From assembly GCA_965261395.1 (NCBI GenBank), contig OZ253462.1, positions 6,144,001 through 6,208,000 of the forward strand: 64,000 bases of DNA. Direction: 5' to 3'. The position numbers were made by a program, and so were the translations under genes. Each line of letters starts with the position of its first letter. The first letter of the stretch is position 1. Origin of the DNA: Candidatus Latescibacterota bacterium (GTDB taxonomy: Bacteria > Latescibacterota > UBA2968 > UBA8231). The notes under the pieces are model-generated. The model was not told the origin of the DNA, made no database searches, and saw nothing but the letters and a program-made list of their open reading frames with translations. Of the stretch, positions 1-64,000 are shown piece by piece.

Positions 1-112
1 CTGCTACGTCGTGTCGCTTGAGCAACAAATGGATCATAACAATGTGTATAAAGGCTTCGCTATTGCAGGTCAAGATCTCATAATCTTTGGCGTGGATTCG
101 ATAGTTTCCCAT
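1..112 (-). pseudogene. 3' remnant of an IS5-family transposase (runs off window edge)
   Basis: Minus-strand translation MGNYRIHAKDYEILTCNSEAFIHIVMIHLLLKRH matches the C-terminus of the 2753..3556 transposase (MNFRRHARDYEVLTRHSEALIQIAMIHLLLKRI); cut at 112 by the next IS. Confidence 0.8.
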
Positions 113-1297
113 GGCTTTGGTGCATGAATTGGTGTTTTTTTCGGTTGATCGGTTGAATAAAAACAGGCTCCTCAGTAGATTGAGCACGACTTTCGCCAAA
201 AAACCCATGCTTTCTCGTCCAAGGAACCTGTCATGGCCAACCTATCGTCTTGCCCCTCTTCCGTCAAGCCTGGTCGCTCGCCTCGCCGTCGCTCCAACGT
301 CGTGTACCGGGTACGTAATTGGGCCGACTATGAGGCCGGGCTGCAACAGCGCGGTAGTCTGACGGTGTGGTTCACGCCCCAGGCCGTCGAAGCTTGGTAT
401 TATCAAGGGCCGCCTCAGCGGGGGGCGCAATATACCTTTTCGGAGGTCGCCATCCAAACGGCGTTGACGCTGCGTCTTTTGTATCACTTGCCCCTACGCC
501 AAACCGAGGGGTTTGTCGCTTCGGTGTTGGCCCTGATGGGCTTGGATCTGCGGGTGCCCGATCACACGACCCTGTCGCGCCGTCAGGCGGGTTTAGCCGT
601 GGCGTGGCCGCCCCAGCGGGGAGACCAACCGATGCACTTGGTGGTGGATTCGACCGGGCTGAAAGTGTATGGCGAAGGCGAATGGAAGGTGCGTCAGCAC
701 GGCTGGAGCAAGCGGCGCACGTGGCGCAAATTGCACCTCGGGGTTAATGAAGCCACCGGCGAGATCGTCGCGCAGACCTTGACGACGAATAGCCACGATG
801 ATGCGGGGCAGGTGGAGCCGTTGCTGGCACAGATCGAGGCCCCCGTGGAGGCGTTGGGCGGCGATGGGGCCTATGACAAACGCAAGGTGTTCAAGGCGTT
901 GGCCGCGCCCGAGCAGGGGGCACCTATTCATCCGATCATTCCGCCGCGCAAGGACGCCAAAATCGAGCAACATGGCAACACCAACGCCGAGCCGTTGCCC
1001 CGCGATGAGACGATTCGAGCCATCCGCAAACGGGGCCGTCGAGGTTGGAAACACGAGAGCGGCTATCATCGACGCTCGGTAGCCGAAACGCAGATAGGCC
1101 GCTACAAACAGATACTTGGTGACACCTTGCGCACCCGAACCCTAACCAACCAACAGACCGAAGCGCGGTTGGGCTGTGCCTTGCTCAACCGGATGCGGGC
1201 GTTGGCGAAACCTGAGTCCTATCCGCTAACCAAAAAAGCGTAAATCACACGCGAAAGAAGCCAACACGGCCCCGACCGGTTTTCATGCAACAAAGCC
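113..1297 (+). mobile_element. IS5 family (IS903-like group) insertion sequence
   Basis: Terminal inverted repeats GGCTTTGGTGCATGAA (113-128) and TTCATGCAACAAAGCC (1282-1297); single transposase inside; no matching target duplication in the flanks. Confidence 0.9.
233..1243 (+). CDS. IS5 family (IS903-like) DDE transposase
   Basis: 336 aa; motifs YRVRNWADYEAGLQQRGSLTVW, VVDSTGLKVYGEGEW, RRTWRKLHL, DGAYD, SGYHRRSVAET. Confidence 0.95.
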   Translation: MANLSSCPSSVKPGRSPRRRSNVVYRVRNWADYEAGLQQRGSLTVWFTPQAVEAWYYQGPPQRGAQYTFSEVAIQTALTLRLLYHLPLRQTEGFVASVLALMGLDLRVPDHTTLSRRQAGLAVAWPPQRGDQPMHLVVDSTGLKVYGEGEWKVRQHGWSKRRTWRKLHLGVNEATGEIVAQTLTTNSHDDAGQVEPLLAQIEAPVEALGGDGAYDKRKVFKALAAPEQGAPIHPIIPPRKDAKIEQHGNTNAEPLPRDETIRAIRKRGRRGWKHESGYHRRSVAETQIGRYKQILGDTLRTRTLTNQQTEARLGCALLNRMRALAKPESYPLTKKA

Positions 1298-2180
1298 CTT
1301 CTGGATTAATGTCGGGCGCATACGGCGGCAGCCATTCGACCCGGATTTCAGGATGGGCCGCCAGATAGTCCCGGACCGGCTTGGAGCGATGGGCTGCCAA
1401 GCGATCCCAGATCAGTATAAACCCGGCTCCCATCAGCCGCCGCACATGTTGGAGGGCGACCACGACTTGGGCGGCGTGAATCGAGCCGTGAAAATGGCGT
1501 TTGTAGATTTTGCCGCGCAAGGTCAGCGCCACCACGCTAGAAAGCACCCGGCGTTGCCGTTTGACCCGCCGGATCACCGGCGGGCAACCCATCGGAGCCC
1601 AAGTCGTGGCCAGCTTCTCGGCAAACGAAAAGCCGCATTCATCGACGAAGACCACATCCACCTTAAGCCGACGAGCTTTTTTTTATTCGAGGCCAGTCGC
1701 GCTTCCGCCACGCTTCGACGCGTGCATCATCCCGTTCCAAAGCGCGATCTGTCGGTTGTTGAACGCTAAAGCCGAGCCGGTTGAGCAAGCGGGCCAGATA
1801 GTTAGGATGATAGGCGATGGCAAAGTCGCGCTCGATTAGCTGCTGGATTCTTTTGAGCGTCCAGCGATCGGTAGCAAAACCCGCACCCAGCGCCCCCTGT
1901 TGGAGCCGCTGCTTCAGTCGGTGCTTTTGCCGGCGGCTCAACTTCGACGGGCGTCCGGTAGCCGTACGCCGTTGGAGCCGAACCAGCCCGCCGGTGCGTA
2001 ACCGCTTAGCCCATTTAGATACGGCCGTGCGGCTGACGCCCAACTGCCGAGCAATCTCGGCTTGGGATAAGCGGCCTTCTTGCAGCAGCTTAGCTCCGGC
2101 AAGGCGGCGCTCTTCTAGTTGGGCACGAGTCAAATGAGTAGGAGTCCATGTCATAAACGCATAAATGTAAACCAAGTTTA
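1298..2180 (-). mobile_element. IS630 family element, 3' end truncated by the IS903-like element
   Basis: ORF A 1663..2175 (HTH plus winged-HTH, RWTLKRIQQLI) and ORF B 1245..1661 (VFVDECGF, LIWDRLAAH, WLPPYAPDINPE) joined by an A8 slippery run near 1677-1684; the DDE ORF is cut just after PDINPE; outer end at TA 2179-2180. Confidence 0.85.
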
Positions 2181-4877
2181 GTGAACGTCAATAAAAACTT
2201 CGGATCGCTATCCAAGATCGACCCAGAGTTCAAGTTTCGCCTCTACGAAACGTTTCTTAAAAATACCCCACGCCAGCAGTCACTAGGTCAGTTCTTTACG
2301 CCGCGAAACGTTATACGCGAGATGGTTCGCATGGCCCAACTAAGCAAGCTCCCCGACGGCGCAACGCTTCTCGATCCGGCTGCGGGAGTCGGTGGTTTCG
2401 TTCTGGAGCCGCTCCTAATAGAAGGGGCGCTAGTGGGGAATGTAACTATAACGGCGGGGGCTCCGAAGCAGCGGGTGCGAACGGTCGGTCTCGATATGGA
2501 CATCAACACGCACATTTTGGCGAAGGCCAACATGCTCCTCCACCTCTCGGAATTGTTAAAGGAACCCACAACCACAATCCCGGCGATAAACAAGGCTCTC
2601 GCCAATACTTTCGTTCTTGTGAACGCAAATGAGACTCTTGGCTCACTCGAATACCCGCCACAAAACAGCATCGATGTTGTCCTCGCTAATCCACCCTACG
2701 TGACTCAGGGAAGCGCGATTTACCGTCAGAAGCCGTCTGAAAACTCTAATTTTCATTTGATTCGTTTAAGTAGCAAGTGGATCATGGCAATCTGGATCAA
2801 GGCTTCACTATGGCGGGTCAAGACCTCATAATCTCTCGCATGTCGGCGAAAATTCATCAACCACGCCAAGGTGCGCTCGACGACCCACCGGCGTTTAACT
2901 AGGGTAAATCCGGAGCCTTGTTTGGCGACGACTTCCAAGTCTATTTTGTGCGTCTTTTTTTGGTTGGCCACCCACGTTCGGATGGCCTCGCCTTGGTAGC
3001 CGCCATCAACCCACAGCTTGCGTAACCGAGCCACTCCGGCGGCCTTCAAGCGGGTCAACACCTGCTTCAAACCCTCTCGATCATCGACATCGGCGGCGGT
3101 GACCACCACCTGTCGAAGCAAACCCGACGTGTCCACCAACAAATGCCGTTTGCGGCCTTTGATCTTTTTACCGGCGTCATACCCGGTTGTTTTACCATGC
3201 GTTGCGGTCTTAATCGTCTGACTATCGACGCAGCCAGCCGACGGCATCGCCGCCCGGCCGCTCTGGCGGCGTTCCCGCTTGGTCAACCGATCCAACACCG
3301 GCGGCCAGACCCCTTGCAGGCTCCAGCGACGAAAGTAATCATACCCCGTTTTCCACGGCCCAAAACAAGCAGGCAACAAAGCCCAAGGACACCCCGTCTT
3401 GTTCAAATATAAAAGGCCGTTGACGATTTGGCGTCGATCCCGCGGCGGCCGACCCGGACCGTGAAGCCGCCAGCGCGGCGCGGGCAGCAACGGTTCGATC
3501 CGCTGCCATTGTCCATCGGTTAGATCGGTGGCATATTGCCTACGCGGCGTACTCATTATACAAGCCTTTCTGTTCAGATTTTGTGGTGAAACCTGAATAT
3601 GGCTCGATGAGTACGCCCTTTCAAATTCGGCTACATCAGAGGGTTTTCAGACGGCTTCTAAGGAGATCGCAGATGTGGCCGGTACGCGGAATGGTCTTGT
3701 CCTAAAGGATTTCTATGACGGCTGGGGCCTCGGCGTAGAGTCGCTCTTCATCCGGTATATCTCCAGCTCGCTGAAACCAAGCGGTCGGGCATTTGTCATC
3801 GTCCCGCTCGGCATGCTCAACAGGACCGAAAAAAAACCGAAAAAAAAGATACTCAGTGAATGTAATTTGCTCGCATCAATTACACTTCCACGGAACACAT
3901 TTTTTAACACGGCACAGCTGACCTGTATTCTCGTCTTGGAGAAGCGGCACACCGAGTTTGATCCACGACCAGACGTCCTGTGTGCCTGCGTTCGATCCAT
4001 AGGCGAAACTCTTGATACATACCGGGCACCAATGCCAGACGACAACGATCTTGCCGCCGTTGCAAGTGCATTCATACAGCGTACCGATGATCCGGCCTTT
4101 ATTCCATCTGATTCATTTATTGAGGTTGTACCAGCGGAACGCTTCACGGAGAATGACCGTTGGGATGTAGCACGGTTTTGGACCGACAAGGAACTTGTTG
4201 ATCTTGGAATTAAGGCTGCAACAATTGGGCGGGTTGAATTTATAGACGAGGCAATTGGAAGTCTTTACAAGTTGTCGAAGGAGTTAAAGGAGTCAAAGAG
4301 TGAAGTTTCCAGCCTTGCAGCCGGAGCGACAATTTCAGTTGACCTCTCAAATACGAATTTATTTCGCGTCAGGTCTGGAACACGGATTACAAACACCCAG
4401 ATTCGTGACAACCCGGGCGATGTTCCGGTCTACAGTTGTTTCAAATACCACGATTTAAAAAAGGGCGATATCTCGGGGAAATGGCTGGCAATTCACAAGA
4501 TCAGGGTGGAGACCGGGAACCGTCTAATTATAACAATTGCGGCCAACGGGGCTGCTGTTGGAACCGTTTTTACTCGCGACGAGAAATGCGTCCTCACGGA
4601 CGATCTCATTGCAGTTGAAGTCCTAGTAGAGGATATTGATGTCGAATACCTCGCTACAGAGCTTCGGCGGAAGATCGCAGCAGGTGGATTTCTATATGAA
4701 GCGAAGCTGTTTAAGGGACGAGTAGAGCAGCTCACAGCCGATATTCCCATCAAAGAAGACGGCACCTATGATCTTGACACTCAACGTGAAATAGCCGCTT
4801 CGATGCGACGTTTCGACACAATCCGAGACAAGCTCAAAGAGCTTGGTACGTGGAGCGAGGAAGCAAGGATTAGTTAG
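2181..4877 (+). pseudogene. N6-adenine DNA methyltransferase fused to a specificity (TRD-like) domain; 5'-truncated by IS630 and split by IS5
   Basis: Motifs GQFFTPRNV, LLDPAAGVGGF and LANPPY in 2181..2727. Removing the IS restores the frame ...GSAIYR/KEIADVAGTRNG... into 3660..4877 (AFVIVPLGML, LPRNTF, S-like C-terminus ending QREIAASMRRFD). Confidence 0.85.
2729..3658 (-). mobile_element. IS5 family insertion sequence with intact transposase 2753..3556
   Basis: IRs GAAGCCGTCTGAAAAC / GTTTTCAGACGGCTTC; 267-aa transposase (YATDLTDGQW, VDSQTIK, KIKGRKRHLLVD, WVDGGY, RWVVERT); flanks TCA/TAA, an imperfect target duplication. Confidence 0.92.
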
Positions 4878-4936
4878 TATCCAGTCATCTACATGCCCAG
4901 AAAGCGGCTACGTCGTGGAGACTGAGGGGTATAAGT

Positions 4937-5101
4937 ATGAAAGAAAAAACCCGCAGAGTCGTTAAGGTCAAACCCCACACCTACCAGCCCAAAAAAGCCG
5001 AGCTAGAGGCCGACGCCAACATTGACGCCACCCCCGAAGAGTTGGCCCGCGCCTTGATGCAGCCTGTGATCGTTCAGGAAACTGAGGACGAAGAGGACTG
5101 A
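4937..5101 (+). CDS. small hypothetical protein (54 aa), resembling short ORFs seen near IS1595-type ends
   Basis: Not in the ORF track; GAGGGG RBS, MKEKTRRVVKVKPHTYQPKKAELEADANIDATPEELARALMQPVIVQETEDEED; followed by a possible transposon end ...GACTTTAGTATATAACTCCC (5150). Confidence 0.5.
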   Translation: MKEKTRRVVKVKPHTYQPKKAELEADANIDATPEELARALMQPVIVQETEDEED

Positions 5102-5174
5102 CCGCCTTCACTCGGCCAGCCCGGAAATGTGACTTTAGTATATAACTCCCTACGGTTGACCCAGTTAGGCTTGC

Positions 5175-5858
5175 TCATGCGGGGAAAAGTACGGCCGTCA
5201 GGCTGTTAAGTCTAGCCCAAATCTTGTTATTCCGGACGGTAATTTTAATCATGGCAATGCGGATGATATTTTCGGCGGATTGGGTGAGGATTTCAAAATC
5301 CTTGGCCAAGCGTCGAAATCCGCCTAACCAAGCTAAGGTGCGTTCGACAATCCAGCGTTTGGGAACCACCTTGAATCCGTGCTGTGGTTTAGCGGCGATA
5401 TCGATGCGCAACCCGAACAGGTCTTCGACGAATTCAACGGTAGTACCGCCATATCCTTGGTCGCCACAGAAGGCTTCGACCGACTCATACTTTTCGGCGA
5501 CCCGGTCGCAGACTTCCCATCCTTGGCTAGTGTCGGCTACATTGGCGGCATGGACTTGAACCGCGAGCATATGGCCTAACGTATCGGTGGCGATATGGCG
5601 TTTACGGCCTTTGATCTTTTTTCCCCCATCGATGCCTCGATCGTGACTGGCATATTGGGTCTTAACCGATTGCGAATCAATCAAGACATAGGTCGGATGC
5701 TCGTTTTTGCCCTGCTTTTGACGAGCCTGCTCATTGAGCGCGTCAAGGGCTTGTTCCCACACCCCGCGTTGATTCCAACGTCGGTAATGCTCATAGACGG
5801 TATCCCACGGAGGAAAATCCAACGGCAGCATCCGCCACGGGATGCCGCCGTTGACCAC
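5175..5858 (-). pseudogene. IS5 family transposase, truncated at both ends
   Basis: Close paralog of 33384..34152 but lacks the first ~45 codons and diverges after MIKITV; no IRs found. Confidence 0.85.
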
Positions 5859-5859
5859 A

Positions 5860-6132
5860 GTTTCCGTTGTAATCCAGAGTGCCTTTCACCGCAAGAAATA
5901 TCCCTATCGACAACTTCTAACTTGCACATTGCTGCAACGCCGCATCTGCTGGCGATTTTGCCGTCATCTAGCAGTCGGCTACTGGACGTGCCGCCGCTCG
6001 AGTTTGACACTGCTGAGAACCCGTTGCGTGATGATTCCATTCTATTGAAACTGATCCGACTGGAGACAGATGGCACAGTTGTGATCCCGGATGGCCCCGG
6101 CCCGGTGTCGAGGTTGACGAAGAAAAACTATT
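5860..6132 (+). pseudogene. C-terminal remnant of a mandelate racemase/enolase-superfamily enzyme
   Basis: Translation ...PPLEFDTAENPLRDDSILLKLIRLETDGTVVIPDGPG(shift)GVEVDEEKL is the typical PxxPGLGVEVDE C-terminus. Confidence 0.6.
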
Positions 6133-6270
6133 CAGGTATGCTTAGCACGCGATTCCGCTGTTGGAATATATCCTACTAGTAGTCATGCGTCGGCATTATA
6201 ACACACCTCCCGAAAAGAGCAACCCATTTGAAATCATGGGTTTACAGAATAATTCTTAACGAGGGCTACT

Positions 6271-6537
6271 ATGACCAACAAACTCAAAAATGCTTTCGAC
6301 AAAATCTCAACTCTGAGCGAAAAAGAGCAGGACGCTATCGCGGAAGCTCTCCTAGCAGTAGTAGATGATACTTGGGGGCCAGAGGACGATAAGGACGAAG
6401 CCGAATGGGACGCCCTAGTGGGATCAAAAAAATCTCACGCTTGGTTGGACAAAATGGTAAAGCAAGTTCGGCAGGATATACAGGAAGGGAAGGTCTATGA
6501 TTTTGATCCCAGCGACTTGAACCCATCAAGTCCATGA
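6271..6537 (+). CDS. putative type II antitoxin
   Basis: 88 aa, acidic, LKNAFDKISTLSEKEQDAIA pattern; ATGA-coupled to a ParE/RelE-like toxin gene. Confidence 0.7.
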   Translation: MTNKLKNAFDKISTLSEKEQDAIAEALLAVVDDTWGPEDDKDEAEWDALVGSKKSHAWLDKMVKQVRQDIQEGKVYDFDPSDLNPSSP

Positions 6538-6796
6538 GATCAAAGACTCACCCCGGTTTCTGGGATGCCTATTATCAACTCCCCAAGACCATTCAAATCA
6601 AGGCGGCAGTTACCTATAAGAGATGGCGAAAAATCCGTATCAACCGGGGCTTTCCTTTAAACCAGTAAAAGGAAAGCCCTCTGTCTATTCAGTGCGTATC
6701 GGGCGGCAGTGGAGAGCATTAGGACTCAAAGAGGGGGATACTATCACTTGGTTTTGGATCGGCCCACATTCTGAGTATGACCGACTCCTCTCTTAA
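6534..6796 (+). pseudogene. ParE/RelE-like toxin, frameshifted
   Basis: MRSKTHPGFWDAYYQLPKTIQ...WR(shift in A-run near 6629)NPYQPGLSFKPV...YSVRIGRQWRALG...WFWIGPHSEYDRLLS. Confidence 0.8.
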
Positions 6797-6955
6797 CCAA
6801 TCGCCAAAAAAAATACATCCATACGACACGTTACAGCTTTATTGGTGTCGTGTAGTTAGGCGCGTAGAGTCCTCGTCGAATTCGCGGCGATAGAAGCCGG
6901 CGATCGGGAGACCGCGCTCGAAAAGCTGCGACAGAACATCCAGTAAGGAGAACAC

Positions 6956-7747
6956 ATGGCCCCACCACCATTCGAACACATCCTCTACGAAAAAAAGGGC
7001 CGCATCGCCTATGTGACGGTGAATCGCCCGCAGGTGATGAACGCCCTGCATCCCCCAGCCCACGCCGAGCTGACCAGGGCCTGGGACGACTTCATCGCCG
7101 ACGACCAGGTCTGGGTCGCCATTCTCACCGGCGCTGGCGAGCGCGCCTTCTCGGCCGGCTCGGACCTGAAATACCGCGTCGAACAAACAGACGACGATCA
7201 GCTGCGCAACCCGGTCCACTCCCCGGCCCACATCCTCGACCGCTGCTACAAGCCGATCATCGCCGCGGTCAACGGTTATGCCGTCGGCGGCGGTCTCGAA
7301 CTGGCGCTGCGCTGTGACTTGATCGTGGCGGCCGCAAGTGCCCGCTTCGGTTTGCCCGAGGCCCGACGTGGTCTGCTGGCCGATGCTGGCGGCGTGCTAA
7401 AATTGCCGCGCCGCATCCCCTACCACCTGGCCATGGGCATGATCCTGACCGGCAAGCTGTTCTCGGCGCGGGAAGCCCTGACCATGGGCTTGGTCAACGA
7501 AGTAGCCGACGACGAACCGGTGATGGCCACGGCCGAACGCTGGGCCGCCGAGATCCTGGAGTGTGGTCCCCTCGCCGTCCAAGCCGCCAAGCAGGTAGCG
7601 CTGCACACCATCGAGACCCCCATTTCCCAGGCGCAGTGCCAGCTTGAGGATCTGACGGCGGTGCGCCGCCTGCGGCTGTCGGAGGACTACGCCGAGGGGC
7701 CGCAGGCATTCGCCGAAAAACGCAAACCACAATGGAAGGCAAGATGA
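6956..7747 (+). CDS. enoyl-CoA hydratase/isomerase (crotonase) family protein
   Basis: RAFSAGSDLK, KPIIAAVNGYAVGGGLELAL, FGLPE, AFAEKRKPQWK. Confidence 0.93.
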   Translation: MAPPPFEHILYEKKGRIAYVTVNRPQVMNALHPPAHAELTRAWDDFIADDQVWVAILTGAGERAFSAGSDLKYRVEQTDDDQLRNPVHSPAHILDRCYKPIIAAVNGYAVGGGLELALRCDLIVAAASARFGLPEARRGLLADAGGVLKLPRRIPYHLAMGMILTGKLFSAREALTMGLVNEVADDEPVMATAERWAAEILECGPLAVQAAKQVALHTIETPISQAQCQLEDLTAVRRLRLSEDYAEGPQAFAEKRKPQWKAR

Positions 7748-7818
7748 GCAATCAGGCCAAAAGTGACGCGGGCGCTGCCCGGCCTAGGTGTCGAGGTTGA
7801 CGAAGAAAAACTATTATT

Positions 7819-7988
7819 GTCATTCCCGCGAAAGCGGGAATCCAGCCTAGCGCACGGTGCGGACTTCGGTGCATTCAGTCAAGCCATTTAAGTCGCTCCG
7901 CCGAACCGCCGAGGGTTGATCTGGATGCCTGCTTTCGCAGAGCCTGCCCTTGTGGAAGCAGGGCATGACAAAAGCTGCGTAACATCAG
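7819..7988. repeat. palindromic repeat / partial MITE
   Basis: GTCATTCCCGCGAAAGCGGGAATCCAG...CTGGATGCCTGCTTTCGCAG...GCATGAC palindrome arms; ends in GCTGCGTAACATCAG shared with the element at 9400-9595. Confidence 0.75.
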
Positions 7989-8068
7989 CTAGTAAGTTGA
8001 ATTGAGTCTGGCGAAATATTGGCTATAATGCACATTGCGAGCAGGATTTAGCGCTCTAGTAGACGGGA

Positions 8069-9400
8069 TTGCAGGCCATGACGGCAGCCATTCAGATCAG
8101 CGAAACAGAGCCGACCGCATTACTAAAGGATTTTTCTGAGTTCACTACTTACTTGACACATCACCCAGTGATCCTGGCTACGGCTCGGGAATTCATCGGC
8201 GGCAGGGATCTCTGTGCTCTCAACGAGGCTATGAGCGAGCCCGTGCCGGAGACGACAACCCGGACGCGCCAGACGCTCTATCCCCAATTGCATTTGTTCT
8301 ACCATCTCGCACTGGCGGGTGAACTATTTCACAAAGTGCCCGGCAAGGGTGGAAAACTCATACTCGAAGCTACGGATCGCCTCGCGCAGTACGAAGAGTT
8401 GAAGCTAACGGAACGCTACTTTTTCCTGCTGGAGACCTTCTGGGTGGATTGCGACTGGAAAAAACTGCAATCGGGCCACGGTGTCCGTCTCGATCCTCCA
8501 TACGAAGTGCCTCCGGTCATCGAGTTGCTGGGCGAGCCCGCAGCAGCAAGAAAAAAAAAGAAGTGGAAGGATATATTCGCTCGGAGCCTCTCTTCCCTAG
8601 AATACTTGGTGCTGCACCTTGCGGCATTCGGGTTCTGGCGGGTTGAACCCGATCGCGAGACCAAGGGACGGTCGAAGCACGATATCCGGTTTAAACGGAT
8701 TGAACTGACGGAGTTTGGCGCGACACTGGCACCGATCTTGGCCGGTGAGCGGGACTTTCTTCATTGGAATCTACCGACCCGGCGGCAAGCGTTCGGCGAG
8801 TGGAAGGCCAAACCAGGCGATCCACTTGACGAGAAGAGAGTTTCTATATGCCGATTAGTGACGGGGGCGAAAACGAGATTGGAGAAAAAATCTCCCGAAA
8901 TATATGGGGAACAGGCCGACGAGCCGTTTTACCAGCCTTTTGAGCCACTGGTTGATATGGAAGAACTCAAGCGCGGTTTGCCACGGAAGCGCATTGAGTT
9001 CGAGGACGGTATTTACTGTTTCAACGTTGCCTTAAAGAAAAATCTCTGGCGGCGGATTGAGACGGCGGGTGGGCATACGCTGGAGGATCTGCACCATGCC
9101 ATCCAGGAGGCCTACGGTTTCGACGACGACCATCTCTACGCCTTCTTTATGGACGGCGAATTCTGGTCCGACGACAAGTTCACGTCGCCACATGACGAGG
9201 AAGGCCCTCATGTGGACGAGACGCAGATCGGGGAGTTGGATCTGTCGGAGGGGCAGCGCATGCTCTACCTGTTCGACTACGGGGACGAATGGCTTTTTCA
9301 GATCGCGGTGGAAGCGATTCGCAAAAGCGGGGCACGACCCCACAAGCCGAAGGTCGTAGGACAGAAGGGAAAAGCGCCTGAACAATACGAGTATTATTGA
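8069..9400 (+). CDS. plasmid pRiA4b ORF-3-like family protein
   Basis: C-terminal domain LWRRIE..HTLEDLHHAIQEAYGFDDDHLYAF...YLFDYGDEWLF. Confidence 0.85.
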   Translation: MQAMTAAIQISETEPTALLKDFSEFTTYLTHHPVILATAREFIGGRDLCALNEAMSEPVPETTTRTRQTLYPQLHLFYHLALAGELFHKVPGKGGKLILEATDRLAQYEELKLTERYFFLLETFWVDCDWKKLQSGHGVRLDPPYEVPPVIELLGEPAAARKKKKWKDIFARSLSSLEYLVLHLAAFGFWRVEPDRETKGRSKHDIRFKRIELTEFGATLAPILAGERDFLHWNLPTRRQAFGEWKAKPGDPLDEKRVSICRLVTGAKTRLEKKSPEIYGEQADEPFYQPFEPLVDMEELKRGLPRKRIEFEDGIYCFNVALKKNLWRRIETAGGHTLEDLHHAIQEAYGFDDDHLYAFFMDGEFWSDDKFTSPHDEEGPHVDETQIGELDLSEGQRMLYLFDYGDEWLFQIAVEAIRKSGARPHKPKVVGQKGKAPEQYEYY

Positions 9401-9595
9401 CTGATGTTACGCAGCCGTTATCGTCTGCGGCAGGATGCGGACTTCGGGGCGCTCGGTCGAGTGGTTCAGCGGTTCGGCTGAGCGCATCGAAGCCCGAATC
9501 GCCGAGGATTAATCTGGATGCCTGCTTGCGCAGGCATGACACGACTCGACCGAGCGGACATAGACCAAGAGCTCGTAAGGCTGCGTAACATCAGT
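9400..9595. mobile_element. MITE with perfect 17-bp terminal inverted repeats
   Basis: ACTGATGTTACGCAGCC (9400-9416) / GGCTGCGTAACATCAGT (9579-9595); internal segments homologous to 7819-7988. Confidence 0.8.
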
Positions 9596-9701
9596 TCTTA
9601 ACGAGAACTGATATGACCAACAAACTCAAAAATGCTTTCGACAAAATCTCAACTCCTCTTCCGAATAGCCGTATTTACTCGCCATGTACTGGGTCTCCAC
9701 T

Positions 9702-12700
9702 TTAACTTTGACGCGGCTGGCCTACAAATTCCACTTCCCGACTACTTGATGCTTGATATCTTTCCGCCTGCATCTTGAAAAACTTGGCATAGATTCCATC
9801 GCGCTGGACCAATTCCTCGTGTCGGCCTTCCTCGCATAGACGGCCCTCGTCGAGCACTAAGATGCGGTTGGCCGTTCTGACTGTTGATAGTCGGTGTGAC
9901 ACCAAAATGGAAGTCCGGCGGCCAGCGATGTCCAACAGCAATTTGTACAACTCATACTCGGCCTCCGGGTCCATCGCCGCCGTCGGTTCATCCAAAATAA
10001 GTACTTCAGCCTCCACCTTATAGAGACAACGGGCAAGGGCCAGATGCTGCCACTGCCCAACCGACAGATCGGTACCCTCCAAAGATCGCCCCAACTGGGT
10101 TTGTAGGCCGTCGGGCAACCCCTTGAGAACGTGGTCTAAACGGGTTGCGACGACGACCTCATCTATGCCGCCATCGGTATCCTCTCGATGCATGTCGCCC
10201 AGCCGAATGTTGTCTTCTACGGTTTGCTCGTACTGGGCAAAGTCCTGAAAGACAGCCGATGTCGCCGTGAGCAAGGCATTCTGGCCATCGGCGCGAACCT
10301 CTTTACCGCGAAACAACACCTTTCCTTCCGTCGGCTCTAGCAAGCCACAGAGCAGCTTCGCCAATGTGGTCTTGCCCGCACCGTTTCTACCCACGAGAGC
10401 TATTGTATCGGAGTCATAGATGTCAAACGAGATGTCATTGAGCGCATTGCCGCGCTCCCCGGGATAATGAAAGCTGACATTTCTAAAACTGATCATGGGC
10501 TCATGTGCCGCCTGTATTCCTCGTCGCGCTTGGGATGGTTGGGCAGTCTCGTCCTCGTTTCCTTCGGGAAGGTTCATGAATTCAAAGTAGTCCGATATGA
10601 ACAAGCTGCATCGGAACAATTGGGCAATTCCATTCGCCATGAGCCTTGTCGCATTGCGAAACTGGAGCGTAGCGGCCAAACCCATGGCCAAGTCTCCGAG
10701 ACTGATGATACCTTGACTGGCGCGCAGAACGATGAAGATATAGATCCCCGCCGCAGCGGCTATGCTTGGAATATCTGCGATTATTACTATCTTGTTTCGC
10801 GCTAGGAACAGCGCGCGATTCTCGCGGTAGCACTTCTCCCAAATCGCCTTGTAGTTTGCCAGCCAGTGTTGGGCAAAACCAAAGATCCGCACCTCTTTTG
10901 CATACGCGCGATCGCACAATACCTTTGCATGATATTCAAGGCGACGACGATCCGAACTCTGATACCGGAAAAGTTCGTGACCATCGAGTATGTAGCGAAG
11001 TTGTGATAAGAAATAGGGGATTGCTGCGACGATAACAAGGAGCGAAAGCCAGCCACTAAAGAGTGAGAGAAGGGCCGCAACCGAGACGAGACCTAAGATA
11101 GAAGATATCGCTTGGAAGAGGAAAAGCGACGTGTATTCAGGCCAGCCTTTTCTTTGTTCTGCTGCTTCTATCTTGTTGTAGAACGCGCTGTCCTCATAAC
11201 AGCGATATGGAACCCTACTAGCTTTTTCTGCCAAATCGTGCTGAGCCACATAAGTGGCCCTGGGTGCATTAGGTGATTGTTACGGTTTTGGTGGTTGTTT
11301 TTAGGTTGTCTCGGTACTGCTGAAAGACCCGGTCAAGCGTTCCATTGTACAAGGCGCAACGCAGGGCAAGAATGGCGTTGCTGTTTTCCTTATACCACCA
11401 AGCGCCCGAGCGTTTCAGACGAACATGGCCGATGAAGCGATGCGCCGATTCGATCGCACCCGACCCGATCGGGTATCCGCCCTTGCGATGGCTGCCGAAA
11501 TCGACTTGATGCAATCGCTTTTGCAGGTACGTCAAGGCCGTGCCGATCGCTTCTTCGGCCTCTTCCGAGACCGCCTGCATGCGCTGCAGACCCCAAACCA
11601 CGCCGGTGCCCTCACCGCAGAACAGGCGCGCCAGAGTCGCTTCCAGCCAATGGCTGGCGCGCGCCGCATCGGTGCCGTATTGAGCCTCGGCCACCGCGTG
11701 CAGGTAGCGGCTACAATGGTAGTAGTCGAGGATCTGACGGGCGCTCGGGAACAGTTCCTCCACCCATTTCCAGATCCACGGGGCTCCGTCCCCGATGGCA
11801 CACAAGCGCACCTGCTCCTCCGGGATCAGCCCCGCCTCCTTGACCTGGCGCAAGGCCGAGCCGAAGGCCTGTTCGTCGCCCATCTGGTGCCAGGAGATCA
11901 GCTGCTCGATGCGCTCATCGTCTACCAAGTAGAAGCGAAAGCCCTTGGCTTCGTGGTATTCACCCTGCCAACGCCTTCGCCGAGCCCGGCTCTTCTTGCG
12001 CCCCGGACGAGTCCCTTTGGCGGTCTCGGGACGACTGGGCACGTCGGCCGCGTCGATGGCCAACACCACGATGGGCCGCCACTTGCGAGCGGCGGCGGCT
12101 TGAGCAATGCGATCCTGGATGTCGGCCGCGTCCGGACACACCTGCAGCACGTCCAACGACCCGGTCTGTTGCAGCACCTCGTGAATCACACAGTCGCTCA
12201 TCGACGCGTCGGTCAGCTCGTCCAGCAGCTTCGCGGCGCGCTGGTGGGGCATCTCCAGCGCCAGCTTGACCCCGGCGTTTTGAACGTCCCACTGCTTGCG
12301 GTGCCCCGACAGGCCCAGGGCCTCGTCCAGCGGATAAAAGCCGTGCTCACAGGAAACGCAGTAGAAATAGGGCCGCTCCAAGGGCACCGGCCCGAGCAGC
12401 GTCTCCACCGTGCGCGAGCGCGACGGTCGCGCACGCAGGACGCGCTCACACTTCGGGCAGGCCGCCTCTTCTTGCGCCAGGAACTGGCCGTGGCGGCGTT
12501 CGATGAAGGCTTCCACCACCGCCGCGGTAAGCCCGGAGCGCTCTTGCGACACCGCCTCGGTAATCTCCATCAACGTCGGCGGAGTAGATCCGTGCTCGCT
12601 CATTTGCGTCTCCACCCGATCCAGCAACTCGTCCAGGGCTTCATGCGCTCTACTTCGAAAGCGCGCCCACTGCTGCCGCTGCTGAAAGGGCGCCAGAGAG

Positions 12701-13193
12701 AGAATCGCAGGCATTGCTCCCCTTCTTTCTCAATCGAGGGGAGCGTGCCGCGGGGGAGGCGGCAAAAGAATAGAACAAGTTACTGTAAAATATACACATA
12801 CGTACCGAAATCGTGCCATAACAATCGGCTAAGGTGCCCAGTGGCCCTTGTGCCCAGAATCGCTCTCATTGGACGCCATAGAACATCAGTCGCCAACGCG
12901 ACGATCCACACCGCGATTTGCCCCCCCATCAACACGCCGAGCGTCGTGTACTCCATCGGCTCATTGGCCTGCCGAGCGATCCAGAGCGACTCGGCTTCAT
13001 CGACCAATAGCTTTGTGAAATAGATAGAAATAGAAACCGCAATACCATCATAGATCGTCAGCAGCATTGAAAGGATGAAATAGGCCCTACCAGCCCGCTG
13101 ATATACTTTCAGTATCTGCGGGAGGAGTGTTAAAAAACACCGCAAGCCAGATGCAACCTCGCGGAATTTATACGCCATAATGAGATCCCTCAA
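9702..13193 (-). pseudogene. ABC exporter (fused permease-ATPase) interrupted by an IS
   Basis: Walker A GRNGAGKT, signature LSVGQWQ, LILDEPT, SHRLST. Removing 11262-12839 plus one TSD copy gives continuous ...ILGTRATYVAQHDL... Confidence 0.9.
11262..12839 (-). mobile_element. ISKra4/ISLre2-like (UPF0236) insertion sequence, transposase 11269..12714
   Basis: 9-bp TSD AGTGGCCCT at 11253-11261 and 12840-12848; ends GGGTGCATTAG / CTAAGGTGCCC; motifs IGDGAPWIW, ILDYYH, GYPIGSGAIESAH, RLKRSGAWW. Confidence 0.9.
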
Positions 13194-13264
13194 ACTTAAT
13201 ACGCGACACCAATAATAATTTGCAGTGCGGCTCGGCGTTAGGTTTATTCGTTGTTGCCCAACAA

Positions 13265-14626
13265 TCAGGACCCATCACAATAAGCCATCCGCATCGGCAT
13301 CAGCACGGCAGCGTGGTGATCCTCTCCCGCCTCGAAGTGAAGGGGTGCCTCACTATGCGCAAGATATATCCGTATCTCCTCCCCCCCGTCTTTCAGCGCC
13401 TCCACAATCGTTGTGAGGAAGTCGTGATTGAGGCCGGCGCGGAATGATCCTCCATCCTCGATATTCGTCACATCAGCAGGGCAGCTCACGGAGTGCTCCC
13501 AGTCCGGGAGGTCGTCGCCGTGCAGGTCGTCCGCATTTTCTCCGTTCTGACTGAACCCCTGATCCCGCGTCGTTCGCAGCACCAGCTTCCCCTCCACACC
13601 CGACACCCGCATCTCTACGCTAGGCACGTACTCCCAGCCACTTTTCACCAGTTCGTGGCGGTCTCTGAGGAACGGCTCGATCTCCTCCACGCAGGCCATT
13701 AGGTGCTCGCTGCGCACGACCGCCAAGATCGGACCGTGGGAGCCGACGGCCTCTTGGTATTTGAGGTACGGTCCGGGAGTTGATGGCAACGTCACTCTGC
13801 AGCCGTCCGGAGTCCGCAACGTGGCAGATTCCTCTTCGATAATCAGCGTTGCCGAGTCCGTCTCCGGGACCATTCCAGCTTGCAGCGAATCGAGGATCAC
13901 CGGGGCCGGCAGCGACGCCAAACCTTTGCTCGACCAGTTGAGCAGCCGCGAGCCGTCGGTCGCGACAATCCTACCACCGGCGTCGAGACAGACGCAGTGC
14001 ATAATGGGCCGCTTGGGATCGTCGCTTGTGAAGCGAGCTACGTGACGCAATCCGGCCAGATCGTCCGGCCCGAGTTCGAATGTCTGTGCAGTGCTGGATT
14101 CCGCCATCGCCATGATCTCCTTTTGCAGGCGTTTCCGGGCCTTTTGCAGACGGCTCTTTACCACTCCGATTTGGAGGTGCAGCAAGGTTGCTGTCTGCTG
14201 ATAGGAATAGCCCTTGAGGTAGTGGTGGACGATCACGTCTCGGTGGGAGTCACTCAATCGTCCGATCGCCTTCCGCACCAACGCCCTGATCTCCTGCTTC
14301 TCCTGTTCAGGCGGTACCGCGAGGTCGAGCTGATCCAAAAGATTGAGTTGCGTCAGACGGCGCCGCTGCCACATGCGTGCTTTGTTGTCCGCAATCGAGC
14401 ACAGCCAGGCACCGAACCGGTCGGGAGCGCGCAGCTCCGCTAGCTGCTGGTACGCGGCAATGAACGCCTCCTGTAGGACGTCCTCTGCCACCTCTTGCGA
14501 GCCCAGCCTGCGGGTGAGCCGCACCAGCAACCACGGCGTGTGTTCCTCAACGAGCGAACCAAACGCCGCCGAGTCGCCAGCAGTAGCCCTCTGCACGCAG
14601 CTTTCTCCATTCCGTTCCATGGTCAC
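13265..14626 (-). CDS. ECF sigma-70 factor fused to DNA polymerase III beta-clamp-like domains II-III
   Basis: aa 1-170: sigma2 (AEDVLQEAF, FGAWLCSIA) and sigma4 (YSYQQTATLL, VKSRLQKARKRL). aa ~180-453: DnaN-like FTSDDPKRPIMHCV, VATDGSRL, GPYLKYQEAV, GLNHDFL, VLMPMRM. Confidence 0.85.
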   Translation of the reverse strand: MTMERNGESCVQRATAGDSAAFGSLVEEHTPWLLVRLTRRLGSQEVAEDVLQEAFIAAYQQLAELRAPDRFGAWLCSIADNKARMWQRRRLTQLNLLDQLDLAVPPEQEKQEIRALVRKAIGRLSDSHRDVIVHHYLKGYSYQQTATLLHLQIGVVKSRLQKARKRLQKEIMAMAESSTAQTFELGPDDLAGLRHVARFTSDDPKRPIMHCVCLDAGGRIVATDGSRLLNWSSKGLASLPAPVILDSLQAGMVPETDSATLIIEEESATLRTPDGCRVTLPSTPGPYLKYQEAVGSHGPILAVVRSEHLMACVEEIEPFLRDRHELVKSGWEYVPSVEMRVSGVEGKLVLRTTRDQGFSQNGENADDLHGDDLPDWEHSVSCPADVTNIEDGGSFRAGLNHDFLTTIVEALKDGGEEIRIYLAHSEAPLHFEAGEDHHAAVLMPMRMAYCDGS

Positions 14627-14746
14627 CCTTATAGTTGCTTCCTAGGCGACAAAGGTATCCGAAAAAAGGAGCCGTCGGGACAAATTACGCCTGCATCTTC
14701 AATTCGGTTAGTGGTTCTTTTGTAGGTTGGACGTGAATCCGACGGG

Positions 14747-15997
14747 CTAGAAATTATACATCAGGCTCAGATCAATGAAGCTGTCGCGTCGGGTCTCGTA
14801 GTGGATATCCGCTGGGTCAACATTGAGGAGATAGATCGACTCTAGATTCACAGACCACTGGTCGGCGATGCGGCGCTCCAATGCAACCGCTAAGGCGCGG
14901 GTAGCCCGGTCCACATCCCCCAGAATACTGGCGACAATTTCACTGCTCTGGACATCGTTGAGCGCAAGGCGAGCGGCGAAGAAGAGATCGTTTTCGAGCG
15001 TATTGGGCGAGCGGCTTGGGGTCGCATTGCGGCCCCGGCTATCGTAATTCCATTCGCCGAGCAGATTGAGATCGGCAGCCGAGCCAAATACGGAATAGAA
15101 CGTGTATTCGCCACCGCAAACGGAAGCAACGTAATCCTCTTCCCGGCCGGACAGGTTGCGAGCGCCAGCGCGCTGAATGGCCTCCAGCTTGAACAACCAA
15201 GAGCCGACCGTTAGCTGGGCGTCCAATCCAAACTGGCGGATCTGCGCGTAGTACTGACCTAAGGCCGGCGCGCCGCTAGCGTCCAAGAGTAGCTTCAAAG
15301 AAGGCTCCCGGCTAGTGCCGTTGAATGCGCTCACACCCAGATCGAGAAGCCCAAAACTCTGACTGTACCGAGCGGCGAGATCTACATGCCGCTCCTCGGC
15401 CTCGCTCTCGTACTCGACCTGCTCATCTTCTACCAAGAGCGGGAGACGCAAGCGACCCGCTCGGCCCGGAAAGGTGCGGGCGCGGTGGTAGGGCAAAGCA
15501 AAAAATTCCATCACCCCCCAATCACTAGACCAAGTAAAATGGACCATGGGTTGCCCCAGCTTAGCTTCGCCAGCCGGATGTTCAACGAGATCGACTTGGT
15601 TGACGATATCGACCAAGTGCTGCGATTCGGTTACGCCCCAGAACACCTGATCGACGCCCACGCGCAGCTCCCATTCGCCATCGCCGATTTCGCCGAATAA
15701 CAGCAGATAGGCTTCGCGCAGATCGGCATGAGTGCGGCGTGGGTCGGTGTTGTCGTAGCGAAAGAATGGAGCTAAAGTGAGGCTTCTACCCGCAGCGTCT
15801 TCAAGGTAGAGTTTGGGCACTGCGACAAAGCCGCTCGCATGGGAGCGCTGGTCGGGATGAGCACCAGCTTCGGGGAACCATCGGCTTTCGACGTTCAAGC
15901 GCCCGGAAAACTCGTGGTCAATCTCGGTTCCGGCGCGTGCTTCAACGGCCAAGGCCAAAATCCAGACCGCGCCGAGAGCGGCACGGAGTAGCATCAA
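14747..15997 (-). CDS. outer-membrane beta-barrel protein of the MMPL/LolA-like operon
   Basis: Signal peptide, DLREAY and VFWGVTES motifs, terminal YNF. Confidence 0.75.
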   Translation of the reverse strand: MMLLRAALGAVWILALAVEARAGTEIDHEFSGRLNVESRWFPEAGAHPDQRSHASGFVAVPKLYLEDAAGRSLTLAPFFRYDNTDPRRTHADLREAYLLLFGEIGDGEWELRVGVDQVFWGVTESQHLVDIVNQVDLVEHPAGEAKLGQPMVHFTWSSDWGVMEFFALPYHRARTFPGRAGRLRLPLLVEDEQVEYESEAEERHVDLAARYSQSFGLLDLGVSAFNGTSREPSLKLLLDASGAPALGQYYAQIRQFGLDAQLTVGSWLFKLEAIQRAGARNLSGREEDYVASVCGGEYTFYSVFGSAADLNLLGEWNYDSRGRNATPSRSPNTLENDLFFAARLALNDVQSSEIVASILGDVDRATRALAVALERRIADQWSVNLESIYLLNVDPADIHYETRRDSFIDLSLMYNF

Positions 15998-16806
15998 CGC
16001 GCCCGTTTTAGTCCGGTTTGCGTAAAATCGCGGTCGTCGAGGTCAGTCTGGAATTGAAAATCCGTCCAAGTCAGAACGGTACTTTTTCCGGTCAGATGAT
16101 TAACCATCGTCATCTCGCTAGCGCGCCAGTAACGCTCTAGGTACTGCTGGTAATTCCCCAAGGTGAGCGTCTTCAGATGGGCATCCTTGCGGTCGTAGTA
16201 CTCCACTTTCCAAACGCGCAGCTCGTCCTTGTCGCGCCAGACCACTTGGCGGCTATAGCCCGATTTCTTATCGACGGCAACGCGTTCGGAAACCGTGCAG
16301 GTCAAATCGCCGCAAGGCTCGTCGCGCAGGTAGCGGTAGGTGAATTTCTCCACGGCCGGGGCAGTCAGATCTTCATAGGCAAATTCGCTCCCCATGAAGG
16401 AGCCGGATCGATTCGACGAACTAATGCGCTTGACGCGTTTCAGAGCGGGTAGATAGAGCCATTGATCGTCCGCGCTTTCCCCATGCGAGTGAATGAGCAA
16501 CGCCGTTCCCTGGACATCGCGCGGCTCATCAAACACAAACAGACTCTTGTCACCATCTTCGGCGACTTCAAGAATTTTTACCCGGAGCTGGCGTCGGCTC
16601 TCTTGTCCGTGTTTGTTGCGCAGCACCATGATTTGCTGGGCCGTAAAGTTGCCAAAGCCTTCCTCGCGAGCGCGGGAATCTTGGGCGATTTTCAGCCCGG
16701 TTTCCTCGGGGGTGGCATTTTCGGAATGGGTGGGTGCCGCGCCAAGACAGGTCAAAATGATCAGACAACGCGCGAAAAACGACAGCATTGGTCGTGCGGG
16801 AATCAT
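15994..16806 (-). CDS. outer membrane lipoprotein-sorting protein (LolA-like)
   Basis: DDQWLYLPALKRVKRISS..SGSFMGSEFAYEDL; ATG at 16806 is coupled to the MMPL stop. Confidence 0.88.
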   Translation of the reverse strand: MIPARPMLSFFARCLIILTCLGAAPTHSENATPEETGLKIAQDSRAREEGFGNFTAQQIMVLRNKHGQESRRQLRVKILEVAEDGDKSLFVFDEPRDVQGTALLIHSHGESADDQWLYLPALKRVKRISSSNRSGSFMGSEFAYEDLTAPAVEKFTYRYLRDEPCGDLTCTVSERVAVDKKSGYSRQVVWRDKDELRVWKVEYYDRKDAHLKTLTLGNYQQYLERYWRASEMTMVNHLTGKSTVLTWTDFQFQTDLDDRDFTQTGLKRAR

Positions 16807-18441
16807 GAATTTCTCCGGTCGATGGCAATCAGCAGCGTCGGAAGAAGTAAAAAGTCGGCAGCAAGCGCGAAGAGGATCGTCATCGTGACCAAAAGCCCGA
16901 GTGCCCAACTTACCTCAAATCCCGATGTGGCGAACACCAGAAAGCCTGCCGACAAAACGGCGCTCGTCGTCCATAACGCATGGCCCACAGTGCGAAAGGC
17001 GGAGCGCACGGCCTCGGGTGCTGGAAGGCCCTCGCGCCGGGCCTTCAGATATTTGCTCAGAAAATGAATCGTATCGTCCACGACAATTCCGAAGACAACG
17101 GCGATCACTACCGACGTAGCGGTCATCAAAGTACTGGGCCATGTTGTCGCTTAGCTCAATGCGGGGAATGCCGAATATTAGCACAACAACAATCAAGGTG
17201 ATGGCCCCAAGCAGGAATGTACTGCGGGCAATTACAAAGTCGGCAAAGCGGTCGAAGAAGGCCGTTCCCTCGGACTGAACAAGACGCACGCGCAATGGCA
17301 GAATCGAGAGCAATGCCGGCAGGAGCGTCATGGTATATATGAGAGCGCATAATACGCCAAACGCCACGTAGTTGCCCAAGACGTGAAACGGCGGCGAATC
17401 CGAGGCATTCAGGCTGAGGAATCCAATCGCCGTGGTGACCGAGGTGATGAATACCGGATAGGCATTGATGCGAATCGATTCGACAATCGCCGCGTTTCTA
17501 TCCAGACCACGTCTCATGCCCAGTAAAACACTCGTGACGATGTGGATTGAATCCGCGATGGCTATCACCATGACAATGATCGGCACGCCAGCGTTGGTCG
17601 GGCTGAACACCACGCCGTTCCAGCCGGCGAATCCCATAGTGGTATTGATGACAAACACGAGTACGGCGACGATGGCCACGGTGCCGAGAACCGAGCGCAG
17701 GAGAATAATTGTGACACCTATGATGATGAGAAATACAATAGGTGTCAGGGTCTCCATGTCGTTCTGGGTGGCATCGGAGAAAGTCCGGTTCATGACGACA
17801 TCGCCGGTCATGTAATAATTGATTCCCGGGTGGTCCGTGCGGGCTTGCTCCAGAAACGAATTGAGATAATCGGTAATTTCGACCACGGCCTGATCTGGGT
17901 TTTCAGGCAGGATGAAATTGATAGCCACTCCGGTCGTGCGTCCGTCGTGAGCGACCAGACGCCCGGCAATTGCAGCCGCATCCAGCGCGATCTTTTCGAT
18001 GCGCACCACATCGGCATCGCTCAGTGCATGCGCGTCCTCGACGAGCGGGGCGACAATGAGTTCATCCTCAAGGGCTTCGCTATGGGTATAGTTAGTGAGG
18101 GAGTTGACGCGACTGGAATAAGGCGTGCGCCACGCAGCTTCGGTCAATTCCTCAATCGCGCCAAGCGCCTCGCGGGTGAACACCGAACCCTCGCGCGGCG
18201 CAATAGCAATCAGGGCCGTATTGGAGACGGAGTACGTGTTCTCCAAGGCGTTGAAAGCGGCGAGTTGCGGATTGTCTGCGCTAAACAGAACGTGGTAATC
18301 GTTGGTAACGGTGATGAAGCGAACACCAGCCGTCATAGCCAGCATGACCAGCGTTGCGAGCGCAACGACCAGCCAGCGACGGCGCAAAATGGCGGCGATG
18401 TAGCGTTCCAAGCGCAAAAGAGTCGCCCCCTCGACCGTCAC
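16803..18441 (-). pseudogene. MMPL/RND family transporter with an internal deletion and frameshift
   Basis: First repeat intact (IAIADSIH, TSVTTAIGFLSL). After YFDDRY the sequence jumps, in another frame, to SVVIAVVFGIVVDDTIHFLSKY, so most of the second periplasmic/TM repeat is missing. Confidence 0.85.
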
Positions 18442-18584
18442 CGGCTAGGTGCGGTGATGAGGTTATCGACTCGAATGCGCGGTGCTACCGATTCCGTCAA
18501 CAGCAGATAACTTCGTTCCACCTGGACGGTTCCCTCGCTTCCTGTTAGCGGACGGAGGTGGTCACACCACGGCGCGAGCATCGC

Positions 18585-19589
18585 TTACCAAGGGCTGGAT
18601 TCTGATGTATGGACGTGGTCGGGCATCTTGTAACTCACTCCATCCTCGTCGTACACCGAGATTTCGATAAGCTGAGAAAAATTTTCTGACCTGACCACCT
18701 GTTTGGCCTTCAGAAGTCTCAGGAAGCGTTGTTTCCATCGGTAACTAAACAGTGTTCCCGCAGCAAAGGACTTTGGAAACTCGAACTGGTCAGCGAGTTC
18801 GTTTCCTATGAGGGCGCGCGAAAGGCGGTAGGCCAGAGTTGTCAATTTTTTCTGTTCAACAGGATCTGTTACATCCGCAACTGTCGGAATGGCCTGGATC
18901 AACATATTCGCCACGGTTACCGATTCGGGCGACGGCGGCGGCTCGCACATATAGGCGATCTTGTAAATTTTTTCCGCATCCTCTGCGTTGGTATAGAGGA
19001 TGGTCTCAGGTATCCCCATGAGATAGTCGCTGTAGCGCCAAATACTGAGAACACTCGCTTTTTCTTCCTCGTTGAAATTCGCGCCCACCAACATCGAGTA
19101 GTTCAACAGGCGCTTGGAGAAGACGGAGATGGCAAAACCAAGGTGCGCCGAGCTTATCGGTATGCCCCAAGCATCGTGATCCCAATCGTCGGATTTCGCC
19201 AGCAGGGTCCTTATTTGACTATGAACGAAGCGAATGCGCGTGGATAGCCTGTACCCATCGCCATCTCTCCGCAAGCCGCCGGGGTAAAAAATATCCATCA
19301 TGTGGCGGTTATTCTGCTGGAGGCGCCTTTTGGTTGACGCTACCCGCCCGGTAATATTGAACGACTTGGCGATAAGCGTCGAAAAACCTTCCACCAGCAC
19401 CCCCGTAACGAATGCGACGAGCATGAGGTCTACGTTTGCGTGGAAGGCGCGTCTCCCCGGACGAAAGGCTTCGTAGTCGAGCCAAGGAGGCTCTGCAAGA
19501 TTTTTGAAGAAATCGCGCAGGGCCTGCGGCGCCTGGCGCAGAACCTCATCCTGTTGCTCTATGCCAGCCTGGATGAAATAGATTGTCAA
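18585..19589 (-). CDS. MpaB/DUF2236 (rubber oxygenase-like) family protein, probably 5'-truncated
   Basis: PPWLDY, RIRFVHSQIR, WGIPIS, WRYSDYLMGIP; TTG start with no clear RBS only 11 bp from the upstream stop. Confidence 0.75.
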   Translation of the reverse strand: MTIYFIQAGIEQQDEVLRQAPQALRDFFKNLAEPPWLDYEAFRPGRRAFHANVDLMLVAFVTGVLVEGFSTLIAKSFNITGRVASTKRRLQQNNRHMMDIFYPGGLRRDGDGYRLSTRIRFVHSQIRTLLAKSDDWDHDAWGIPISSAHLGFAISVFSKRLLNYSMLVGANFNEEEKASVLSIWRYSDYLMGIPETILYTNAEDAEKIYKIAYMCEPPPSPESVTVANMLIQAIPTVADVTDPVEQKKLTTLAYRLSRALIGNELADQFEFPKSFAAGTLFSYRWKQRFLRLLKAKQVVRSENFSQLIEISVYDEDGVSYKMPDHVHTSESSPW

Positions 19590-19600
19590 TTATTCTACTC

Positions 19601-20905
19601 TCACACGAACTTCGGCCGGCCACAGCCGTCGTTGACCACGTAGCTGCGCGCTGGAATCGCCGCTTGATCGGGAATGACTAGATCGAGCGGCGAATCATTC
19701 TCAATGACGGTGCCAGCCCCCACGCGCACCCCGGCCCCCAATTTAATCGCTCCGGGCCGCACAGGACCCGCTATGATCGTGCCGATAGATACCGACACGC
19801 CGATTCGGCAATCCGGGCCGATCGCGACGATGCCGTTGATTTCGGAGTTGGCCCCAATCACCGTGCGGTCGCCCACCGGCACGGGGCCGAAAATCCCGGC
19901 ATCCGTGCCGATAAACACGTAGTCGCCAATGGTGGGATGGCGCTGCTGCACCTTGCCGCTGAGGCCGCCCAAAGTACACGGGTACATGTGGCACCCGCTG
20001 CCGATGATACCCGTCTGTCCAGTGGTTATGCCGCGATGGGGATGGTCGAGGAAGTTGGCATCACCAATCTGCGTTTCGGGATGGATATCCGCCTGGTAGT
20101 AGCGCCCCCCCAACTCGGCAATGGCTCGCGGCAGCAAGGGCACCGGCCGCCGCGTCAGCTCGGATTCGCCCGCCACCGAGCCAGCGCGCGTTAGGGCGTG
20201 GGCAATGTCGTGGTAGAATAGCACCCGCCAGCCCGGATAGGTGCTCATCACAAGCTGCATCTGGTAGTCGAAAATGAAGTCGCACTCCAGCGCGGCGAGA
20301 AAGCGGCGATAGTGATCGAAGTCGCGGCGGTGAATGGTCTCGTCCAAGGCGGCCCGGAAGTCGATCTTGAGCAGCCGTTCCTGAGTTAACCCGCAATTGT
20401 CGAGCAAATAGGCGTCCCAAACGGCCGGATCCCTAAGCGCGGCAAAGCGATTCCAGCGGGCACGCACCTTGTAGTCGGGCAGTTCCCACAGCAAGCAGAA
20501 GGTGCTCATCAGGGCCTTCTCTTCAGCACCTTCGCTCTCGCCGGCCGCCGAAAGCGACTGCGCGATCATCGCGTAGAGCTGGTCGGCGATCTCGCCGATG
20601 GCCTCGTCGAGCGACGGGTTTTGGTGCCCCGGCCCCAAGGCATTGTGCGAGCCAGGGGCGACGCATTCGAGCAAGTTGCCCAAAACCGTCTCCAGCAGGT
20701 CGCGGTCGACAAAACCGCGCCCGGAGCGCTGCGAGAGAATGTCCCGGTCCACCGCGTCGATGCGCAGCGCGGCAACCTCCTCCAAGGTGTAGATCGGCAC
20801 CAGCCGCTCTAGCAGCCGCTCTAGCAAGGCCCACTTGCGGCGTTGATACGCAGTGTCGAAAAGCGTGGAATTGCTCATAGTTTGCTCCCCATTTTGCCTC
20901 CTCAT
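19601..20905 (-). CDS. serine O-acetyltransferase-like left-handed beta-helix protein with a long N-terminal extension
   Basis: ADIHPETQIG, LDH, TLGG..QRHPTIGDYVFIG; extra hexapeptide turns at the C-terminus. Confidence 0.7.
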   Translation of the reverse strand: MRRQNGEQTMSNSTLFDTAYQRRKWALLERLLERLVPIYTLEEVAALRIDAVDRDILSQRSGRGFVDRDLLETVLGNLLECVAPGSHNALGPGHQNPSLDEAIGEIADQLYAMIAQSLSAAGESEGAEEKALMSTFCLLWELPDYKVRARWNRFAALRDPAVWDAYLLDNCGLTQERLLKIDFRAALDETIHRRDFDHYRRFLAALECDFIFDYQMQLVMSTYPGWRVLFYHDIAHALTRAGSVAGESELTRRPVPLLPRAIAELGGRYYQADIHPETQIGDANFLDHPHRGITTGQTGIIGSGCHMYPCTLGGLSGKVQQRHPTIGDYVFIGTDAGIFGPVPVGDRTVIGANSEINGIVAIGPDCRIGVSVSIGTIIAGPVRPGAIKLGAGVRVGAGTVIENDSPLDLVIPDQAAIPARSYVVNDGCGRPKFV

Positions 20906-20971
20906 AATTTTTAACGAAACTTACGGAACACACGCCGGGTTGCAACCCGACTTACCCCATAGGGAGAAACC

Positions 20972-21757
20972 ATGCATCCATTTGAATCACTGGTAGTACG
21001 CGAAGGCACCGTTGGCATCCACTGGTTTGGCCAGAGCACGTTTGGCCTCAAGGACGCGCAGGGGACCATCGTCCAAGTCGATCCCTACTACCCCCACGAG
21101 CGGCCGGCCGACCGCTTCATCCACGCCCGCCCCCCGCTTCACGAGGCGTCGCTACACACGGATTTCGTACTCCTGACCCACGACCACGGCGACCACACGT
21201 GCGTCGAGTCCATTGCGCGCATTGCCGCTGCCTATCCAGCCGTGCAGATCGTCGGCCCGGCGGAGAGCATCCAGCGCATCCGCAGCGCGGGCATTACGGC
21301 CGCCGCAACCACAGTTGCCGCTGGTGACGCAGCCAAATTGGGCACCATGGCGGCCCACGTGGTGTACGCCAAGCCTCCGGAGGGCCTGCCCAGCGACGAC
21401 ATCGCTCCGCCCGATGTGACCCACCTCGGCTACGTGGTGGAGGCCGGTGGTGTGCGCGTGTACATCTCCGGCGACCCGGTCAATACGTTTGCCGAGCACG
21501 AAGCATTACTCGCACCCATCCGCGACCTCAAACCCGACATCGGGCTGCTGACCAATCACCCCAGCGAAGGCGAATTCCCCTTCTTTGCTGGCTCGTCCAA
21601 GATGGCCTCGGCGCTCGGCCTCAAGGCCGCCGTACCGGCCCATTACGCCTGCTTTGTCACCCGAAATTATGATCCCCAAGAATGGGCGGCCACGCTCGCC
21701 GGGGTCGAGCCGCTGATCATCCCATACAATCAATCCGCCATCTATTCGGCCCGCTAG
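20972..21757 (+). CDS. MBL-fold metallo-hydrolase (UlaG-like)
   Basis: WFGQS, VDPY, LTHDHGDH, YISGD, VPAHY. Confidence 0.9.
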   Translation: MHPFESLVVREGTVGIHWFGQSTFGLKDAQGTIVQVDPYYPHERPADRFIHARPPLHEASLHTDFVLLTHDHGDHTCVESIARIAAAYPAVQIVGPAESIQRIRSAGITAAATTVAAGDAAKLGTMAAHVVYAKPPEGLPSDDIAPPDVTHLGYVVEAGGVRVYISGDPVNTFAEHEALLAPIRDLKPDIGLLTNHPSEGEFPFFAGSSKMASALGLKAAVPAHYACFVTRNYDPQEWAATLAGVEPLIIPYNQSAIYSAR

Positions 21758-21867
21758 CGCACCGGGGGTGGGCATGTTGATTTTATCACCCTCGTTTATT
21801 ATTATGGCACTTCAATCAACGCGCCGGAGATTCCCGGTGTTCACTTCAAACGCAAGGAGTTAAGAAC

Positions 21868-22815
21868 ATGCGGCGATTCACAATCGCAAGCATTTTCAGC
21901 CTCGCCCTCGTAAGCGCGGCAAATGCTCAGTTTTTCGATCCGCCCGCCCTAGAGGACCGCAATGGCGGTCAGGGATTTTGGTTTTACATGCTCGAAGTCC
22001 CCGATCCCAGTGCTATCACCGTCGACGGGCATAGCGACGACTGGAGTTGGTTCGACCCTGAGTACACCTTGACCATGGACGAGTGGCGCGACGAAGGCGA
22101 CCGGGCGGCCCCAGACCGCGACGACCTGTTCATCACCACCTTCATGGGTTGGAAGGGCGGCGACGACAACCGCTGGTACTGCTTCTTGGAAGCGGTTGAC
22201 GACGTGCTGGCGCACGCTGGCACCAACGTCGCTCGCTGGGACGGCGACATGCTACAGGTCGGCCTCGATCCGCAGGATCACGGACGCGAGCGCAGCCCGG
22301 CTTCGGGTTACACCATGGAGTGGCTGATGGCACCCGGCGACCTCAGTCCGCCGACCAACGTCGCTTTCCGCTACACCGAGCAAGAGGCGTGGGCCGAGTA
22401 CGGCGAATCGCCGTGGATCGAAATGGCCGTGCGCGTCGATCCGCCCGAAGCTTGGGCCGCCGACCTGTGGGCCGAGGGTGGCACCACGTACTACGAGTGG
22501 AGCGTCAAGGTCCTCGCCTTCCAAGAGGACACCGGCCCGTCAGCGAGCGAGGAATGGCAGCTAGACACAGTGGCCGGTGAAGACGGCGCGGGCATGCCTT
22601 TCGCCTTTTGGTACGAAGACGGCGAAGGCCCGGATTCGAGCTTCTCGCCCAGCGAAGACGGCACCCCGGGCGGCCGCAACGACTGGACCACCCGCGGCCC
22701 CGAAGCCTCGGCGCGGCAGTACTACTCCATTGCCAAGCTGCTGCGCGTCGGCGAGTACGCCGCCGCCACAGCAGTCGAGTCATCGACTTGGGGCAAGATC
22801 AAAGACTCGTTCTAA
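21868..22815 (+). CDS. secreted CBM9/DOMON-like protein with a C-terminal TAVESSTWGKIK tail
   Basis: Signal peptide; ITVDGHSDDW, DMLQVGLDP, TYYEWSV; terminal TWGxIK motif. Confidence 0.6.
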   Translation: MRRFTIASIFSLALVSAANAQFFDPPALEDRNGGQGFWFYMLEVPDPSAITVDGHSDDWSWFDPEYTLTMDEWRDEGDRAAPDRDDLFITTFMGWKGGDDNRWYCFLEAVDDVLAHAGTNVARWDGDMLQVGLDPQDHGRERSPASGYTMEWLMAPGDLSPPTNVAFRYTEQEAWAEYGESPWIEMAVRVDPPEAWAADLWAEGGTTYYEWSVKVLAFQEDTGPSASEEWQLDTVAGEDGAGMPFAFWYEDGEGPDSSFSPSEDGTPGGRNDWTTRGPEASARQYYSIAKLLRVGEYAAATAVESSTWGKIKDSF

Positions 22816-22841
22816 ACGCAAGGCGACCGACCGGTCGTAAT

Positions 22842-22871
22842 CGTAGGGGCGACCGGTCGGTCGCCCCTACG
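22842..22871. repeat. GTAG-type REP palindrome
   Basis: CGTAGGGGCGACCGGTCGGTCGCCCCTACG just after a stop codon; near-identical copy at 43946-43975. Confidence 0.8.
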
Positions 22872-22892
22872 TTATTTTTAGGGGGTTGCACC

Positions 22893-23606
22893 GTGTACAA
22901 ACGGCTCTGGGCTTGGTTCGTACTGCTGATCCTGCTGCTGGGGGCTTGCGGTCGCTACTTTCACACGCCGCTCCAGCCTGCCAGCCGCCAAGCCGAGGGC
23001 ATGACCGTCAACGACGACGGCTCCATCACCTACGCCCTCGACCGCCTGTCGATCAACCTCAAGCCCATGACGGACGAGGAATTAAACCGCCTCGCTCCCG
23101 GGCGAGATCTGTCCAACAATCCCTATACCTTTGGCGAATGGACTGCCGCGGGCGACGAGTGGACGCCGCCGCGGTTTACCATTTTTCGGCTCAAGGTCAG
23201 CAACTATCAATATCCCAAGGTCAAACTCGACCCGCTCAACGCGCGCATTACCACGGCCAACACCCGGCAGTACGAGGTGCTGAGCTACGCCGAATTATAC
23301 CAGTATTTTCGCTCGTATTGGCTGGGGCGCACGGGCCAAGGGCGCAAGACCTTTCAAGCTCGCACGGACGCACTCAAGCGGACGCTGTACAGCGGGGCCT
23401 TGGTCTTCAGCGGCAGCGAAGAACAGGGGTATCTGGTCTTTCCCCTCCTCGACGACGATGTCCGGGCGATCCAAGTATACATAGAAAACATTGTCTTGCG
23501 CTTCGACTATGCAGACGCCCCCGTAGAGGCGATTGACCTGAGCTTCTCCTTCCAGCGCAACATCCTGCAAGGGTATGACCCCTCGGCCGCGGTGCGGCTC
23601 AACTGA
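22893..23606 (+). CDS. hypothetical lipoprotein
   Basis: GTG start after GGGGG RBS; lipobox LLGAC; first gene of the coupled operon. Confidence 0.75.
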   Translation: MYKRLWAWFVLLILLLGACGRYFHTPLQPASRQAEGMTVNDDGSITYALDRLSINLKPMTDEELNRLAPGRDLSNNPYTFGEWTAAGDEWTPPRFTIFRLKVSNYQYPKVKLDPLNARITTANTRQYEVLSYAELYQYFRSYWLGRTGQGRKTFQARTDALKRTLYSGALVFSGSEEQGYLVFPLLDDDVRAIQVYIENIVLRFDYADAPVEAIDLSFSFQRNILQGYDPSAAVRLN

Positions 23607-25594
23607 TGACCGCCCGCGCGCCCAGATCCCTCGTCGGCACCCTCCTAGTGGTGCTTGGAGGACTAGCGCCAAGCGATGCCCAAGTCGAGGTGTGGCACAT
23701 CGGCAAGGGGGGGCTTTCGTGGGTTTCCCAGGCCGAGACGCAAATCGGCGCGCTGGACGTCGATGGTGCCCTACAGCCCTTGCAGCTACAGGCCGGGGAA
23801 AACCTCATTGAGCTGCTCCGCGCTTCAGGGCAACGCTTTCTCAACGGCCAACCCCGCGACTTCATCCTCGGCGGCCAGCCGCGCGCGTGGTCCAACGACG
23901 GCTTCTTCAACCAACTCGCCGGCCCCCTCGACCTGATCGATGGCGATCCGGCGACCTCCTCGTCGGGCGTGTTCAAGACCGCGCAGAGCCAAGCCGGGGC
24001 GACGTTCTTCTGGGATTTGGGCGCGCCCTTCCCAGTCAACCGCATTCGCTTCTTTCCCGCTCCCGACGATGACGCCTTTGTCAAAGCCTTTGAACTGCGG
24101 GTCAACGACGGCGAAAACTTCAACGACATCAACCGGCCGCAATACGAACTCTTGCGGCGGGTAGAAGTCAACCGCGAATCCACAGTAGACATCGAATTTG
24201 CCCCCTTGCAAGGCCGCTTCCTCCAGTTACGCGTGCTGTCGAAGACGGTGTTCAACATCGCGGAGTTTGAAATCTACGGGCAGGGCTTTGTGCCGGTCGC
24301 CAGCTACGAGTCGGCTCTGCATTCCTTTGGCGGACCGGTCAACTACGGCCGCTTGCGCGTACACACCACGCACCTCGGCGCAACCGCGGCCGCGACCGCA
24401 GCCATCCAGATGCGGACCGGAGCCGACGACAGCCCGCTGGCGTACTTTCGTCGCGACCGCGACACCGGTCGCCAGCAGGAGGTGCCGGCAGCCGAATACA
24501 ACACCAGCCTACCGAGGCGCGCCCTGTTCCGCCAAGACGCGGTCACCGGCGAGCTATTAGAGGAACTGGACCGAGCCAGCTATCTCAATCTGCCAATCGA
24601 AGAGCAAGGACCGGTGCGCGATTTTGCCAAGGGCGACATCCGCGACGACGTGGTCAACTGGAGCGCGTGGTCGCCGAGCACGCAGGTCGCCGGCACGGGC
24701 ATAGTCGAGGTGCCCATCGGGCTGCCCAGCCCGCGGGAATTCATGCAGTTCCGCATCCTCTTCGACGGCGACGCGGAAAACGCCGTGCGCATCGACACCT
24801 TTCAGGTGGAGTTTTCGCCCGGGCTAGTCAGCGCGGCCGTCGGCGAGGTGGCCCTCGCCAGCGATCCCTTTCCCGCCAGCGGCCTGCTCGAAGTCGCAGG
24901 GGGTATCGACACGACCTTTACCTACGACATCCGCACCGAATTCGCCGCCGGCGTGGCCGGGTATCGCGGCGTCCGCATCGAGGCATTTCCACCGCCAATA
25001 TTCGAGAGCCTGCAAATGGGCGATCCCCTCGCGGCCGTAGAAGACTTTGAATGGACGGCGACCGAGAGCGGCTTCGACATTCTCTTCGCGCCCATCGCCG
25101 CCGACAACAACCAGCCCCTGCGGCTCACCTTCCGCCTGCGGCTGCTGGTGCACAATACCCCGATCAATGCCTATCTCTTGGGCGCAGGGAGCGTCCCGCC
25201 GCATCCCATCGCCCCGGGCAATGCCAGCGAATTAGTGGGCACGAACGCGACCAACGCCTTTGTCACTCAAGCGCAGCCCGAGCTGCAACTAGCACTTTCA
25301 ACGGCCATCATCTCGCCCAATGGGGACGGCCGCAATGATGCCGTCGCCATTGACCTCGTGTTGTCCCAGTTTGCCGCGGATACGGCAGTCGCCGTCGAGA
25401 TCTTCGACCTTAGCGGACGCCGGGTGCGGCAGCTAGTCTCCCAGCCGCGGGCCGCCGGTTTTTACTCCGAAATCTGGGATGGTCGCGACGAACAAGGCGG
25501 TTTGGTCGCACCGGGCTTGTACCTCTGCCGCGTCGGCGTGGACGCCGACTTCGACGTGTTTGCCGCAGTAGAGCCGATAGGGGTGGCCTATTGA
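23606..25594 (+). CDS. secreted discoidin-like protein with C-terminal FlgD-Ig domain
   Basis: Signal peptide, WDLGAPFPVNRIRF, EFEIYGQG, SPNGDGRND, WDGRDEQGGLVAPGLY; ends GVAY. Confidence 0.8.
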   Translation: MTARAPRSLVGTLLVVLGGLAPSDAQVEVWHIGKGGLSWVSQAETQIGALDVDGALQPLQLQAGENLIELLRASGQRFLNGQPRDFILGGQPRAWSNDGFFNQLAGPLDLIDGDPATSSSGVFKTAQSQAGATFFWDLGAPFPVNRIRFFPAPDDDAFVKAFELRVNDGENFNDINRPQYELLRRVEVNRESTVDIEFAPLQGRFLQLRVLSKTVFNIAEFEIYGQGFVPVASYESALHSFGGPVNYGRLRVHTTHLGATAAATAAIQMRTGADDSPLAYFRRDRDTGRQQEVPAAEYNTSLPRRALFRQDAVTGELLEELDRASYLNLPIEEQGPVRDFAKGDIRDDVVNWSAWSPSTQVAGTGIVEVPIGLPSPREFMQFRILFDGDAENAVRIDTFQVEFSPGLVSAAVGEVALASDPFPASGLLEVAGGIDTTFTYDIRTEFAAGVAGYRGVRIEAFPPPIFESLQMGDPLAAVEDFEWTATESGFDILFAPIAADNNQPLRLTFRLRLLVHNTPINAYLLGAGSVPPHPIAPGNASELVGTNATNAFVTQAQPELQLALSTAIISPNGDGRNDAVAIDLVLSQFAADTAVAVEIFDLSGRRVRQLVSQPRAAGFYSEIWDGRDEQGGLVAPGLYLCRVGVDADFDVFAAVEPIGVAY

Positions 25595-27648
25595 CTGCGG
25601 TGAGCAACATGCGGTGGCTGGTGCTGATTCTCATCATCAGCAGTCCAGTGGCAGCGCAGACGCCCTCGGCTTGGGTCGTAGGGGGCACAAGCGGCGAGCC
25701 TTGGGCTGAGGCCGCAGAGCGCTGGATCGCCCTCGACGACACGGTGCGTTCCGGGGCGATTCAGCCTCGGGCGATTCCCCTAGGCCACACGGTTACTCGC
25801 CAAATCGTGCGCACCGGCATTGCCACGACCCAGCGCAACCTCTTTGGCTATCGCTGGAGCTTGCACAAGGGGCCGCGCCAGATCGAGGCCGACACCTTAG
25901 AAATCGGGTGGCACCCGCGCCTGTGGCAGGGAGGCGGAACCAACGCCCTCGCCGCAGAAGTCATGCGCGGATTAGTCGATGGCGACGGACTAACCGCGGG
26001 CTTTACCCACAAGGCGCGGGCCGATCGCCGCCCCAACAGCGTGCAGTTCATCACACTCGACCTCGGCGTACCCGTGCCCGTTGACAGCATCGTGTTCTTT
26101 CCGCCGCAGACCGGGCTGACCAGCGACAACCAGCGGCAGCGCGAGCTGTTCGCCCGCGCCTATGAAGTCAGCCGGACCAACGTACCGGTCGAATGGCTGA
26201 TCTTTGAAGACGAGACTACCTCGACCGGGTCGGCGGGGTACCACCCGCTCGACGAGATTCTCGCCAGCACCTTTGCCAACAACACCAGCGTCGTCTCCCT
26301 CGCACCGGACCTGCGCTTTACCCGCTTTCTCCGCTTCAAGTTCGGAGAAGTTTCCACCACGACTTTGCTGGCCGAAATCGAGGTCTTTGGCCGCGGCTAC
26401 CCCCAAGAGGCCCGCTACATCTCCGCGCCCCATTCTTTCGACCAAGCCGTAAGCTTGGGACGGGTCACGTGGAAATTCACCCGCTATCGCCAATTGCCTT
26501 CTGGCGCGATCACCGCCGACCCCACCGCACCGGTGCAGCTAAACTTGCAGACCCGCGCTGGCTTCGACCCCGATCCCAAGACGTACTTCATCTTCGACGA
26601 CCTCGGCCGACTGGTGGAAGTAGATGAGGAGACCTATTTCGACTCGCCGAGGGTGGTGGAGCGGTTTTCCGAGGGGATCGCCGGTTTCCGGGCTAAGCGC
26701 GACGACGACATAGAAAACTGGAACAACTGGTCGGTTGATTACCAAGCCTCGGGCGACGAGATCCGCTCCTCTGACGGAGCCGAGTTCCTCCAGTTTCGCT
26801 TTACCATCACCACCGAAGACCCGCTGGCCTTTGGCGTGCTCGACAGCTTGGCTTTTGAAGTCTCGCCGCTGTTGGCCGATCGCGCGCTGGCGGAAATTGT
26901 CCTCGACGGGCGCGCCGATGCGGACGGTGCCGTCGAGGTGCCCCTCGGGGTCGTCCAGCGCTTTGCCTATCACATTCGCACAGTGGCTGGCGCAACCGAC
27001 CGCGCGGGGTTCGACGGCATCGAGTTAGAGGTTCCTCCGGCCAGCCGCTTTCTCGACCTAACCATCGACGACCAGCCAGCGACCGAGGGCGTGGACTTTT
27101 CCCTCGCCGCCAGCGACGGGCGGTTGCGCTTCACCTTTCCCACGGCGTTCCAAGAAGACAAGGCGTTTCGCGTGCGCTTTCAAGGCGCGGTCTTCCAGCC
27201 CTCGGTCTTTTTGGCCAGCCGCCTTTTTAACACCTCGGCTGCTAGCTTGCCCCAGTCCATTGAGGGTGGAGATGCTCACGCCGACGTGGCCAGCAACAGC
27301 ATCCAAGTCGTTTCCAGCGACGCGGCCTTGGGCGTCCTCGGGGCGGTTGAGTTGTCTTCGCCCGTGGTCACGCCCAACGGCGATGGGACCAATGAGCAGG
27401 TCGCCATTGGCTTCGACTTATTCGGCGTCGCTGGGGGTGCGTTGCGGGTGGAGGTGCGCGACCTGAGCGGTCGTCGCTGCGCCGCGATCTTGGACGCGCG
27501 GGCCGCAGCCGGTCCGTACGCACTGCAGTGGGATGCGCGGGACGAGCGGGGAGAACTCGTGCCCCCAGGACTGTACCTAATCCGCGTTGAGGTAGAGGTC
27601 GATCACGGCACGTTCGCCCGCATGGAAGCGGTCGGAATCGCGTACTAA
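25591..27648 (+). CDS. secreted discoidin-like protein with C-terminal FlgD-Ig domain (paralog 2)
   Basis: LDLGVPVPVDSI, EIEVFGRG, TPNGDGTNE, WDARDERGELVPPGLY; ends GIAY. Confidence 0.8.
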   Translation: MTAVSNMRWLVLILIISSPVAAQTPSAWVVGGTSGEPWAEAAERWIALDDTVRSGAIQPRAIPLGHTVTRQIVRTGIATTQRNLFGYRWSLHKGPRQIEADTLEIGWHPRLWQGGGTNALAAEVMRGLVDGDGLTAGFTHKARADRRPNSVQFITLDLGVPVPVDSIVFFPPQTGLTSDNQRQRELFARAYEVSRTNVPVEWLIFEDETTSTGSAGYHPLDEILASTFANNTSVVSLAPDLRFTRFLRFKFGEVSTTTLLAEIEVFGRGYPQEARYISAPHSFDQAVSLGRVTWKFTRYRQLPSGAITADPTAPVQLNLQTRAGFDPDPKTYFIFDDLGRLVEVDEETYFDSPRVVERFSEGIAGFRAKRDDDIENWNNWSVDYQASGDEIRSSDGAEFLQFRFTITTEDPLAFGVLDSLAFEVSPLLADRALAEIVLDGRADADGAVEVPLGVVQRFAYHIRTVAGATDRAGFDGIELEVPPASRFLDLTIDDQPATEGVDFSLAASDGRLRFTFPTAFQEDKAFRVRFQGAVFQPSVFLASRLFNTSAASLPQSIEGGDAHADVASNSIQVVSSDAALGVLGAVELSSPVVTPNGDGTNEQVAIGFDLFGVAGGALRVEVRDLSGRRCAAILDARAAAGPYALQWDARDERGELVPPGLYLIRVEVEVDHGTFARMEAVGIAY

Positions 27649-27658
27649 TGGAGGCGAC

Positions 27659-30016
27659 ATGAAAACTCTACAGCTAGCGGTTGCTTTCCTCCTGCTCGCG
27701 GCCGCGGCCAGCGGCCAGAACCTGCGCTTTGCCGGGTCCGACTTTGCTTCTTGGGCCCACCCGCAGGGGCTGGTCGAGGTCTTGCCGCAAGGCATTAAAG
27801 TGAAGCGCTTTGAGCAGCGGTTTAACGCGGTGGCCAACGCCCGCGAGTTTTCCGCCAAGGCCATCGGCGACTACGGGCAGCGCTTTGCGCGCACGCCGTC
27901 CAACCAGCAGCAGGCCGACCTAGCCGGCGACCAAGACCCCAACACTTGGTGGCAACCCGACCCGGACACCCCGGTGCAGTTGTGGTGGCTGGAGCTGGAC
28001 TTGGGGCGCACCGTGGTGGCCGACAAGGTGCGCGTCCGCTTCCCCAACCGCGAGGGGGCCAAGCCCTTTAACTTTTTTTCGCTGTACGTCAGCCCGGGCA
28101 TTCCGGTATTCGGCGGTCGGGCCAAGCGCATCGTCTATCGCCGGCTGGGCCGACCGATTAACAACAACACCGAGTCCTTGGTCGAATTCGACCTCACCAC
28201 GACCGGCCTTGCCACGGCCACGGGCGAGCATCTGAGCGCGGACGAGGTCCTCGACTTCGACATCGTGCGCTTCGTGCGCTTTGAAGCAGCCGGTGCAACG
28301 CCCGATGCCGCGCTCGCCGAAATAGAGGTGGACGGCATTGGCTTCAACCTCTCCTCCATGGTGCAGACCGAAGATCGGACCGAGCACTGGGGAGGACGGA
28401 CGTGGACGTCCAAGCACCGCGACTGCCAAGGCTGCGGCAAGGGCAGCGGGTCCCAAGCCCTCATCGACCAAGACGTGGGATTTCGCGGGTGGAACATCGA
28501 GGCGTCGGACAAGGGCAATTGGCGCGATTCAGGCGTCTGGTCCGTCGTCGATTTCGGCAACGTCTTTCGCGTCGATCGCCTCATCTGGATGCCCATTGTG
28601 TCGGGCCGCGGCCCGTTCCTCTACGGCTTCCAGCGCGACAAGCAGGGCAGTTGGCCCAGTTTCGATTTCTTCGCTTCCAACGGCACTCCCAGTAACAGCA
28701 CCGACCCAGTCGTCGAAGGCCCTTTCCACTACGAATTGCTGTCTTCCGTGGCCAACTCTGGCCGCTATTTGTTCGACTTCCAGTTCGAGCCGCGCGCGCT
28801 GCGGCTGCTGATGTGGCGCGTGACGCGGCCGCAGCAGTTCCACCGCGCCGTCCAACTCTTCGTCTTCCACAGCGAAGGCTATCCCGTGCAAATCGAGCTG
28901 GAGTCCGCAGACATTTTCCTCGGCGGTGCCCGCAGCATGCGCTTCGTCGAATGGGACGCCGACCTGCCGCCCAGAACTCGCATCGAAGTGGAAACCCAGA
29001 CCGGCAATGGCTTCCAGACCATCACGCGCTACTTCCTGTCCAATGGCAAAGAAGTGACCAAACAAGCCTACGAGTCGGCCAAGTCCCGCAACCGCGGCGA
29101 CATCGTCGAGGAACAGGTGCGCGACGACACCTGGAGCGCGTATAGCCAACCCCATCGGTTCTCAGGGCAAGCATTCCTCTCGCCGTCGCCGCGGCAATGG
29201 CTGCGGGCGCGGGTGCGGCTCATCAGCGACGATCCAGCGGCCTTCCCCACCCTGCGATCGCTCACATTTGTGGCTAACGCGCCGATCATCACGGCTGGCC
29301 TGACGGGCCGCGTCTTCCCCCGCGAAGCCCCCATGGACACATTGCAGACGTTCCGCTACACCATCGCGCCGGTGGCCTTCAACAGCCGAGACACGGGGTT
29401 CGACCGCGCGCTAATCCTACTCCCGCCCGGCGGCGGCCGTGACGTCGTATTCATCAGCGCATCCGTAGGAGGAGCAGAAGTCGAGGCCACTGGCCTGTTG
29501 CGGGGGGATTCGCTCTTGGTGGAACTGCCGCCGCCGCTGGTCCGGCGGGATTCGGTCGCCATCGCCTTTTCCACCCGCTTGTCCCACAGCCCGACGACCT
29601 TCAAGGCGTTCGTCTTCAACTCGGCCGCCGGCGACAACCTCCAAGGCGTCGTCCCCGCTGAGTTCGGCGCTGACTTGGTCTTCGTGCCCGAGGCAGTCGC
29701 TGGCGGCTCGTTGATCCGCAACGTCGAACACACTCGGTTGATAACCCCCAACGGCGATGGCGCAAACGACCAATGCGAACTGCAATTTACCGTGGTAAAA
29801 ACCGAGCGCGCACCGCAAGTACAGGTCTTTACCCTAGATGGCCAGCCCGTGGTCGAGCTTGCAAGCCAAGGCCTGCCGGGGCGGCGCGTCCGCTACGTCT
29901 GGGACGGACAAAGCGCCGGCCGCGCGGTGCCGCCCGGCGTCTATGTCCTGCGTATTGCCATAGAAGCAGATGCCCGCGCCGACCGGGCTTACAGGCTCGT
30001 ACATGTTGCTTATTAA
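27659..30016 (+). CDS. secreted discoidin-like protein with C-terminal FlgD-Ig domain (paralog 3)
   Basis: LDLGRTVVADKV, VDFGNVFRVDRL, TPNGDGAND, WDGQSAGRAVPPGVY; ends HVAY. Confidence 0.8.
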   Translation: MKTLQLAVAFLLLAAAASGQNLRFAGSDFASWAHPQGLVEVLPQGIKVKRFEQRFNAVANAREFSAKAIGDYGQRFARTPSNQQQADLAGDQDPNTWWQPDPDTPVQLWWLELDLGRTVVADKVRVRFPNREGAKPFNFFSLYVSPGIPVFGGRAKRIVYRRLGRPINNNTESLVEFDLTTTGLATATGEHLSADEVLDFDIVRFVRFEAAGATPDAALAEIEVDGIGFNLSSMVQTEDRTEHWGGRTWTSKHRDCQGCGKGSGSQALIDQDVGFRGWNIEASDKGNWRDSGVWSVVDFGNVFRVDRLIWMPIVSGRGPFLYGFQRDKQGSWPSFDFFASNGTPSNSTDPVVEGPFHYELLSSVANSGRYLFDFQFEPRALRLLMWRVTRPQQFHRAVQLFVFHSEGYPVQIELESADIFLGGARSMRFVEWDADLPPRTRIEVETQTGNGFQTITRYFLSNGKEVTKQAYESAKSRNRGDIVEEQVRDDTWSAYSQPHRFSGQAFLSPSPRQWLRARVRLISDDPAAFPTLRSLTFVANAPIITAGLTGRVFPREAPMDTLQTFRYTIAPVAFNSRDTGFDRALILLPPGGGRDVVFISASVGGAEVEATGLLRGDSLLVELPPPLVRRDSVAIAFSTRLSHSPTTFKAFVFNSAAGDNLQGVVPAEFGADLVFVPEAVAGGSLIRNVEHTRLITPNGDGANDQCELQFTVVKTERAPQVQVFTLDGQPVVELASQGLPGRRVRYVWDGQSAGRAVPPGVYVLRIAIEADARADRAYRLVHVAY

Positions 30017-30029
30017 GAGGGAGCGCACT

Positions 30030-32675
30030 GTGAGACGTCGAATTTTCGCACTGCTAATTTGTCTGTTCGCTTGGCCACCGCCGCAACAGGCAAGCGCCCA
30101 ACGCGCCACTGGGTACGACAACCCCTATTACGCCACGGGCACTGAAGTCTCACCGGCGACCCTCGTGCCTTCAGTGCGCAAGTGGTACCTGCCGCAGCGG
30201 CTGTACTCGCAGTACGACTGGCGACAAGAGCAATACTCCAACTACGCCCGCGACCACTACGAGCGCTACACCGAGGTCTTCTTGGAAGGCTCGCCATTCT
30301 ACGACGTGTACGGCGATTACATCACGCAGGGCTGGCTGGTGTACGACTGGACCGAAGACTACCCGGAAGACAACGGCAGCATCATCACCAAAAATCCGCG
30401 CTTTCGTTCGTGGTTCAACAACCTGCTCATATCGTCGAGCCATTCCGGGCAGTTCCACTCGGCCTTGATGGTGGGCGACGGCATCCGCACCACCCTGACC
30501 CCCCTGACGTTTTCCAAGCCGCGCTTCGACGGCATTCAGTGGGATCTCCTGACCGACAAGTACGCTCTGACCATGCTGTCGTCGCGGGTCAGCAACACCG
30601 GGGAAATTTCCTCCAGTGAAGTCGGGGGTGGCGTCCAGGCCAATACCTTCACCGCCCTGATGGCGGCCAAGGGGCGGGTGCAGGTCGGGGATTTTGCCGC
30701 CCTCGGCGCGACCTTGGTCAATGCGGCACATCGCAACTCCAACCTGCCTTTTGGCGACAACTCGCTCAGCGGCCTGCTCAGCGGCCCGATGAACGCGGAC
30801 TTTGTGCGCTCCATTGTCGTGCGCATTTCCGACGATTCGCCCGAAGACGGCGAGGGCGGCGCACTGCTGTCGCGCTGGCGCATCTTCATCAACGGCGTCG
30901 AGCACACCAAAGACATCGTCGCCGTGGTCGAGGGCGGCATTCGGCGCGGCGGCGCAATTGTGGCCAGCGGCACGGACGTCATCACGCTGACCTACAACAT
31001 CGAAGACTTCTCCCCGAGCACGGATGACGCCATCGACGATTTTCGCGAGATCGAGCGCATTGAAATCGGCCTCGTGCTGGCCAACGACTACAAGGTCGAA
31101 GTGACCTCCAACAAGCAGACCAACAACCTCGGCACGCCCGTATTCCTGCCGGTGTTGCGCGCGTCCGGCAACGTCAAGGACGGCTCGAATCAGGCATTTC
31201 ACCGGTTCAGCTACGGCCTGCCGACCGGGACCCGCATGTTGGGCTTCGACCTCGCCATTGCCGACCTGCAAGGCTTTGACTTCAGAGGCGAGTTCGTCCG
31301 CAACTTTCAGTACCGCCGCTTTCCCAACGAGAACATGGCCACGGGCCAGACGCTGGCGGCCAACGAGGCCCAAGCCATGTACGCGACCGCGCAGAAACGC
31401 AACTATCCCTATACGTTTTTCGCCGAGGTTTTCAGCATCGACGCGGATTACTCCACCCGCGCCTTTATCCCCAACGCCGAGGGACAGGTGTTCTACGATA
31501 ACGAGCAGCGGCACCTGTATGAATTCGTCGACGACAACGACGATCAGGACGAACTGCCAGACTGGACGCGGCGCACGTTCGGCAGCCGCGTCAACACGCG
31601 GCAGGGGCAGCAGTTGCTGACCGACGCCGCGGTCTTCCCAGGCATTGACGAGGACAACGACGACATTTCGGATTTCAACCGGAACTTCAACACCCAGCCC
31701 GACTACGCGGAGCCGTTTCTGCGCTTTGAGGTGGACCCGCCGGAGTTTTTGTTCGGCATGGACATGAACAGCAACGGCGTCATCGACCGCTTCGAGGACG
31801 ACGGGGAAGCCGATTACCCCTACAAGCTGGGCCGCCGGGGAATCAATACCTATGCGGCCGTCGAAATCCTGCCCCGCACAACCGTCATGGTCGGCTATCT
31901 CGACCAGCGACTACTAGAGACCGCCCGGGAAAACCAAGCTGCCTACCTGCTGCTGACCGCGAAAAAGGACTTCCCCGCAAAGGACTTCAGCGCGTGGCTG
32001 ATTGCCAATCCGCGCAAGGTCCAAGACGACATTCCCGACGACGTGCTGTTGTGGCGCGACCTGCCCGGCACGCGCGGCCGCTCGATCTTTACCCGCGACC
32101 TCCTGCCAGCGCGCGACGCCTTCGTCAACACCACGTACCTCGAAGTACACTACGACCGCTACCTGCCCTTGACGGCCAAGGTCAAACACGAATTCTATCA
32201 GCAATTGGGGAATCAGCAAGACGAGTTGCGCAACCAGAGCTTCTTGGGCATCGTAGCCAAAGGCGAGTACTCCACCCACATTCGCGGCTGGACTGTGGTG
32301 CCCAAGTGGAAACAGCTTTACAACAACGAGGTGCCAGCACAGCGCAGCGCGCCCAAAATACGCGAGCTAACGGAAATTTTCTCGCTGCAAGCCGTGCGCA
32401 GCATCAACCGCAACATGCGCTTCATCGCCGGGGCCGAGTGCGAACTGTTCAACAATCTCCGCCCCAAGCCAGACCCTCTCCCCTCGGGCTACCTCCTCGA
32501 CGGCACGACGTGGGTGCTCGCCGGTCAGGTCGCCAACGACTCCGCGTACTTGGGCTACGCCCTGACTGCGAATGTCGGCGTGCGCTGGATTCGCAACAAT
32601 CTCGATGGGTCGCCGGCTTCGTCCGAGTTGCTGTCCTTCATCACGGTGTACGCGGGTTTGGGCACGGATCGCTAG
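30030..32675 (+). CDS. large secreted/outer-membrane protein with Asp-rich Ca-binding-like loops
   Basis: GTG after GAGGGAG RBS; signal peptide; DDNDDQD, DEDNDDISD, DMNSNGVID; beta-strand-rich C-terminus. Confidence 0.65.
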   Translation: MRRRIFALLICLFAWPPPQQASAQRATGYDNPYYATGTEVSPATLVPSVRKWYLPQRLYSQYDWRQEQYSNYARDHYERYTEVFLEGSPFYDVYGDYITQGWLVYDWTEDYPEDNGSIITKNPRFRSWFNNLLISSSHSGQFHSALMVGDGIRTTLTPLTFSKPRFDGIQWDLLTDKYALTMLSSRVSNTGEISSSEVGGGVQANTFTALMAAKGRVQVGDFAALGATLVNAAHRNSNLPFGDNSLSGLLSGPMNADFVRSIVVRISDDSPEDGEGGALLSRWRIFINGVEHTKDIVAVVEGGIRRGGAIVASGTDVITLTYNIEDFSPSTDDAIDDFREIERIEIGLVLANDYKVEVTSNKQTNNLGTPVFLPVLRASGNVKDGSNQAFHRFSYGLPTGTRMLGFDLAIADLQGFDFRGEFVRNFQYRRFPNENMATGQTLAANEAQAMYATAQKRNYPYTFFAEVFSIDADYSTRAFIPNAEGQVFYDNEQRHLYEFVDDNDDQDELPDWTRRTFGSRVNTRQGQQLLTDAAVFPGIDEDNDDISDFNRNFNTQPDYAEPFLRFEVDPPEFLFGMDMNSNGVIDRFEDDGEADYPYKLGRRGINTYAAVEILPRTTVMVGYLDQRLLETARENQAAYLLLTAKKDFPAKDFSAWLIANPRKVQDDIPDDVLLWRDLPGTRGRSIFTRDLLPARDAFVNTTYLEVHYDRYLPLTAKVKHEFYQQLGNQQDELRNQSFLGIVAKGEYSTHIRGWTVVPKWKQLYNNEVPAQRSAPKIRELTEIFSLQAVRSINRNMRFIAGAECELFNNLRPKPDPLPSGYLLDGTTWVLAGQVANDSAYLGYALTANVGVRWIRNNLDGSPASSELLSFITVYAGLGTDR

Positions 32676-32749
32676 GTTTGATTCCACCCATTCGTCATTA
32701 ATTATTGCTTAATTGCGCTTCAACTTTTTTTGGTGTATATCTTAATCTC

Positions 32750-32949
32750 ACGTGAGTTCGGGATAAGCAGAGGGGCAAAAGCTCGACAGGCTAGTTTTTC
32801 GGGTTCAAGTTCAGATTACTCTATGGAAAAGGTCGTCCCCAAAGCCAATTTTTATATTTTTTGTAACGGACATTCCTTGACCGATTAGAACATATTTTAT
32901 AATCGGATAGCGATCTCCAATTAGAAGGTCGCTTAACCCGAACTCACGT
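32750..32949. mobile_element. MITE (~200 bp) with 19-bp terminal inverted repeats
   Basis: ACGTGAGTTCGGGATAAGC / GCTTAACCCGAACTCACGT (18 of 19 match); AT-rich non-coding interior. Confidence 0.75.
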
Positions 32950-33105
32950 TAGAATAAGATTGAGCCGACACACTTCGCCGAGGCAGGCAAGCAAATGATG
33001 CTCATACTCTTGGAATTTTTACTCTCTCTACCACAAATAATTGCCGGGTATTACGAGCATAAACGCAAACGCAAGCGCAAGCGCAAGCGGTAAAAGGAGC
33101 TGATA

Positions 33106-34962
33106 ATGCTCGACAGCATAACTAATAGGCTCGACAACATAACTAATAGGCTCGACAACGTAATCGTCCGTCTCGTGGCTTACTATATTGCCATATCCCT
33201 TTTTTTTGAGAGCATTTTGCGGTTGTCGCTAGGCCACAGAACCATGAGTTTCATATTAGCCATTTCTTCACCCCTGCAATCAGGGCCAGAGATCGGGAGC
33301 TTAGAAGCTGTTGAGTTAAAGTTATTTTGTATGTTATTTTGTCGTAACCGCTTTTTTCGTCTAGGATTTAGGAGGTTTGTATTATGCTTGGGTATCCCAG
33401 TGACGTGACCGATGCAGAATGGGCGTTGCTGGCTCCTTTTTTTGCTCGCCCCGATCCGCGGGGCAATCCGGGCAAGTATGCCAAACGGGATGTGGTCAAT
33501 GCTATTTTCTATGTGGTCAAAGGCGGCATCCCCTGGCGGATGCTTCCGTTGGATTTTCCGCCGTGGGACACCGTGTATGACCATTACCGGCGCTGGAATC
33601 AGCGCGGGGTGTGGGAACAAGCTTTGGATGCGCTGAACGAGCGCGCACGACACAAGCAGGGCAAACACAAGCATCCGACCTACGCCTTGGTCGATTCGCA
33701 ATCGGTTAAGACCCAATATGCCAGTCAGGATCGAGGCATCGACGGGGGAAAAAAAGATCAAAGGTCGTAAACGCCACATCGCCACTGATACGCTAGGTAA
33801 CATGCTAACGGTCCAAGTCCATGCGGCCAATCTCGCCGATACCAGCCAAGGATGGGATGTCTGCGACCAAGTCGCCGAAAAGTATGATTCGATACAAGCG
33901 TTCTGCGGCGACCAAGGATACCGAGGCACCACCGTCGAATTCGTCGAAAACCTGTTGGGATTGCGGCTGGATATAACCGATAAGCCAACCCAAGGGTTCC
34001 AAGTGGTGCCCAAACGCTGGATCATCGAACGAACGTTTGCTTGGTTGGGGGGATTTCGTCGCTTGGCCAAGGACTTTGAAATACGCACTCGATCCGCCGA
34101 AAACATGATTCGTATCGCCATGATAAACATTACCGTCGCTAAATGTGTCTGAATAACTCAACAGCTTCTACTGGAAGAGCCCGGTGACTCCAGGGCCGCT
34201 CCGAGGCAGTTCGGGCACTTACTGGAACAGTCCGGTGACTCCGACCCCGCCGCAATATTTTTGCAGATTTCGATGGCACTGCTGTTTTCGTTTTTCTATG
34301 CCCTGCCCGTGACTTGGGTGTATCGCTGGACCCGGCCCCGCAAGAAATACAACCCAGACCTTGTCCATACCCTCCTCGTCGTGCCCATTGCGATTTCCCT
34401 CGTCGTTTTTCTCGTCAAGGACAGTCTTGCGCTCGCCTTCAGTCTCGCGGGCATTGTCGCCGCGGTTCAGTTCCGCACGACCTTGAGAGATCCCCTAGAT
34501 GCCACCTACATGTTCATCGTCATTGGTATCGGATTGTCGGCTGGTATCGGTATCGGTCAAGTGGCTATTTTGGCCTCGGTGGCTTTTAATGCCGTTGTTT
34601 TGGGCATCTGGCGCACGAACTACGGGGCGGAGCCTGCTGTCCTGTCCGGGTTCAGGCTAGTGCGTCCCGCCAAGCCGTTGCCCGGTGTGAGCGGCACCCA
34701 AGCGGGTAAAATCCCCAAACCGTATAATGCCAAGCTCAGGGTACATACGGTGCAGGTCGAGGCGGCACAGCAGGCTGCTCTTGCGCTCTTGGCGACCTAT
34801 GCCAAGCAGTGGCGACAGGTGCGGATTGTGCAGCAGGAGGACAGCACTGTGATCGTCGAATTTGATGTGCGGCTGAAGAAAACCGCGGATCCGGCCGCCT
34901 TCACCAGAGAGCTTGAAAAAAGTACAGAGGGCCATACCGTCAAAGTGGAGCTGGAATTATGA
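33106..34962 (+). pseudogene. DUF4956 family membrane protein interrupted by IS5
   Basis: SLALAFSLAGIVAAVQFRT motif; removing 33304-34168 plus one TA gives continuous ...EIGSL/LEEPGDS...IFLQISMA. Confidence 0.8.
33304..34168 (+). mobile_element. IS5 family insertion sequence; transposase in two frames (33384..33770, 33718..34152)
   Basis: IRs GAAGCTGTTGAGTTA / TAACTCAACAGCTTC, TA duplication; GGGGGAAAAAAAG slippery site near 33744-33756. Confidence 0.92.
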
Positions 34963-35939
34963 GTGCCCCGAGTAACAACCTCCTGAGCGGGTTTTTGGTC
35001 TTCAGCGTTTTGATTTTTATGGCGTCATTGCTCGTGCGGGAGGACGCGGCAATCGAACCTGTCGTGGACACCGCGGACAGTCTGGTATCTACATCCACCG
35101 CGGACAGTCTGGTATCTACATCTACATCCTCTCTAGGCACGCCGCACGGGGACAACCTTACCCTCGCGAGTTACGACCTCGAAAAACCAGCGCGGCGTTT
35201 CAAGCTGCCGAAGCAGTGGCGGGAGATCTCCGGCTTGACCATGCTTGGAGAGAACCGACTCCTCGCGCACGATGACGAAAGGGGCGTAGTATTCGAGATA
35301 GACTATCGCGATGGTTCGATTGTAAAGGCGTTTGCACTCAGCGATCAGCTCGATCCGGTCGCCGACGACTTCGAAGGCATCGCCGCGGCTGAAGGCCGCG
35401 TGTACCTCGTTTCGAGTTCAGGGCGGTTATACGAGTTTGTCGAAGGCACCGATGGAGAGACTGTTCTCTACAATCTATATACAACCGGAATTGGACGAGA
35501 CCACGAAATAGAGGGACTCGCCTATGACCCGGACCAACGGGTGCTATTGCTCATCAGCAAAAACCCCAAGGACCCCGGGCAGACAGGCTTAGTAGCGATA
35601 TGTCGCTGGTCCCTCGATACCAAGCAGCTCGTCGAGGATGGCCCTATCCTCATACCAGCCATCACGCTCTCGAGCCGCATCGACAGCAAACAATTCCAAC
35701 CTTCGGGCATCGAGCGGCACCCAGTATCGGGAAACTACTTTGTCGTGGCGGCCCGCCAGGGCGCCATTGCCGAGATTACCCCACAGGGACGGGTCCTCGC
35801 CGTCGCGGATCTTGCGGCTGATCGGCATCCACAGACCGAGGGCATTGCGTTCGCTTCCGACAATACACTGATCTTATCCGACGAAGGGGTGAGCAAGCGC
35901 GCGACCCTGACTTTTTACCCCGTTTCAAAGGGCCGGTAA
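34959..35939 (+). CDS. SdiA-regulated/YjiK-like beta-propeller protein
   Basis: REISGL, DDFEGIA, EIEGLAYD, FQPSGI, QTEGIAF, LSDEG; 27-bp tandem duplication (TADSLVSTS twice). Confidence 0.8.
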   Translation: MSAPSNNLLSGFLVFSVLIFMASLLVREDAAIEPVVDTADSLVSTSTADSLVSTSTSSLGTPHGDNLTLASYDLEKPARRFKLPKQWREISGLTMLGENRLLAHDDERGVVFEIDYRDGSIVKAFALSDQLDPVADDFEGIAAAEGRVYLVSSSGRLYEFVEGTDGETVLYNLYTTGIGRDHEIEGLAYDPDQRVLLLISKNPKDPGQTGLVAICRWSLDTKQLVEDGPILIPAITLSSRIDSKQFQPSGIERHPVSGNYFVVAARQGAIAEITPQGRVLAVADLAADRHPQTEGIAFASDNTLILSDEGVSKRATLTFYPVSKGR

Positions 35940-36016
35940 TTGCCGGCTTGTCCCGGCGGACGGAATCTTTGCGGCCACCCGGGCGTTACTTGGGAACGAA
36001 CTATCCCAAAAAAGCG

Positions 36017-37150
36017 ATGCGCCGGCACGGTTTAGGGCTGGGGATCGTCTTGCTCTTGGCGCTGGTAGTGGTCGTAGCAGGTTGCCGGGCGGGGCGCCTG
36101 CAAGGGGAGAACTACGGTGCCGACGACGAGCCGTACATCCGGCGGGATGTCCCGTCGGATGCGATCGCGACCGGCGGTCGGGTCGCGTATCGAGTCATCT
36201 TGGTCGGAGACACTGGGGAGCCGGTGCCGGACGATCCCACCCTTGCCGCAATCGGGCGCTGGGCGGTTCCGCAGGAGCGGGCCGCGGTCGTGCTACTGGG
36301 GGATAACCTCTACCCGTCCGGGCTTGCAGCCGATGATCGCCCTAGGGGTGAAGCCATTTTGCGCCAGCAGCTCGCAACGACCTCGGCGCTGCGGCTTTTC
36401 GTGCCAGGCAACCACGATTGGGGCTCTTCACCGCAAGACTGGACGGGAGCGCACGTCGTCGCGCAGCAGGAGTTCGTGCTCGCGTGGCCAGAGGGCAACG
36501 TGGACTTCCTACCCCGCGATGGATGCGCCGGCCCAGCCGTGCGCGAGTTGCTCAAGCCTGGGGACGGGCTGGAGCAGGGGGTCGCGGTCGTCGCCATTGA
36601 CTGGATGCCCTGGTTCTCACCGGTCGCCGACACTAGCAGGTGCCCGGACGGGGATTTCGGGACGCGGATTGACGCGGCCTTCTCGGCCCTAAAGAGGCAT
36701 TTCGTGATCGTGGTGAGCCACTTTCCGCTGCGCTCGGGCGGCACCCGCGCCGGCTTTGGCCGCGGGTTCATCATCGACCTCTTCCTCGACTTCTATCACC
36801 TGCTGCGACCGCGACCGCCCCTCAATCTGTACAATCCGCAATACATGGTCCTCGCAAAGCAGGTGAAGGACGCGTTAGCAAGACACCAGCCCCTCGTCTA
36901 TGCCGCGGGACACGATCACAGCCTACAGATCTTCGAGGCGGACGAAGTCGCTCGGATGCACATCGTGAGCGGGGCGGGTTCGGCCGGCAAAGTGTCGTCC
37001 GTGACCGCGGTGGCCGGGACGATCTTCGCCCACGCCGTCCCGGGATTCGCGGTACTCGATTTCGCAATCCACGACGGAGTTGACACCCCAGTCGTACGCA
37101 TCGTGAGAACTGGGCAGGAAGTGCCCGTGTTCCAGATGCGCATTCCGTAG
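36017..37150 (+). CDS. calcineurin-like metallophosphoesterase, probable lipoprotein
   Basis: VAGC lipobox; GDTG, LGDNLY, PGNHDW, SHFP, AGHDH, VSGAGS. Confidence 0.88.
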   Translation: MRRHGLGLGIVLLLALVVVVAGCRAGRLQGENYGADDEPYIRRDVPSDAIATGGRVAYRVILVGDTGEPVPDDPTLAAIGRWAVPQERAAVVLLGDNLYPSGLAADDRPRGEAILRQQLATTSALRLFVPGNHDWGSSPQDWTGAHVVAQQEFVLAWPEGNVDFLPRDGCAGPAVRELLKPGDGLEQGVAVVAIDWMPWFSPVADTSRCPDGDFGTRIDAAFSALKRHFVIVVSHFPLRSGGTRAGFGRGFIIDLFLDFYHLLRPRPPLNLYNPQYMVLAKQVKDALARHQPLVYAAGHDHSLQIFEADEVARMHIVSGAGSAGKVSSVTAVAGTIFAHAVPGFAVLDFAIHDGVDTPVVRIVRTGQEVPVFQMRIP

Positions 37151-37187
37151 CGTGATTTCGCGTGACCGGACAATCCGAACCGGGTTT

Positions 37188-39851
37188 CTAAAACATGAGC
37201 CCGGCGCGCAGGTACCAGCCGGTCAGGTCCTCGCCGTACATCCTCGCCGCACTCAACGTCGCCCGGCGCTTGAGAAACGAGACCCAGAGCCCGCCGCCGC
37301 TGCCAATGTGCCAGCCATCGGCCTCCTCCGAGTCGGCGTCGAAGAATACCCGTCCCGCATCCACGGCGGCGAATGCGCCAAGTTCAACCGGAGATGGGAA
37401 CCGGATTCGAGTCAGCCGCACCCGGAACTCGCCGTTCCCGTAGAGGGTGGACTCGCCAGCGAAGCGATCCTCGCGGAAGCCCCGCAGGTTGTCGGGGCCG
37501 CCGACCGCGGCGGCTTCGTGGAACGGAAACGCGCCGCGGATGGTTTTGCCGCCCACGCGCAGGGCGAGAGTGGGCAGAGTGGGAACGTTGGCTGACAGGT
37601 ACGCAGATGCGTCGCCGGCAACGTAGCCGAAGGTCGATTCGACGTCCCACAGCTTTGGGTAGAGTTCGCCGCTGAGCCTGAACCGCACGCCCCGCCGGGC
37701 ATGACCCGAATTGTCGCGGGCATCGTAAACGAGTTCCCCGCCGACGCCGATCTGCCCGAAGGCCTCCGTCCCGTACAGGGGCGTCTCATAGGTGGCGATG
37801 AACTTCCCCTCGTTGCCGCGCAAAGGGGTGTCGGTAAACTTGACGAGCGGCCCGCCGGTCAGAGTCCACATCCCCTGCGACCGATCAGAGACCCAAAGGA
37901 GCGTGGGCGCGAAGAGGAACTGCGCCTGCTCCACCTCGTAGAACGACTCGGCACGCGGGATCTCAACGTCGTTTCCGAAGCCGTTGAAGCGAATCACGTT
38001 GATGCCGGAGTATTCCATCTGCAGCAGGCCGTCTAGGCCCCGCAGTAGATGCCGGAACTTCCCGGAATAGGCAACCAAGGGCTTGGCTCCCGCGCTGGGG
38101 GCGACTCCGAGGTCGAGCGCGTGTTGCGACGCATACGGCTTCTTCCGATAGCCATGGTATATCCGGGTGTAGAACAGCCCGGCGTAGGCACCGAGGTCTG
38201 GGCTGTAGCTGACGATCGGCAGCGCAATCGTCTCCATGCCCCAGTCGATGATGTACCTGTCCGTAACCGCACCCGTGGGAGCCGGCCGCTTGTACGGCCG
38301 CTCGTCGATCAGGGCCTCGCGCACATCGAAGCGATTCTCGCCGCGCGCGGCGTAAAATCGCGTCATCCGCCGTCCAGCCCGCGACTGGTTCGCGTAGCTA
38401 TCGTCGCCACCGCCGCCATCGACGCGGACCCTGATCTTGGCCCTCTCCCCGAGGACGGCGATCTGATCGTCCCCTCCGTGCAGGTAGATCCTGACTTCCT
38501 TTGTCTCGTGGGGATACAGGGTGCGGCGGAAGTACGGGGCGTTCTGCGTCCCCGCCAAGCGGATGCGAACCTCTAACTCGCCGTTCTCTCGATGTTCCAA
38601 TTCGAGGTACTCGTCCTCGTCCGTCCCCTTGATCTCAACCTCTCTGCTGATCAGCTCGTAGTACTGTGCCGCGAACTCGTCGAGATGGTCGCGGCGCGCC
38701 TTCAGCGCCCGGGTGAGGAAATCCCCTACCTGCTCGTAGTACGGGTCCGGCAACCGCCGGACGGCGTCCTCAATCACCGGGTCCGGTAGCTCGGCCTGCA
38801 CCGTGGTGGCCACCGAGTCCCACGCGCTCCACTCCAGTTCGGCCAGCAGCTCGCGGTCAATCTCCCAGCCGTTGCGGGGGAGTCCGCGGTGGTCCGGGTA
38901 CTGCTCTTGAAAGCGGACGAATTTGGGCTCGATCCGGCGCACCAGCTTCATGAGCAGGCCGTCGAAATCGATGAAGGCTTGGTCCCGGTCTTCGGGGATG
39001 GGCAACCACGTGTAGCAGTCTCCGGCCGGAAACCGCGCCCAGCGCCATTGGCCCGAGTGCCGATCCTTATCGCCGACGAGAAAATCGACGAGTCGAGCCT
39101 TGAGATAGGCGCGCGCATCAACTCGTTCGCAGGGCGTCTTTTCAAGACGCTTGTACAGCTTGTCCGTGCCGCTCACCTTGCGGGATCCGGCAAATCCCGG
39201 CTCATCGTTGGCCGCTTCGGACGGATGTTCCTGCAAGGTGCCGATCAGCCCGGCAAACTCTTGGCGATACGCTCCCAACCGCGGATCGTCGGGGATTACC
39301 ATCAGCCGATGCGTCGCGTGCAGGATTCCCGTCGCCTCCATCAGCGCATCCACCACTAGCGCCCCCGTCGGCAGCAGGGCACTCATGAGATCTTGGATCA
39401 CATCCTCGACGACGGTATGCTTGAGTTCCTCCATCAGCCGCTTGGATGGATCCTTGTCGAGGGAGCGCACCGTGTAACGGCGGCCGTCCTTGCCCACAAA
39501 ATGCAGCGAAATGGACTGGCCGAAGCCGCCTGTGCGCATGGGCGACAATCCACCGCCCACCGCATCGAGATCGAGGACCGGCACCTCGATCGGCGTCGTC
39601 CAGATCTGGCGATAGTTGCTACCGTAGATCCACCGCTGCAAACGACCTGCTTTGAATCGCTCACCCGGTACCACCACGTGCATCGTGTCGCCCTTCTCCG
39701 GGATAGAGCGATGAATTAGCTGGCCGGCCTTTGCCACTACCGCATCAGCACCCCCAAGATGCAGGGCAGCAACAAGCAGCGCCGTCGCCCGGCGACGCAG
39801 CCAAGGACTGCTCAGATGCTCGTTTCGGTTCATCTCTTTATCACCCTCCAT
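37188..39851 (-). CDS. BamA/TamA (Omp85) family outer-membrane protein with a large N-terminal domain
   Basis: LRGFREDRFAG lid-lock motif, terminal F; N-terminal YLKARLVDFLVGDKDRHSGQWRW and PIPEDRDQAF. Confidence 0.85.
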   Translation of the reverse strand: MEGDKEMNRNEHLSSPWLRRRATALLVAALHLGGADAVVAKAGQLIHRSIPEKGDTMHVVVPGERFKAGRLQRWIYGSNYRQIWTTPIEVPVLDLDAVGGGLSPMRTGGFGQSISLHFVGKDGRRYTVRSLDKDPSKRLMEELKHTVVEDVIQDLMSALLPTGALVVDALMEATGILHATHRLMVIPDDPRLGAYRQEFAGLIGTLQEHPSEAANDEPGFAGSRKVSGTDKLYKRLEKTPCERVDARAYLKARLVDFLVGDKDRHSGQWRWARFPAGDCYTWLPIPEDRDQAFIDFDGLLMKLVRRIEPKFVRFQEQYPDHRGLPRNGWEIDRELLAELEWSAWDSVATTVQAELPDPVIEDAVRRLPDPYYEQVGDFLTRALKARRDHLDEFAAQYYELISREVEIKGTDEDEYLELEHRENGELEVRIRLAGTQNAPYFRRTLYPHETKEVRIYLHGGDDQIAVLGERAKIRVRVDGGGGDDSYANQSRAGRRMTRFYAARGENRFDVREALIDERPYKRPAPTGAVTDRYIIDWGMETIALPIVSYSPDLGAYAGLFYTRIYHGYRKKPYASQHALDLGVAPSAGAKPLVAYSGKFRHLLRGLDGLLQMEYSGINVIRFNGFGNDVEIPRAESFYEVEQAQFLFAPTLLWVSDRSQGMWTLTGGPLVKFTDTPLRGNEGKFIATYETPLYGTEAFGQIGVGGELVYDARDNSGHARRGVRFRLSGELYPKLWDVESTFGYVAGDASAYLSANVPTLPTLALRVGGKTIRGAFPFHEAAAVGGPDNLRGFREDRFAGESTLYGNGEFRVRLTRIRFPSPVELGAFAAVDAGRVFFDADSEEADGWHIGSGGGLWVSFLKRRATLSAARMYGEDLTGWYLRAGLMF

Positions 39852-39890
39852 AGCTAAACAAGAGATAGCAAAGTACGGGATAGATAGCTC

Positions 39891-41249
39891 CTACTCAAAC
39901 GCCTTCTCCAACGCCTCTGGAAACACGTGAATCTGGCCTGCATACGCCTCGCGCAACTCGGCCAATAGCGCATCCATAGCCTCGGTTTCGGCCCGCATTC
40001 GCAGGGCTGTGCGAATGCTCTCCCTCAGAGAAGCAAAATCCGCGACCCGGCCATCAGCGAGGGTAAACTGGTCGAGGTGCTGGTCGTAAAAGGCCCGCAC
40101 AGCCGCGTCGCCGATTTCCCCGACCCGTTCGGCCTCGGCTTGGTAGAGCCGCTTGACCAACAGGGCGTCTCGTTCCTTTTCGACGTTGGCGCGGATATCC
40201 GCATCGTCGGCGATCCCCAGTTTGCGGGCTTCCGCTACCATGATCTGCTTGCCGGCGAGGTTATCCACGGCCTTGTACAGGCGCGCACTGTCGAGTTTGG
40301 CCGGGTGCGGCGCGCGGTCCTGCTCAACTAAGGCGAGGTACTCTCGCGCCACGAGTTGGCCTCCGCGCCAAGTGAGCAGCGGCGCGTCCCCTCCATCCCA
40401 CTGCGTCGATTGCCGCGGCACAGCGAGCAGCGCGGCAAAAACCTCCGCGTTCAGCGCCAACTGATACCGCTGGCGCAGGGCACCGACGTAGCGCTCCATA
40501 TCGTCGGCCCGGCTCTGCACGCGGGCCTTTTTTTCTACCCATTCGCGGGCCGCGGCAAAATCGACGGGGCGTCGTTCCCCAAGCCTGAAGACGTGGTAGC
40601 CACTCAAGGTCTGCACGGGGTCGGGATACACGCTGCCGATGGGCATGGTGCTGAGGGGCTCCTTTAGCCCCTCGTACACCTCGCCGACCTTGAACCAGCC
40701 GACCCAACCACCGGGGCCAAAGCGCTGTTGGATGTTCTGCAGAGAATAGAGCCGCACCAACGACTCAAAAGGCGTCCCTTCGCCAAGCAACTCGAGGACG
40801 AGCCGGGCCTCTTCTTCGGTAGCGCAGACGATGTGTTGGCTGAGTACTTCCACGTCGTACTGCTGTTGGGCAAAAAAAGCCCGCAGTTCCTCCTCCGTAA
40901 ACGAATACGACGCCTGCACAGCTTCCTGCTCGTAGAGCTTGTTCATCAGCGCCTTGCGCTCGCTCTTGGCCACGGCTTGGGCGATAGCCGAATCGCGGTC
41001 GTACCCGCGCCGGAGCCCCTCGGCAATGAGCAATTCCCGCGCAATGACGCCGTCGAGCAGTTCCTGCTTGCCCTGCTGATCTAGCTTCTCGACGTGGCTA
41101 TAGCCGGTCTCCCGCAGCTTTTGCGCCATGGCCTCGAACTGCCGCACCGAAATGGCCTTGTCGTCGATGCGCAGGACCGTCTCTTCCGCGCCTAGAGCCG
41201 CGCTGCCCAAGACGAGGAGCGCGAAGGTGCTAACTAGCGAGTATTTCAC
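39891..41249 (-). CDS. PpiC-type peptidyl-prolyl isomerase / SurA-like chaperone
   Basis: Signal peptide; HIVCATEEEA, GGWVGWF, PVQTLSGYHVFRL. Confidence 0.82.
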   Translation of the reverse strand: MKYSLVSTFALLVLGSAALGAEETVLRIDDKAISVRQFEAMAQKLRETGYSHVEKLDQQGKQELLDGVIARELLIAEGLRRGYDRDSAIAQAVAKSERKALMNKLYEQEAVQASYSFTEEELRAFFAQQQYDVEVLSQHIVCATEEEARLVLELLGEGTPFESLVRLYSLQNIQQRFGPGGWVGWFKVGEVYEGLKEPLSTMPIGSVYPDPVQTLSGYHVFRLGERRPVDFAAAREWVEKKARVQSRADDMERYVGALRQRYQLALNAEVFAALLAVPRQSTQWDGGDAPLLTWRGGQLVAREYLALVEQDRAPHPAKLDSARLYKAVDNLAGKQIMVAEARKLGIADDADIRANVEKERDALLVKRLYQAEAERVGEIGDAAVRAFYDQHLDQFTLADGRVADFASLRESIRTALRMRAETEAMDALLAELREAYAGQIHVFPEALEKAFE

Positions 41250-41384
41250 TGTCCCTACTTCCTTTTTTGGCTTGCCCCCGTCGTTGTAGCAGTCGTCGAA
41301 CACCGCGCCGTGGCTGACGCGCTCGATCAATAGCCCCGACCCGCTCTCGGCGAACGAGCCATCGCCCTAGTGGCTGAATCCGCA

Positions 41385-42572
41385 TCATCGGCCAAGCTGC
41401 GCGGCGATTTGCTCGGCGGCCACGAGGTTGCGGCGGAGCTTGGGATGGTCGGGCTGGTGGCGCAGGCCGTGGCGGAAAGAGGCGATGGCGCGGTCGTACT
41501 GCTTGCGCAACATCTGGATATTGCCCAAACCCAAGTGCGCGAGGGCGTACGTGGAATCGGCCTGCAATGCTTGGCGAAACCTCTGCTCGGCCGCATCCAG
41601 TTCCCCACGGCGGAAGTGGATGTTGCCGAGGTTGTGGTGCGCGGGCGCGAAAGCAGGGTCGCGGTCGAGTGCTTGGAGGTAGCGAATGCGCGCTTCTCGC
41701 TGCTGACCGCGCTGTCCGTACACAACGGCCAAGTCGTGGTAGGCCCCGGCGTCGTCTGGATGCGTCGCCAAGGTGTTTTTCAGCATGGCGATCCGGTCTT
41801 CCTCCTCGTCGAGCCGCTTGTACAGCGCGAGCTGGCGTCGCCCCGCTTCCTTCTGTCCAGAGCGCAGCAAGGCGTTGCCGAGGTTGAAGCGGGCTTGGGC
41901 AAACAGCGAATCTAGCTGCACGGCGCGGCGGAATTCGGCCGCGGCCGCGCCGTAGTCGCGCCGGAGGTAATAACTGCGCCCCAGGCCATTGCGAAATTGG
42001 GCCGAGGTCGTGTCCGCGGCTACGGCGCGACTAAAGGCTTGCTCAGCGGCCCCGTAGTCGTTTTGCTTGAGATAGGCTTCGCCGAGGTTGAACCACGCCT
42101 CCCCGTAGCTGGGCACGGCGGCAATGGCGCGCTGATAGGCGGCAATCGCGGCTGGATAGCGCCCCTCGCGGGCGTGCAGCAAGCCCAGCACCATGTGCGC
42201 CCGGGCGCGGTCGGGCTGCTCCCGCACCGTCTGTTCGAGCAAGGCCAAGGCATCGTCGTAGCGGTCGAGGCGCGTAAACAAAATGGCCAACTCGGTCCGC
42301 GTTTTGGCGTGGCTCGGCGCTAGCGCAATGGCCTGCTCGTACGCGCGGACAGCGGCGGGCAGGGCCTCGTTTTTCGCGTGGGCCTCGGCCAACTTGCGGT
42401 AGAGCACTGCCGATTTTGCGTTCTGGTCAACGGCGCGCTGATAGTGGGTGGCGGCTTCTCCGTAGTGGCCGGCGCGCATTGAGCGGTCGCCGTGTACTTC
42501 GTGCGCCGGCTCGGAGGCTTCCCCACAGCCGGCAATCGCCAGCAGGAGCAGAAAGGGTCTGTACCAAAGCAT
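41385..42572 (-). CDS. tetratricopeptide-repeat lipoprotein
   Basis: Lipobox IAGC; about ten TPR units (AWFNLGEAY, ARFNLGNAL, AHHNLGNI). Confidence 0.88.
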   Translation of the reverse strand: MLWYRPFLLLLAIAGCGEASEPAHEVHGDRSMRAGHYGEAATHYQRAVDQNAKSAVLYRKLAEAHAKNEALPAAVRAYEQAIALAPSHAKTRTELAILFTRLDRYDDALALLEQTVREQPDRARAHMVLGLLHAREGRYPAAIAAYQRAIAAVPSYGEAWFNLGEAYLKQNDYGAAEQAFSRAVAADTTSAQFRNGLGRSYYLRRDYGAAAAEFRRAVQLDSLFAQARFNLGNALLRSGQKEAGRRQLALYKRLDEEEDRIAMLKNTLATHPDDAGAYHDLAVVYGQRGQQREARIRYLQALDRDPAFAPAHHNLGNIHFRRGELDAAEQRFRQALQADSTYALAHLGLGNIQMLRKQYDRAIASFRHGLRHQPDHPKLRRNLVAAEQIAAQLGR

Positions 42573-42623
42573 ATAAAAAGTATAGACCGGGCCAATAATA
42601 CCGACAAACGCAAAGGACGACCC

Positions 42624-43913
42624 ATGAAACGCAGAGCATTCTTCAAGGGAGTTGCCGCAGCCGCAGCCGCAGCCCCGCTCCTTCCCGACGTGGTAGAAGG
42701 GCTTGCCGAGCGGCTCGGCACCCTCGGCAGAGACGTAGCCTCCGCTAGCAGCGAGCGCGCGCTGTGGCAGCGGCTGCGCCGAGAGTTTCGCCTGCACCCG
42801 GGCTTAGTGCATCTCAACTGCGGCAGTATTGGTGCGACGCCCCGCGTGGTGACCGACGCCCTGACCGCGTACCTCGCCGAGCTAGAAGGCAATCCGCTGG
42901 CCAATACCTGGGGCGGCCTCGGCAGCGAGATGGAACAGGTGCGGGCCAAGGGGGCGGAGTTCATTGGGGGCGAGCTAGACGAGGTCGTGCTGACGCGCAA
43001 CACGACCGAGGGCATGAACCACGTAGCCAGCGGCCTCGACCTCCAGCCGGGCGACGAGGTGCTGACGACAAATCACGAGCACGGCGGCGGCATGGTCTGC
43101 TGGCAGCACCTAGCGCGAACTCGCGGTGTCGTGGTTCGCTGCATCAAAATGCCCAATCCCGTGCGCGATGCCGCCCAGATCCTGCAACTAGTGGAGGATC
43201 ACCTGACGCCGCGCACCCGCGTGTGCAGCTTCTGTCACATCGACACCATCACCGGGCTGCAAATGCCGCTGGCGGCCATCGCCGCCCTCACCCGGCCCCG
43301 CGACATCCTGCTAGTCTGCGACGGAGCGCAGGCCCCGGGCATGATCGACGTCGACGTCAAAGCGCTCGGCGTCGATACCTATGCTTCCAGCAGCCACAAG
43401 TGGATGCTTGCGCCCAAGGGCACGGGACTGCTCTATATCCGCAAGGAAGTGCAAGATCGCGTCCGGCCCGTGTTCACGTATTCCGGTTACAGCGCCTATT
43501 CGGCCTCGTCCGGCACCCGCAACGTACCGCAGATCGTCGCGCACGGGGTAGCGATGGAATTCCACAACACCATTGGCCGTCCGCTCGTCGAAGCGCGCTG
43601 CCGCCAGCTCTGCGCCTACGCGCGCCAGCGCCTAGCAGAAATCCCCCAGCTCGTACCTCTCACCCCGCCCCAGCGCGAGCTGTCCTCGGGCATCGCCAGT
43701 TTCTCGCTCACCAGCGGCAGCCACAGCGAAGTCGTCGCCGCGCTGCAAAAGCGTGACATCTTCCTCAAACCAGCCCAGGGCACGTACGCCTACGTGGAGG
43801 ACGCTGGCGTGCCAAAGGAAAACTACAACGCCATCCGCATCTCCACGCACATCTTCAACGACGAGACCGACATCGACCGCGCCGTCGAGGCGTTGCAGCA
43901 AGTCCTCGGCTGA
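42624..43913 (+). CDS. class V PLP-dependent aminotransferase (isopenicillin N epimerase-like) with Tat signal
   Basis: MKRRAFFK; RNTTEG, DGAQAPG, SSHKWMLAPKG. Confidence 0.88.
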   Translation: MKRRAFFKGVAAAAAAAPLLPDVVEGLAERLGTLGRDVASASSERALWQRLRREFRLHPGLVHLNCGSIGATPRVVTDALTAYLAELEGNPLANTWGGLGSEMEQVRAKGAEFIGGELDEVVLTRNTTEGMNHVASGLDLQPGDEVLTTNHEHGGGMVCWQHLARTRGVVVRCIKMPNPVRDAAQILQLVEDHLTPRTRVCSFCHIDTITGLQMPLAAIAALTRPRDILLVCDGAQAPGMIDVDVKALGVDTYASSSHKWMLAPKGTGLLYIRKEVQDRVRPVFTYSGYSAYSASSGTRNVPQIVAHGVAMEFHNTIGRPLVEARCRQLCAYARQRLAEIPQLVPLTPPQRELSSGIASFSLTSGSHSEVVAALQKRDIFLKPAQGTYAYVEDAGVPKENYNAIRISTHIFNDETDIDRAVEALQQVLG

Positions 43914-43945
43914 TTATGACCTACCCCTCCTTGACCTTCCTTCCT

Positions 43946-43975
43946 CGTAGGGGCGACCGGCCGGTCGCCCCTACG
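43946..43975. repeat. GTAG-type REP palindrome
   Basis: CGTAGGGGCGACCGGCCGGTCGCCCCTACG downstream of a stop codon. Confidence 0.8.
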
Positions 43976-44064
43976 TCTTTGAACGAAATTGCGGCCTCAT
44001 CCGTATAAATAAATAGATATGAACAATATCAGGGCCGCAGGCTAAAACTCGTCTGGATTCCCCG

Positions 44065-44595
44065 ATGGGCTGGAGCGACGAAGCATTGATGGAAAATCTC
44101 CGCCAAGGAGATATGCAGGCGTTTGACGAACTCTACACGCGCCATCGCCAGCCCCTTTTCAATTTTATCTTTCGGCTCTTGCAGGACGCGGCCTTGGCAG
44201 AAGATGTGTTTCAGGAGACTTACATGCGCGTATTGGAAAACGCCGACCGCTTCAACCCTCGGGGCAAATTTTCAACCTGGCTCTATACCGTGGCCCACAA
44301 CCTGTGTATGGACGAACTGCGCCGCCAAAGCATGAGCATTCCTGCCGAGCAAATGGCCATGCCGCCACCGGCTCGCGGCCCCCACGACCATTTGCTCAAA
44401 CGAGAAGACGAAGAAGCCGCACACCAACTGCTCGCGGCCCTGCAACCCCACTTGCGCGCCGTCGTCGTCCTCCGCGTCCTGCACGATTACTCGCAGGAAG
44501 AGACCGCGAAGATTGTCGGGGTACCCGTCGGAACCGTCAAAAGCCGTTTGCACCACGCCCTAAAACAACTGCGCCAACTGGCACCGGACCCATGA
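44065..44595 (+). CDS. ECF RNA polymerase sigma factor
   Basis: AEDVFQETY, FSTWLYTVAHN, GTVKSRLH. Confidence 0.93.
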   Translation: MGWSDEALMENLRQGDMQAFDELYTRHRQPLFNFIFRLLQDAALAEDVFQETYMRVLENADRFNPRGKFSTWLYTVAHNLCMDELRRQSMSIPAEQMAMPPPARGPHDHLLKREDEEAAHQLLAALQPHLRAVVVLRVLHDYSQEETAKIVGVPVGTVKSRLHHALKQLRQLAPDP

Positions 44596-44942
44596 ACCAA
44601 GACCACCGCACCATACAAGAGATTCAAGCGCTATTGGGCTCTGTACCCGAAGTGCAGGTGCCGCCTAGACTGGACGAGGAAGTGCGGTCTAAAGCCGTGA
44701 GTTGGGCCAGAAAAAGGCGGGCCGAAAAAGCGAGGATTCACATCCCGCTTTACGGCAAGATCGCCTTGGGGCTAGTCGCCTTGGAATTGTTCGCCCTGCT
44801 CTACGCCGTAGGCCCAAGGCTCGACATAGACCAGATCATAAGGGCCTCTGTCATCGGCTTAGTCGGCTTGAACGTCGTCTCGCTATTGACGAGCCCGATT
44901 ATTCTTTTACACCGCCAAAGAAGGAAGCTATCCCATGAATGA
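44592..44942 (+). CDS. putative membrane anti-sigma factor
   Basis: ATGA-coupled to the sigma gene; short soluble N-terminus plus two TM helices. Confidence 0.6.
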   Translation: MNQDHRTIQEIQALLGSVPEVQVPPRLDEEVRSKAVSWARKRRAEKARIHIPLYGKIALGLVALELFALLYAVGPRLDIDQIIRASVIGLVGLNVVSLLTSPIILLHRQRRKLSHE

Positions 44943-45846
44943 ACGCCTGAAAGATACTCTGCATAGATGGCTGCCTAAGCTAGCCATCTTGAGTGTGCTG
45001 GTTCTTCTCACATCTTTCCTGATCAACGAATACTACGTGGCTCCAAGGTACGACGCCGCTGCAAAAGAGGATCGCGACAAACGGCACCATCACGTTCAGG
45101 AATACAAGCAGAAAGAGGAGGCAAAGGCAGTCGAGCTCAAAGCCGCCCTAGAGCGGATCGTGGGCCTCATAGATACACTCGACGGTAACGTGCAGACTCA
45201 AGAGGCTTTGAGCGAAGCAGTAGCTCAAGAAGAAGCCATCGGCGAGGTATGGGTGACCAATGCCCAGGGCCTCATTGTGTATTACGGCCGGCATATCCCC
45301 CCGGTGCGCAATGTCGCAGATTTTCCCCTTGGGTCCCTGACTAAGATATTGAATATGGTCCCCGAAGATGTGATTTCACCCATACAGCGGACCGCTATCC
45401 TATTGCCTACGATAATCGGGGGTCATTGGTATAGGGTCTCGCCTTCATTTTCCTCTTTAAGTGTCGGCATCGACACAATCCCAAAGCACCTAATCATTTT
45501 TACGGAAGAACCCTTTACAATATACGGCGGTGAGCTTGTAGAAATGAACCGCGTCAAGGATGGCTTAATCGCCGCGACGGTCTCGCGGCCGCAGTATAAC
45601 CCTCCGCTTCAGGAGAGAAGCGAGGAAAGCGAAAGGCTCAGTCTTTTGCGCAATACGACCGGAATTGCGGCCCTAGCCGGCTTTATCCTCTTCTGGCTCT
45701 TCATCCCTGCGTGGATCGCCTTAGACGCCCAAAAAAGACGGGAGAAAGCCGCAGTTTGGGGCCTATTCGGGCTCTTGGGCAATATGATCGCCTTGGTCGT
45801 CTACTTGCTAGTGCGCGAAAATGGGAAACCGTCTGAAAATCCCTAG
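44935..45846 (+). CDS. membrane protein of unknown function
   Basis: N-terminal TM, periplasmic domain, C-terminal WIALDAQKR..W..FGLLG TM pair. Confidence 0.65.
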   Translation: MNERLKDTLHRWLPKLAILSVLVLLTSFLINEYYVAPRYDAAAKEDRDKRHHHVQEYKQKEEAKAVELKAALERIVGLIDTLDGNVQTQEALSEAVAQEEAIGEVWVTNAQGLIVYYGRHIPPVRNVADFPLGSLTKILNMVPEDVISPIQRTAILLPTIIGGHWYRVSPSFSSLSVGIDTIPKHLIIFTEEPFTIYGGELVEMNRVKDGLIAATVSRPQYNPPLQERSEESERLSLLRNTTGIAALAGFILFWLFIPAWIALDAQKRREKAAVWGLFGLLGNMIALVVYLLVRENGKPSENP

Positions 45847-45910
45847 CGAGCCAACGCGGCAGTTACCGGGGATTTGTCACGCCTAAAGGCGCGGTGAAAC
45901 AGACGGCTTT
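45825..45910. mobile_element. possible ~86-bp miniature IS5 derivative
   Basis: Ends GAAACCGTCTGAAAATCC and CAGACGGCTTT resemble the IRs of the IS at 2729-3658. Confidence 0.45.
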
Positions 45911-45916
45911 TAAGCC

Positions 45917-46915
45917 TCAGCGCCGATTGCCGCCCTCGGGTCCGATCTCGCCCGTACCCACCCCAACGCCCGTGAGCACCTCGCTGTAGCCGGGATAAGT
46001 GACGGCGTATTGGAAGCCCTCGTTGGTGCCAGCCGCGCCAAAACGGCCCTGCTTGTCGAGCGCGACGAAGTTGAGGTGCAACTCCTCGACCGGACGCGGG
46101 TCGAGCGCGACGATGCGGCGGATGGTCTCGACGCAGGCTTCCTCCGGGTGCAGCCCCTGGCGCATGTACTCGACCGCGAGGAAAGTGGCGCAGTAGCGCA
46201 TGACATTTTCGCCCAAACCAGTGGCCCCGGCCGCGCCCACGCCCCCAGCGACGTACAAGCCGCTGCCGATGATCGGCGAATCGCCGACGCGGCCCGGTAG
46301 CTTGTAGCCCCAGCCGCTGGTCGAACAGCCGCCAGCGAGCCGCCCCTCACCGTCGAGGCCAAGCAAGGCGATGGTGTCGTGATTGTCGGCCGCGCCCTGC
46401 TTCTCCCGCCATTCCTCCCACGCCTTGCGCCTTTCTTCCGTCAACAACTCGACGCTGGCAAAACCCTGCTCCAGCGCAAACTGCCGCGCGCCTGCGCCAA
46501 CGAGCATGACGTGCTTGGTCTCGTCCATCACCCGGCGTGCCACCGAGATCGGGTGCAGGATTCCCTCAATGGCGGCGACGCTGCCAGCGCGTTGCCCCTC
46601 TCCGTCCATGATACAGGCGTCTAGCTGCACCACGCCCCGAGCGTTGGGTATGCCCCCCAATCCTACGGATGGGTTGGAGGCGTCGGCCTCGGCCACGTGG
46701 ATGCCGCGCTCGACTGCGTCGAGGACCGAGCCGCCCTGTTCGGCGGTCCGCAGTGATTGTTCGTTGGCGGCTTTGCCAAAGGGCCACGTAGAAATAAAGA
46801 GGGGGCGAGCAGTGTTCATGGGAATGTCCTTTTCCGCGCGCGCCGTTCCGGCGAGGGCCAGGCCGCCGGCGGCTAGCGCGGTCTCGCGCATGAAACGGCG
46901 GCGACTCAGCGGCAT
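45917..46915 (-). CDS. N4-(beta-N-acetylglucosaminyl)-L-asparaginase (Ntn hydrolase), Tat signal
   Basis: SRRRFM; VQLDACIMD, NHDTI autocleavage site, STSG, PGRVGDSPIIG. Confidence 0.93.
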   Translation of the reverse strand: MPLSRRRFMRETALAAGGLALAGTARAEKDIPMNTARPLFISTWPFGKAANEQSLRTAEQGGSVLDAVERGIHVAEADASNPSVGLGGIPNARGVVQLDACIMDGEGQRAGSVAAIEGILHPISVARRVMDETKHVMLVGAGARQFALEQGFASVELLTEERRKAWEEWREKQGAADNHDTIALLGLDGEGRLAGGCSTSGWGYKLPGRVGDSPIIGSGLYVAGGVGAAGATGLGENVMRYCATFLAVEYMRQGLHPEEACVETIRRIVALDPRPVEELHLNFVALDKQGRFGAAGTNEGFQYAVTYPGYSEVLTGVGVGTGEIGPEGGNRR

Positions 46916-46918
46916 GGC

Positions 46919-47425
46919 CTAATCCTCGTCGGCACCGTTATGGTGGCCATCGCCATCCTCGTCGGCACCGTCATGGTGGCCATCGCCATCCTCGTCCTCG
47001 TCATCGTCGTCCTTATAGGCGATGGCGGCGATCTCAACGCGAAAGTCAAAGACGATCTGCGCCCCGCCGGTGCAGGCCCGCGCCGGGAACTGCTCTTTAA
47101 AGTAGGAAGCGTATGCCTTGTTCATCTCGTGGTAATCTTCAATGTCCGAGAGCCAGACGGTGACGTTGACCAAGTCGTCGTACGCATACCCGTGTTCCTC
47201 AAGTATCCGCCCGATGTTTTCCATGATCTGATGAGTCTCGGCCGCGACCGACTCCTTGACGTCGGCACCGTCGGCCGTGCGGGCGATCTGGCCGCTGATG
47301 AAGAGGAAGTCGTCGGCTTGGCGGGCCGAGCTGAAGGGCAGGGTCTTGAGGGGCACGGCCTCTTGGGCAAGGGCTGGCGAGACGGCGAGCGCAAACGCGA
47401 ACGCGGCGCGGATACAGCTTTTCAT
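46919..47425 (-). CDS. RidA/YjgF family protein with signal peptide and acidic His-rich tail
   Basis: PFSSA, FISGQ, MNKAY, FPAR, VEIAAIA; 33-bp tandem repeat encoding DEDGDGHHxGA. Confidence 0.88.
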   Translation of the reverse strand: MKSCIRAAFAFALAVSPALAQEAVPLKTLPFSSARQADDFLFISGQIARTADGADVKESVAAETHQIMENIGRILEEHGYAYDDLVNVTVWLSDIEDYHEMNKAYASYFKEQFPARACTGGAQIVFDFRVEIAAIAYKDDDDEDEDGDGHHDGADEDGDGHHNGADED

Positions 47426-47641
47426 AAGGCATCTCCTGGTTCGAGTTAGACCCGTTAATAAGCTCAATAGGACATGCGGCGACAACCGGCGCTGGCCGCC
47501 GATGTGGGCCGGGCCAGTGTTCTTTCTATTTTATTGAAATAATGCCGTTACTGTATTTTATTGACAGAGAAATGGTCTGCACTTATTTTTTATGCTGCAC
47601 AGAATTTTACTGCTATAACCCCGATTAAGGAGATTCCAATT

Positions 47642-47845
47642 ATGACTGAACTGACCTCCCACGACCACGGTGAGCGCATCGGCCGCCTCGAAGGCATCAT
47701 CGAGCAAATTAACGAGCGCCTCGGCGGCATAACCCGTCACCTCGACAGCCTAGAAATCAACCACCGCCGAGACTTTCGCTGGCTCATCGGCCTTCAGTTG
47801 GCTACTTGGGGCACGATAGTGGGTTTGAAACTATTTGGTGGATAG
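47642..47845 (+). CDS. small coiled-coil protein with C-terminal TM segment
   Basis: AAGGAG RBS; ERIGRLEGIIEQINERL...FRWLIGL. Confidence 0.6.
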   Translation: MTELTSHDHGERIGRLEGIIEQINERLGGITRHLDSLEINHRRDFRWLIGLQLATWGTIVGLKLFGG

Positions 47846-47857
47846 CCGCCACATCAT

Positions 47858-48451
47858 TTGAAACCTGTCGATTGCAAGTTGTTAAAGACGCTTAAAGATA
47901 TAGCCCGCGTCCAGATGGGCCTTTCCTTTCGTTCCCGCATTGAGCCGGAAGCTGATGGGACTATTGCAGTCATTCAGATGCGCGACCTGACCGAGGATAA
48001 TAAATTGAGCCACCGCAATCTGATTACTACTAAAATGAATGATCTCAGCGACCGCCATTTGGTAAAACGCAAAGATTTGATCTTCCGCTCCAGAGGGCAG
48101 ACCACTACGGCGGCAATTATTGATACGGAAATAGGTCCGGCGGTTGTCGCGGCCCCCCTATTGAGAGTCCGAGTTACGAACAAACACGTCCTCCCGGAAT
48201 ATCTCTGCTGGTTCGTCAACCAAGCGTCAGCGCAGGCGTTTTTGCACAGCAGGGCTACCGGGACGGCGATGACGATGATCGGCAAGTCCGCCCTCGATGC
48301 TTTAGAAGTTCTCCTGCCCTCCCTCGAAACTCAGGGGCAAATCGTCGCCCTAGCCGATTTATCGAATAAGGAGCAGAGGCTGATGAAAGAGTTGGCGGAG
48401 AAAAAGGAAAAACTAGTCAACGGGATTCAGATGCGATTGGCAACTAATTGA
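47858..48451 (+). CDS. half-size type I R-M specificity-subunit-like protein
   Basis: LKDIARVQMG, DLIFRSRG, VLPEYLCWFVN, LPSLETQGQIV; single TRD. Confidence 0.8.
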   Translation: MKPVDCKLLKTLKDIARVQMGLSFRSRIEPEADGTIAVIQMRDLTEDNKLSHRNLITTKMNDLSDRHLVKRKDLIFRSRGQTTTAAIIDTEIGPAVVAAPLLRVRVTNKHVLPEYLCWFVNQASAQAFLHSRATGTAMTMIGKSALDALEVLLPSLETQGQIVALADLSNKEQRLMKELAEKKEKLVNGIQMRLATN

Positions 48452-48692
48452 CCCTAACAGCACGATAGGCAACTCACAATGATTGATGATTCCGAGACCA
48501 ATAGGGCCCGAGGCACCCGAAGTGATATTCCTACTGAAGCGTAGGCAATAGTCTTTTTTCGCAGCCACCTGCTATGGAATCCACTTCAGGTAACAGCGCG
48601 GTGTTGCACTGTGACGCAGGTGGCACTTTGACCTTCGGCAACCCGTTTCGCGGGTTTGCGAACCGGAAAACATTAGACGAGAGGCAATAGAC

Positions 48693-48781
48693 TACCCCGC
48701 CGCAAGCAGCGGGGTATTAGCGGGAACTACTTGACGGCCTACGCCGCAAGCGGCGGGGTATTAGACCCGAATGAGAATAAA
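48693..48781. repeat. double palindromic repeat element
   Basis: TACCCCGCCGCAAGCAGCGGGGTA hairpin plus second copy CGCCGCAAGCGGCGGGGTATTAG, ending GAGAATAAA. Confidence 0.7.
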
Positions 48782-48796
48782 AATAGCCCTCTATAG

Positions 48797-49579
48797 GTGA
48801 ATGAGTTGGAAATTCTACGTATCTGTATATTCTGCAAGCTGGGTCCCGATAGGACGTCTTTCAATAAAAGAGCACATATAATTCCGCGTTTTTTAGGATC
48901 AGATGTAGTATTGCAGAACGCTTATGAGTGTGCCCAGTGTAATGCATCATTTGGCAAAAACATAGAAGCACTCGTATCCGAGGAAGAATTCGGTTTTTTC
49001 AGAGCGTTTCTAAACATACCGAGAATCGATTCTAAAGGGCGGACTAAACTAGCACCTAACTATGGAGATGATGGTCTAATGGTAAGACCGACCGACCGAA
49101 ACAACCTTCATTCAGGAAATCCTGATTTCATCATTAAAGTTGTAGAAGGTGCCAATTCTAAAATAAAATTCGACTTTGATCCTCTAGAAAGAGAGCTTCA
49201 TTTCTCTTGGCAACGCCGCAATGTATGCCATCTAGTTAGCCGTCTTCTTTCAAAAATGCTCATAGAAGCTACTGCGGAGTTCCATGGAGCTCGAGATGTT
49301 TTCTTACCGGTATTTGAACCCCATCGGAATAACGCATTAGGTAAGGTCGGTTCACGTAATGAATTCATCCCATATTCAGTACAGTTTATTCCAGGTGGCA
49401 TAAGTGGAGCTTTTATAGTTCTTATGCCACCCCCCTCACTGGCGCTCGGATTCTTTGCAGGTGTGACAGCTTATTTCATGCCCTTACATCTCAATGGGGC
49501 TGGTTATCTGGAAAGGTATAGATTCAAACGAGTACAACCTAGCAATGTACCCTCCAAAATTCAGCAGCATATTGCATAA
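48797..49579 (+). CDS. HNH endonuclease (zinc-binding)
   Basis: CIFC...AHIIPRFLG...CAQCNASFG; low GC. Confidence 0.8.
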   Translation: MNELEILRICIFCKLGPDRTSFNKRAHIIPRFLGSDVVLQNAYECAQCNASFGKNIEALVSEEEFGFFRAFLNIPRIDSKGRTKLAPNYGDDGLMVRPTDRNNLHSGNPDFIIKVVEGANSKIKFDFDPLERELHFSWQRRNVCHLVSRLLSKMLIEATAEFHGARDVFLPVFEPHRNNALGKVGSRNEFIPYSVQFIPGGISGAFIVLMPPPSLALGFFAGVTAYFMPLHLNGAGYLERYRFKRVQPSNVPSKIQQHIA

Positions 49580-49619
49580 AACTCATAGATACGAATGGTA
49601 AAAAGGTGCATCATATCTT

Positions 49620-50108
49620 GTTGAATCATCTGCGGGTAGCCGATCAGATTGATTGGTCTCGGCGGTGGTCGATAGTGCTTCGGTGCGTGCAGTTGGGGGG
49701 TGCCCACGGGTCCCAATCCGACCAATCGCGGCAAACCGGACAGTAAACACCATTCGCAGTTGGTGCCGTTGGTGGATCGCATTCCACCGGTGGCGGGTCG
49801 GGTCGGTCGCCCGCGGCGTCCGGACCGGGTGCAAGGCGACCGGGCCTATGACTCGCAAGCACATCGGGACGCGTTGCATAAGCGGGGTATCGCGGCGGTG
49901 TTGGCCGGTGCAGACAGGCGCATGGCAGTGGCTTGGGAGTCTATCGGCAGGTGGTGGAACGGACGCTGGCATGGCTGCATCAATTTCGTCGGCTTCGAGT
50001 CCGTTGGGAGCGACGCGACGACATCCATGAGGCGTTGCTCGACATGGGATGTATTCCCATCTGTTGGAATTTCCTCAAGGAAACGTAACGGGTTTTGTTA
50101 GGGACTCT
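49620..50108 (+). pseudogene. degraded IS5 family transposase
   Basis: Fragments VVDSASVRA, TGPNPTNRGKPDSKHH, GRPRRPDRVQGDRAYDS in shifting frames; terminal TTTTGTTAGGGACTCT. Confidence 0.8.
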
Positions 50109-50126
50109 AAATAGGAGCAGCAAGAT

Positions 50127-51638
50127 ATGAGCGATCAGATCCAACAGAAAGACATCAACAGCGCCGCTTGGGCGGCCTGCGACACCTTTCGCGGGGTGAT
50201 GGATGCAGCGGGATACAAAGATTACATCCTCGTAATGTTATTCCTCAAATACATCTCCGATGTCTGGAAAGACCACTACGAGGAATATCAAAAAAGATAC
50301 GGCGACAACGATGAGCGCATCCGGCGCAGGCTGCAAAACGAGCGTTTTGTCCTGCCAAAGGACAGCAGCTTTTACGACCTCTATGAACAGCGCTCGGAAG
50401 CCAATGTTGGCGAACTCATCAATATCGCGCTGGAGGCGATTGAAACGGCGAACAGAGAGAAGCTGGAAGGCGTCTTCCGCAATATAGACTTCAACAGCGA
50501 GGCCAATCTCGGCAAAACCAGAGACCGCAATCGCCGCCTGAAAATGCTGCTGGAAGATTTCAATAAACCCGAATTAAACATGAGCCCCAGCCGCGTCTCA
50601 GAAGATGTCATCGGCAACACCTATATCTATCTGATCGAGCGTTTCGCCTCTGACGCGGGCAAAAAAGCCGGCGAGTTTTATACACCCCATAAGGTGTCCG
50701 AACTGGTGGCGAGACTGTGCGCTCCCGAGCCAGGTGCCCGCATCTGCGATCCCGCCTGCGGTTCTGCGGGGCTGCTGATTGAAGCGGCCCGGCTGGTAGG
50801 CGGCAGGGACTACGCCCTGTACGGCATGGAGGTGAACGGCAGCACCTGGGCACTGGCGCGGATGAACATGTTTCTGAATGGTGCCGACTCCGCCCGCATC
50901 GAATGGTGTAACACCCTTACCTCCCCGGCGCTGGTGGAAAACAACCAACTGATAAAGTTCGACAACGTGGTCGCCAATCCACCGTTTTCGCTCGATAAGT
51001 GGGGTGCAGAAGACGCCGACGCAGACCCGTACAACCGCTTCTGGCGTGGAGTGCCGCCCAAATCCAAGGGCGATTATGCTTTTATCAGCCACATGATAGA
51101 AGCGGCTTTGGAAAAAGAGGGGCGGGTTGCGGTGGTGGCTCCGCACGGCGTTTTGTTCCGGGGCGGTGCCGAAGGACGCATTCGCCAGCAGCTCATTGAA
51201 GAAAACTTGCTCAACGCCGTCATCGGCTTGCCCGGCAATCTGTTCCCGACGACCTCGATACCGGTGGCCATTTTGGTCTTTGACCGCTCGCGTGAGCAAG
51301 GGGGCGCGAATGAGCACCGCAAAGACGTTCTGTTTGTCGATGCAAGCCGCGAATATCAGGCGGGCAAGAATCAAAACACCTTGCTGGACGAGCACCTCGA
51401 AAAGATCACCGCTGCTTATGAAAAACGCGAAGATGAAGACAAATACGCTCACCTCGCCACCTTTGGGGAAATCAAGGAAAACGACTTCAATCTGAACATT
51501 CCGCGCTATGTGGACACCTTTGAGGAAGAGGAGGAGATTGATATTGACGCGGTGGGCAGAGAAATCGATCAGTTGGAAAAGGAATTGAGTGGGGTGCGTG
51601 GGGAGATGGGCAAACTACTGCAAGGGATCCGCAGATGA
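50127..51638 (+). CDS. hsdM: type I restriction-modification methyltransferase subunit
   Basis: GKKAGEFYTP, DPACGSAGLL, VANPPFS, PHGVLFRG, NLNIPRYV. Confidence 0.96.
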   Translation: MSDQIQQKDINSAAWAACDTFRGVMDAAGYKDYILVMLFLKYISDVWKDHYEEYQKRYGDNDERIRRRLQNERFVLPKDSSFYDLYEQRSEANVGELINIALEAIETANREKLEGVFRNIDFNSEANLGKTRDRNRRLKMLLEDFNKPELNMSPSRVSEDVIGNTYIYLIERFASDAGKKAGEFYTPHKVSELVARLCAPEPGARICDPACGSAGLLIEAARLVGGRDYALYGMEVNGSTWALARMNMFLNGADSARIEWCNTLTSPALVENNQLIKFDNVVANPPFSLDKWGAEDADADPYNRFWRGVPPKSKGDYAFISHMIEAALEKEGRVAVVAPHGVLFRGGAEGRIRQQLIEENLLNAVIGLPGNLFPTTSIPVAILVFDRSREQGGANEHRKDVLFVDASREYQAGKNQNTLLDEHLEKITAAYEKREDEDKYAHLATFGEIKENDFNLNIPRYVDTFEEEEEIDIDAVGREIDQLEKELSGVRGEMGKLLQGIRR

Positions 51639-52059
51639 CGCAGATGAACGCAGATAATAGGGGAGATGAGGAGACTTACGCGGTTATTGGTGCTGCTATG
51701 GGGCGGTGCATAATGAGCTGGGGTGTGGTTTTCTTGAGGCGGTTTATCAGGAGGCGTTAGAGCAAGAGTTCTTGTTCCGGAGGATATCTTATATTCGTGA
51801 AAAGAAGTTGACTGTACGGTATAAGGGGCAAGAGATGCAATCCTATTACCAAGCAGACTTTATCTGCTTTGACTCTGTGATAGTCGAATTGAAGGCTCTG
51901 CAAAAACTGTCCGGTATTGAAGAGGCTCAAGTCATTAACTACCTCAAGGTATCAGGCTTGAATAAAGCCCTACTCATCAATTTTGGTGCCGCGAGACTAG
52001 AGTACAAAAGGCTGGTGTTTAATCTGCCAACATCTGCGTCATCTGCGTCATCTGCGGAT
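51627..52059. repeat. ~28-bp inverted repeats of a 9-10-bp unit bracketing the GxxExxY gene
   Basis: ATCCGCAGATGACGCAGATGAACGCAGAT (51627-51655) versus ATCTGCGTCATCTGCGTCATCTGCGGAT (52032-52059); third copy at 54114-54140. Confidence 0.85.
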
Positions 52060-52080
52060 AAAAAAAGGATAAGGGCATGA
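51635..52080 (+). pseudogene. GxxExxY (PD-(D/E)XK-like) protein with a 5' frameshift
   Basis: LGCGFLEAVYQ, ADFIC..VIVELK, QVINYL, LLINFG. The coupled ATG at 51635 is out of frame because of the ATGGGGCGGTG run; GTG at 51706 could give a 124-aa product. Confidence 0.8.
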
Positions 52081-52126
52081 GCGAAAGTGCAAAAACCTAT
52101 TGGCTGGAATACAAGGAGTCTCAACG

Positions 52127-52456
52127 ATGAGAAAATATCGCGATTACCTGATTGAAAAACTTGCTGACCGAGAGGAGGCAATCTCCTACCTTCAAACGGC
52201 ACTGGAAGAATACCAGAGCGACGGAGACTCGCCTGCATTTCTGCTAGCACTCCGCAGCGTCGTTGAAGCGCAAGGAGGGATTCAAGAAGTGGCGAGGAGA
52301 GCCCATGCTGATCCCCAAAACCTCTTAAGGGCCTTGTCGAGCGAGGGTGAGACGCAGATCGGCACAATTGGGACGGTTCTCAAGGGGCTGGAGTGTCGGC
52401 TGTCGATTGAACCATTGGAGGTACAGATATCCAACCTCGACGTTGCCACCCATTGA
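52127..52456 (+). CDS. addiction-module antidote protein (HigA-like HTH)
   Basis: YLQTALEE..D..AFLLALRSVVEAQGGIQEVARR....NLLRALS; preceded by a toxin tail relic AKTYWLEYKESQR (52077-52130). Confidence 0.85.
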   Translation: MRKYRDYLIEKLADREEAISYLQTALEEYQSDGDSPAFLLALRSVVEAQGGIQEVARRAHADPQNLLRALSSEGETQIGTIGTVLKGLECRLSIEPLEVQISNLDVATH

Positions 52457-52755
52457 AAATCATCTGGCTGACTATCTTTAATGACAACGAATTAGACCAA
52501 GATTCAGTATGTGCAAGTTTTGCACATACTGCCGCTGACGGAATTTTGAGCGATTATCACCCGTCGGTCCGGCGAGGGAAGAATTGCGATGCGTTAGACC
52601 GAGAATTAGTTATCCGGAAATTCCGGACAACTGCCGTGACAGACAAGATCAGTTATTCGAAATCTCCGAATAACTGCCGCCGAGCTTCGATACCATCATA
52701 AAGGTGATGACCGCCTTGGGGCTGAAGCTGCGTGCGGAAGCCATCAAACGTTGAG
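52453..52755 (+). pseudogene. fragments of RhuM/virulence-type protein and a second antidote gene
   Basis: IFNDNELDQDSVCASFAHTAADG, ELVIRKFRTTA; then PSFDTIIKVMTALGLKLRAE. Confidence 0.6.
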
Positions 52756-53927
52756 TGTGTAAAGTGACTTTGAGTAGAAAGACGGCGAAGAATGAAGCGT
52801 TGCCGAAGGGGTGGCGGCAGGTGAAGTTGGGAGAATTATGTTCTGACATCTCGTATGGATATACTGCTACTGCAAGCAGCAAACCTATAGGTCCCAAGTT
52901 CCTGAGAATTACAGATATTGTCTCAGATCGCATAAACTGGGAAGATGTTCCATATTGCAAAATAGAGGACAGCAAGATAGATAAGTACACTTTAGGAATT
53001 GGGGATATAGTTATCGCAAGGACAGGAGCGACTACCGGATATAATCAGATTATAAGATCAGATGTGCCCTCAGTGTTTGCTTCATACCTAATTCGCTGCA
53101 AATTGAAACAGAGCATAGCGCATCCATTTTTCATTAGCTGCGTTTTGCAATCAGCATATTGGAGGAATTTTATAGAAGGGATCAAAGCTCGTTCTGCACA
53201 GCCAGGAGCAAACGCAAAAGACTTTTCCAGTTTCAGGATCCCCTTACCTACCTTACCTGAACAAAAAGCCATCGCGTCTTTATTGGAAACATGGGACACG
53301 GCGATTGAGAAAACCGAAGCCCTGATCGCGGCGAAGGAGAAGCAATTTGAGTGGCTGCTGAAAACTTTTACTAAACCAGCCAGAGGCTGGAAGAAATCAA
53401 CAATGAGTGATTCTTTTGATCTCGGACGTGGGCGGGTGATTAGCAAAAAATATATAGAAAAAAACAAAGGAATTTATCCTGTTTTTTCATCCCAAACATC
53501 TAATAATGGAGAACTTGGAAAAATCGATACTTTTGATTTTGGAGGCGACTATATTACGTGGACGACTGACGGGGCAAATGCGGGGGAAGTCTTTTTTAGA
53601 ACAGGAAAATTTAATTGCACAAATGTTTGCGAGACAGCGAAATCCAAAGATGAGAAAGAGATTTATGCTTGTTTCATTGCTTACTATCTTAAAGGCAAAA
53701 CCAAAAAATATGTATCTTACGTTGGCAACCCAAAGTTAATGAACGGCGTCTTTGGAACGATACCGATACGCTACCCTTCCTACATTCAACAACAAGTCAT
53801 AGCCCATATACTTAACACTGCACAACAAGAGATTGTTCTTTTGGAGAAGCTCGCAGAGACATACCGAACACAAAAACGCGGCTTGATGCAGAAGTTGCTG
53901 ACGGGGAAATGGCGAATCCAAATATGA
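52755..53927 (+). CDS. hsdS: type I R-M specificity subunit (two TRDs)
   Basis: LPKGWRQVKLGE, LPTLPEQKAIA, QKRGLMQKLLTG. Confidence 0.95.
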   Translation: MCKVTLSRKTAKNEALPKGWRQVKLGELCSDISYGYTATASSKPIGPKFLRITDIVSDRINWEDVPYCKIEDSKIDKYTLGIGDIVIARTGATTGYNQIIRSDVPSVFASYLIRCKLKQSIAHPFFISCVLQSAYWRNFIEGIKARSAQPGANAKDFSSFRIPLPTLPEQKAIASLLETWDTAIEKTEALIAAKEKQFEWLLKTFTKPARGWKKSTMSDSFDLGRGRVISKKYIEKNKGIYPVFSSQTSNNGELGKIDTFDFGGDYITWTTDGANAGEVFFRTGKFNCTNVCETAKSKDEKEIYACFIAYYLKGKTKKYVSYVGNPKLMNGVFGTIPIRYPSYIQQQVIAHILNTAQQEIVLLEKLAETYRTQKRGLMQKLLTGKWRIQI

Positions 53928-54153
53928 CTATTTCATGCAATAGAGCTCGCGTTTTGGAGCGTGCGGGCAGAGGCTCTAATCGACATTTTACTCAATACAC
54001 TGAGTAAAATTACTCAAAGCAATGAGCAAAATGACATCCATCAGACCCCAAACATCCGAGATAGCGCCCCCGGCTGTTCATTCAAGTCATATCGGGCGCG
54101 AAATAGTAACGGATTCATCTGCGTCCATCTGCGGATAAAATAGGAACAAAACC

Positions 54154-57100
54154 ATGCCCACCTTCCCCTTCAGCGAAAAATACCTCTCCCAACTCCCCGC
54201 CCTACAACAGCTAATCAACCTAGGCTACCAGTATCTCCCCCCCGCCCAAGCAATAACGGAGCGCAGCGGCCGCGCCTCCAACGTCCTCTTGGAAAACATC
54301 CTACGCGACCAGCTCAAAAAAATAAACCGCATCCGCTACAAAGGCGGCGAATACCTGTTCAGCGAGGAGAACATTCAGTCCGCCATCCAGAAAATCAAAA
54401 CCGTCCAATACGACGGCCTGCAAAAAACAAGCGAAGCAATCTACGACCTGCTCACCCTTGGCACGGCGCTTGAACAAACGATCGAAGGCGATGCCAAAAG
54501 TTTTACGCTGAACTACATCGACTGGAAAAATCCCGCCAACAACGCATTCCACGCCGTAGCGGAATTCTCCGTTGAACGCGCCCGCAGCACAGAGACCGCA
54601 AGACCCGACATCGTCCTGTTCGTAAACGGCATCCCCCTAGTCGTGATCGAGTGCAAAGCCCCCGATACGGACGCGGAGCAAGCGGTATCTCAAATGATCC
54701 GCAACCAAGGCGAGGAATACATCCCGCGGCTTTTCACGTACGCACAAGTTCTACTGGCCGTAAACAAAAACGAGGCCAAATACGCAACGGTAGGCACTTC
54801 AAAGGAGTTCTGGAGCGTCTGGGACGAGTTGGATAATTCTGAGCGCGACGTGAACACCTGCATCAATAAAGCGCTTTCCGGTAGAGATAAAGACGCCCTG
54901 TTCTCCGGTGAGTTCGCCTCGGCGCGGTCGCACTTTGACGCACTTGAGTGCAGCGACGACCGACTGGTCACGGAACAGGATCGCTGTCTCTACAGTCTGT
55001 GCCGACCCGAGCGCCTATTGGAGATGATCTTTGGTTTTATAGTCTTTGACGTTGGCAGCAAAAAAATTGCCCGCTACCAGCAGTTCTTCCTGGTCCGTGC
55101 AGCCATGAAGCGCATCAAGCAAAAAGACAACGAAGGTCGCCGCATGGGCGGTATCGTCTGGCACACGCAGGGTTCCGGAAAGTCCATCACCATGGTCATG
55201 CTGACCCGTGCCCTATCCTTGGACCCAGACCTGACCAGCCCGCGAATGATCCTAGTTACAGACCGCAAAGACTTAGACAAACAACTGGGCAATACCTTCG
55301 CAGCCTGTGGCCTAGACAAGGAGCGAGCGACATCCGGGCGCAATCTGATCAGACACATCAAGAACAGAGTGGGCATCATCACCACCCTGATCAATAAGTT
55401 CGACAAAGCACTTTCCGCTGAGAAATACGTGGATGATTCCGCCGATATTATCGTCCTCGTGGACGAAAGCCACCGCACCAACTTCGGCTCCCTAGCGGCA
55501 CGCATGAGACAAATGCTGCCCAATGCCTGCTTTATCGGCTTCACGGGGACGCCGCTGCTTAAAAAAGAAAAGAACAGCTTTGCCCGATTCGGCGGTTTGA
55601 TTGAACCGCATTATTCCGTCCGGCGAGCAATTGAGGACAAAGCGGTGGTTCCCCTGCTGTACGAAGGGCGGCACGTGGAGATGGAGCAGAATCAGGCCGC
55701 CATTGACCTCTGGTTCGCTCGCCACACCGAAGATTTGGCAGACGAACAAAAAGCGGATCTGAAGCGAAAATACGCGCGTGCCCGAGAGTTGAGTAAAACC
55801 GATCAGGTCGTCTATATGTGCGCGTTTGATATTAGCAGACATTTCCAGACTAGTTGGCAAAACACGGGATTTAAGGCGCAGCTTGTAGTGGATAGCAAGA
55901 CGACCGCGCTCAAGTATCACGAATCGCTCAATGATATAGGTGCGGTCTCATCGGAGGTCGTCATCTCCCCACCGGATACGCGGGAAGGGCACGAGGAAGT
56001 AGGCGCGGGGACGACAAGCGAGGTGAGCAAGTTCTGGGACAAAATGATGGCCCGTTATGGCTCCGAGGATCAATACAACAAGCAAATCATCGCTCAGTTC
56101 AAGAACTCGGACAAGCCGGAAATCCTGATCGTAGTGGACAAACTCATCACGGGGTTTGACGCGCCTCGCAATACCGTGCTCTATCTGTGCCGCAAATTGC
56201 GCGAACACACGCTGCTCCAGGCGATTGCCCGCGTTAATCGCCTGCACGAGGGCAAGGAATTCGGCTATATCATCGACTATGCCAATGTGCTGGGTGAACT
56301 GGACAAGGCGCTACACACGTACGACGCGCTTGCGGGCTTTGATGGAGACGACCTTGCGGATTTCCTGACCTCCATCCATGAAGAAGTGTCAAAGCTGCCG
56401 CAGCGCTACTCAGACCTGTGGGACATCTTCAAGGCAATCAAAAATTCCCGCGATGAAGAACGCTACGAAGTGCTGCTAGCTGACGACGCAGTGCGGGATG
56501 AGTTTTACGCGCGCCTCACGGAATACGGCAAGAACCTTGCCATTGCACTCTCAGCCGAGCAGTTCATTATGCAGATCGACGAGGAGCAACTAGAACGCTA
56601 CAAAAACGACCTCAAGCGTTTCCAGAAACTGAGATCGGCAGTCCAACATCGCTACGCCGAAACCATTGATTATCGCGACTATGAACCCCGGATTAGAAAA
56701 TTGCTGGATACGCATATTCAGGCTAACGAAGTCACTCGGTTAAACGACCCCGTGAATATCTTCGATAACAGAACCTTCTCTATGGTCAAAGAGGAACGAG
56801 GCGTCTATCAAGCCAAGACTACGGCGGCAAGGGCCGATATTATCGCCCATGAGACCAAGCACACAATTACTGAAAACATGGATAAAGACCCGGCTTTTTA
56901 CGAGAAATTCTCAAAGCTCATTCAAGACGCAATTGACGGTTTTAGGAATCAGCGCATCTCAGACCTTGAGTATTTGCAAAAGGTGAGTGCTATCCGCGAT
57001 GAGGTCGCCAACACACAACGCGACGATGTCCCCGACTCTATCCGCGACAACGAGGAGGCCAGCGCGTATTTTGGGGCGATCAAATCTTGTCTGACTGAGG

Positions 57101-57357
57101 TGGGCGAAAGCCGAGCTGACTATGTCGCCGCAGAAACGGCGCTTGCCGTCAAAAGCGCGCTAGAAAAGAATTGGAAGGTGGACTTTTGGAACGATAGCGA
57201 CGCGCAAAACACCGCAAAAAACGAGATGGATGATTTCTTTTACGACGTGGTAAAAGATGGGCATGGCATTGATTTATCGTCGGAACAGATGGACGAAATG
57301 ATCAGCCAAACAATGCAGATAGCCAAATTCTGGAGACGCTCTTATGGCAATCTATAG
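54154..57357 (+). CDS. hsdR: type I restriction endonuclease subunit R
   Basis: RPDIVLFVNGIPLVVIECK, WHTQGSGKS, DESHR, FTGTP, TGFDAP, QAIARVNR. Confidence 0.96.
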   Translation: MPTFPFSEKYLSQLPALQQLINLGYQYLPPAQAITERSGRASNVLLENILRDQLKKINRIRYKGGEYLFSEENIQSAIQKIKTVQYDGLQKTSEAIYDLLTLGTALEQTIEGDAKSFTLNYIDWKNPANNAFHAVAEFSVERARSTETARPDIVLFVNGIPLVVIECKAPDTDAEQAVSQMIRNQGEEYIPRLFTYAQVLLAVNKNEAKYATVGTSKEFWSVWDELDNSERDVNTCINKALSGRDKDALFSGEFASARSHFDALECSDDRLVTEQDRCLYSLCRPERLLEMIFGFIVFDVGSKKIARYQQFFLVRAAMKRIKQKDNEGRRMGGIVWHTQGSGKSITMVMLTRALSLDPDLTSPRMILVTDRKDLDKQLGNTFAACGLDKERATSGRNLIRHIKNRVGIITTLINKFDKALSAEKYVDDSADIIVLVDESHRTNFGSLAARMRQMLPNACFIGFTGTPLLKKEKNSFARFGGLIEPHYSVRRAIEDKAVVPLLYEGRHVEMEQNQAAIDLWFARHTEDLADEQKADLKRKYARARELSKTDQVVYMCAFDISRHFQTSWQNTGFKAQLVVDSKTTALKYHESLNDIGAVSSEVVISPPDTREGHEEVGAGTTSEVSKFWDKMMARYGSEDQYNKQIIAQFKNSDKPEILIVVDKLITGFDAPRNTVLYLCRKLREHTLLQAIARVNRLHEGKEFGYIIDYANVLGELDKALHTYDALAGFDGDDLADFLTSIHEEVSKLPQRYSDLWDIFKAIKNSRDEERYEVLLADDAVRDEFYARLTEYGKNLAIALSAEQFIMQIDEEQLERYKNDLKRFQKLRSAVQHRYAETIDYRDYEPRIRKLLDTHIQANEVTRLNDPVNIFDNRTFSMVKEERGVYQAKTTAARADIIAHETKHTITENMDKDPAFYEKFSKLIQDAIDGFRNQRISDLEYLQKVSAIRDEVANTQRDDVPDSIRDNEEASAYFGAIKSCLTEVGESRADYVAAETALAVKSALEKNWKVDFWNDSDAQNTAKNEMDDFFYDVVKDGHGIDLSSEQMDEMISQTMQIAKFWRRSYGNL

Positions 57358-58489
57358 CAATCCTAAATCATTTAAGAGATATTGCATATTGTTTCAACTT
57401 GGGGAAATGGAAGTATCTGCTCTGTCGAATTCCCTTGACGAATAGGTCTTTAATCTGTTCAAAACAGGTGGTCCATAACGCATGGGTGCGCACAAAGGTT
57501 TTGCCTTTTAACCAGAGGTCTTCGACCGGATTTTCTTGCGGTGCATACGGGGCCAATCGCGTACCGTCGATCTTCCACTCGTGGGGTGCTCGATCGGCTT
57601 GGAGCGCTTGCAGAAAATCACGCATGGCCCGTTGGTGATGATAGGAAACGCCGTCCCCAAAGATCAACAACTTTTGCCCGGGACGACGCTGTTGTAGGTA
57701 GCGTACAAAGTCCACGGTATGCTGTGAGTTGGCCTTCGGGTAGCTTTGCATGAGGAAGGTGCCCTTGACCACATCCAAGGCTCCATAATAGGTTTGTCGT
57801 TGGCGGCCATTTTCAATGGAAACCTCAAGCCGTTGGTCTTGGCGTCCCCAAGCATAGCCACAGGCTTCGTCCCCGTGCAGGTGCGACTCATCAACGAAAA
57901 AGGCACTGACGTGGCCGGCTTCAAGATCGGCTTTATGATCGGCTAGTTTTTTTTAATGACTTCTCGCTGGTCCATCGCCTGTTGCAGATCAGCTTTCGGC
58001 CTACGGGCTTGCGTCTTTTTCCAGCTATAGCGAGCCTGCGAAAGTAGGTCGTAATAGCTTTGCGACGAGCGAAAGACCACGCCAAACTGGGTTTGGATAT
58101 AGGCGGCTAACCCGGCGACCGAAGGCGGCGGTTGGGTGGCTAACCACGCGTGGATTTGTGCACATTGATCGGCCGACAAAAAAGGCTGCGACCCGGTATA
58201 AGCCAAGCGCAAACCGTCCACGCCCTCGGCCTGATAGCGTTTCTTCCACGTGCTAATGAAGCTCGACGGTACGCCGAGAATGGATTGAATCACCCGTTGT
58301 TTGAAGCCCAACTGCGTCCTGTGAACCGCTAACGCCCGTTTCAATTCCCGTGCATCGGGATTGCTGGCGATAAACGCCGTAAGAGAAGTATCCGAAGGCA
58401 TAGATATGCTCCTAAAAAAGGGGGGCCATACCAAACGCAGGATAACATAGAAAAATTAAATAATGCTCTCAACTCATTCAGGATTGCTA
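57355..58489 (-). mobile_element. IS630 family element with a degenerate transposase
   Basis: Ends TAGCAATCCTAAAT / TTCAGGATTGCTA, each flanked by TA; ORF A 57943..58434, A9 slippery run; DDE part (LAPYAPQENPVEDLW) carries an extra frameshift. Confidence 0.88.
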
Positions 58490-58494
58490 TATGA

Positions 58495-58617
58495 TTCACA
58501 GCTCAGGGTAAACCTCTGCATATTGTGTGCGGCGAAATTGACAATCGCGTGGTCATTATTACCGTTTATATTCCAATACCACCGAAATTCAAAAACCCAT
58601 ATCAAAGAGGTGCCTGA
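58495..58617 (+). pseudogene. C-terminal remnant of a DUF4258 (BrnT/RelE-like) toxin
   Basis: FTAQGKPLHIVCG....VVIITVYIP..PKF.NPYQR; coupled to the YgiT-type gene. Confidence 0.75.
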
Positions 58618-58877
58618 TGAAAACAGGCTGTTCTTTTTGTGGTCATAAGGAACTTCAGTCTCGTCAAACCCAGTACATTTATCGGCACAATGGCCAATTT
58701 CTCATTGTGGATGACGTACCCTGTCTCCAATGCGCGTACTGTGGCGAACAGTACTTTGAAGGTCTCGTATTGAGAGATATAGAAAAGAGATTCAACGAAC
58801 TCCATGTACATGGGCAGAAAGCGAGCAAAGAGGTTCAAATTCCCGTTGAACACTTCTCGAACCTGCATCAAGTCTGA
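58617..58877 (+). CDS. YgiT-type zinc-finger (MqsA-like) antitoxin
   Basis: CSFCG...VDDVPCLQCAYCGEQYF. Confidence 0.88.
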   Translation: MKTGCSFCGHKELQSRQTQYIYRHNGQFLIVDDVPCLQCAYCGEQYFEGLVLRDIEKRFNELHVHGQKASKEVQIPVEHFSNLHQV

Positions 58878-58997
58878 CGTAGCGTAGCCAAAGAGATCTC
58901 GTTTTCATGGGTGTGCGTTGATCCGCGAAGGCCGCAGACACTCGATCTGGGTCAACCCGGCCAATGGAAGTTGAAGGCGGCAAGAGAGGATCATGCG

Positions 58998-60326
58998 ATG
59001 AAACGGATTACAACAAACTGGCTGCGGTGCTATGCAGTTCTCGTACTCATCGGAGCGAATTCGGCGGATGCCCAAACTGCACAGGCTATCGCCAAGAAGG
59101 CGTTCGGTTCCACTGTGCTGTTGGTCATGGAGGACGCAAACGGCCAGCCGCTCTCCCTTGGCAGCGGCTTTTTCGTAGGTGCCGGAGAGATCGCCAGCAA
59201 CCTGCATGTTGTCGAAGGTGCGGTGCGCGGGTACGCGAAGCTGATTGGTCAGAAGACAAAGCACGACCTTGAAGGCATCACAGCAGTTGATCCCAGACGA
59301 GATCTGGTAGTAATCAAGATCGCCGCCGCTGGCTCACCAGTCCTACCCCTTGGTAACAGCGACGCCGTGCAGGTTGGCGAACCTGTTTACGCTGTAGGTA
59401 ACCCACAGGGATTGGAGGGTACGTTTTCTCAAGGAGTCGTGAGCAGCATCCGCGAAGTTGGCACTGACAAGCTGCTCCAGATTACGGCTCCGATCTCTCC
59501 GGGTAGCAGCGGCGGTCCAGTGCTCAACGGTAAGGGTGAGGTCATCGGTGTTTCAGTGGCGACCTTCAGAGGTGGACAGAACCTGAACTTCGCTATCCCC
59601 TCAAACTATCTGAAGTTGCTGCTTGAGGAGGCAGGAGTTGCAAAGCCACTTGCACAAGCGAAACCCAGTAAGGTCGAGCATTCGATTTTAGCAGACCTCG
59701 GGGGCCGCAGCTCCGAAGGGGTCGTCGCCAGTCATTTTTTTTGGAGTGCCAGTGAGTTGAGTGGGTCTTATACGTTTTCTGTTCGCAATCAGCTACGTGA
59801 GCCGGTTAGGGATGTTGTCTGCTTAGTCATCTTCTTTGCGCACGACGACTTGCCAATAGAAACTGAGATGGTAACAATAAGCGGTCCAGTTGGAGGAAAT
59901 CTCGCCCGTCGGTCTCCGAGTTTGGGTCGCCTCTTCGCAGATGAGGTGCGGAATCTTACAGCGAAGACAGAGATACTAATTTTGGATTTTCGATTAAAGG
60001 AAGAGGTGGTTGAGGAAGTCGAGTTGGAAGAAGAGGAGGAGATCGTCGAGTTGTGGCGGGTGGAGAAGAAGCCCGTGCTCACCAAGAGAGTAGAGCCGGA
60101 GTATCCGGCTACCGCTCAGGAGGACAACATCACCGGCAAGGTGTTTGTCATGGTGCTAGTCGGCAAAGACGGCAAGGTCGAAGAGATCGGCAAGATCACG
60201 GGTCCCAAGGTTTTTCACGAGGTCGCCAAAGCCGCCGCTCTCCAGTGGGAGTTTACGCCGGCGATGCAAAACGACAGGCCCATCAAGGTCTGGGCCAGCC
60301 TGCCCTTCACCTTCAGGATGAATTGA
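58998..60326 (+). CDS. trypsin-like (S1C) serine protease fused to a TonB C-terminal domain
   Basis: LGSGFF, SNLHVV, RDL, ISPGSSGGP; C-terminal PEYP..A...ITGKVFV...WEFTPA...PFTFRMN. Confidence 0.85.
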   Translation: MKRITTNWLRCYAVLVLIGANSADAQTAQAIAKKAFGSTVLLVMEDANGQPLSLGSGFFVGAGEIASNLHVVEGAVRGYAKLIGQKTKHDLEGITAVDPRRDLVVIKIAAAGSPVLPLGNSDAVQVGEPVYAVGNPQGLEGTFSQGVVSSIREVGTDKLLQITAPISPGSSGGPVLNGKGEVIGVSVATFRGGQNLNFAIPSNYLKLLLEEAGVAKPLAQAKPSKVEHSILADLGGRSSEGVVASHFFWSASELSGSYTFSVRNQLREPVRDVVCLVIFFAHDDLPIETEMVTISGPVGGNLARRSPSLGRLFADEVRNLTAKTEILILDFRLKEEVVEEVELEEEEEIVELWRVEKKPVLTKRVEPEYPATAQEDNITGKVFVMVLVGKDGKVEEIGKITGPKVFHEVAKAAALQWEFTPAMQNDRPIKVWASLPFTFRMN

Positions 60327-60440
60327 CATAGATCCAATTATCGGCCCAAGAAAGTCGTCTATCTTCTGCATCATCTGTGTCTGGACAGAGGGTATGAACC
60401 GCCGACAATCTGTACCCCACAAGAACTGATGGAGGCCTGA
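60327..60440 (+). pseudogene. C-terminal relic of a PIN-domain toxin
   Basis: CLDRGYEPPTICTPQELMEA-stop is the typical tail of this PIN subfamily; the rest is missing. Confidence 0.6.
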
Positions 60441-60442
60441 AG

Positions 60443-60628
60443 ATGCGCGACCCGATCGTCGAGGAGACGAGGAAACTGCGCGAGGAGTACGCAGCGCAAT
60501 TTAACCATGACCCGAAGGCCATATTCGACGACATCCTCAAGTGCCAGAGCCGAGGGAGTAAGAAATTAGTGACCTTCCCGGCCCGTAAGCCGAAGTACAA
60601 GCCAACCATTGGTGCAAGACTCGCCTAG
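60443..60628 (+). CDS. small putative antitoxin partner of the PIN relic
   Basis: MRDPIVEETRKLREEYAAQFNHD motif; GGAGG RBS. Confidence 0.65.
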   Translation: MRDPIVEETRKLREEYAAQFNHDPKAIFDDILKCQSRGSKKLVTFPARKPKYKPTIGARLA

Positions 60629-60653
60629 ACCGAACCCGGAAGTTCGGGCGGCA

Positions 60654-62077
60654 CTAGGGTTTGTCCTTTAGCGTAGGTTTTTGCGCCTCGACCAGCCACT
60701 CGATAGCAGCGATCTGGCCTTGGCGGGTGTAATCGGCTGCTTCGCCGAGAATGCGGGCGGCCTCCTGCGGAGCGTGAAAGCCCATGGAATTTTCCGCGGC
60801 CACGAAATCGAGCCGCCACTGCGCCTTGCGCTGCAGGGCTAGGGCCGCTGCTAGGTCCTCGTCTTCGGCACCGGCCGCGCGGGCTGCGGCTATGGCGTCG
60901 AGTTGGTCCATGAGCGCGGCACCGGCTAGTTGCAGGAGGCCGAAATTGCGCTGCTGGATCGCGTCGGCTCGGGCGGCGAGTTCAGCCTCGGAGAAAGAGT
61001 GGCAGACCTGACAGGCGCGGTTGATGTTCAGCAGAGGGCTGCGCACCCAGTGATCGGAGATTTTGGCGGCTCCGTCGCGCATATAGGGCATGTGGCAGTC
61101 AGCGCAGGAGACGCCGCTACGCGCGTGGATGCCCTGGCTCCAGAGTTCAAATTCCGGGTGTTGCGCCTTGAGGACTTTCGCGCCCGTCTCTTGGTGGACG
61201 TAGTCGTAAAACTCGCTCCCATCGTCTAGGGTCATGGCATCCCAAAACGCTTCCATTTCCTCTACCTTAAGCCCGTTGCCCCAGGGAAAAGTCAGTTTCG
61301 CCCCGCTGCCGCAGTAGTATTCGACGTGGCACTGGCCGCAGGTGAACGAGCGCATCTCGTTGCGGCTCGCGCTCGCGTTGGGGTCGTAGGGGTGGTCGCG
61401 GCTTCCCCGCCGCCAGCGTTCTAGCGACGGCAGGTGCGGGACCGGGGCGTCGGACGCGGCCAGCATTTGGATGCCTTGGATAAACCCGGGCCGGGTGATG
61501 CGCAGTTGCATGGTCGCCGGGTCGTGGCAATCGACGCACGATACCGGATGGGCGTGTCCGGTGTCGTGCAACATCTGGTTTAGCTCGCGATAGGAATAGG
61601 CGTAGGATTGCTCAAAGCCCGCAGTGGCGTCGCCGTCGCCGAGCTGCCGATAGAGGGGCATGATGGAGGCGTGGCAGTGCAGGCAGGAGCCGGACTGGGG
61701 CTTGGATTGTCGCTCGGTTTGCTCTTGGTCGTAGAGCATGTAGGCGTGGCCGCGCCGGTCGCGGTAGTCGATTGAGAAGGCGTACCCGAGGAACATCCGC
61801 CGAAGCCAGGGGTCGCGTTCGATCTTCTGCGCGGGCAGGGCCTCGCTGCCGCCGTGGCCGCCGAAGCGCGTGCGAGTCGCCTCAGCCGTGCGCTTATAGC
61901 TGTCGTATTGCCGCGGCCAGTTGATGCCCCAATGGGCCGGGTCGGTGTCGTCTTCCCCGACCGCGACGAGGCGCACCGGGCCGCGCCGCGCTTCGGCCTT
62001 GCGTTCGTATATGTTGACCAACAGTCCGGTGACAAGTGCGCTGGCCAAAGCCACTAAGGCCAAAAGGACGATGGCTT
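60654..62077 (-). CDS. nrfA: ammonia-forming cytochrome c552 nitrite reductase, CXXCH-type; native start probably deleted
   Basis: Five heme motifs CLHCH, CVDCH, CGQCH, CADCH, CQVCH; [29 protein letters not shown]. Confidence 0.9.
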
Positions 62078-62242
62078 TTAGGAATCTAGCTGGGGCCGCA
62101 TGATGTGGCAGTTGGCACACGCATCCGGATTCGTGCTGAAATAGGACAGCCCCTCTCCGTAGTGGAAGGTAAAGGCACTCACCCCGATTAGGGCAGCTAG
62201 CCCCAACAGGCCGAGGCGCAGATAGGGACTTGTTGGACGCAT
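62078..62242 (-). pseudogene. nrfH: truncated cytochrome c nitrite reductase small subunit
   Basis: Not in the ORF track: [54 protein letters not shown]-stop; only one of the expected four heme motifs. Confidence 0.85.
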
Positions 62243-62330
62243 GGATGCTTTTTCTACCGCCTTGTAGGTCGTTTGCCGAGTCGGTATCTTGGGCGATTAA
62301 AAATAACACATGGATGGACAGGATGGACAA

Positions 62331-63917
62331 ATGCGCTGGGTTTTTGCGCTGCTGATTGGCCTGTGGGCAGGGCGCGCGACCGCTCAACCTCGGTACGTGG
62401 ATGTGGCCGCGGCGGCTGGCATTGAATTCGAGCACCGCAACGGGGCTAGGGGACAGAAGCAATTGCCCGAGACGATGGGGTCAGGTGTGGCCTTTTTTGA
62501 CTATGACGACGACGGTTGGCTCGACCTGTATTGGGTCAATGTCGCCGCCCCGGCCGCACTCTACCACAACGAAGGAAATGGCCGTTTTGCCGAGCGGACG
62601 CAAGCTGCTGGCGTGGAAAATTCCGGGTGCGGCATGGGCGCGGTGGCCGCTGACTACGACAACGACGGCGATGCAGACCTGTACATCACCTGCTACGGCG
62701 CGAACATCTTCTACCGCAACCAAGGCGATGGCCGCTTTGCCGATGTCACGGCCACAGCCGGCGTGGGCGACGAGGGCTTCGGCACGGGCGCGGCCTTCGG
62801 CGACTGGGATCTCGACGGCGACTTGGATTTGTATGTGGCCAATTATCTAGACTTCCGCGCCGACCCGGAGCGCGCCTGTTTCCGCCAAGATAGCGTCCGG
62901 GTCTATTGCGCGCCGTGGACCTATGCGCCCGAAGCGGATGCTTTCTACCGCAACGACGGCGGCCGCTTCGCCGAGGTCGGCGCGGAAGTGGGCTTTGCTG
63001 CGGGCCGGGCGCGGGAACTGGGCGCGGCTTTTGCCGATTGGGATCTCGACGGCGACTTGGACCTGTTCGCCGCGGGCGATGGCACGCCCAATTTGCTCTA
63101 CCAGAATGAGGGCGGCCATTTCGCGGAAGTGGGTTTGCTCGCCGGGGTTTCCCACAATAGGCAGGGTCAATCCGAAGCCGGCATGGGCGTGGCCGCGGGC
63201 GACTACGACAACGACGGGGCCTTTGATTTTTTCGTGACCAATTTTTACTTGGAGACCAATACTTTGTACCACAACGAGGGCGAGGGGTTTTTCCGCGACC
63301 GGACGACGGACGCCAAATTGGGCAAGCCCTCGCTGGCGTACCTGTCTTGGGGCACGGCTTTTTTCGACTGGGATCTCGATGGCGACGAGGATCTCTTTGT
63401 GGCCAATGGCCACATCGACGACAACGTAGAACTGTTCGCCGAGACCACGTACGCACAGCCCAATCAGTTGTTCAGAAACGACGGTGCTGCTGGGTTTGCC
63501 GAGGTCAGCACCGCGGCCGGGCTTGGTGCTGTGCAGTCAAGCCGAGGGGTGGCCTTGGGCGATTGCGACAACGATGGCGACCTCGATATTGCGGTGGCCC
63601 ACATCAATGCGCGTCCCTCGCTCCTGCGCAACGACATGGGCGGCGCGCGCAACTACTTGGCCGTTCGCACGGTAGGCGTGGAGAGCAACCGCGACGGTGT
63701 TGGCGCTCGCATCCGCGTGCGCACCGGGCCTCGGGTGCAAGTGCGGGAGGTGCGTCGCGGCGGCAGCTATCTGTCGAGCCACGACCCGCGCGTCTTTTTT
63801 GGCCTCGGTGCCAGCACGCAGGCCGACGAAGTGGAGATTCGCTGGCCCAGCGGCAAGGTGCAGCGGTTCGAGGGAGTGCTGGCTGGACAAGTGTTGATCG
63901 CGGAGGAACCGCGATGA
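62331..63917 (+). CDS. CRTAC1 family protein (FG-GAP repeats plus ASPIC/UnbV)
   Basis: Repeated DYDNDGDxDL; [26 protein letters not shown]. Confidence 0.93.
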
Positions 63918-64000
63918 TTAGGGCCTCGTGTCTAGCGCTGCTGCTCATCGGCTGCCAAGAGCCGGAGCCGCCCTCGGCTACCGGGCGCGCGTATTTCCAG
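63914..64000 (+). CDS. start of a lipoprotein (partial)
   Basis: ATGA-coupled; [18 protein letters not shown] lipobox; runs off the window. Confidence 0.55.
   Translation, partial: MIRASCLALLLIGCQEPEPPSATGRAYFQ

Follow-up and report, generated by a model that had tools for sequence, protein, structure and literature searches.

Several groups of ECF sigma factors are known in which the minimal sigma2-linker-sigma4 core is followed by a fused C-terminal extension of more than 50 amino acids; the main text of PMC7826278 lists a SnoaL-like domain in ECF41, a TPR extension in ECF42 and a Cys-rich one in ECF238, along with others, and describes extensions that are known to contact the core. In that account no anti-sigma gene lies near such sigma factors, and each type of extension tracks a distinct lineage of the sigma core. 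The protein described here is alike in all of these respects and differs in the nature of its extension, which is a two-domain beta-clamp fold. The words clamp, DnaN, DNA polymerase and Latescibacteria have 0 occurrences in the main text of either PMC7826278 or PMC8999054, and as far as these main texts go the statement in a preliminary description of this DNA that no characterised ECF group carries a clamp extension holds.

Clamps themselves are known to act in transcription in two phages. In T4 late transcription the clamp gp45 works with gp55 and gp33 (PMC7892883 and PMC2988020), and the MuC protein of phage Mu acts with the host beta clamp by way of QL[SD]LF-type motifs (PMC12867686). A promoter-specificity or activator protein is in each case coupled to a clamp through a binding motif and a pocket; on the side of the fusion protein, the likeness is that one polypeptide unites a module having a pocket of the clamp type with a linker segment that resembles the motif. 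The phage clamp is a separate and complete ring, loaded on DNA and acting in trans, in contrast to the present one, a clamp fragment which looks incompetent to form a ring, lies within a cellular sigma polypeptide and is known from sequence. A further comparison can be drawn with the extra DnaN paralogues that give self-resistance to clamp-targeting antibiotics such as griselimycin, and which are full three-domain proteins that replace the target. They too are second clamp-derived genes besides the housekeeping dnaN, with the peptide pocket as the relevant feature; the difference is that here a two-domain module sits on a transcription factor.

The window (the whole 64-kb stretch of DNA that was analysed) contains a minus-strand gene whose product is almost certainly a group-4 (ECF) sigma factor with a C-terminus descended from domains II and III of the beta sliding clamp, DnaN, without domain I (Table 1). 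The frame given for it in the preliminary description, 13265-14626, is real and is that of the longest ORF, beginning at a GTG at 14626, but the start common to its relatives is instead the ATG at 14620; the amino acid numbers of domains and motifs used here count from the GTG-start ORF. The complete sigma2/sigma4 core that had been claimed is borne out by both Pfam domains and by TIGR02937 (sigma70-ECF; 84.9 bits, cut-off 42.9). Region 4 is also matched by PF04545 (E 1.8e-07), about 25 aa separate it from region 2, and regions 1.1 and 3 are absent from the ECF core. None of the more specific equivalog or subfamily models matched the fusion protein at its own cut-off. The extension past sigma4 amounts to 278 aa, exceeding the 50 aa mentioned above, and the architecture is kept within the lineage.

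Table 1. Features of the fusion gene and of the DNA on either side of it (positions in the window; aa numbers from the GTG-start ORF unless noted).
Feature	Position	Strand	Details
Promoter-like motif GGATACCT-N14-GCAACTATA	14630..14660	-	directly upstream of the start codon
ECF sigma/clamp-like fusion CDS	13265..14620	-	stop codon within; 451 aa from ATG
Sigma-70 region 2 (Sigma70_r2)	14357..14554	-	aa 25-90; Pfam PF04542, E 1.7e-12
Linker motif QLNLL	14336..14350	-	aa 93-97, right behind region 2.4
Sigma-70 region 4 (Sigma70_r4_2)	14120..14281	-	aa 116-169; PF08281 at aa 116-167, E 1.9e-11
Clamp domain II-like half	13730..14101	-	aa 176-299; RPIM, VATDGSRL (aa 221-228), PGPYLKY; boundary approximate
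Clamp domain III-like half	13286..13729	-	aa 300-447; C-terminal LNHDFL, LMPMRM
ABC exporter (MsbA-like) 5' fragment	12840..13178	-	about 113-118 codons; tblastn to L008 gene
ISKra4-family insertion sequence	11262..12840	-	~1579 bp, inside the ABC exporter gene
ABC exporter 3' part	9702..11249	-	MsbA model positions 148-570; TIGR02203 E 3.3e-71; ABC_tran; tblastn to L008

The Pfam or profile search proposed earlier for the C-terminal region had a divided outcome. As a single sequence, these 278 aa found no Pfam match even at E <= 10, and only a weak match to the tail of DnaN in the PDB (E 0.27). The profile comparisons did connect the region with DnaN: family profiles matched the beta clamps of the PDB at E 1e-19 to 1e-16, hhalign paired the module with the DnaN of its own genome at a probability of 98.7 and E 3.3e-16, covering DnaN 155-384, and PHROG 947, a phage DnaN-type processivity factor, was matched at E 3.1e-14. 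The domain II-like half was aligned by profile to residues 123-270 of E. coli beta, and some relatives of the fusion protein carry a precomputed match to PF02768. The structure prediction which had also been suggested came out as expected, the module modelling as a clamp (AF2; pLDDT 94.1, pTM 0.91). Among the Foldseek matches listed for this model the top ones were all beta clamps, at E about 1e-14, and VIA-align placed residues 1-272 of the model onto E. coli beta 120-366 with Z 20.2-23.9 and an rmsd of 2.4-3.2 Å over 227-237 residues. Since profile, fold and structure-alignment evidence agree, the homology to clamps is far beyond chance; together with Pfam they uphold the earlier claim of an ECF core joined to DnaN II+III without domain I, the residues ahead of the module being taken up by the sigma core. 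(Scores in the ESM Atlas, only 0.80-0.83 and toward DnaN-like clusters, are regarded as leads, not evidence.)

The module thus shares with DnaN, as represented by TIGR00663 and DNA_pol3_beta_2/_3, the fold of domains II and III, the way these two are oriented to each other (Z 20-24) and the motifs VATDG.RL, G.Y..Y, N..(Y/F)L and MP.R. It differs in lacking domain I, in the acidic character of its channel helices, in its fusion to a sigma factor and in its family-specific domain III insert motifs, RH..GW.Y.P.VE and DW, which are conserved segments particular to the fused family. It also falls below the TIGR00663 cut-off, the fusion protein scoring 13.5 bits against 137.65; the canonical dnaN, present separately in the genome, reaches 285.8 bits against the same cut-off.

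The fusion protein belongs to a conserved protein family and is not a one-off, as the search for homologs put forward in the preliminary description established. Of 168 Latescibacterota genomes, 64 have the full-length fusion, always as a single copy; outside this phylum the fusion turns up sporadically, in Verrucomicrobiota, Lentisphaerae and Ca. Handelsmanbacteria. Roughly 100 fused relatives came to light in all. Sigma-70 Pfam domains accompany the module in 46 of the 48 clusters found with it, and both parts were covered in 51 of 61 genome loci. That the fusion is an artefact of assembly or gene calling, or a decaying pseudogene, has a practically negligible probability: the 64 frames of 422-511 aa are uninterrupted and many lie on single-contig chromosomes, and the same architecture, with both halves conserved, is seen from 95% down to 26% identity. 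Such a reading could draw on the truncated or deleted copies L026, L029, G108 and G131, on L101, where an internal deletion takes out sigma4, and on G060, with one in-frame TAG.

The module was not found as a stand-alone copy among the 168 Latescibacterota genomes, and none of 400 further sampled Verrucomicrobiota genomes gave a match at E <= 1e-18 (6 candidates scored per genome). Nine of the 77 representative matches are apparently full-size stand-alone proteins. The one of these that was followed further, P0060, comes from a contig of 969 bp, and the proteins most closely related to it, at 42-56% identity, are without exception fusions. It had no match in the phage collection, and in the plasmid collection matched one dnaN at 23.6% identity. 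A metagenome scan with P0051 yielded no more than a fusion that has lost an internal part and one further locus, L100, which is shorter and shows the same match. PADLOC gave no match. The fused family lies mainly within uncultured Latescibacterota, and many members come from MAGs labelled as sponge-associated bins. RNA-library contigs from three studies include pieces 92-98% identical to the gene at 13282-13557, 13775-14247 and 13929-14384; contigs of this kind say nothing on whether, from which strand or from where the gene is transcribed, DNA carry-over is possible, and the parts they leave uncovered are uninformative.

The segments of the module most like E. coli beta and the DnaN of the same genome are R-P-x-L, VATDG(H/S)RL and G-x-Y-x-x-Y, with N-x-x-(Y/F)-L and (L/V)-M-P-x-R also kept; the five DnaN motifs quoted in the preliminary description are all in the translation, in the order claimed. 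From these retained motifs a peptide pocket is probably present in the module, the residues counted as lining it being those assigned to the pocket in clamps. At P242, V344 and S346 of E. coli beta, presumably pocket positions, the module differs at all three. To our minds the odds are even that the module serves the sigma factor as a C-terminal regulatory extension and works through this pocket. It would then be an extension of the ECF41/ECF42 kind, and the sigma factor would therefore be self-contained, a "one-component" factor without a separate anti-sigma factor. The module would not encircle DNA but would keep the peptide-binding pocket of the clamp, and occupancy of that pocket would decide whether the sigma2/sigma4 core engages RNA polymerase and promoters.

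A rather less likely reading, though one to be taken seriously, is that the pocket is inert and the module is a scaffold, steadying or regulating the sigma core or touching RNA polymerase by other surfaces, with the pocket motifs persisting only for the fold. Since the same motifs are structurally the most conserved in DnaN, their retention could indeed reflect inheritance and not function. The candidate surfaces would be the family-specific residues of domain III: module positions W201, H149, Y158, P160 and G182 are among the most conserved, are family-specific and lie outside the pocket, domain III has in its middle part diverged too far for profile alignment to DnaN, and the equivalent of E. 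coli H175 varies within the fused family. Against this stands that M268 and P269, on the C-terminal pocket strand, are the sole invariants besides W201 among 35 diverse relatives (G50 is nearly so), and that five pocket-forming segments are recognisable despite an overall identity to clamps of 11-19%.

The module might also be a working clamp, three copies forming a PCNA-like six-domain ring, or one joining the host clamp, so that the sigma factor would be held on the DNA and switched on by tracking, in the manner of T4 late transcription. Trimeric clamps have two domains per chain, the same count as the module, whose domains are oriented to each other as in beta (the rmsd given above covers both), and the clamp-dependent transcription of T4 (gp45/gp55/gp33) and Mu (where MuC acts with the clamp of the host) provides a precedent. 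This is nevertheless improbable in view of the helices equivalent to those which face DNA in clamps, with 2 K+R against 9 D+E; PAVRRVS and ILRRM of the DnaN from the same genome align with CVEEIEP and IVEALK in the module. Inner-helix equivalents of such acidic or neutral character argue against a DNA channel, the pI of the module is 4.71, and a dedicated clamp loader or partner gene is not conserved nearby. Complex prediction with three copies of the module gave scores of 0.21 and 0.08 against a mark of 0.42, without controls, and weighs neither way on a ring.

For the reading in which the pocket is regulatory, the most economical candidate ligand would be the protein's own sigma2-sigma4 linker. 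Its QLNLL resembles the clamp-binding consensus QL[SD]LF (section 8 of PMC12867686), and Q-[LMV]-x-[LWF] is found at this position in nearly all aligned fused relatives. The motif is missing from four adjacent non-clamp ECFs with TPR or other extensions; TPR or pentapeptide extensions are carried by other ECFs of the same genomes. Among distant family members it is degenerate, Q-h-x-(L/W/F), and a similar QVAFD occurs in 1 of 11 other ECF-like ORFs of the genome, so that the motif may simply go with the lineage to which the sigma core belongs. Seated in the pocket, the linker would form an intramolecular latch, which other pocket ligands or binders of clamp motifs would open or close. We put this latch forward tentatively, as one possibility with the balance tilted against it. 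The full-length AF2 model is of moderate quality (pLDDT 76.5, pTM 0.62; alignment of 16 rows) and has no confident packing between domains; with linker residues 96-107 below 50 pLDDT, it does not dock the linker into the pocket with any confidence.

The promoter-like motif ahead of the gene conforms to a consensus, GGATACYT-N13-14-GCAWCT, that is kept upstream in three clades, in flanking DNA otherwise unrelated. Its -35-like block resembles GGAAC, which we take to be of ECF type. We infer that the motif acts as a promoter, transcription being predicted to start within a few nucleotides ahead of the ATG for this clade, and the sigma gene probably drives this ECF-type promoter of its own. The strict form has this as its sole match in the window and its only one in the 6.55-Mb genome, against 1 in a reversed-genome control, and so defines no regulon in its own genome. 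A looser form gave 9 matches against 2 in the control; the sole intergenic, correctly oriented one, ahead of a luciferase-like monooxygenase gene, was unconvincing as a target. Early guesses at the motif (TGTCCCGAC...CGGATAC and others) were dropped, with 7 matches against a hand-estimated chance of ~13, without a control. In 4 of the 4 congeners examined a second copy lies 150-200 nt upstream of the same CBM9/DUF5916 gene, its -35 and -10 blocks invariant and its spacer diverged; the CBM9/DUF5916 orthologue in the genome of the window is without it. In some congeners the sigma factor may thus also drive this duplicated promoter, ahead of an exported CBM9/DUF5916 protein. Other motif sites that recur in congeners fall within coding sequences or at their beginnings (in L111 an hsdS-like gene, in L114 a 541-aa ORF) and were rejected. 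A scan for terminators and sigma-70 promoters around the sigma gene gave nothing useful.

An ABC exporter 71 bp downstream had been proposed as the target. An MsbA-like ORF does lie there, starting at TTG 13193 or, more likely, ATG 13178, but it comprises only the first 118 codons, the rest being cut off by the ISKra4 element (transposase ORF 11269-12714, NF033572, E 1.1e-72; terminal inverted repeats 11249-11285 and 12816-12852), which has seven copies in the genome, every one listed at 100% identity. The counterpart in L008 is intact, with 615 aa. These two, the window and L008, are the only ones among 49 loci with the exporter directly downstream, and the conserved exporter neighbourhood looked for after the preliminary description does not extend beyond them; in L010 an exporter 38-45% identical lies 3.5 kb away, and in most close relatives a convergent enoyl-CoA hydratase gene takes the place. 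Pfam identifies DUF1302, LolA-like, MMPL and ABC exporter genes around the sigma gene in the window, and neither a conserved neighbour nor an anti-sigma gene was found across the 49 loci in three clades (by conserved-neighbour comparison, and by Pfam on the window). It is accordingly very unlikely that the pocket of the fusion protein detects a clamp ligand from outside, be it an antibiotic of the griselimycin type or free clamp-binding peptides, and that the exporter beside the gene is turned on in response, although the pocket motifs are kept, the exporter of L008 is intact in the same place, and read-through is possible, there being no terminator-like site between the sigma gene and the exporter. 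Besides the 2 of 49 loci and the insertion, the sigma promoter motif is absent ahead of the exporter in the genome and window scans, and an RNA-library contig from a close relative ceases to match at 13248, just beyond the stop codon. The exporter is hence not retained as the target.

If the extension is regulatory by way of its pocket, the latch could hold the core off or on and be shifted by competition, either by the true beta clamp taking the linker motif or by proteins or clamp-targeting natural products entering the pocket; that this couples an envelope-directed regulon to the replication machinery is an unlikely extrapolation.

Among sigma factors, ECFs with fused extensions play the part of "one-component systems", and every further type of extension has brought to light an input logic not seen before. 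That a clamp should supply the extension is unexpected, and this would be a rare case of a ring-less clamp fold recruited as a regulatory domain; judging by the main texts searched, the fusion of a sigma factor with a clamp seems to be undescribed. There is a parallel in phages T4 and Mu, where clamps activate transcription by way of clamp-binding motifs, and, as the pocket of the clamp has been validated as a target for antibiotics and both peptides and small molecules that bind it are known, existing reagents allow a direct test of the proposal. Should the latch-competition reading be true, clamp logic would for the first time be seen at work in promoter selection outside phages.

The ORF that had been proposed to fuse an ECF sigma factor to a beta-clamp module is taken to encode a protein of 451 AA, starting two codons inside the ORF, since relatives conserve both that ATG and the DNA just upstream of it. 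Every motif quoted in the preliminary description is present in the translation in unchanged order, and the N-terminal ECF core claimed there proves to be a standard one over the first 170 AA, as seen with Pfam and TIGR02937 (84.9 bits; cut-off 42.9); none of the more specific NCBIfam models reaches its own cut-off on the fusion protein.

Features of the window, its genome and related loci discussed in the text
Feature	Location	Strand	Remarks
ECF sigma/clamp fusion ORF	window 13265-14626	minus	start codon kept in relatives: ATG at 14620
Sigma70_r2	fusion AA 25-90		Pfam E 1.7e-12
Sigma70_r4_2	fusion AA 116-167		Pfam E 1.9e-11
Promoter-like motif	window 14630-14660	minus	upstream of sigma gene
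GGGTGA	window 14620-14640	minus	3 bases before ATG
Split MsbA-like ABC exporter gene	window 9702-13193	minus	broken after about codon 118
ISKra4-family insertion sequence	window, about 11262-12840		1579 bp; splits exporter gene
PRiA4_ORF3-like protein gene	window 8069-9400	plus	Pfam E 1.1e-22; just past broken exporter
Four-gene cassette	window 14747-19589	minus	
Hexapeptide-transferase gene	window 19601-20905		
Second, short ECF-like sigma ORF	window 44023-44592 (genome 6188023-6188592)	plus	
CBM9/DUF5916 gene of own genome	genome 5951516-5953675		90.8% identical
Second motif copy with CBM9/DUF5916 gene	L112 563-2866; L115, L116, L117		congeners G145, G143, G137, G123
Other ECF genes beside clamp-fused ECF	L021 6177-11713; L034 6799-7554; L031 6243-7061; L101 4457-5850		
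Decayed fusion copy	L101 2990-4095		metagenome

The C-terminal 278 AA had been described as DnaN domains II and III without domain I. As a lone sequence, this module has no Pfam match even at E <= 10 and matches the C-terminal strand of DnaN only marginally (PDB, E 0.27; TIGR00663, E 0.025), but profiles built from its relatives do find beta clamps: a 35-sequence profile reaches those in the PDB at 4e-19 to 1e-16, and all 55 PDB sequences matched by a module-only profile are beta clamps, with residues 123-270 and 309-366 of E. coli beta aligned. PHROG 947, a phage DnaN-type processivity factor, matches the module at 3.1e-14, and hhalign pairs it with the DnaN of its own genome with a probability of 98.7 (E 3.3e-16). 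The structure prediction agrees with the profiles -- the AlphaFold2 model of the module (pLDDT 94.1, pTM 0.91) has a clamp fold, all of the top Foldseek hits listed are bacterial clamps (E about 1e-14), and VIA-align superposes model residues 1-272 on residues 120-366 of E. coli beta (Z 20.2-23.9, rmsd 2.4-3.2 Å over 227-237 residues). As modelled, the module is clamp domains II and III, placed relative to each other as in the native clamp; domain I is absent from the fusion protein, and the one ordinary dnaN (285.8 bits) lies elsewhere in the genome.

Overall identity between module and clamps is just 11-19%. The segments best kept between them are R-P-x-L, VATDG(H/S)RL, G-x-Y-x-x-Y, N-x-x-(Y/F)-L and the C-terminal (L/V)-M-P-x-R, which we take, from the literature on clamp-peptide complexes, to make up the pocket for partner peptides that lies between domains II and III. 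With 19 pocket positions mapped by hand on the profile alignment, the family consensus is identical to the clamp at 13 and the window protein at 10; all 35 diverse family members compared share the Met-Pro of the last strand. The equivalents of the DNA-channel helices are no longer basic (2 K+R against 9 D+E; CVEEIEP and IVEALK, against PAVRRVS and ILRRM in the DnaN of the same genome), which argues against encirclement of DNA. Domain III has conserved residues of its own, RH, GW.Y.P.VE and DW, that clamps do not share.

Directly after sigma region 2.4, in the linker leading to sigma4, Q-[LMV]-x-[LWF] is present in almost every fused relative aligned: QLNLL in the window protein, QLDLL, QLRLE, QLRWE and QVEFD in relatives, and QLRLF in one. 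The bacterial clamp-binding consensus is given as QL[SD]LF in PMC12867686. The motif is absent from all four neighboring ECFs with TPR or other extensions that were searched, and among the 11 other ECF-like ORFs of the genome one has the similar QVAFD; the motif thus goes with the clamp-like extension, though it could also be a trait of the lineage. The full-length AlphaFold2 model, from a 16-row alignment, is moderate (pLDDT 76.5, pTM 0.62), with linker residues 96-107 below 50, and does not place the linker in the pocket with confidence.

Collection of homologs, as proposed in the preliminary description, finds the same architecture recurring. The module search gave 48 clusters at 90% identity, ranging from 95% down to 32% identical, 46 of them with sigma-70 Pfam domains; an exhaustive phmmer search of 1.84 billion representatives gave 77 hits, 32 of which begin to match beyond residue 140 and so have room for a sigma core. 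On contigs from one genome per species, sigma and module are both covered in 51 of 61 loci, nearly all from Candidatus Latescibacterota MAGs (some labelled Gemmatimonadota), with single cases in Terrimicrobiaceae, Opitutaceae and Lentisphaerae; one relative is named as a Ca. Handelsmanbacteria protein. Exactly one full-length fused copy, with an open frame of 422-511 AA, is found in 64 of 168 Latescibacterota genomes, where the weaker hits are canonical dnaN; a scan of 400 further Verrucomicrobiota genomes, with six candidates scored per genome, gave no match at E <= 1e-18. Of 31 genomes in the window's genus, 21 have the fusion, nine lack it and one has a truncated copy, which makes it an accessory gene. 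Decayed copies occur at L026 (genome G131) and L029 (G108), both truncated, and at L101, where sigma region 2 is followed by an internal deletion of sigma4 and about the first 43 module residues; the G060 copy is interrupted by an in-frame TAG. The clamp-fused ECF of several relatives adjoins other ECF sigma genes with different C-terminal extensions (TPR, pentapeptide repeats), and a shuffling of extensions on related sigma cores is suggested in Latescibacterota. The window's genome contains 12 ECF-like ORFs; besides the fusion, three have C-terminal parts of 146-445 AA.

The proposal that the fusion drives the ABC exporter downstream is not supported. When the ORFs within 6 kb were clustered for 49 loci, no neighbor was common to all three clades, and the window and L008 alone have an exporter immediately downstream (at L010, a distant one lies 3.5 kb away); the window's exporter gene is itself split by an insertion sequence, whose seven copies in the genome, each listed at 100% identity, suggest recent activity. 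The adjacency of exporter and sigma gene is a chance of local gene order. A contig from an RNA library is an exact match to the end of the insertion sequence, with divergence setting in at 12840. What usually follows the fusion in close relatives is an enoyl-CoA hydratase gene in convergent orientation. In the second clade the gene upstream is transglutaminase-like, and nucleotidase and HU genes lie downstream; no anti-sigma factor gene was seen near the fusion in the window or the compared loci. Between the hexapeptide-transferase and sigma genes lies a cassette of MpaB-like oxygenase, MMPL/RND-like transporter, LolA-like and DUF1302 genes, a variable insertion, being present in only about half of the close relatives.

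Upstream of the sigma gene the three clades share no related sequence apart from GGATAC(C/T)T, 13-14 bases and GCA(A/T)CT(A/G)TA, which resembles ECF-type promoters with a GGAAC-like -35; this suggests autoregulation of the sigma gene. Only about 10 bases separate the end of the -10-like block from the ATG in the window clade, which may leave the mRNA with almost no leader. In the second clade a leader of ordinary length, about 60 nt, contains GGAGG. The strict motif occurs once in the window's genome, and its occurrences over the 168 genomes far outnumber those of the backward control. Ten congeners have a second near-copy. In each of the four examined it precedes the same gene by 150-200 nt; this ORF of 756 AA starts like a signal peptide and encodes CBM9 and DUF5916 domains. 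The -35 and -10 blocks of the second copy are unchanged and its spacer altered at several positions; in G137 the copy retains about the first 35 nt of the sigma coding sequence. It has the look of a promoter that was duplicated and then maintained by selection, which would make the CBM9/DUF5916 gene a candidate member of the regulon; the window's own genome has the gene without the second copy.

Contigs from metatranscriptomic libraries of three studies include pieces 92-98% identical to the fusion gene, compatible with transcription in close relatives though not proof of it. The relatives bear generic public names ("sigma-70 family RNA polymerase sigma factor", "hypothetical protein", "ECF subfamily"), and full-text searches for a connection of ECFs to the sliding clamp, DnaN or DNA polymerase III gave nothing relevant. 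The main texts of the ECF re-classification (PMC7826278, whose 19 extension-bearing groups are itemised in its supplements) and of a review of non-canonical ECFs (PMC8999054) mention neither clamp, DnaN, DNA polymerase nor Latescibacteria, in keeping with the earlier statement that no characterised ECF group is known to have this extension. The known links between clamp and transcription, in T4 (PMC7892883, PMC2988020) and Mu (PMC12867686), are phage systems acting in trans. The sigma/clamp architecture is real and conserved and, going by those main texts, apparently undescribed. On the best reading, to which we give roughly an even chance, the module would be a clamp-derived regulatory extension of an ECF sigma factor whose retained pocket binds a peptide, possibly the protein's own linker.

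Follow-up and report, generated by a model that had tools for sequence, protein, structure and literature searches.

An ECF sigma factor whose C-terminal extension is a homologue of domains II and III of the beta sliding clamp is encoded in the window, that is, the whole stretch of 64,000 nucleotides from a Candidatus Latescibacterota bacterium that was analysed. The linker between its sigma regions 2 and 4 contains a look-alike of the bacterial clamp-binding motif, the core of which is kept throughout the fusion family, and this linker motif is predicted to dock in the peptide pocket of the clamp-like module. The overall reading that we prefer, and to which we grant slightly less than an even chance, is that of a self-driven ECF sigma factor in which a pseudo-ligand formed by Q93-x-x-hydrophobic96 would dock in the clamp pocket and so hold the sigma factor off. 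The gene and the parts of its product are the following:

13265-14626, minus strand: ECF sigma factor-clamp fusion gene (ORF; 453 aa from GTG)
14357-14554, minus strand: sigma region 2 (residues 25-90; Pfam PF04542, Sigma70_r2, E 1.7e-12)
14336-14350, minus strand: QLNLL (residues 93-97), look-alike of the clamp-binding motif, lying where the sigma2-sigma4 linker begins
14321-14332, minus strand: QLDL (residues 99-102), a second look-alike that lacks conservation
14126-14281, minus strand: sigma region 4 (residues 116-167; Pfam PF08281, Sigma70_r4_2, E 1.9e-11)
13283-14095, minus strand: clamp-like module, a homologue of domains II and III of the beta sliding clamp (residues 178-448)
13943-13963, minus strand: ATDGSRL (residues 222-228), which contributes to the predicted peptide pocket and is identical to a string in the genome's own DnaN
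13286-13303, minus strand: LMPMRM (residues 442-447), the module's C-terminal strand, which likewise contributes to the predicted peptide pocket

The gene probably starts at the ATG at 14620-14618 rather than at the GTG of the open reading frame. Having sigma2 and sigma4 joined by a short linker, its product is an ECF (group 4) sigma factor; it scores 84.9 bits with the NCBIfam model TIGR02937 (sigma70-ECF), whose cut-off is 42.9, and Pfam finds in it no match to sigma region 3. The context of the two look-alikes in the open reading frame reads WQRRRLTQLNLLDQLDLAVPPEQ, where the linker can be divided as RRLT-QLNLL-D-QLDL-AVPP, and the positions at which a preliminary description of this DNA had placed QLNLL (14336-14350) and QLDL (14321-14332) agree with this reading.

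The identity of the C-terminal extension is given by its fold and by profile searches. Residues 179-448 of the model overlay residues 123-366 of the E. coli beta clamp (VIA-align Z 20-24, rmsd 2.3-2.8 A, ~230 residues), Foldseek matches the module to beta clamps with E of about 1e-12, and the structure matches of these two programs include PDB 4k74, titled as a UmuC-clamp complex. A profile of the module reaches DnaN-length proteins at about 1e-15 among 1.84 billion representatives, and a profile search of the PDB returns beta clamps at 5e-4 and weaker. The Pfam family DNA_pol3_beta_3 (PF02768) is matched in 10 of 23 family members, and the window's own module matches no Pfam family at E up to 1. 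The module has two clamp domains, not the three of DnaN, and since domain I is absent it cannot build a head-to-tail dimer ring in the normal manner. What the preliminary description called a fused clamp is a clamp by homology, on which VIA-align, Foldseek and the profiles agree, and comprises domains II and III rather than a whole clamp.

The module retains ATDGSRL, a GPY segment, N400 and LMPMRM, which we take to be the lining of the peptide pocket in the E. coli clamp. G225 of ATDGSRL is invariant in the 49 aligned homologues, and residues 223, 225, 226 and 228 of this segment belong to the predicted interface. In the alignment with the Pseudomonas clamp, LMPMRM lies opposite the C-terminal VVMPMRL and N400 opposite GFN; M443 is kept in 45 and P444 in 48 of the 49 homologues.

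The fusion family comprises at least 90 distinct proteins, mostly from MAGs labelled Latescibacterota and some labelled Gemmatimonadota, with distant members labelled Verrucomicrobia and one labelled Gammaproteobacteria. It was sampled as 58 homologues and 61 loci, and conservation was read from an alignment of 49 sequences and from 41 representatives of clusters at 50% identity.

The consensus of bacterial clamp-binding motifs is QL(S/D)LF, and E. coli UmuC, according to the preliminary description, uses QLNLF. In the crude ORF-derived proteome of the same genome, 95 of 5088 proteins contain QL.L[LF], which amounts to 0.022 expected per 453 aa, and 16 of 5088 contain QL[SDN]L[LF]; a single copy of QLNLL alone is a chance event of 0.4-2% and hence not impossible. 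It is raised above chance by its conservation at the same position across the fusion family. Q93 is found in 49 of 49 homologues, being one of 34 invariant columns and the sole one between residues 87 and 119, and all 49 have L, F or W as residue 96. The Q-x-x-hydrophobic core stands at the motif site in 89 of 90 fused proteins, and among the cluster representatives Q93 is present in 36 of 41 and a hydrophobic residue 96 in 38 of 41. Among the 95 nearest unfused ECFs, just two have Q in the aligned column. Of the 41 fused representatives, 15 show the full penta- or hexapeptide pattern, which is shown by 5 of the 95 nearest unfused ECFs and by none of the 11 sigma paralogues in the own genome (Fisher p = 3e-6, a value that is overstated because kin are not independent). 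In the set of 90 fused proteins the pattern holds in 45.

Position 5 of the motif is variable. Roughly half of the family has a non-hydrophobic residue there (E in 15/49 and G in 2/49), and just 14 of 41 representatives have L, F or I, while canonical motifs have F or L. Distant members read QLRLF, QLKLF (L063), QMELF, QPALF, QLSLSF and QLHLAL, and the most distant ones have a perfect QLxLF that is offset by three residues. Clamp-fused and unfused ECFs thus differ in this linker motif, which runs through the fusion family with Q93 and the hydrophobic residue 96 and is rare among the unfused proteins. The second motif, QLDL, which had been described together with the first, is confined to close relatives and is not a shared feature (Q in 22, L in 39, D in 22 and L in 19 of 49 homologues at positions 99-102).

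Docking of the linker motif was modelled with the module and a peptide of residues 84-115. The complex model places residues 93-96 in the pocket with an ipSAE of 0.74, the best control having 0.01, and the ipSAE mark is attained by 58 of 80 solved complexes versus 2 of 110 mismatched pairs. The runs share at least 70% of their contacts, and the pLDDT of the partner is 54. Q93 is predicted to contact residues 443-445, 226 and 400, and L96 to contact 223, 225, 228, 441 and 443, within a motif interface that overall includes module residues 223, 225-226, 228, 400, 441 and 443-446; the tightest predicted contacts of LMPMRM are with Q93 and L94. We take the modelled pose to be the canonical clamp-peptide pose and the contacted sites to be subsites 2 (for Q) and 1 (for L96) of the E. 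coli clamp. The complex score may be a memory of the many solved clamp-peptide structures. The docked, extended motif is seen in neither of two full-length AlphaFold2 models (pTM 0.59 and 0.71), both of which make residues 68-98/99 one helix that runs through the motif, with pLDDT below 50 at 95-110 or 97-108, QLDL included, and about 50 at the helix end. Of residues 93-97, for which docking in the pocket was first proposed, the complex model puts 93-96 there, and the two full-length models do not dock the linker.

The continuous helix of the full-length models suggests another role for the motif, in which Q-x-x-hydrophobic would end the last helix of sigma2 in a group-specific way and would touch RNA polymerase or the promoter DNA that lies upstream of the -10 element. 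The module would then regulate or act by other surfaces or ligands, and the docking model would be an artefact of likeness to solved complexes. We consider this rather unlikely, and the evidence divides as follows. Both full-length models carry the helix through 93-98, and the end of that modelled helix has a pLDDT of only about 50. Among the 41 representatives, 11 have proline as residue 94, where it breaks a helix right after Q93, which argues for an extended peptide and against a helix; the offset of three residues in the distant QLxLF is likewise something that a fixed helix contact would not tolerate. The family has one conserved promoter-like motif (see below), so that DNA-reading residues would be invariant too, and L97-D98 is generic in ECFs (L in 75 and D in 62 of the 95 unfused proteins). 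The scarcity of Q in the column of Q93 among those proteins speaks against the helix-end role. The module does not single out its side of the contact, since conservation in the predicted-interface residues equals that in the rest of the module (0.61 versus 0.61, permutation p 0.51), and this, like the possible memory of solved structures behind the complex-model pass, is in favour of the helix-end role.

Sequences of canonical type occur elsewhere in the same genome. QL[SD]LF is found at or near the C-terminus of four proteins, namely a UvrD-type helicase, a Y-family polymerase, a methylguanine methyltransferase and a UDG-family protein, which makes the QLNLL of the sigma factor a near-consensus variant of the motifs of the genome's own repair proteins. 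This resemblance, together with the ATDGSRL segment shared with the genome's DnaN, would also suit a linker motif that binds the cell's DnaN ring in trans and so links the sigma factor with loaded clamps, while the module, fused or free, competes for the motif. Clamp-dependent transcription is established for Mu MuC (PMC12867686) and reviewed for T4 (PMC2988020). The sigma motif is internal and lies beside a folded domain, however, unlike the four genuine-looking motifs at or near C-termini, and effective concentration strongly favours the pocket in cis. We think binding to the DnaN ring very unlikely.

Directly upstream of the gene there is a sequence with the appearance of a promoter:

14633-14660, minus strand: promoter-like motif GGATAC-N16-GCAACT (-35-like element at 14655-14660, -10-like element at 14633-14638)

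Of 30 upstream regions, 27 contain GGATAC without a mismatch and three with a single one, the set including the Verrucomicrobia loci L052 and L054, and the motif takes the form GGATAC-N15-17-GCAWCT in the family. The ECF sigma factor may drive its own promoter. The strict pattern precedes a gene in the own genome at the sigma gene alone, and we claim no regulon. A relaxed scan of that genome gives 102 sites, 11 of which are upstream of ORFs. One of the relaxed sites, which closely resembles the promoter-like motif, precedes a 291-aa ORF whose product is aldo-keto reductase-like by eye alone. Several of 31 genomes have a second copy of the promoter, which in both genomes examined (G005 and G009) is upstream of a secreted 430-aa protein; the own-genome orthologue of this protein is without such a site.

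A second conserved element is found inside the gene, at the junction between sigma4 and the module:

14105-14121, minus strand: AGGAG (14117-14121), a 9-nt spacer and the in-frame ATG of Met174 (14105-14107)

AGGAG precedes the junction ATG by 9 nt in 41 of 42 loci, compared with a background codon use of 66% for GAG and 62% for AAG, and all 49 aligned homologues have M174. P0008, P0041 and P0052 begin at the junction Met, as do many database proteins of 260-290 aa. These were considered as products of stand-alone module genes, and the one with a genomic relative at hand (L063) sits within a fused 453-aa ORF. The conserved Shine-Dalgarno sequence and ATG suggest that a free clamp module is probably translated from Met174 in addition to the fused protein.

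The preliminary description had noted that no anti-sigma factor is encoded nearby, and this was borne out, since none of the 8 neighbouring ORFs scanned has an anti-sigma Pfam domain and no neighbour gene conserved between clades was found. Its further suggestion, a switch that needs no anti-sigma factor, is in keeping with this neighbourhood but needs qualification in view of the conserved internal start, because the probable free module could act in trans.

Control by an attached domain has a parallel in the ECF41 sigma factors, such as SigJ of M. tuberculosis, in which the C-terminal extension inhibits through contact with a motif of the sigma2-sigma4 linker (PMC8999054). The fusion described here would be alike in having no partner anti-sigma gene and in its proposed control by its own C-terminal extension. 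The two differ in the extension, which is SnoaL-like in ECF41 and a two-domain beta-clamp homologue here (no Pfam SnoaL match was obtained, and the fold is clamp-like), in the linker motif, which here is a clamp-binding-motif look-alike, and in the free copy of the extension, which is probably translated here. The main texts of two ECF classification papers (PMC7826278 and PMC7671368) make no mention of a clamp or DnaN extension, and a literature search, with most subscription journals and supplements outside its reach, found no paper that describes a sigma-clamp fusion.

The ECF41 parallel can be read with the opposite sign, because part of the extension is required there for the active conformation (PMC8999054). 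By analogy, the linker motif would dock and the contact would be constitutive and positive, positioning sigma2 and sigma4 for the polymerase or stabilising the protein, with no competing ligand involved. The evidence of docking and conservation is equal for this possibility and for inhibition, and the conserved promoter-like motif before the gene fits an active, self-driving sigma factor. The kept clamp pocket segments and the near-consensus motif would fit exchangeable binding better than a permanent contact, although the data favour neither sign; a constitutive positive contact seems to us quite unlikely.

In the inhibitory reading that we prefer, the linker motif (here QLNLL) would be a built-in pseudo-ligand that occupies the module pocket as a clamp-binding motif does, either in cis or, acting in trans, in a free module made from the Met174 start. 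Once docked, the linker would be tethered, together with sigma2, to the extension attached to sigma4; a linker so tethered would be unable to thread through RNA polymerase, which would hold the sigma factor off. We infer that docking inhibits the sigma factor and that competing ligands release it; these could be stronger canonical motifs, such as the QL[SD]LF of the genome's repair enzymes, or other ligands of the pocket. The fusion protein resembles DnaN bound to its motifs QL[SD]LF and QLxLxL in several respects: the fold of domains II and III matches, ATDGxRL, N and MPMR are kept, and the predicted pose puts Q in the site of residues 443-445 and 400 and L96 in that of 223, 225, 228 and 441. 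The fusion protein is unlike DnaN in that it has no domain I, in that the ligand is in the same polypeptide, and in that position 5 of the motif is often non-hydrophobic. The meeting of an initiation factor that has a clamp-binding motif with a clamp pocket is also found in the T4 gp55/gp33-gp45 system and in Mu MuC with the host DnaN (PMC2988020; PMC12867686). In these systems a real ring loaded on DNA activates in trans, whereas here the fused fragment is ring-incomplete and the proposed contact is intramolecular.

A more specific form of the same idea is a switch that surveys the clamp pocket. Here a decoy of clamp domains II and III, fused and free, would hold the sigma factor by a weak motif, and whatever fills the pocket would displace the linker and switch the sigma factor on. 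The trigger could be a clamp-targeting natural product, a phage or toxin protein, a repair enzyme that has no clamp to bind, or an increase in unbound canonical motifs. We think such surveillance unlikely.

In this fusion family a piece of the replication clamp, with the segments of its ligand pocket retained, forms the regulatory extension, and the sigma linker contains a matching pseudo-ligand. The conserved internal start would add a second layer, by which a fused and a free regulator come from a single gene. Should the docking be real, a module for protein-protein interaction would have been taken from the replisome and put to use as a sensor or anti-sigma domain, and the family would offer engineers a compact transcription switch that is displaceable by ligands; the idea is then directly testable by simple peptide binding. 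If surveillance of the pocket were also true, these bacteria would have an anti-sigma mechanism made from a replication protein, and the cell would sense through it the state of the replisome hub.

The fused protein is an ECF sigma factor encoded behind a conserved promoter-like motif and joined to clamp domains II and III, in which the pocket segments are kept. A Q-x-x-hydrophobic peptide opens the sigma2-sigma4 linker across the family, and a conserved putative internal start site lies at the junction with the clamp-like module. The features concerned are these:

13265-14626, minus: fused sigma-clamp gene, an ORF of 453 aa from GTG
14336-14350, minus: QLNLL, residues 93-97 of the ORF translation
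14321-14332, minus: QLDL, residues 99-102 of the ORF translation
14633-14660, minus: promoter-like motif GGATAC-N15-17-GCA(A/T)CT, conserved upstream of the gene
14117-14121 and 14105-14107, minus: in-frame AGGAG, then 9 nt, then ATG (Met174), at the sigma4/module junction
9702-13193, minus: apparently split ABC transporter gene (fragments 12780-13193 and 9702-11249)
11269-12714: UPF0236-family transposase gene, apparently within the ABC transporter gene

In the window protein, Pfam places Sigma70_r2 at residues 25-90 and Sigma70_r4_2 at residues 116-167, so that QLNLL stands at the beginning of the linker (...NKARMWQRRRLTQLNLLDQLDLAVPPEQEK...), and the NCBIfam ECF superfamily model scores 84.9 bits (cut-off 42.9). 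Both peptides that the preliminary description had read as clamp-motif look-alikes are found in the translation of the ORF, at the positions given there.

On the same strand, a DUF1302 protein, a LolA-like protein and an MMPL transporter are encoded upstream, and the ABC transporter gene, apparently interrupted by that of the transposase, lies downstream. The two ABC fragments match overlapping sets of related loci, with L008, L010 and L033 in common. The MMPL transporter gene (16803-18441, minus) has an apparent frame change near 16915-17129 that gives two overlapping ORFs, of which the longer seems to run out of frame at its tail. Outside the close clade, none of these neighbours is kept beside the sigma gene. 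The eight neighbours scanned have no anti-sigma domain, in agreement with the earlier claim that no anti-sigma factor is encoded nearby.

GGATAC is exact in 27 of the 30 upstream regions listed, with one mismatch in the other three, and the promoter-like motif is present also with unrelated upstream genes and at both Verrucomicrobia loci. Since only 6 nt separate its end from the GTG at 14626, translation probably begins instead at the ATG at 14620-14618 (minus), with an mRNA that is leaderless or nearly so; database homologues start MERNGE. The motif and the start position fit a functional, autoregulated sigma factor. A near-identical second copy of the promoter-like motif, first following bases included, is found at L092 and L088 (genomes G009 and G005), 156-209 nt upstream of the gene of a roughly 430-aa secreted protein, and similar strings occur in G001, G012 and G013. 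The orthologue of this secreted protein in the window's own genome (G000:C1:5951543-5952835) is without the site. The closest second match of that genome, outside the window at G000:C1:1052379-1052409 (plus), reads GGATACCTTT, then 12 bases, then GAAACTAAT. A 291-aa ORF, aldo-keto reductase-like by eye, follows 57 nt downstream of this match, which may be due to chance.

Residues 176-453 of the window protein, which form the module, have no Pfam match of their own. Against beta sliding clamps, the AlphaFold2 models (mean pLDDT 81-83) give Foldseek E values of about 1e-12, and VIA-align superposes the module on beta clamps over some 230 residues (Z 20-24, rmsd 2.3-2.8 Å), pairing E. coli beta 123-366, which comprises domains II and III to the final residue, with model residues 179-448. 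The fused clamp of the preliminary description thus stands as to homology; as domain I is lacking, the module is not a complete clamp. Searched against 1.84 billion representatives, a profile built from 23 modules matches 11,571 proteins at E ≤0.001, including 49 at ≤1e-30, and reaches DnaN-length proteins at about 1e-15 via their residues 125-275, while Pfam DNA_pol3_beta_3 is detected in 10 of the 23 modules (best E 1.9e-5). The real DnaN of the same genome (387 aa, L001) and the module have VATDGSRL, GPY and LLMPLR-type segments in common, and the Pseudomonas clamp C-terminus GFNVSY...VVMPMRL aligns with FRAGLNHDF...AVLMPMRM of the module. We take these conserved segments to be the lining of both subsites of the E. 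coli clamp peptide pocket.

A word-index search matched 58 proteins to the module; nearly all have sigma domains and a length of 440-480 aa. The first family alignment contains the window protein and 36 of them, the 22 short or near-duplicate rows being left out. Scanning species-representative genomes yielded 61 loci, mostly in MAGs labelled Candidatus Latescibacterota and some in Gemmatimonadota; outlying loci by label are two in Verrucomicrobia (L052, L054) and one, with a broken frame, in Lentisphaerae (L056). The 48 loci with ORFs of at least 400 aa were kept, and 13 truncated, broken or unfused ones were dropped. A representative search yielded 40 further fused proteins at 20-38% identity. 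Locus L063, from a MAG labelled Gammaproteobacteria, has a fused ORF of 453 aa, within which the relative of a seeming stand-alone module sits. Two module relatives without a sigma domain, P0219 and P0246, have a Cys-rich SEC-C-like tail (CPCGSG..K..CCG) and are another architecture of the module.

At the sigma4/module junction, AGGAG lies in frame exactly 9 nt ahead of the Met174 ATG at 41 of 42 loci, and Met174 is invariant in all 49 full-length sequences; L063 reads AGGAG, 6 nt, ATG. Among 41 diverse representatives, Met occupies the aligned column in 30 and, on reading the rows by eye, is at most two residues away in 38. The AGGAG codons are invariably xAG-GAG, the background in these genes being GAG for 66% of Glu and AAG for 62% of Lys. 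Database proteins (P0008, P0041, P0052) also begin at Met174. Alongside the fusion, the gene thus probably makes a free module, about 280 aa long.

Q93 is invariant in the 49 full-length sequences, and none of the other 33 invariant columns falls between residues 87 and 119. At position 94, L occurs in 31, I in 11 and V in 4; position 96 is L in 33, F in 15 and W in 1; position 97 is L in 30, E in 15, G in 2 and F in 2. Positions 99-102, the second proposed look-alike QLDL, are unconserved beyond the close clade in this set. Of the 41 representatives, which include the window protein, 36 have Q at the aligned column and 38 have a hydrophobic residue at 96; Pro takes position 94 in 11 (QPALF, QPPLF, QPLLL), and four without the aligned Q have a Q-motif three residues later (QLRLF, QLSLSF, QLHLAL, QETLT). 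The motif at L063 is QLKLF. Of 90 distinct fused sequences, which are kin and include 22 with QLNLL, 89 have the core Q-x-x-[LFWMI] at most 18 residues past R88, 45 the penta- or hexapeptide clamp-motif pattern and 31 the strict QLxL[FL].

The controls were the 95 nearest unfused ECFs (27-41% identity) and the sigma paralogues of the same genome. Of the 95, 2 have Q at the aligned column and 7 have one of L, M and F at column 96. Five of the 95 and 0 of 11 paralogues show the penta- or hexapeptide pattern, and a Fisher test of 15/41 fused against 5/106 controls gives 3e-6, a value inflated by relatedness. Against the motif counts that L at 97 (75/95) and D at 98 (62/95) are generic in unfused ECFs. 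The bare string is only moderately rare: a crude ORF set from the window's own genome has QL.L[LF] in 95 of 5088 proteins, an expectation of 0.022 per 453 aa, and QL[SDN]L[LF] in 16.

QLSLF or QLDLF is found at or near the C-terminus of four proteins of this genome (L094-L097), a UvrD-type helicase, a Y-family polymerase, an O6-methylguanine methyltransferase and a UDG-family protein, which are probable clamp clients; the canonical motif appears to be used on the repair enzymes of the organism, and the sigma linker QLNLL is an internal, near-consensus variant. Among phages, a sigma factor or activator bearing a clamp-binding motif is known from Mu (PMC12867686) and T4 (reviewed in PMC2988020). 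That the linker motif is likewise a true motif for the cell's own DnaN, bound in trans, is improbable.

A complex model of module residues 176-453 with peptide 84-115, both cut from a 48-row alignment, has an ipSAE of 0.74 (runs 0.75, 0.74 and 0.71; best control 0.01) and passes a mark that 58 of 80 solved complexes attain, as against 2 of 110 mismatched pairs. Since a pair that resembles solved complexes can pass through the model's memory of them, and clamp-peptide structures number in the dozens, the pass indicates likeness and compatibility, not binding. Contact agreement between runs is at least 70% and the partner pLDDT is 54. Confident contacts involve peptide residues 88-97 and 99-100, and module residues 223, 225-226, 228, 288-295, 334, 336, 357-360, 400, 426, 428, 441 and 443-450. 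Q93 is modelled against 443-445, 226 and 400, and L96 against 223, 225, 228, 441 and 443, which is presumably the canonical clamp-peptide pose. It counts against docking that the predicted interface as a whole has no excess of conservation over the rest of the module (0.61 vs 0.61, p 0.51), though its core residues G225, L228, Y290, G357, N400, M443, P444 and R446 are nearly invariant. Docking with a positive structural role would be compatible with this model too, and is rather improbable.

Both full-length AlphaFold2 runs (alignments of 37 and 48 rows, pTM 0.59 and 0.71) also count against docking: they have a continuous helix at 68-99 and 68-98, with linker pLDDT <50 at 95-110 and 97-108. 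The proposed placement of the linker in the pocket is thus obtained with the separate peptide and module and not in the full-length chain. A group-specific helix without docking would agree with the full-length runs and make the complex model an artefact; we regard it as unlikely.

In the literature searched, neither the fusion of a clamp fragment to a sigma factor nor a pseudo-ligand in a sigma linker is described. Two papers that classify ECFs (PMC7826278, PMC7671368) use neither "clamp" nor "DnaN" in the main text; their supplements list group-by-group extensions and may bear on this. DnaN and its clients are a precedent for the pocket-peptide pair, and ECF41, whose extension touches a linker motif and blocks core binding according to PMC8999054 (section 3.5.1), is one for the regulatory logic. 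That the linker docks in the pocket and that docking inhibits the sigma factor, as first proposed, is our favoured though tentative reading, at somewhat less than an even chance. The linker peptide, predicted to fill the pocket of the module, would tie the part of the linker next to sigma2 to the extension that sigma4 carries, and the docked protein would be compact, with the linker out of reach of RNA polymerase, by analogy with ECF41. The sigma factor would then be set free by canonical motifs that bind more strongly, or by other ligands of the pocket.
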